From the IMG/VR virus record IMGVR_UViG_3300033066_000839: a stretch of 20,000 nt of DNA; one strand, written 5' to 3'. Positions 1 through 20,000 of this stretch are shown in pieces. Within the stretch, counting starts at the first letter, position 1; the number at the start of each line of letters is the position of its first letter. This DNA comes from an uncultured virus (IMG/VR IMGVR_UViG_3300033066_000839) (Duplodnaviria > Heunggongvirae > Uroviricota > Caudoviricetes). The notes beneath the pieces are model-generated. The model saw only the letters and a program-made list of their open reading frames with translations. It did not search any database and was not told where the DNA came from. The translations under genes were made by a program, and so were the position numbers.

Positions 1-651
1 CAGGATGACGGTTCTAATCTTGGCGTGGCGACAGTACCGAATGTAGCCTATACTATGGACGTAGGTGGCACGGTACGTATACAGCAAAGTGTTACTATGG
101 TTGCCTCTGGAAACTATTATGTAGGTATAGGCATTGCTCCAAGCTCAAACGGCAGGTTGAATGTGTATGCCAACTCTATAACGGGTATATACATTACTGG
201 TAACTCTACGGCACAAAAGGGTATAGACTTAAACGGTACAAAACTTGCAATGGCAACCTATTCTGGTAATGTTTCATATCTGCAAACAGATGTTGGTGGT
301 GGTAATATGGATATAAAATCACTAGGTAATATTGCTTTATATCCAGACATTCTAACATCAGCATCCGCATTTGCTAATATCGCCTTGTATGGTAGTGGTG
401 GCGCTGGATATTATTCTTCTCTAGGCGTTGGTGCTGTAGTAGCTGCTGGGGATTTGGTTGCGGGTAATGCCCCTAATGCTGGCGCTCAAGGTAGCGGTAG
501 TTTATATACCGTAGACCCCGCGACTGGCGCTAAAAATACCAACGGATGGCAAATGGGTAATGTTACCGCTGGAGCAGTAGTCCTTGATACTACAAGATAT
601 GTACGTATTGACATTGGTAACGCACTAATAAAATTTCTAATAGCTCCTTAA
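1..651 (+). CDS. C-terminal part of a virion fibre/spike-like protein (5'-truncated)
   Basis: Frame is open from position 1 (QDDGSNLGVATVPN...). The sequence is G/S/N/T/A-rich and beta-strand-like, with a fibre-type 'VGIG' segment, and is followed by small chaperone-like ORFs. Confidence 0.6.
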   Translation, partial: QDDGSNLGVATVPNVAYTMDVGGTVRIQQSVTMVASGNYYVGIGIAPSSNGRLNVYANSITGIYITGNSTAQKGIDLNGTKLAMATYSGNVSYLQTDVGGGNMDIKSLGNIALYPDILTSASAFANIALYGSGGAGYYSSLGVGAVVAAGDLVAGNAPNAGAQGSGSLYTVDPATGAKNTNGWQMGNVTAGAVVLDTTRYVRIDIGNALIKFLIAP

Positions 652-662
652 TATTTGATTAA

Positions 663-920
663 ATGGAAATATCAATAAAACCAACCAAGTTTTTTTATAA
701 CGGCAAAATGATTGATTGCAATTTGCTGACCATAGAGTGTACACGCGATAATTTCAGTGATACTGCTGATATATATTATGGTATAGGGACAGAACAAATA
801 AAGGGTGCTGTTCAGGGCTCATTGACTATAAGCGGCAATGATTATAAGGATTGGAACGTGCAGCCAGATGCAAATACTTGGATAGCTAATTGGGTTATGA
901 AACAATTAAGCCTGAAATAA
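663..920 (+). CDS. small phage protein, possible fibre-associated/assembly chaperone
   Basis: 85 aa ORF directly downstream of the fibre gene; the '...GSLTISGNDYKDW...W' pattern resembles small proteins found after fibre genes in Bacteroidota phages (from recall). Confidence 0.5.
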   Translation: MEISIKPTKFFYNGKMIDCNLLTIECTRDNFSDTADIYYGIGTEQIKGAVQGSLTISGNDYKDWNVQPDANTWIANWVMKQLSLK

Positions 921-956
921 CTTTTTTACAGGATATGCTGTTTTAATTAAATTGAT

Positions 957-964
957 TATTTTTG
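957..964 (+). promoter_or_regulatory. Bacteroidota-type -7 promoter box
   Basis: TATTTTTG matches TAnnTTTG, 20 nt upstream of the ATG at 985. Confidence 0.5.
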
Positions 965-984
965 AATTATAAAAGCGATAAAAA

Positions 985-1281
985 ATGAGCGACAAACTTA
1001 AAATTGATTTGAATGTGCCCTTAATGGGTCTTGATGGCAAGAAAGCACAGGGAGATGATGATGCTACATTAGGTAAATATCTTGGAGTTGCATTGGTGCA
1101 AAGCACTAAGGGAGACCCTATAAAGATGTATATATGGGCACAAAAACTATTTAAGGGAGAGGCTATTGAAGTAGATAAAAGCGATAAGAAAACAATTGAA
1201 AATTTTGTAAATGAGCATGATTCTTTGACGAATTTGGCTAAGGCGCAGATATTGGAGATTTTTTACGCTGTAAAGGGTTAA
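985..1281 (+). CDS. conserved phage hypothetical protein (possible fibre chaperone)
   Basis: 98 aa ORF with an A-rich leader and an 'IDLNVPLMGLDGK' N-terminus; tightly packed. Confidence 0.6.
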   Translation: MSDKLKIDLNVPLMGLDGKKAQGDDDATLGKYLGVALVQSTKGDPIKMYIWAQKLFKGEAIEVDKSDKKTIENFVNEHDSLTNLAKAQILEIFYAVKG

Positions 1282-1282
1282 C

Positions 1283-1546
1283 GTGTCGGGCTTGAGAACT
1301 TCCATCACTGGTGCGATTGCTTTCAAGCTACGGTATAATGTGCATAATAACGGTAAAGAGTTTTTTTGGCGAGTTTTTTTATCAGTAAATAACAGACCAG
1401 AGATTATGTATTATGTTAATTCGATAAACTGCTTAGTACCTACGTTCTCCTATGGAGAAAATATTGACGGCACTTTGCATTTTAGCATGGCTGGAAACTG
1501 TAGTTCTTTTACGATTGATAATGATAATAATGCAATTTTAAAATAA
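1283..1546 (+). CDS. phage hypothetical protein
   Basis: 87 aa, GTG start 1 nt after the previous stop; 'LRYN...FWRV' motif. Confidence 0.55.
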   Translation: MSGLRTSITGAIAFKLRYNVHNNGKEFFWRVFLSVNNRPEIMYYVNSINCLVPTFSYGENIDGTLHFSMAGNCSSFTIDNDNNAILK

Positions 1547-1586
1547 TTCAGTGGCGGCTAATAATTCAAATACATAACTTTTTAAT

Positions 1587-2033
1587 ATGCAAAAGCAACA
1601 TAAAGGGCAGTTTTTAATATTCGCTGGCATACTCACGGTATCGCTGGCGGCTTGGTTTATATATCGTAAGCTGAAAAAGAATAAAGAAGCGGCGCTAACA
1701 TCGGGCGGTTACGGCGGCTATTCTGGCTCTGGCAGTACTTCAGCACCCAAAGGCTCTTTCCCTCTTAAAAAGGGTAGCTCTGGTGCTTTAGTGAAGCAAT
1801 TACAGCAGGCGTTACTGGCGCAGGGTGGTAAACTTCCTAAGTACGGTGCTGACGGTAAATTTGGAAGCGAAACGGAAGCCGCACTTAAATCCCTTTATAA
1901 GAGCACTTCAGTTACGGACCAAACCATGTTTGACTATATAACTAAGTTGTCGGGTAAGAATCCGAGCGCTGGCAGTGGTCTCGACTATCCTATAAATAAA
2001 CCATATGTTGATAGCATAGGGCTTAAATTTTAA
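1587..2033 (+). CDS. membrane-anchored peptidoglycan-binding protein (PG_binding_1-type)
   Basis: N-terminal TM (FLIFAGILTVSLAAWFIY) then a basic stretch, a Gly/Ser linker and the classic PGBD signature LKKGSSGALVKQLQQAL...ADGKFGSETEAALK. Confidence 0.85.
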   Translation: MQKQHKGQFLIFAGILTVSLAAWFIYRKLKKNKEAALTSGGYGGYSGSGSTSAPKGSFPLKKGSSGALVKQLQQALLAQGGKLPKYGADGKFGSETEAALKSLYKSTSVTDQTMFDYITKLSGKNPSAGSGLDYPINKPYVDSIGLKF

Positions 2034-2044
2034 TACTCAATACA

Positions 2045-2377
2045 ATGGCAAATGATTTTCGCAGGAAAAATTTAGCAAATGACTTGGAGGGTAGTATAGA
2101 ATACCTTGCCAATGCGGAGGCGCAATATCCTACGGGTAAAGAGTATTTTATAGAAAACCGTAAAAAACTACAGCAAATACTTAATCTGGTAATGGATGAG
2201 AGCAAACCATTAACGGACTCCATATATAATGATGCTTATGACAGGCTTAGAATAGCTAAAGAAGATGAGCTTAAATTCCATTGGCATCAAGATAAGTATA
2301 AAGTATTTTTGTATGCTGGTATGGCTGTGCTTGGGTTGGCAGGATTGTATTACTGGAATAAAAACAGGAAACGATGA
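2045..2377 (+). CDS. small protein with C-terminal TM anchor
   Basis: Ends VFLYAGMAVLGLAGLYYWNKNRKR. Confidence 0.7.
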   Translation: MANDFRRKNLANDLEGSIEYLANAEAQYPTGKEYFIENRKKLQQILNLVMDESKPLTDSIYNDAYDRLRIAKEDELKFHWHQDKYKVFLYAGMAVLGLAGLYYWNKNRKR

Positions 2378-2754
2378 TAAGCGAGAATACTAAAAAGGCA
2401 TTATTTTATTTTAGTGTGGCATTTATTTTATTCTGGGTTATAAAGCCCAGAAATAGAAAGTCGTTTGAAATGGGCAAGACGGATATGTCAGAGCCAGACC
2501 CCAAAGACAGGGAGAAGATTCAACCGCCTACCATGAGTGCTAAGGACGCTAAAAAGAACCCTACAGCGGCAAAGGCATTTACTGCCTTACGTGCATATAT
2601 AGAAGCCTATAATGCTGGTGAGCCTCAATCGGCGCTCGATGAGCTTAATGAGCTTACAGGTAAGGAAATAGGTATGAAGGTGTACAGGCGCAGGGGTGAC
2701 AATAAACTTGTTGTAAAAGACATGTCTGGAAAGGACATAATTGTAAATAATTAA
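2374..2754 (+). CDS. small protein with N-terminal TM anchor
   Basis: ALFYFSVAFILFWVI followed by KPRNRK; ATGA overlap with the upstream gene. Confidence 0.7.
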   Translation: MISENTKKALFYFSVAFILFWVIKPRNRKSFEMGKTDMSEPDPKDREKIQPPTMSAKDAKKNPTAAKAFTALRAYIEAYNAGEPQSALDELNELTGKEIGMKVYRRRGDNKLVVKDMSGKDIIVNN

Positions 2755-2755
2755 A

Positions 2756-3004
2756 ATGTACGCAATGATACTCGAAGGATTTTATTGGGAGCTAACAGAT
2801 ACCGAGACGGACACTATCAACGATTTGTCTGTATCAGAGTTCTTAGCACAAAACCCAGAATACGAAATACAGGAAACGCCAACAACATTACCTAATCTTG
2901 TAAGCGCTACCGATGCTGAATTAAGCATTAACGGCGGTGCTATTACTGGCGGTGGTGCATTTGGTGGCACTCACCCTCCAATACCTACAAGACCGAAGCC
3001 GTGA
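2756..3004 (+). CDS. hypothetical acidic protein with Gly/Pro-rich tail
   Basis: 82 aa ORF packed in the operon (1 nt gap upstream, GTGA overlap downstream). Confidence 0.6.
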   Translation: MYAMILEGFYWELTDTETDTINDLSVSEFLAQNPEYEIQETPTTLPNLVSATDAELSINGGAITGGGAFGGTHPPIPTRPKP

Positions 3005-3348
3005 AAAGAAAACATGATATACTAGGGGCTATCGGTTATTTTTTATTGATAGCATTAGCTACATATGTTGGCATTAAATACGGGCTTACGCAACTCGTGT
3101 ATGATGCTGGCGCATTGGCTTGGTGCTTTGTTACCATGTTATTGTACATACATACTTTAAAATCAAAATATACCAACATAGTTGCTGGCGGTGGTGCATT
3201 TATGGCTTTTGTTACATTTATAGCAGAGCTTATGGATAAAAACACCTCACTTAGCTCATGGCATATAGTAGAAGCTTGGACTGGCATATGCGGTATGATA
3301 ATAGCGTTATATATACAATATAGATTAGATAAAAAAAATAAAAAATGA
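3001..3348 (+). CDS. multi-pass membrane protein (about 4 TM; holin-like candidate)
   Basis: Four hydrophobic segments and a basic C-terminus (DKKNKK). Confidence 0.6.
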   Translation: MKRKHDILGAIGYFLLIALATYVGIKYGLTQLVYDAGALAWCFVTMLLYIHTLKSKYTNIVAGGGAFMAFVTFIAELMDKNTSLSSWHIVEAWTGICGMIIALYIQYRLDKKNKK

Positions 3349-3503
3349 GTAGCGACATTCAATTATTTATTTGCATATTCATAGTAATCTCTCTCTATCT
3401 ATGGGTTATGTTTAAACACGTTATAAATCCGATTAAAAACCTTTGGCATGAATACAAACAGGCACAGGGACATGGAGCAGGAGGGGGAAGATTTATTAGA
3501 TAG
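3345..3503 (+). CDS. small single-TM protein, 52 aa (not in ORF track)
   Basis: ATGA overlap with the previous stop; MSSDIQLFICIFIVISLYLWVMFKHVINPIKNLWHEYKQAQGHGAGGGRFIR*. Confidence 0.55.
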   Translation: MSSDIQLFICIFIVISLYLWVMFKHVINPIKNLWHEYKQAQGHGAGGGRFIR

Positions 3504-3693
3504 GAAATTTGAAATTTCATTAAGGAATGCTTACAGGTCTATTGCAGGAGCTCTGGTATGCGCAGCAGCGGTCTTAGGTGTTTATTATTCATTTAGGATT
3601 GATATGCATGACCAACAGAATAATATTATATTATTAAAAGCACAGGTACAGGCATTAGAGAAAAGAATTGAATTATTAGAAGATAAAAAATGA
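3448..3693 (+). CDS. TM + coiled-coil small protein
   Basis: IAGALVCAAAVLGVYY TM then LKAQVQALEKRIELLE heptads; the true start may be 3472. Confidence 0.6.
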   Translation: MNTNRHRDMEQEGEDLLDRKFEISLRNAYRSIAGALVCAAAVLGVYYSFRIDMHDQQNNIILLKAQVQALEKRIELLEDKK

Positions 3694-3694
3694 T

Positions 3695-4183
3695 ATGCCA
3701 TCTATCACACCAACAGTTACAGTACAGACTACGCCAGCAATCAGCGTAACTACGGTATCATCGCCACCATATGCACAGGTAAGGCGTAGTTTGGGTGATT
3801 ATGTTTTCAGGACGTTTATGTTCTATCTTGCCTCTGCCAATTTCAACCAACTGGCGGGGATATATCTTTATACTAAGTATGATTCAAATGGTACGAAGAC
3901 CAGCGGCAACCTGATACCATTTGTTTCCCCGTTTCAAAAACAGAAAACCCTTTATTTCGATGTTTCGAGCCAACCTGTTATAATAGACGGGCGCAATATG
4001 TTCCAGTTTACCATGCTGCCTAATACGACACTGCAATTTAAAATGTATAGCATACAGGATAGCGTAGGGCAGTTTGTAAAACCTGACGGTAAACCCGCTT
4101 TAGTGCAAAATAACTTCAAGTTTTTCGAGACGGCTACTGGTAATTTTAATTTCTTTGACGATTTTAAAGGTAAATTGCCATGA
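3695..4183 (+). CDS. putative beta-rich virion structural protein (possible jelly-roll)
   Basis: 162 aa with alternating hydrophobic beta-strand patterns (PVIIDGRNMFQFTMLPNTTLQFKMY); fold assignment is inference. Confidence 0.45.
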   Translation: MPSITPTVTVQTTPAISVTTVSSPPYAQVRRSLGDYVFRTFMFYLASANFNQLAGIYLYTKYDSNGTKTSGNLIPFVSPFQKQKTLYFDVSSQPVIIDGRNMFQFTMLPNTTLQFKMYSIQDSVGQFVKPDGKPALVQNNFKFFETATGNFNFFDDFKGKLP

Positions 4184-4914
4184 TGACCGAAGAAATGAAA
4201 CGGCAGCTATCCGAGATTAGCTTTACCATCGTTAACAATACAAGTAGCAATGTGCCCATGAACTTTTTGGGTAACTTGGCTAATACGGCGGATATAAGCA
4301 ATCAGTTAACAGAATACAAATGGGACGTTACAGGCATTTTGTTTGCCGCATATGATACCGTTACCGTACAAGTGCGCGGCGCGGGCAGCAGTTTGCCATT
4401 TACGACACTTTCTGCCACTATACCTATTAAGACTATTCAGGGGGCTCTCGATGCTTTAAACAGCCTGAATGTGGCTTGTTTCTTCAGTAGCACCTCTGGC
4501 GGCAATACATATATTGAAACGTATAATGATAATACCGAGTTCGGGGATATTGATTTCAGCAGTAGTACGGGATATAGTACATGGTTTTTAGGCTACAGGG
4601 GTTCGTATGCTGGCACTGGCGGTTCGTGGAATATTGAGAATCCGACACCTACTGTTATTTATACAGGCTCATTCCCTGTGGTGCAAAGTCCTTATGTGGA
4701 TATATCGGCTTATCTGAATTACAGCTCTAACCAGATTACTTTTAATTGTGTGGCTGGCAGCCTTACCATGAATATGGCAATATACCGACTTGATTTGGCT
4801 ACTAATACAGAAACGCTGATAAACTCGGTTACAGGTATATTGTCTGGAAACTCCGCTAGTATAGGACCTATTACGGCTGCTGCGGGGTATGTGTATATTA
4901 TTGATTTTTCTTAG
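4180..4914 (+). CDS. putative beta-rich virion structural protein
   Basis: 244 aa, S/T/G/N-rich and beta-type ('ISFTIVNNTSSNVPMNFLG'); last gene of the + strand module. Confidence 0.5.
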   Translation: MMTEEMKRQLSEISFTIVNNTSSNVPMNFLGNLANTADISNQLTEYKWDVTGILFAAYDTVTVQVRGAGSSLPFTTLSATIPIKTIQGALDALNSLNVACFFSSTSGGNTYIETYNDNTEFGDIDFSSSTGYSTWFLGYRGSYAGTGGSWNIENPTPTVIYTGSFPVVQSPYVDISAYLNYSSNQITFNCVAGSLTMNMAIYRLDLATNTETLINSVTGILSGNSASIGPITAAAGYVYIIDFS

Positions 4915-5128
4915 GGGCTTCCAATACTTTTTTGAAACATAGATAGCCTACGTATATAGAGCCTACAAAAGCCATACATACAAAGCCTATCGCCCCATAG
5001 TATATGGAATCGTTGTATTGTATCAGGGTGATAAGCATCATAAGCAATATGCCGAAAGCTATGAAGGATATTAACCCTATCACGAAAAATCCTGTTTTTA
5101 CAAGCAGTTCTTTAAGTTCGTTTGACAT
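4898..5128 (-). CDS. small 2-TM membrane protein
   Basis: Likely start MSNELKELL at 5128 after an A-rich leader; two hydrophobic helices. Confidence 0.6.
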   Translation of the reverse strand: MSNELKELLVKTGFFVIGLISFIAFGILLMMLITLIQYNDSIYYGAIGFVCMAFVGSIYVGYLCFKKVLEAPKKNQ

Positions 5129-5156
5129 CTTTATTTTTTTATGGGTTATTATTTTG

Positions 5157-5235
5157 TATGTTTGTGGTGTTGGCAGCCCCCGCATAGAATATGTAACCTC
5201 CCAACATCATTAACCATCCTTCGGGGTGGTTTTTG
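5157..5235 (+). ncRNA. candidate small RNA unit 1 (promoter box, stem-loop, terminator)
   Basis: TATGTTTG at 5157-5164; TGGTGTTGG...CCAACATCA stem; then a terminator hairpin. Confidence 0.35.
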
Positions 5236-5238
5236 TTT
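5211..5238 (+). terminator. intrinsic terminator, copy 1 of a 28-bp direct repeat
   Basis: AACCATCC-TTCG-GGGTGGTT plus T-tract; identical to 5465-5492. Confidence 0.8.
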
Positions 5239-5429
5239 TATTCAGGTTCAAATATTTTTCTTTTATGTTTTATTGCTCGTTTGTATTTGTAAGGGCTGCA
5301 AATAGAGCATGAGCATGGTTTGCCACTTGTTTTATATGCATAGTAACAAGGCTTATCTGGTAATGACAGATTTCGCAATCTTCGTTTGTACCTAAGAATT
5401 TTTATTTCAAACCTTCTGCGTTTATTCAT
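5238..5429 (-). CDS. small very basic protein with CxCxxC motif
   Basis: 63 aa, R/K-rich, 'TSGKPCSCSICSP'. Confidence 0.65.
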   Translation of the reverse strand: MNKRRRFEIKILRYKRRLRNLSLPDKPCYYAYKTSGKPCSCSICSPYKYKRAIKHKRKIFEPE

Positions 5430-5435
5430 AAGTTG

Positions 5436-5488
5436 TATATTTGTACCCCAACTGCGTCAACATATAACCATCCTTCGGGGTGGTTTTT
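5436..5488 (+). ncRNA. candidate small RNA unit 2 (promoter box then terminator)
   Basis: TATATTTG at 5436-5443, about 20 nt, then a terminator hairpin. Confidence 0.35.
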
Positions 5489-5492
5489 GTTT
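5465..5492 (+). terminator. intrinsic terminator, copy 2 of a 28-bp direct repeat
   Basis: TAACCATCCTTCGGGGTGGTTTTTGTTT, identical to 5211-5238. Confidence 0.8.
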
Positions 5493-5721
5493 ATCTTTTT
5501 TTCACCCGATTATAAATTACCAGTTCACCATTTTTATTTACTGCAAGTGGGAGGTTTCTTCTGCTAGACTCATCTAAAACTTTCGTTGAATCTACTTCTG
5601 CCAACTCTTCTTTTTTTCTTTTACCATATGAGAAACCTAATCCTATAACAGTAAGAAGAAGAATATATCCAAACAGTCCGTATTCTGAATCTAATGTTGG
5701 GTGATTTTTCTTTTTGCTCAT
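5491..5721 (-). CDS. small single-TM protein
   Basis: LFGYILLLTVIGLGF TM followed by a basic stretch. Confidence 0.6.
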   Translation of the reverse strand: MSKKKNHPTLDSEYGLFGYILLLTVIGLGFSYGKRKKEELAEVDSTKVLDESSRRNLPLAVNKNGELVIYNRVKKR

Positions 5722-5724
5722 GCT

Positions 5725-6231
5725 TTATGGTTTTAATCCAAGTAAATTAATGTAGGCTTCAATTTCTTTTAACAATGGGAATTTGTGTTTTTTGCCGTTC
5801 CTGCTAAGTAGTACTGGATAGTGTGTTAGTTTATTGCTTGCGTATATGCCCCTGTTAAATGAAGCATATTGCATAAATATTAACTCTCTAGCCTTATCCA
5901 TGTCGCTTTTATCGGAATTAATAATCTCAATTACTTTTTTCGCATTTTGTTCAAATGTTGACGGCGGCATAACAATAACTCCATTAACCTCTTCATCCCA
6001 CGCTACGGCTCTCAATTCTTTTTTAGATTTGTGCTGTCTTTTTTTAGCCGCTTGTATTCTTTTGCGACTTTCCTCTCCATTTCTTTTTACGACATCATCG
6101 CTAACCTTATCGTCAACAATAGGCTTAGGTATTATAGTAATTACTGTTTCCTTTCTTTCTGTTTCTATTCCGCACTCATGATAGCAATTATCATTGGTAC
6201 ATGGCTTTTTAGTGTTACTGCAAACAATCAT
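5725..6231 (-). CDS. hypothetical protein with N-terminal Cys cluster
   Basis: 168 aa; C-x6-C-x4-C-x3-C at the N-terminus. Confidence 0.6.
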   Translation of the reverse strand: MIVCSNTKKPCTNDNCYHECGIETERKETVITIIPKPIVDDKVSDDVVKRNGEESRKRIQAAKKRQHKSKKELRAVAWDEEVNGVIVMPPSTFEQNAKKVIEIINSDKSDMDKARELIFMQYASFNRGIYASNKLTHYPVLLSRNGKKHKFPLLKEIEAYINLLGLKP

Positions 6232-6260
6232 ATCTTAGTTTTTTCGTAGTCGCCGTAGGG

Positions 6261-6467
6261 TTAAAATGGTAAATCATCATATCCAATTCTATAACAAGCA
6301 TCTATGGAGGATTGGTTGTAAAATCTTTTACCTATGGTTTTGTTCCAATTAATAAATAAAAAAATCCCCTTCCTCCTTTTCCTGATACGCCTGTTGGTAA
6401 ATGTGTTTATATGACATCCATGATATTCGGAGTACTTTCTTTTGGGCAATCGGTGGCTCATATCCAA
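6261..6467 (-). CDS. hypothetical basic protein
   Basis: 68 aa; overlaps the upstream stop; ends in DDLPF. Confidence 0.5.
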   Translation of the reverse strand: MDMSHRLPKRKYSEYHGCHINTFTNRRIRKRRKGIFLFINWNKTIGKRFYNQSSIDACYRIGYDDLPF

Positions 6468-6754
6468 CTTATTAAATGTGTGAAGAATGTAACAATAGCC
6501 TGTATGCTACCAAATATAAGATATAATACTATGAAATAGAATAGCGGAGCTAACCGTATGGAGCGGCTTATAAGCCTGCCTACATTATTTTGAAGGTCAA
6601 CGAATAGTATCTGCAAGATGTATTCAATAGCATACCCCTGAATCCACAACTTTGTGAATATCCATAACGAGTAGGCAGTAACAAAAAACACTGATACGGG
6701 GTACAGTATTACGGCTTTAGCCTTTGTTGTCAGTCCTTTTAAAATTGTTCTCAT
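6458..6754 (-). CDS. membrane protein
   Basis: Hydrophobic helices; start either 6763 or 6754 (MRTILKG). Confidence 0.55.
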   Translation of the reverse strand: MRTILKGLTTKAKAVILYPVSVFFVTAYSLWIFTKLWIQGYAIEYILQILFVDLQNNVGRLISRSIRLAPLFYFIVLYLIFGSIQAIVTFFTHLISWI

Positions 6755-7172
6755 TTTTATCACTTTTTTGTGTTATTATCTTTATCATGTGTTTCAGGCA
6801 ATCTAGTCTGGCGGATTCATAAGACTCAAATTGTATAAAGTCATCGGCTTTTACTTCGTCAAACGGGCACATATATCCCTCCATCAAAATCGTATACGTC
6901 CACCAATCCCAACTATCGACAGGTTGAATTACACAAGTAACCCTAAACATTCTGTCTTTATTACGAAGCCACTCGAAAGCCTGTTCGTAAGTCGGAGCTA
7001 TAATATTGTGCTCTGTTTGCGCCTCTAATGGGTACGGGTGCAGGTATTTTTGTATATTGGGTACATTATCAGGAACTATACCGTAATGCGCCATGCACGG
7101 GTCATTAAAGCCCAATTCACGGAGCGCCTTAGCTTCTGAAAATTCAACAAAGTGTTCAGTTATTGAAGGCAT
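6717..7172 (-). CDS. conserved Bacteroidota-phage hypothetical protein
   Basis: 'FVEFSEAKALRELGF...APTYEQAFEWLR' pattern, which I recall as common in Bacteroidota phages. Confidence 0.7.
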   Translation of the reverse strand: MPSITEHFVEFSEAKALRELGFNDPCMAHYGIVPDNVPNIQKYLHPYPLEAQTEHNIIAPTYEQAFEWLRNKDRMFRVTCVIQPVDSWDWWTYTILMEGYMCPFDEVKADDFIQFESYESARLDCLKHMIKIITQKSDKNENNFKRTDNKG

Positions 7173-7399
7173 TATTTAATTATGTTTTTTTCAACAAAAT
7201 ATTTTTTCATAGGCTGTTTCAAAAAATCGCAAACTTTATAAAACGTACATATATCTGGGGGTAGTTCGTTTTCTAGTCTGCTTAATGTAGCAGTGCTAAT
7301 ACCTATTTTAACGGCACAATCACGCAAGTTCAATTCAAGATAAAATCGAATACTTTTAATGTCTTTTGCAAATTCTACGCCATTAAAAACAACTTCCAT
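7172..7399 (-). CDS. XRE/Cro-type helix-turn-helix regulator
   Basis: LNLRDCAVKIGISTATLSRLEN HTH_3 signature. Confidence 0.85.
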   Translation of the reverse strand: MEVVFNGVEFAKDIKSIRFYLELNLRDCAVKIGISTATLSRLENELPPDICTFYKVCDFLKQPMKKYFVEKNIIK

Positions 7400-7401
7400 A
7401 A

Positions 7402-7716
7402 CTATCTTCTTTTTAATTGTTTAAACTGTTCTTCGGTCAACCATCCGTTAGGGCTTCTCTTTTTACCTCCCCAGATATAATTGACACCATTTATCTTTTT
7501 TTGTGATACCCCCACCACAGGCAGCGTAACGGTTTGCCCTACTACCTTTTTACCTTGAAATTTATCTGGCAACCTCTCAATGACCTTCAGCAACCCCTCT
7601 CTTGCTTCATTAGCAGTAAAAGCCTCAATAATCACTGGCTTTTCTATGTCTTCAAATGTAAAGGCGTAGAACTTAATTATATCTGGCTTCTCAACTGCTA
7701 CATACTGAAAGGACAT
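7402..7716 (-). CDS. hypothetical protein
   Basis: 104 aa ORF packed in the operon. Confidence 0.65.
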   Translation of the reverse strand: MSFQYVAVEKPDIIKFYAFTFEDIEKPVIIEAFTANEAREGLLKVIERLPDKFQGKKVVGQTVTLPVVGVSQKKINGVNYIWGGKKRSPNGWLTEEQFKQLKRR

Positions 7717-7719
7717 GTG

Positions 7720-9006
7720 CTATATTTCTACTTCGTTTTTTGCCAACAGTGTTTTAGTATAAAGGTTTATAAAGTGTTGCTGGAAAGCTCTCGTTTCATC
7801 GCTAAGACCAGTATTGAAATGTTCGTTCTCTTCGATTAGCATAGCTACAATATCAAACAATGAGCTGTTAAGCATTGTATTACAAATATATATCTTCTTT
7901 TCGTCAAGATTTACACATGCCAAACGTGTCTTATCCCCGAAATACCCAAACACAAATTTCAGGTCTGGATGAAGTAAATAGTCGCATTGCTCCAATATAA
8001 CAAGTGCTTGCTTTACTCTGTTGTCTAAGATAGGGTCGTAGTGTTCTAGGAACTCATTAGCCTTACTGGCAACCCGAAGCGCACCGATGCCATCAAACTG
8101 CTTTGTAAGGGCTTTATAAACCACTTTAGGAACAACTATATTCTTAACAGTATCAATAGATATTCCCCTTGCTTCAGCATCCTCAACTGCTTTATTATGG
8201 ATTATTTTGGCATTACCAATAACATTAACCCATGACTTACTCCATTTTTCAATCATCCAGTCAAAATCCATAGTGCCATCCTTACCCTCAAAATGCTCTT
8301 CTGTAACATTCTCCAGAAAATATTGTGCGACCTTTTCATTTGCCTGACTAAGCGCTTCGCAGATAGGTAGCGTTAGCGTATTGTTGTATTCACGCAGCTC
8401 GTTAATTTTAGCGTTCTTAATATCATAAGAGAATAGCGATTTATGTGTATCACTTTCATATATCAAAACGCCTTGTTTGTAGAATCTTAACTTTTGCCCG
8501 CCAGCATATATTTTATGGGTAGCGGTCTCATGTAGCGGCTCTTGGTTATGTATAAAGTATTTACCCCAGTTATCCAGCACCTCTTGTATCTGGCTGTCAA
8601 TCTGAATATAAAACACGGTGTTACCTTCATGTGGCACTGGGTTATCAGTTATTTCATAGTGCGCTTCACCTTCGTCAAGAGCATTACACCACAGCTCACG
8701 TATTACCATCCATGCTTTCCAGTCAGAGCCCATCTTTGTGGTAATGCTGGTGCGGTTGCCGTTTATACAGATGATTTCAAATACCTCATCACGTATGGTC
8801 TCTTTCTCGATGTTTACTTTCACTAATTCATTACCGACAAATATCTTAAAGTCAAGATTATTACGGTACAGAAACGCTAAGGTATATTTCAACCCCGTAC
8901 CAAACTGCCCGATTTTGTATTGGTCTTTATCTTTAGTAGAACCTCCCATGAGTGCTACAAGGCGAATGTCAAGTAAACCTTTGTTGCTGATTGCTAAGTA
9001 TTTCAT
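7720..9006 (-). CDS. GHKL/HATPase_c-like ATPase with C-terminal zincin-like domain
   Basis: 'IGQFGTGLKY' (G2/ATP-lid) and 'RELWCNALDE' (N-box); C-terminal 'KIYI...LIEENEHFNTGLSDETRAFQ'. Confidence 0.7.
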   Translation of the reverse strand: MKYLAISNKGLLDIRLVALMGGSTKDKDQYKIGQFGTGLKYTLAFLYRNNLDFKIFVGNELVKVNIEKETIRDEVFEIICINGNRTSITTKMGSDWKAWMVIRELWCNALDEGEAHYEITDNPVPHEGNTVFYIQIDSQIQEVLDNWGKYFIHNQEPLHETATHKIYAGGQKLRFYKQGVLIYESDTHKSLFSYDIKNAKINELREYNNTLTLPICEALSQANEKVAQYFLENVTEEHFEGKDGTMDFDWMIEKWSKSWVNVIGNAKIIHNKAVEDAEARGISIDTVKNIVVPKVVYKALTKQFDGIGALRVASKANEFLEHYDPILDNRVKQALVILEQCDYLLHPDLKFVFGYFGDKTRLACVNLDEKKIYICNTMLNSSLFDIVAMLIEENEHFNTGLSDETRAFQQHFINLYTKTLLAKNEVEI

Positions 9007-9023
9007 ATGTGTAATTGATTTTG

Positions 9024-9280
9024 TTATTCCCCAAGTAATTGACTTAAAAATTTAGTTTTAGTCCTTTGCGATTCAGCATAAGCACCTAAATGAAAACATG
9101 CATATGCTAATTCGTTGGGGTTATTAAGTAACTTTGATATTGCCGCAATAGCATCTGGATAGGTTTTAGTTTCATCATGGCATTTTTCTATGATTGCATC
9201 TATTTCCGTTTCTCTTTCATTGCTTATGCGAAGCTATCATTATCAATTTCAACTGCTGTTACAAGTATGTTATTATTCAT
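9024..9280 (-). pseudogene. frameshifted small gene (about 85 aa if one base is restored near 9229)
   Basis: ATG at 9280 with the shared leader gives MNNNILVTAVEIDNDSFA*. A shifted frame with no start of its own continues ISNERETEIDAIIEKCHDETKTYPDAIAAISKLLNNPNELAYACFHLGAYAESQRTKTKFLSQLLGE* to TAA at 9024. Confidence 0.6.
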
Positions 9281-9293
9281 GTGTAATTGGTTT

Positions 9294-9542
9294 TTATTTA
9301 GAGTTAGAGATATTGAACAATGTATCAGCAAAAACGCTTTCACCTCCGATAGTTACCATAACTGTAGGCTCTAGGAAACTTTCTACAATCTCATATCCAG
9401 TAATTTTTTGAGGAGCGCTGTACATTACATTGCCGTTTCCGTCAATCTCCGTAAGAAGCCTGCTTTGTGCCATTTTACCAGTTAGAAATTGCCCGTATCT
9501 TTCCGCCGCTAGAGCTTCTGGGCTTGCTGAATAGTGTACCAT
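9294..9542 (-). CDS. hypothetical early protein
   Basis: 82 aa; first gene after the repeated promoter cassette. Confidence 0.65.
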   Translation of the reverse strand: MVHYSASPEALAAERYGQFLTGKMAQSRLLTEIDGNGNVMYSAPQKITGYEIVESFLEPTVMVTIGGESVFADTLFNISNSK

Positions 9543-9611
9543 CTTGCTTAATGTTTAAGTGTTAAAATTGATTTGTTGACACAAAGATAGTGTTATGTTT
9601 TGAAATAACAA
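9538..9611 (-). promoter_or_regulatory. promoter/operator/leader cassette, copy 1
   Basis: On the - strand TTG-N19-TATCTTTG (box at 9582-9589); inverted repeat TGTTAT-N8-ATAACA at 9591-9610; near-identical to 16705-16777. Confidence 0.85.
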
Positions 9612-9634
9612 CACCAAGCAAAGATATTTTTTAT

Positions 9635-9904
9635 TTATATTTCATCCTTTGCTTTCAGTGCTGATTTAAGGTCTACTTTCTCACTGTTGGCAGCTAGAAA
9701 ATCCTCATTTTTGAAAGTGTGTTGCTCACACAAATAGAATGGCTTTGTAATGAGGCTTACGGTAGGCTTCATAGTAAATGCAAATAGTATCGGGTGTTTC
9801 GTGCAATACCCCATAGTACCTTCAGCATCAATCTTATTAAAGTGAATACAGTTGGCGCAGCTCCTAATCATAGGTAAGCCTGCTTTATTTAAATACGTGT
9901 GCAT
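9635..9904 (-). CDS. small Cys/His zinc-binding protein
   Basis: CANCIHF...GYC...CEQH. Confidence 0.7.
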   Translation of the reverse strand: MHTYLNKAGLPMIRSCANCIHFNKIDAEGTMGYCTKHPILFAFTMKPTVSLITKPFYLCEQHTFKNEDFLAANSEKVDLKSALKAKDEI

Positions 9905-9967
9905 AATTATCGCTATTTAGACAAGCCAATCCGAATAGAGATAATTTTTATTTTCCGATAAAAATAC

Positions 9968-10062
9968 TAATTTTACACCACTCTACGAGGGGTAGTACAG
10001 TAATACACAGTTCTCATTTACTAAGAGCGCTTCAGGTTTGTGCCTGTGGCGCTTTTACTTTT
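9968..10062 (+). ncRNA. candidate small RNA unit 3, overlapping the 3' end of the polymerase gene in antisense
   Basis: Variant box TAATTTTA at 9968-9975; hairpin AAGAGCGCTTCAGG-TTTGTG-CCTGTGGCGCTTTT (10023-10056) followed by ACTTTT. Confidence 0.35.
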
Positions 10063-10790
10063 GTGAGGTGCTTACAATCCATACCAAGCTCATTAAAGAA
10101 CTCCGCCACACGCTCCCTGTTCTTTTTGGTATCACGGTAGTAAATGCAATCCGTTCTATAGGCGTAGAAATCCCCTCCAAGCATCATTTTACATGCCTGC
10201 ATCATTTTATAGCATTCATACCGTACTTTACGGTAACAGGCTACCAGCATCGGGTCTGGTTCTATTTTTAGTATGTTATCAGTGATGACTCCGTTTTTGA
10301 TAATCTTATACTCTTTACTGCTACCGATGGCAGCTAATGCTGCTAACCGTGTGGTCTTGTGGTCTCCCTTCATACCGTGATTATAGGTATTCTCGCTAAT
10401 GATACCGAATAGGTATGCTATGCGCCAGTATGCTGCTGTAAGGTCCGTAGCCGCAAGAGGAGAGCTGATATGCTGATATTCGTAGTTGGTCTCGTTGGTA
10501 GGGTAGCGCTTTGATACTCTGATAGTCTTTTTACCTTCACAGTATTTTTTTGCATCGCGTTTTACCATTCCAAACAGGAATAGTCCGCGTTGCGCTTTCT
10601 TAGATACGTTTTTACCCTGAAACCTGAAGCTGCGTTTCTCATATACAAGTTCGTTAGCAAAGTTAGCTACGCGGTAGTACCCGTTTAACTTGTTCTGCTT
10701 TATAAAGTCCAGCATCATTTGTTCACGGTGCTTAGGCTGAAACTCTGTTTGATTTGCCAGCTTGCGTTTGCGTAGTATTATTTGAGCCAT
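10032..10790 (-). CDS. minimal family-B-like DNA polymerase (palm/fingers only)
   Basis: Motif A-like DLTAAYW, motif B-like KTTRLAALAAIG and motif C-like YRTDCIYY in canonical order; no exonuclease motifs seen. Confidence 0.65.
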   Translation of the reverse strand: MAQIILRKRKLANQTEFQPKHREQMMLDFIKQNKLNGYYRVANFANELVYEKRSFRFQGKNVSKKAQRGLFLFGMVKRDAKKYCEGKKTIRVSKRYPTNETNYEYQHISSPLAATDLTAAYWRIAYLFGIISENTYNHGMKGDHKTTRLAALAAIGSSKEYKIIKNGVITDNILKIEPDPMLVACYRKVRYECYKMMQACKMMLGGDFYAYRTDCIYYRDTKKNRERVAEFFNELGMDCKHLTKVKAPQAQT

Positions 10791-10794
10791 TGTA

Positions 10795-11751
10795 TTATTT
10801 TATCTCGCCTCCGCCTTGAAAGTTGGAGTATAGTTTTTTGATTGCTTTTTTGTATTCAGCTTCGGTTATAATACCTCTATCGTAATCTTTATCAATTAAT
10901 TTACGGGCTTGGGCAAATATTTTACTTTTTACGGCGCTTACGGCGAATTTACCTGCATCTGATTTGTAGCGCCTGCCCGCTTTGGTAATCTCACGTAATT
11001 GTTCAATGTTTTCTTTGGTGCGTTTCTTAGCCTGACTGATTCGTTTCTTCTCGGACTTTAGCTTTGACATTTTCTGTGTCATGATGTCCTGCACTCTTCT
11101 GGCTTGCTTTTTCCCTTCTTTACTGGTAACCTTATAACTTATGGGTGTTGACTGGTCTATTGGTCTGCCGTTGATAGCTAAGATAAAATCAATAAAATAG
11201 TTTTCATTAGTGCCGTCATTAGGTCTGCCCGCTTTCAGCTTTTTCATGCCGACAAATTCTAGGGTAGAGTTGTCTTCAGCAAGTTCGCGTAGGTTGTCTA
11301 TTATATCCCTGACGGTGCTTTTGTGGTATGCGTAGTTTCTGGTATTAAATATGCTGGTGTGCCCGTATGACCCTGCGTTAACTCTCACATAGATACAGTC
11401 TGGCATGATACGCTCGATATGCTCATCTATGGCAAACCAATCTACTATGGCATAAGAGCTTATGGGTAAAAGGTTTACATCGCATATGTCTTTTGGAGGT
11501 ATCTGCTCCAGTATGCCCATTATTTTGCGCTGTATCTCGCGTACCTTAACGGGTTTGTTTTGATAGAAGGGATATATGCTTGATGTAATGATGCTGCGCA
11601 TTTCGACTGCGCTAAGCCTCCTGTTGTCCGATAGGCTTCGGTTGATATTACCGAATATCTTTAATATGTGGTTGTACTTCTGTAATGCTTTACTCGCTGG
11701 CTTCGGCGGCGATTTTTTATTGCTGTTTTTACTTTTTTTTGATGAAGCCAT
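10795..11751 (-). CDS. basic hypothetical protein, likely co-transcribed with the polymerase
   Basis: 318 aa with K/R-rich termini and a helical C-terminal third; 4 nt from the polymerase start. Confidence 0.7.
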   Translation of the reverse strand: MASSKKSKNSNKKSPPKPASKALQKYNHILKIFGNINRSLSDNRRLSAVEMRSIITSSIYPFYQNKPVKVREIQRKIMGILEQIPPKDICDVNLLPISSYAIVDWFAIDEHIERIMPDCIYVRVNAGSYGHTSIFNTRNYAYHKSTVRDIIDNLRELAEDNSTLEFVGMKKLKAGRPNDGTNENYFIDFILAINGRPIDQSTPISYKVTSKEGKKQARRVQDIMTQKMSKLKSEKKRISQAKKRTKENIEQLREITKAGRRYKSDAGKFAVSAVKSKIFAQARKLIDKDYDRGIITEAEYKKAIKKLYSNFQGGGEIK

Positions 11752-11801
11752 AAGAAACTATCGGGAGGGTAAAATTATAACTTTTGGAAAAATTAATTGC
11801 T

Positions 11802-12104
11802 TTATTTTATGTCTTTGCTAAATACGCTGGCATCTTTATGCCTTTCCCGCCATGTAGAGCCCCTTAATTCCTGATTATCTGCCTGTACCTGCCTTCTTGC
11901 TCTGGTGATGGTATCTGCGTCTGTAATGCGCCCCTGTGCGTATGCCCACATGAAATGTAAGGCTGATACTTTCTCGGCTTCTGGGAACTCCATATGCCAG
12001 ATGGTGCACACAAGAGCATCGTCATTATCTCTTAACTCCCTTTCTTTTTCCAGTAGCTTTTTTACTACTACACTTATGTTTTTTAATTTACCTATGTTAG
12101 CCAT
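11802..12104 (-). CDS. conserved phage hypothetical protein
   Basis: 'LRDNDDAL...W...TITRARRQVQ...LRG' pattern; likely start MANIGK at 12104. Confidence 0.65.
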   Translation of the reverse strand: MANIGKLKNISVVVKKLLEKERELRDNDDALVCTIWHMEFPEAEKVSALHFMWAYAQGRITDADTITRARRQVQADNQELRGSTWRERHKDASVFSKDIK

Positions 12105-12117
12105 ATAGAAAATATAT

Positions 12118-12315
12118 TTATTCGTCTGGTGTAACAATTACTTCAACCTGTCCTAATATTATAAATTCTTCATACTTTTCCTCCCACCATTTCATAAGGG
12201 TATGTAATTGCAGTGTGCCTAAAACATACTCACGCTCATAAAGCATTCCGTCAACCATTAATTTAATGGTAGCGGCAAATGGCTTGGTAACAAATGGAGG
12301 CTTTCGAGGTTTCAC
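12118..12315 (-). CDS. hypothetical protein
   Basis: 65 aa, 4-nt overlap with the HNH gene. Confidence 0.5.
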   Translation of the reverse strand: MKPRKPPFVTKPFAATIKLMVDGMLYEREYVLGTLQLHTLMKWWEEKYEEFIILGQVEVIVTPDE

Positions 12316-12665
12316 AATTTATAATGTGGGTTTGAATTATAAGATTCAGTCCTATGTATTATTGATGTGGTATTTCGATGCATCGTTACACATAAATCAT
12401 AATCTATGGTCATGCCTCTGAATTTTAAAGCACCGTTTATTCTTATTGGGTGCAAATTCTTAAATAGAAAATCTTTAAATTCCAGTAACGTCATATTTGA
12501 TTTCATTGAATTACAAAGCTGACATGCTAATAGTATGTTTTGCTTTTCATTGCCACCACCTTTAGAGGTAGGCAGTAGGTGTTCTTTTGTTGGCTTTAAT
12601 ATCACATTATCATGGTAATCACCAAAACACCTACTACAATAACAGCATTTTTTATTCTTACCCAT
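12312..12665 (-). CDS. HNH endonuclease
   Basis: CxYC...TKEHLLPTSKGGGN...NILLACQLCNSMK. Confidence 0.9.
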   Translation of the reverse strand: MGKNKKCCYCSRCFGDYHDNVILKPTKEHLLPTSKGGGNEKQNILLACQLCNSMKSNMTLLEFKDFLFKNLHPIRINGALKFRGMTIDYDLCVTMHRNTTSIIHRTESYNSNPHYKL

Positions 12666-12667
12666 AC

Positions 12668-12934
12668 CTAAATATCATAAGACGTTCCGCCTATAACAAA
12701 CGGATGTACTCTATTTTCGGTTAACTGGTTAATGGTTTTATTTTCACCAGTATCAACGTCCTTAATAGTAACACTGTCCCATTTTTCTACAGTTAGCTCT
12801 TCAATAGTATCATTTCTATCAACTTGCTGTAATATAAGTTCGCCAATACCGTCAAGTTCTTTCAGCGCTGTTAAAAGTGTGTAGGCTGCAACCCAATACT
12901 TTTCTCCATTAATCGTAATTTCAAATACTCTCAT
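12668..12934 (-). CDS. hypothetical protein
   Basis: 88 aa ORF packed in the operon. Confidence 0.65.
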   Translation of the reverse strand: MRVFEITINGEKYWVAAYTLLTALKELDGIGELILQQVDRNDTIEELTVEKWDSVTIKDVDTGENKTINQLTENRVHPFVIGGTSYDI

Positions 12935-12946
12935 ATTTTTTAGTTT

Positions 12947-13249
12947 TTATTTAATATATTCTTGTAGCTTTTTTTCTCCTTCCCTATACATATCTATTAC
13001 CATCTCACCTATTTTAAGATAAGTAGATACACGGAAAGCAATCATTTGATAAGTAAGCACATAGTTTTTATATGCCTTTACGACTTGTGTGCCATCGTGG
13101 GGCTTAAAGCTGTCCTTATATTCTAAAACATGCTTTTTTATTACAACCATTGGTTCTTTTTCAGTATTGCAGTACACCAGCACTACGGTTTTAGCATACA
13201 AACCCTCTATGGTCTTATTTCTGATTATTCGTTTGCTTATTACAACCAT
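12947..13249 (-). CDS. hypothetical protein
   Basis: Likely ATG start at 13249 (MVVISKR), 4 nt after the upstream stop. Confidence 0.6.
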   Translation of the reverse strand: MVVISKRIIRNKTIEGLYAKTVVLVYCNTEKEPMVVIKKHVLEYKDSFKPHDGTQVVKAYKNYVLTYQMIAFRVSTYLKIGEMVIDMYREGEKKLQEYIK

Positions 13250-13253
13250 AACA

Positions 13254-14099
13254 TTAATTAGTTTTCTTTTTTTCAATTTCTTTTCTACGCGCCGTGAACA
13301 AGGTCATGATAGCAGTAACACTTTCTATCTTTGACTTTTCAGATTCAAACATCTTTGTTAGGTCTTCAATGGTATCTATGCCTAACAGCGTATCTTTCCA
13401 CATCGTTAGAGTATCTTCGTCAACCTCCTGCGTTTCGTCCTGAAAAGAGCGCTCTACGGCTTCATCAAGCAGCTTTTCTATTTCCCTGCTCACCTTCCAT
13501 TTGTTTCGTAAATCGGGTATCGTATATCCATTACATAAATACCCAACAGCTTCATAAAAATCTGGTGTGCCTGCATCAATCCATTTCTTTTTAGAATCAT
13601 CTATTTTGGGGATAGGCGGCAATTCATCATTTTCCGCTACTTCGTCCATTTCCTCAAGAGGAGTGCTAGTAAACCCTGCCGACTTCATAAGCCATCCTAA
13701 CAGGTTTCTGTAAGCCTTACCGATAGAGCGTGTTTGTGCCATGCTTAATATGGCATATTCATCAAATGTCTTTTTCTTGCTTTCCTGCTTTGAGCATATC
13801 GCCTCTCCGCAACCGACAATCGTTCCAGAGTGCATGTCAAGTAGCTCACACTTCGCCCAATACTTAAAAGTGCTACCAATGGTAAGGTTCTTAGTCTCCC
13901 TGATAATGGGCACAATGCCTAAGCGCCCGCCAGCGTATTGCCAACCCTCTACATATACATACTGCTCATTGCGTATTTGCTTTGATAGCTTTTTATCTTT
14001 GATGTACGTTGCTAGCTCTGCGGCTAGGTCCTCAAGAGATTTTGGGTTATCCAGCTTATATATGGTTACGGTCTCCAGTGACTTTTCCTGTTCGCTCAT
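13254..14099 (-). CDS. single-strand annealing protein (Rad52/Sak/RecT-like recombinase)
   Basis: 'YVYVEGW', 'GEAICS', 'SMAQTRSIGKAYR', 'TPLEEM' plus an acidic C-terminal domain; likely start MSEQEK at 14099. Confidence 0.65.
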   Translation of the reverse strand: MSEQEKSLETVTIYKLDNPKSLEDLAAELATYIKDKKLSKQIRNEQYVYVEGWQYAGGRLGIVPIIRETKNLTIGSTFKYWAKCELLDMHSGTIVGCGEAICSKQESKKKTFDEYAILSMAQTRSIGKAYRNLLGWLMKSAGFTSTPLEEMDEVAENDELPPIPKIDDSKKKWIDAGTPDFYEAVGYLCNGYTIPDLRNKWKVSREIEKLLDEAVERSFQDETQEVDEDTLTMWKDTLLGIDTIEDLTKMFESEKSKIESVTAIMTLFTARRKEIEKKKTN

Positions 14100-14256
14100 C
14101 TGTTTTATTTTTATCAGTTGTAGTTGAATTGTTTTTATGTGTTTCGCCAAGCTCCAAGTGAATCAGCCTCTCCGCACTTTGTTTGCGGCTCTTGGATGAG
14201 TTCTGGATAATATCCCACTGCTGCTGCTCTATATGGAGTTGTCTGTTGCTAATCAT
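14056..14256 (-). CDS. hypothetical protein
   Basis: 66 aa; ATGA overlap with the upstream gene; fills the gap before the annealing-protein gene. Confidence 0.45.
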   Translation of the reverse strand: MISNRQLHIEQQQWDIIQNSSKSRKQSAERLIHLELGETHKNNSTTTDKNKTDERTGKVTGDRNHI

Positions 14257-14570
14257 TGTTTGATAGTTTGTGTTTCCAGTTGTTCTATAAGCTGCTCGGC
14301 AGTGATACCAGAATATTCAATGGTTTTTCTTTTAGGAGCGAACATTGCTTGGTCTAGCCACCATATGTTAGTCTTCATACTCCCACTATTATTACACAGA
14401 CCACATTTAATAAAGCCCCCATCTGTTCTTTTGCCAATGTCTATCAATATAGTTTTACAATTACATTCTGGAGATTGAAGTGCTTTAATTACAAATTCAT
14501 CACCAACTTTTATGCCTGTTCGTGCGTGTGGTAAAATAGCTACAATCTCCTGTCCTATGTGCCAATTCAT
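14253..14570 (-). CDS. small Cys-containing (CxC...CxxC) protein
   Basis: 105 aa; ECNC and KCGLC motifs. Confidence 0.65.
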   Translation of the reverse strand: MNWHIGQEIVAILPHARTGIKVGDEFVIKALQSPECNCKTILIDIGKRTDGGFIKCGLCNNSGSMKTNIWWLDQAMFAPKRKTIEYSGITAEQLIEQLETQTIKQ

Positions 14571-15898
14571 ATTCCTTCTGGTTTTATTATAAATAAATAT
14601 GCTTTTAATTCACGCGAATGAGAATATCCTTTTTTAATTTCTTGGGCTGTAGCATAGTATTTAGTAGTATACTGGTTAAACCCCGCCCAGTTTGATTGAT
14701 TGGCTATTTTAAATTTTGTTTTATCAAACGTACAGGTATATTGTAAAACGTGATTTCCCGTTGGATTACCCCGCCTAGTTAACTCTAAAACAGTAACACC
14801 AATACGGTCACTTGTACCCCATACGTTATTTGTATCTTGAGTAGGTATAATAACCACCTTGCCATCTATTATGCCTCCATTTTTAACATGAGACAATAAT
14901 TTATCAGATAGCTCTGTGTCTAATTTTGAAGATGAAAGCAAGGTATATTTTTTATCTTTTTTCAATAATTCAACTTGTTTCTTGCATTGCTCCACCTTTT
15001 CAGCAAATGTAAGTTCTGCCTTTTTGCCGTTCATCTCCATAAGAATAGCAGCATATAATTCAGTGATTTGGTTTATTATTTTTTGTGATTGAGAGCTGGA
15101 TATGTCATTACCTAATTTTATATATTTAGGCATAAGGTCCTGTATGACTTTTTTCCCAGTCATTTCGATGAATACAGATGAGTCCAAAACCTTGTCTGGA
15201 TTATCCTTTCTGAACTTATAAACAAGAGCGCCAAAAAAGACATTAACCATACCGCCACAATTATTTATGGTTTCTAAAAAACGCATGTCTGATATAAACA
15301 TATCGTTTGTTATGCGCTGTTTTATTGCCTCTGCTTTTTTACTGCTATTTACGCTTAAACCATAATCATATTTTGTTTTTTCACCGTACAAATACCCATC
15401 AAACGCACCTGAAAAATTAAGAATATTGATGTTGTACACTGTTTTCATTAAAAGAGCAAATCCTCTGTCGTGGTATGAGCCGCTACCGTAAAACTTCCAG
15501 TTATTCAAGCGTACCATCAAAGTAAGTAATTCAGAATCCGTAAAGTCCTCATATCGGTATACCCTGACGTTAACATTCATGTCGGGTGCATTGTACCAGA
15601 GCAACCTTCTAAACCCGTCCAGTATTAGATGCTGACCGTCTTTTTCAAGTAAAAACAGGTTTTGATATTCGTAAATTTCGGCAGGCGGTTTTTTTTCTAT
15701 GTTTTTATCTTCATCCCTTTTACCCCTGTCGTAAATAATATCGGTATTGTATTTGTTATAGTCAATACCCATGCCGACAAGTACACTTTTAAGAGATTTG
15801 GATAGGCTCTGTGCGTTGTACTGTTTGAGCTCATAATATTTGCCAGAAAGAGCATCATGAAATCGCATTGATTGTGAAGACTTAGTATTTGTATTCAT
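14567..15898 (-). CDS. protein with N-terminal ParB/Srx-like domain
   Basis: 'LFLLEKDGQHLILDGFRRL' matches the ParB-like [IL]DGxxR motif; the remainder is unassigned. Confidence 0.6.
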   Translation of the reverse strand: MNTNTKSSQSMRFHDALSGKYYELKQYNAQSLSKSLKSVLVGMGIDYNKYNTDIIYDRGKRDEDKNIEKKPPAEIYEYQNLFLLEKDGQHLILDGFRRLLWYNAPDMNVNVRVYRYEDFTDSELLTLMVRLNNWKFYGSGSYHDRGFALLMKTVYNINILNFSGAFDGYLYGEKTKYDYGLSVNSSKKAEAIKQRITNDMFISDMRFLETINNCGGMVNVFFGALVYKFRKDNPDKVLDSSVFIEMTGKKVIQDLMPKYIKLGNDISSSQSQKIINQITELYAAILMEMNGKKAELTFAEKVEQCKKQVELLKKDKKYTLLSSSKLDTELSDKLLSHVKNGGIIDGKVVIIPTQDTNNVWGTSDRIGVTVLELTRRGNPTGNHVLQYTCTFDKTKFKIANQSNWAGFNQYTTKYYATAQEIKKGYSHSRELKAYLFIIKPEGI

Positions 15899-15974
15899 TC
15901 TTAATGTTGTTTGTAATTGATGTTGTAAATATAGTAAGCGCCTACGCCCGAAGGTTTCGGCGCATTAAGCCATT

Positions 15975-16709
15975 TTATTTAACCAGATACCTGTAATGTG
16001 GTTGCTGAACAGGACCACTTGCAATGATAGTCCATGCTTTCGTTATGCCGTTCTCATGGTGAATATAGCATTCAAAGTTTACACCTACCCTTGCAGAATG
16101 AATAGTGAACTTGCTATTAGCGGTTATCCCCTTATCATTCAATCTTTTCGCCAACCTGATAATACTTTCCGTGTAATGTTCTTCAGCTTGCTTAACCTTG
16201 CTGGCTTTGTATTTATCTAAGCCCATTCTTACAACCTCCCTAGCAACAATTTTAGCTCTCTCCATTTCTTGCGCAGCAACTAACCTGTGGTTGTACTCAT
16301 GGTAGTTCGGGTTACCATATTTGTTTACAACGGTATACTCAATCCTGTATGCTTTCAACCATTCCGCTTCCGTGCGCTGCATAAGTTTTTCACAGTAGGC
16401 AAACCTTTCATCGGCATACTCTTTAGTTTTTTCTATGAAAGCAGCTTTTAAATCAGATGTGTGTTTGTACAACTCTTCTATTAATTTATCATTACGTTCT
16501 ACTTTCTCTACACTACCATCAATAGCTTCATGAACAAAGTTTGACTTTACAATCGCATTAGCAATGTTCTTAGCCTGTAAGCGCTCACTGTAAGAATAGC
16601 GTGAGTTATTAGCAATATTAATTGAAACCTTACCATCATCTTTCAAAGTCACTTTGCCATAGACAGTACGCCCAGAAGTAGTTTTGTGAGAGAAGTGTGC
16701 TGTAACCAT
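15975..16709 (-). CDS. conserved early phage hypothetical protein
   Basis: 244 aa; C-terminal 'TIIASGPVQQPHYRYLVK'; first gene after cassette copy 2. Confidence 0.7.
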   Translation of the reverse strand: MVTAHFSHKTTSGRTVYGKVTLKDDGKVSINIANNSRYSYSERLQAKNIANAIVKSNFVHEAIDGSVEKVERNDKLIEELYKHTSDLKAAFIEKTKEYADERFAYCEKLMQRTEAEWLKAYRIEYTVVNKYGNPNYHEYNHRLVAAQEMERAKIVAREVVRMGLDKYKASKVKQAEEHYTESIIRLAKRLNDKGITANSKFTIHSARVGVNFECYIHHENGITKAWTIIASGPVQQPHYRYLVK

Positions 16710-16777
16710 TTTGCTTAATGTTTAGTGTTAAAATTGATTTGTTGATACAAAGATAGTGTTATGTTTTGAAATAACAA
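16705..16777 (-). promoter_or_regulatory. promoter/operator/leader cassette, copy 2
   Basis: TATCTTTG box at 16748-16755, TTG 19 nt upstream, inverted repeat at 16757-16776; near-identical to 9538-9611. Confidence 0.85.
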
Positions 16778-16804
16778 GTGTTTTGCAAAAAATATTTTTC
16801 AGGC

Positions 16805-16832
16805 AAAAAAAAGGAGCTGAAAACAGCCCCTT
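16805..16832 (-). terminator. intrinsic terminator
   Basis: On the - strand AAGGGGCTG-TTTT-CAGCTCCTT followed by a T-run. Confidence 0.85.
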
Positions 16833-16885
16833 AACAAATCAATTACACCTATGAGAAAAGCAGAGAACCTGCTACTAAGAATGTA
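16805..16885 (-). ncRNA. candidate trans-acting antisense small RNA (or lysin mRNA 3' UTR)
   Basis: Box TATCTTCG (16890-16897), hairpin AGCAG-GTTCT-CTGCT, unpaired TTTCTCATAGGTGTAATTGATTTGTT complementary to several gene leaders, then the terminator. Confidence 0.55.
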
Positions 16886-16900
16886 GACACGAAGATACAC

Positions 16901-17413
16901 CTATTTTCTGAAATACCTATACACGCTGTATATAATCCCTGAAATAACTACCACGCCAAGTACACCTATTCCACCAGTTATTAACACCTGTTCGTATTTC
17001 GGGTATTTGGATAGCCAGTTTTTGATACCAGCCAGATACGTACTTTCTTTATCGCCGTAGTACCCAGCCTTTTTAAGAGCGGCGGCATATGTTTCTGGGG
17101 TGTTAAGGTCGGCTATTTTCAGTTTACCCTCATTCTGCCTGCGTTGCAGCCACGCTATAAGCTCTTTAGTGCTATCTTCTACACTGGCATACTTAGCCGC
17201 AGGGAATCCGTTATCGGCAGTCCTGCCAGCCTGCGGAAGCTGATATTTAGAGCCAGATACGTACATGTACCCAAATGCATTATTACCCTCTTTGAATATA
17301 GATGATGTAAAGTCGCCCGTTTCATGCCTTGCGTCCGCAACAATGATGTTAGCCAATGTATCGTTAATGCCAGCGCCTTTGGCAGTATTGTATATTAATT
17401 GCCCGTAGTCCAT
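16901..17413 (-). CDS. GH73/glucosaminidase-type peptidoglycan hydrolase with C-terminal TM
   Basis: 'ARHETG', 'NNAFG', 'KYASVEDS', 'LKKAGYY' motifs; C-terminal TM GGIGVLGVVVISGIIYSVYRYFRK; likely start MDYG at 17413. Confidence 0.85.
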   Translation of the reverse strand: MDYGQLIYNTAKGAGINDTLANIIVADARHETGDFTSSIFKEGNNAFGYMYVSGSKYQLPQAGRTADNGFPAAKYASVEDSTKELIAWLQRRQNEGKLKIADLNTPETYAAALKKAGYYGDKESTYLAGIKNWLSKYPKYEQVLITGGIGVLGVVVISGIIYSVYRYFRK

Positions 17414-17417
17414 GTGG

Positions 17418-17425
17418 CAAAGATA
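17418..17425 (-). promoter_or_regulatory. Bacteroidota-type -7 box immediately before the lysin ATG
   Basis: TATCTTTG-CCAC-ATG on the - strand. Confidence 0.6.
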
Positions 17426-17440
17426 TACCAAAAATTGAAG

Positions 17441-18127
17441 TTATATCAGGCAGATGCTTTTGCAGAAGTCAATAAATCCCTGTTCTTTAGTATGAATCCA
17501 CCGTATCATTTCGGCTCTTGCTTCGGTAGTGTCATATGCTGTTCCGTAGGGGTGTATAACGGTAATGTCATCCCTTACAACACTTACCATCCCTAATTTA
17601 TTGGTAAGATACCCTAGCCATATATCCACGCCCCAGCCGTATATATTTTCTGGTGCGAACCGCCCACAGGCTTCAATAATGCTCCTGTCAGCCATAAATA
17701 CTATTCCTTCACAAAAGGGAACTTGCCGTGTATTTGTCTGGGCTGTTTGGGGTTTCATATGCTCCCAGCACCTACCAATTATAGAAGGTGAAACCATACC
17801 GATATTTAGATTGAAAGGACCATCAAATAAAGGCATTGCATAGAATAGCTGCTCTACTTTATGTTGCTCATACAAGATTACGTCAGAACATATATACAAA
17901 GCGTGTGTAGCATCGCTGGATAAGAAGTCAGCGTTAGCCGTGTCGATTGCATATGAATATCCCGACTGGCACTCGATTACATTACTAAGAGCACCTACCT
18001 TACCCGCAGGCTCAATAGGTGCTCCGTTGTGTACTATTTTACAATCGAAAAACATGGATAGCAGATTATGCATAGCTATGGCATCTGCTAAATGGCTATG
18101 GTTTAATATGTAGGCTTTTTTACTCAT
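17441..18127 (-). CDS. GT-A fold (GT2-like) glycosyltransferase
   Basis: 'LYICSDV' (xD motif), 'GMVSP', 'YGWGVDIW', 'VIH'. Confidence 0.7.
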   Translation of the reverse strand: MSKKAYILNHSHLADAIAMHNLLSMFFDCKIVHNGAPIEPAGKVGALSNVIECQSGYSYAIDTANADFLSSDATHALYICSDVILYEQHKVEQLFYAMPLFDGPFNLNIGMVSPSIIGRCWEHMKPQTAQTNTRQVPFCEGIVFMADRSIIEACGRFAPENIYGWGVDIWLGYLTNKLGMVSVVRDDITVIHPYGTAYDTTEARAEMIRWIHTKEQGFIDFCKSICLI

Positions 18128-18879
18128 ATTACCTTTGTTCTCCGATTGTAAAAGTCATTATATTCATTGATAATCTGCTCATCGCTGTAGTTGTAATGGA
18201 ATCCAAATCCGTGTTGCTTGTTAAACTCCGATAGCCTGACTGCCCGTTTCCTGTATGTATGTATAAGATACTCGGCAGATAAGAATTTAAAATGCAACAT
18301 TTTTATGTCTCCCTCACTGTTATAGGTATCGGCTTGCGTATATGCGCTGTGTGCCCCATACCCATAGTTAATATAGGGCAGGTCTCCTTTAAATAAGAGG
18401 CATTTATCGTGATTGTTGCGCAGTGTTCCGAATGGGCATAGCTCTGGTAGTGTTTTACATTCGTAGCCCTCAAACTGCGGTACTGCATCTCCAACCATCT
18501 CGTAGCCCTTACAGCGGACAATATGTAGTTTTTTATCAGTCAATTCCTTTAATGCTATATGAGTGCGCTTATCAAAATATAAGAACTCGTCCATATCGCA
18601 TACTACTACCCAATCAGCGCCGCAGTCTTTCCAGCAGGTGTTCTTTATCTGTATGTACAAATCATCGCGTATTTGCCCGTCAGAGTCGTATTTGATGATA
18701 GATACCTTACGTTCTGGATAAAGTGCCCTAAACTCATCTATAACGCGCTCTGTACCATCTGTGCTATGGTTGTCGTATATCGTAATGTGTGTTGCGCCTA
18801 CTTTGAAAAAATAATGCTGTAAAAAGAACGGCATTAGGTATTCTTCATTGTAGCAGATGGCAAAAACGTGCAGTGTCAT
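18124..18879 (-). CDS. GT2-family glycosyltransferase
   Basis: 'YNEEYLMPFFLQHY', 'IYDNHSTDGT', 'DWVVVCDMDEFL', 'LHFK'. Confidence 0.85.
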   Translation of the reverse strand: MTLHVFAICYNEEYLMPFFLQHYFFKVGATHITIYDNHSTDGTERVIDEFRALYPERKVSIIKYDSDGQIRDDLYIQIKNTCWKDCGADWVVVCDMDEFLYFDKRTHIALKELTDKKLHIVRCKGYEMVGDAVPQFEGYECKTLPELCPFGTLRNNHDKCLLFKGDLPYINYGYGAHSAYTQADTYNSEGDIKMLHFKFLSAEYLIHTYRKRAVRLSEFNKQHGFGFHYNYSDEQIINEYNDFYNRRTKVI

Positions 18880-18897
18880 GTGTTATTTTTTTTCTAA

Positions 18898-19809
18898 TTA
18901 AAACTTATTCCTCTTTAAAATAAACAGACATTGAAAGTTACAAGTAGGACCAAAGTCCTCTGTCAACCATTCGCCTCTACCTGCAACAGAACCAGCAAAT
19001 TCCATTGTCCAATGCAGCTTATCAGGCGGCGGATAAGTTGTTATAAAATCACCGTGAAGCATAGGGAATATTCGGGTTTGTGTTCTACTCATGTTTTGTT
19101 GGCTAAACCCATAAGCCCTTACACCATCTGTTTGCATAACTACTTTAGGGTAGCCTTGCGCTTCAAAACAGCTATCCGTATTTACTTCTATGTACAAATT
19201 GCCGTAAGCATATCCAGTGGTAACTCTTGGTTTTGGTTGAAGTAAATTAACCATTGGTAATGGTTTTGCTTGACCAACAGAAACGGCACCCGTTGCACTA
19301 TCTAATTGGAAATCTGCCTGTAATGGACAAGGAACACTAAAATATATGTCAGCACCGTACCCTAATGTTCTTGAGCCGAAACTATAAGAGTTTAAATTCC
19401 ACGCTCTATATCCAGTTGTTGTGTGGTGTGCTATAATAGAACTTTCATCAGGAAACTCCCCAAATGAAACTACTTCAAATGCTGTATCTTTAAAATACAT
19501 ATGCATAGCCCACCCTTCAATGGCAAAACTATCTATTACACCAGATACACCGTGACCTAAATCTGTTGCATAATGCCAAGTATTTATACCTGAACTACTG
19601 CGAGTTGGGTATATAATAGCTGCGACCTCATAAAGGCTATCATTCTTTTTAAAATGTATCTTGTTTGCACTATCCAGTTTACGCTGAAGGGTATCTACCT
19701 TTTTTTGTATATAGTCTTGTGTACAACTGTCAATAGCACAGCATACGGGTTGTGCCGATGACGACACATAAATCAATGTTAGTAATAATGCAATAATTAG
19801 TTTTTTCAT
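18898..19809 (-). CDS. secreted/periplasmic hypothetical protein
   Basis: Sec signal peptide MKKLIIALLLTLIYVSSSA|Q, a short coiled coil and a beta-rich body. Confidence 0.7.
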   Translation of the reverse strand: MKKLIIALLLTLIYVSSSAQPVCCAIDSCTQDYIQKKVDTLQRKLDSANKIHFKKNDSLYEVAAIIYPTRSSSGINTWHYATDLGHGVSGVIDSFAIEGWAMHMYFKDTAFEVVSFGEFPDESSIIAHHTTTGYRAWNLNSYSFGSRTLGYGADIYFSVPCPLQADFQLDSATGAVSVGQAKPLPMVNLLQPKPRVTTGYAYGNLYIEVNTDSCFEAQGYPKVVMQTDGVRAYGFSQQNMSRTQTRIFPMLHGDFITTYPPPDKLHWTMEFAGSVAGRGEWLTEDFGPTCNFQCLFILKRNKF

Positions 19810-19844
19810 TTTTTATATAGTTTTAGTTTGTTATAAATAATTTT

Positions 19845-20000
19845 TTATTTTTCTTCAGTCGCGGGTTCTATTTTCTTAGCTTGCCCGCTTTCAATAAGCC
19901 CGAAGAGGTCCACGCCCAACTTAAGCAGTTCTTTAACTCCGATAGCAGTAAATACACCATTAGCAAGGTTTGCTTTACATATTTTTATGGCTGCGGGGCT
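19845..20000 (-). CDS. 3' end of a phage hypothetical protein (truncated by window)
   Basis: Open frame ...KELLKLGVDLFGLIESGQAKKIEPATEEK* with TAA at 19845-19847. Confidence 0.6.
   Translation of the reverse strand, partial: SPAAIKICKANLANGVFTAIGVKELLKLGVDLFGLIESGQAKKIEPATEEK

What the first reader, a model, noticed from the sequence alone, without database searches (positions are those of the whole stretch)
16805..16897. Candidate phage sRNA complementary to a shared leader/start-codon motif of several early genes
Seen: the - strand here reads promoter-like TATCTTCG, a short hairpin, then UUUCUCAUAGGUGUAAUUGAUUUGUU, then a strong terminator. The unpaired stretch is the reverse complement of the leaders of distant - strand genes. 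It matches 18/19 nt across the AUG of the GHKL gene (9003-9021) and 12/13 nt just before the AUG at 9280 (9281-9293). It also matches 12/12 nt in both promoter-cassette leaders (9566-9577, 16732-16743) and 10/10 nt in the ParB-like gene leader (15912-15921). Inference: a single trans-acting RNA, or the lysin mRNA 3' UTR, could block translation of a whole early regulon and act as an early-to-late switch. Bacteroidota generally lack SD-dependent initiation, so the shared leader motif would serve as the address label.
Basis: partly seen in the sequence, partly recalled or inferred. Interest (0 to 1): 0.85.

Follow-up and report, generated by a model that had tools for sequence, protein, structure and literature searches.

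The report
Lysin mRNA tail mirrors next leader
The untranslated tail of a phage lysin gene carries a stretch complementary to the start region of the following genes, and distant relatives keep such a match with quite different sequences, so it is probably an RNA brake on translation and not a chance repeat.

Summary
Every coordinate and match in the finding is correct. Between the lysin stop (16901) and a strong terminator (16811-16832) the - strand holds a -7-like box, a 5-bp hairpin and a 26-nt stretch (16833-16858). Its complement recurs in leaders of - strand genes: 5 of the 7 best non-self matches in the window lie in leaders.

By duplex energy only three targets stand out: the 428-aa gene start (-21.3 kcal/mol) and the two promoter-cassette leaders (-16 to -18). 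A broad regulon is not supported.

The new result is comparative. In 5 of 9 testable terminator junctions from distant lysin relatives, the tail just 5' of the terminator is complementary to the leader or start codon of the next gene. Each locus uses a different sequence (at most 2.7% of shuffles reach each score; cognate scores 23-28, non-cognate mean 12.8). Pairing with the lysin's own start: 0 of 5.

Folded read-through RNAs close the terminator-promoter spacer with this helix.

Best reading: an anti-leader element that masks the next unit's start. I favour action in cis on read-through transcripts, like T4 gene e (0.4), over a trans-acting 3'UTR sRNA (0.28). No RNA data exist.

The parts
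16901..17413 (-). Lysin gene (glucosaminidase domain, hydrophobic C-terminal segment); probable start ATG 17413
   Evidence: Pfam PF01832, E 5.5e-11. Homologues start at MDYGQ. A TATCTTTG box lies at 17425-17418, 4 nt before the ATG.
16890..16897 (-). TATCTTCG, a -7-like box just after the lysin stop; identical in L004
   Evidence: It differs from TAnnTTTG at position 7, and no TTTG lies 19-21 nt upstream (read).
16859..16873 (-). Small hairpin: 5-bp stem with GTTCT loop
   Evidence: L004 has a hairpin at the same relative place with a different stem and the same GTTCT centre.
16833..16858 (-). Arm 1, the anti-leader stretch: complementary to the leader of the next gene, to the second cassette leader and to the start of gene 7720-9006
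   Evidence: (I12). Positions 16844-16833 are about 0.99 unpaired in the terminated RNA.
16805..16832 (-). Intrinsic terminator: 9-pair stem, 4-nt loop, T run
16721..16777 (-). Promoter cassette copy 1 (57-nt repeat) with TATCTTTG box at 16755-16748
   Evidence: (D1). Contigs of run X1 join this stretch to several other flanks.
16725..16744 (-). Arm 2: the 5' end of the next gene's leader (12 nt, a 3-nt bulge, then 4 nt) that pairs with arm 1
   Evidence: duplex -16.1 kcal/mol at positions -35..-14; pair probability about 1 in the read-through fold.
15975..16709 (-). Next gene, 244 aa, no family assigned
   Evidence: One relative at 40% identity in a viral contig.
9555..9611 (-). Promoter cassette copy 2, with the leader match at 9566-9577, driving gene 9294-9542
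   Evidence: -17.8 kcal/mol. No terminator and no arm 1 lie upstream of it.
9003..9021 (-). Start region of the 428-aa gene (7720-9006): 18/19 complementary to arm 1 and covers the ATG
   Evidence: I12; -21.3 kcal/mol, positions -20..+4.
9281..9293 (-). Leader of an 18-codon ORF (ATG 9282-9280), 12/13 match; energy within background
15912..15921 (-). Leader of the 443-aa gene (14567-15898), 10/10 match; energy within background

Best explanation
The stretch 16833-16858 is the upstream arm of a long-range RNA helix. Its downstream arm lies in the leader of the next transcription unit, so the two arms bracket the lysin terminator and the next promoter. When transcription runs through the terminator, the tail pairs with the leader. 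The following gene then has its ribosome-landing region shut on read-through RNA and is translated freely only from RNA started at its own promoter, which lacks arm 1. This is the logic of T4 genes e, soc, 49 and I-TevI. Shown here: the complementarity, its covariation in relatives, and the predicted helix. Inferred: that read-through RNA exists and that the helix lowers translation. The same arm, exposed on terminated lysin mRNA, could also pair in trans; that is the main rival.
For: (1) Covariation. 5 of 9 testable terminator junctions in lysin relatives have a tail-to-next-leader match that few dinucleotide shuffles of the tail reach: window 0/300, L004 1/300, L012 8/300, L021 2/300; L013 second junction 0.017. 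The arms differ in sequence at every locus. (2) Specificity. Cognate scores are 24, 23, 23 and 28, against 30 non-cognate pairs with mean 12.8, sd 2.5 and maximum 19. An independent scan of 22 terminator-to-gene junctions put the window, L004 and L013 at or below 0.4% of non-cognate pairs. (3) The partner is always the immediately following gene. Pairing with the lysin's own start was found in 0 of 5 loci. (4) Folding stop-to-start read-through RNAs puts the arm1:arm2 helix in the minimum-energy structure, with pair probabilities of about 0.9-1.0, in the window, L004, L012 and L021. (5) Arm 2 covers or abuts the start codon in L004 (-10..+7), L012 (-23..-4), L021 (-18..+1) and L013 (about -15..-5). 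(6) The geometry of 5' arm, then promoter, then 3' arm over the start region is the one described for T4 e, soc, 49 and I-TevI (PMC3014915, passages read).
Against: No RNA data: no RNA run holds the sequence. The terminators look strong, so read-through may be rare. In the window itself arm 2 lies at -35..-14 and does not cover the ATG. 4 of 9 junctions show no significant match: L006 0.263 and L009 0.173; L007 0.56 and L023 0.063. The cis model does not explain three things: the box and hairpin shared with L004, the better match (18/19, -21.3 kcal/mol) to a start codon 7.8 kb away, and the threefold ATAGGTGTA repeat. I noticed some positive loci by eye before testing them. All relatives are distant (lysin 40-54% identical), and the n is small.
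Confidence: 0.4

Rival explanations
1. Trans-acting anti-leader RNA. The terminated lysin mRNA, or an approximately 80-nt RNA started at the TATCTTCG box, exposes arm 1 next to the terminator hairpin. It pairs in trans with the 5' end of cassette-driven mRNAs and with the start region of the 428-aa gene, lowering their translation or stability once lysin RNA accumulates.
For: The layout is that of an sRNA: a 5' hairpin, a single-stranded stretch (16844-16833 about 0.99 unpaired), then a terminator. TATCTTCG and a hairpin with a GTTCT centre recur in L004 although the lysins are only 45% identical. The best duplex, -21.3 kcal/mol over -20..+4, is with a gene 7.8 kb away, and 2 of 500 shuffles reach it. 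The cassette leader occurs in several genomic contexts in run X1, so one RNA could meet several mRNAs. TATCTTCA is the only -7-like box I saw before the next gene of L012 (output, read by eye). UTR-derived sRNAs exist in Bacteroides (PMC7366714, passages).
Against: In 5 of 5 positive loci the partner is the adjacent gene, which a free trans-actor does not need. L012, L021 and L013 have tails of only 25-30 nt, with no room for an own promoter. The box departs from TAnnTTTG at a conserved T and lacks a -33 TTTG. The summed energy over the five best start regions is reached by 9.4% of shuffles. Part of arm 1 (CAUAGGUGU) is predicted to be paired within the short RNA. No transcript has been seen.
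Confidence: 0.28
2. A relic with no present function: arm 1 is a flipped fragment of a leader of the cassette or 428-aa-gene type, left by recombination among the repeated promoter cassettes.
For: The + strand of arm 1 reads like a leader plus ATG of the 428-aa-gene type, and the leaders form one family. The cassettes are repeated and joined to several flanks. An earlier scan note (e1-5976236) reached this reading for another phage.
Against: It does not explain why four other distant loci have their own, different arm pairs at the same junction. No promoter remnant lies next to arm 1 on the + strand: a terminator sits there instead (output).
Confidence: 0.12
3. A DNA-level element: the 12-bp inverted repeat (16732-16743 / 16833-16844) brackets a promoter. 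It would be an invertible promoter (inverton) or a pair of protein-binding sites that loop the DNA.
For: Inverted repeats flank a segment of about 90-110 bp whose promoter reads out across one arm, in the window and in L004, L012 and L021. This is the architecture of Bacteroides invertible promoters (PMC8748976 and PMC4747536, search listing only).
Against: The arms share no core sequence between loci, and they tolerate bulges and mismatches. No recombinase family was found among 40 window ORFs scanned against Pfam. No strand-switch joint was seen, though only contigs could be laid.
Confidence: 0.08
4. Coding explanations: either a + strand micro-ORF starting at ATG 16851, or a C-terminal extension of the lysin by reading through its TAG.
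For: ATG 16851 opens an 11-codon ORF behind a leader-like sequence. The lysin frame stays open for 33 codons after its TAG.
Against: The micro-ORF peptides of the window and L004 differ in length (11 and 18 aa) and in sequence beyond M-R/Q-K. No TAnnTTTG box lies on the + strand between 16679 and 18130. The nucleotides shared with L004 fall in different codon phases, and L004 meets another in-frame TAG after 14 codons. TAG ends 5 of 38 window genes. The homologues end at the same C-terminus.
Confidence: 0.03

Closest known systems
T4 genes e (lysozyme), soc, 49 and I-TevI: start regions masked in long transcripts and open in transcripts from a proximal promoter (PMC3014915, passages read)
   Same: A 5' arm lies upstream of a promoter and a 3' arm lies over the start region. 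Only RNA that begins upstream can form the helix, and the helix sits at a boundary between transcription classes.
   Different: Here the loop is about 90-130 nt and holds a full intrinsic terminator plus the promoter. The masked gene is the one after the lysin, not the lysin. The host type lacks Shine-Dalgarno pairing. In the window arm 2 stops 14 nt before the ATG. Nothing has been measured.
3'UTR-derived small RNAs that share the mRNA's terminator, with or without an own promoter (OppZ/CarZ, PMC7398697, search listing only; Bacteroides UTR-derived candidates, PMC7366714, passages; DapZ and CpxQ recalled)
   Same: A single-stranded pairing stretch sits directly 5' of the mRNA's terminator hairpin. 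A possible internal promoter lies at the end of the coding sequence. Complementarity is to start regions.
   Different: No transcript or processing site is known. The partner is always the adjacent downstream unit. Bacteroidota are said to lack Hfq (recalled).
Lambda sib retroregulation of int (recalled, no paper read)
   Same: A structure that forms only when transcription passes a terminator changes the fate of the RNA.
   Different: In sib the extended stem is continuous with the terminator hairpin and acts on the upstream gene through RNase III. Here the second arm lies about 70-110 nt further on, in the next leader.
icaR-type pairing of an mRNA's 3'UTR with its own 5'UTR (recalled; named as closest known in earlier scan notes)
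   Same: A 3'UTR stretch is complementary to a ribosome-landing region.
   Different: Tested here and not met: the lysin tail does not match the lysin's own start in 0 of 5 loci. It matches the next gene's start instead.
T4 RegB and RegA: shut-off of many early mRNAs through their start regions (RegB: PMC3014915 passages; RegA recalled)
   Same: This would be the functional analogue if the trans reading holds: one factor addresses several messages by a shared leader motif.
   Different: Those factors are proteins. Here only 3 start regions exceed background energy.
Mobile promoter/stem-loop cassettes (PeSL) of T4-type phages (recalled)
   Same: A repeated promoter cassette (57 nt, two copies in the window, more flanks in run X1) lies next to a terminator.
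   Different: No sequence relation was tested. The arms, not the cassette, are the point here.

Membership tests
Intrinsic (Rho-independent) terminator | G+C-rich stem-loop followed by a U run | tested here: met
   9-pair stem with 5 G-C pairs and a 4-nt loop, followed by a T run, at 16832-16805.
Bacteroidota primary-sigma promoter | -7 box TAnnTTTG | tested here: not met
   The box at 16897-16890 is TATCTTCG, with C at position 7. The cassette and lysin promoters have TATCTTTG. Consensus taken from PMC7366714 (passage).
Bacteroidota primary-sigma promoter | -33 TTTG about 19-21 nt upstream | tested here: not met
   No TTTG at that spacing before 16897 (read from the context). The paper says this motif is not always found.
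3'UTR-derived sRNA | Shares the parental mRNA's terminator; its 5' end is a start site or a processing site in the 3' region of the gene | not testable with these tools
   The shared terminator is evident from the sequence. The 5' end needs RNA data, and no RNA holder was listed. Definition from PMC7366714 methods (passage).
3'UTR-derived sRNA | Target pairing kept in relatives | tested here: met
   5 of 9 junctions, each with a different sequence. The same data fit cis pairing equally well.
T4 gene e-type start-region masking | 5' arm upstream of the proximal promoter, so promoter-started RNA lacks it | tested here: met
   Arm 1 lies 5' of the terminator, and the TATCTTTG box lies between the arms. 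The same order holds in L004, L012 and L021.
T4 gene e-type start-region masking | 3' arm sequesters the ribosome-binding region or the start codon | tested here: inconclusive
   Met in L004, L012, L021 and L013. In the window the helix spans -35..-14 and further pairs near the ATG reach only 0.3-0.5 probability.
T4 gene e-type start-region masking | Long transcripts exist and are poorly translated | not testable with these tools
   No RNA run holds the sequence.
Invertible promoter (inverton) | Inverted repeats flanking a promoter | tested here: met
   A 12/12 repeat at 16732-16743 and 16833-16844 brackets the TATCTTTG box.
Invertible promoter (inverton) | Both orientations present in the population; a site-specific recombinase | tested here: inconclusive
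   No strand-switch joints, but only contigs could be laid. No recombinase among 40 ORFs scanned against Pfam. The window covers only 20 kb.
Any Rfam family | Covariance-model match | tested here: not met
   No match at gathering scores. At E up to 10 the only hit was an unrelated one at 19526-19624.
icaR-type own 5'-3' UTR pairing | The tail is complementary to the same gene's start region | tested here: not met
   0 of 5 loci; 33-92% of shuffles reach the observed score.

The most novel reading that the evidence does not exclude
A phage of an SD-less, Bacteroidota-type host makes an RNA counterpart of T4 RegA/RegB. The lysin mRNA tail, or a short RNA from its own weak promoter, accumulates late. 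It pairs in trans with the shared 5'-terminal tag of every cassette-driven message and with the start codon of the 428-aa gene, switching off a set of operons at once. The leader tag would serve as the address label in place of a Shine-Dalgarno sequence.
Probability: 0.25. Interest if true: 0.8.

Novelty: new variant of a known kind. Interest (0 to 1): 0.55.

Why it matters
Translation control in Bacteroidota and their phages is poorly understood, because the usual ribosome-binding signal is absent. Here a boundary between two phage transcription units is bracketed by arms that co-vary across very distant uncultured relatives. That gives a concrete test case for how such phages keep one unit's read-through from expressing the next, or how late RNA silences other messages: mutate one arm, then compensate in the other. 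It also suggests that terminator-promoter junctions in metagenomic phages should be screened for such arm pairs. Other notes of this scan report similar tail-to-leader matches in other phages (unchecked).

Tried and rejected
- **Phage and viral collections.**
  - No match in the phage collection by DNA or by protein.
  - No exact copy of the element or of the cassette in viral contigs.
  - Lysin searches of viral contigs gave nothing close or two distant loci without the layout.
  - A lysin search of species genomes gave none.
- **Degenerate pattern built from the three motifs shared with L004.** It gave 10 hits in viral contigs and 47 in genome contigs. None has the hairpin plus the terminator, so all are chance.
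- **Promoter motif of L009, L012 and L021.** It has no match in viral contigs.
- **Window genome.** No whole genome is held, so genome-wide enrichment of the motif could not be computed.
- **Sequencing runs.** No RNA holder was listed. Laid contigs showed only identical sequence or other cassette copies, so they gave no variant information for the element.
- **Rfam.** Nothing found.
- **RNAalifold on the window/L004 pair.** Uninformative, because MAFFT misaligns the two hairpins.
- **Other readings.** Own-start pairing rejected. The micro-ORF and the TAG read-through extension rejected.
- **Earlier notes.** Lookups for this genome and for this sequence returned nothing.
- **Junctions left out of the covariation test.**
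  - L003, L010, L011, L014, L015, L022 and L024: too little downstream sequence.
  - L005: the contig ends after the terminator.
  - L008: identical to L007.
  - L002, L016, L019, L020, L025, L026 and the first junction of L013: no terminator found within 170 nt.
  - L017 and L018: no ORF of 50 aa or more within 300 nt.

Full report
**What is there**

The window looks like part of an uncultured phage. It is densely packed with short ORFs, mostly without families. Identified genes include a glucosaminidase-type lysin, an HNH endonuclease and a glycosyltransferase, and one PHROG of unknown function was hit.

Genes run on the + strand up to about 5200 and on the - strand from 20000 down to about 5500. 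Leaders are A-rich (46% A in -20..-1), and 8 of 37 genes have an SD-like motif.

TATCTTTG boxes fit the Bacteroidota -7 consensus TAnnTTTG (PMC7366714, passage). They precede the lysin (17425-17418) and sit in both promoter cassettes (16755-16748 and 9589-9582); a fourth box (9626-9619) lies just upstream of cassette copy 2.

On the - strand, the lysin (probable start ATG 17413, stop 16903-16901) is followed by these features:
- TATCTTCG at 16897-16890
- a 5-bp hairpin at 16873-16859
- the 26-nt stretch at 16858-16833
- a strong terminator at 16832-16805

Next comes a 57-nt promoter cassette at 16721-16777, which has a second copy at 9555-9611. After it lies a 244-aa gene at 15975-16709.

**Checking the observation**

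All five matches are real.
- The 12-mer occurs 3 times against 0.41 expected, and 1 of 200 shuffles reaches 3.
- Of the 7 best non-self ungapped matches on both strands, 5 lie in leaders of - strand genes.

By duplex energy the picture narrows.

| Target | Energy (kcal/mol) | Position |
|---|---|---|
| 428-aa gene start | -21.3 | -20..+4 |
| Cassette 2 leader | -17.8 | -36..-13 |
| Cassette 1 leader | -16.1 | -35..-14 |
| ORF at 9280 | -13.4 | -17..+6 |
| 443-aa gene | -12.6 | -29..-13 |

- The -21.3 value is reached by 2 of 500 shuffles on any of 37 start regions.
- The two cassette values sit at the edge of the background.
- The last two values lie inside the background of 310 coding windows (mean -8.7, sd 2.4, minimum -17.3).
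- The sum of the five best energies is reached by 9.4% of shuffles.

So the matches are real, but a broad regulon is not shown.

The labels 'GHKL' and 'ParB-like' have little or no support. Nothing shows that the target genes are early.

**Relatives**

The phage has no relatives in the phage collection. No whole genome is held for the window.

A protein search found lysin relatives. A scan of metagenome contigs with a 7-sequence alignment returned 25 loci at 29-54% identity.

One locus, L004 (45%), repeats the window's layout after the stop codon:
- the identical TATCTTCG
- a hairpin with a different stem and the same GTTCT centre
- a stretch sharing CATAGGT
- a terminator

In L004 that stretch is an 11/11 complement of the start codon region of L004's own next gene. 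That is the best non-self match on both strands of the locus.

**Covariation test**

For each junction I compared the tail (stop codon to terminator) with the region from the terminator to ATG+15 of the next gene. The control was 300 dinucleotide shuffles of the tail.

| Junction | Fraction of shuffles reaching the score |
|---|---|
| Window | 0.000 |
| L004 | 0.003 |
| L021 | 0.007 |
| L012 | 0.027 |
| L009 | 0.173 |
| L006 | 0.263 |
| L013 (second junction) | 0.017 |
| L023 | 0.063 |
| L007 | 0.56 |

- L017 and L018 had no next ORF by my rule.
- That makes 5 of 9 positive, each with different arm sequences.
- In a cross-table of the six loci, the four positive ones score 24, 23, 23 and 28 with their own partners (the two negative, L006 and L009, score 12 and 13). 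The 30 non-cognate pairs have mean 12.8, sd 2.5 and maximum 19.
- A separate, stricter terminator scan of all loci then held found 22 junctions. The window, L004 and L013 scored 22-24, at or below 0.4% of non-cognate pairs. The other 19 scored 9-16. L012 and L021 were not picked up by that rule.
- The tail does not match the lysin's own start in any of 5 loci.

Caveats: I saw some positives by eye before testing them, all relatives are distant, and some 'terminators' among the negatives are weak.

**Structure**

Read-through RNAs were folded from the stop codon to 25 nt past the next ATG. In the window, L004, L012 and L021 the arm1:arm2 helix is in the minimum-energy structure, with pair probabilities of about 0.9-1.0. 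The helix encloses the terminator and the promoter.

In the terminated RNA of the window, 16844-16833 is about 0.99 unpaired. CAUAGGUGU is partly paired with the 5' end.

**Interpretation**

The conserved feature is RNA-type complementarity between the lysin tail and the next unit's leader. The arms tolerate bulges and share no core sequence between loci.

Two mechanisms fit.

*Cis.* Read-through RNA folds shut over the next start region, and RNA from the proximal promoter lacks arm 1. This is the arrangement described for T4 e, soc, 49 and I-TevI (PMC3014915, passages).

*Trans.* The exposed arm on terminated lysin RNA, or on a short RNA from the TATCTTCG box, pairs with other messages.

I favour cis (0.4) over trans (0.28) for three reasons:
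- The partner is the adjacent gene in 5 of 5 positive loci.
- Three of those loci have tails too short for an own promoter.
- The intramolecular helix needs no further assumption.

The trans reading keeps weight for three reasons:
- The box and hairpin are shared with L004.
- The best duplex is with a start codon 7.8 kb away.
- The cassette leader occurs in several contexts in run X1.

One untested history would reconcile these. The 428-aa gene's leader could be the original neighbour, later separated by cassette-bounded insertions.

**Other readings**
- A relic of a flipped cassette (0.12) does not explain the other loci.
- An inverton or looping operator (0.08) fits the geometry. It has no shared core, no recombinase among 40 ORFs scanned against Pfam and no joint in contigs; raw reads were not available.
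- Coding readings (0.03) fail on comparison.

**Novelty and limits**

This is a new variant of known kinds: start-region masking, or a 3'UTR regulator. It sits in an SD-less phage-host setting, with a terminator inside the loop.

Papers: I read passages of PMC3014915 and PMC7366714. PMC7398697, PMC8748976 and PMC4747536 were seen only as search listings. Lambda sib, icaR, RegA, PeSL and the absence of Hfq are recalled.

Searches for a described case were two term searches. I make no claim that none is in print. No supplements were opened.

Similar tail-to-leader notes exist for other phages in this scan. They are unchecked and are not counted as support.

Noticed in passing
window 17411-17425 (-): A TATCTTTG box ends 4 nt before the probable lysin start ATG 17413, the start that the homologues use. 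The lysin mRNA may therefore be leaderless or nearly so, and the lysin may be a single-gene unit from this box to the terminator at 16811.
   Followed up: partly
window 16705-16777 and 9555-9611: The 57-nt promoter cassette is joined to at least four further different flanks in contigs of run X1, and summed contig depth there is about five times that of its surroundings. It is a multi-copy module in this phage or its close kin. The pieces break at different points, either leader only or promoter only.
   Followed up: partly
window 9027-9293 (-): The ATG at 9282-9280, behind a leader of the shared type, opens only 18 codons. A 62-codon open frame without a start codon follows in another phase and ends at 9027. 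This looks like one gene of about 80 aa split by a frameshift: an error, decay or programmed. Four stops in a row lie in the second frame just before it opens.
   Followed up: partly
window 16844-16969 (-): ATAGGTGTA occurs exactly three times in the window, all on the - strand within 126 nt. One copy is in the lysin's hydrophobic tail coding region, one spans the stop codon, and one lies inside arm 1. The three are in different codon phases. Unexplained; it could be a protein-binding repeat.
   Followed up: partly
window 16799-16903 (-): The lysin frame stays open for 33 hydrophobic codons beyond its TAG, through the hairpin, arm 1 and the terminator. Comparison with L004 and the stop usage (TAA 23, TGA 10, TAG 5) speak against read-through or recoding.
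   Followed up: yes
window 5211-5238 and 5465-5492 (+): Two identical 28-nt terminator hairpins lie 254 nt apart, where the + and - gene blocks converge, with small - strand ORFs between them.
   Followed up: no
window 1002-1011 (-): A sixth 10/10 copy of the leader motif lies on the - strand inside the 5' end of the + strand ORF 985-1281, so that gene's mRNA carries the same sense as arm 1 there. Probably chance.
   Followed up: no
L009 4600-4624, L012 4290-4313, L021 457-480: Three lysin relatives share a near-identical motif of about 24 nt with a small palindrome between the terminator and the next gene's -7-like box. It occurs once per locus and may be an operator.
   Followed up: partly
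window 12312-12665 (-): An HNH endonuclease gene (Pfam E 6e-7) sits among small unknown ORFs in the long - strand array.
   Followed up: no
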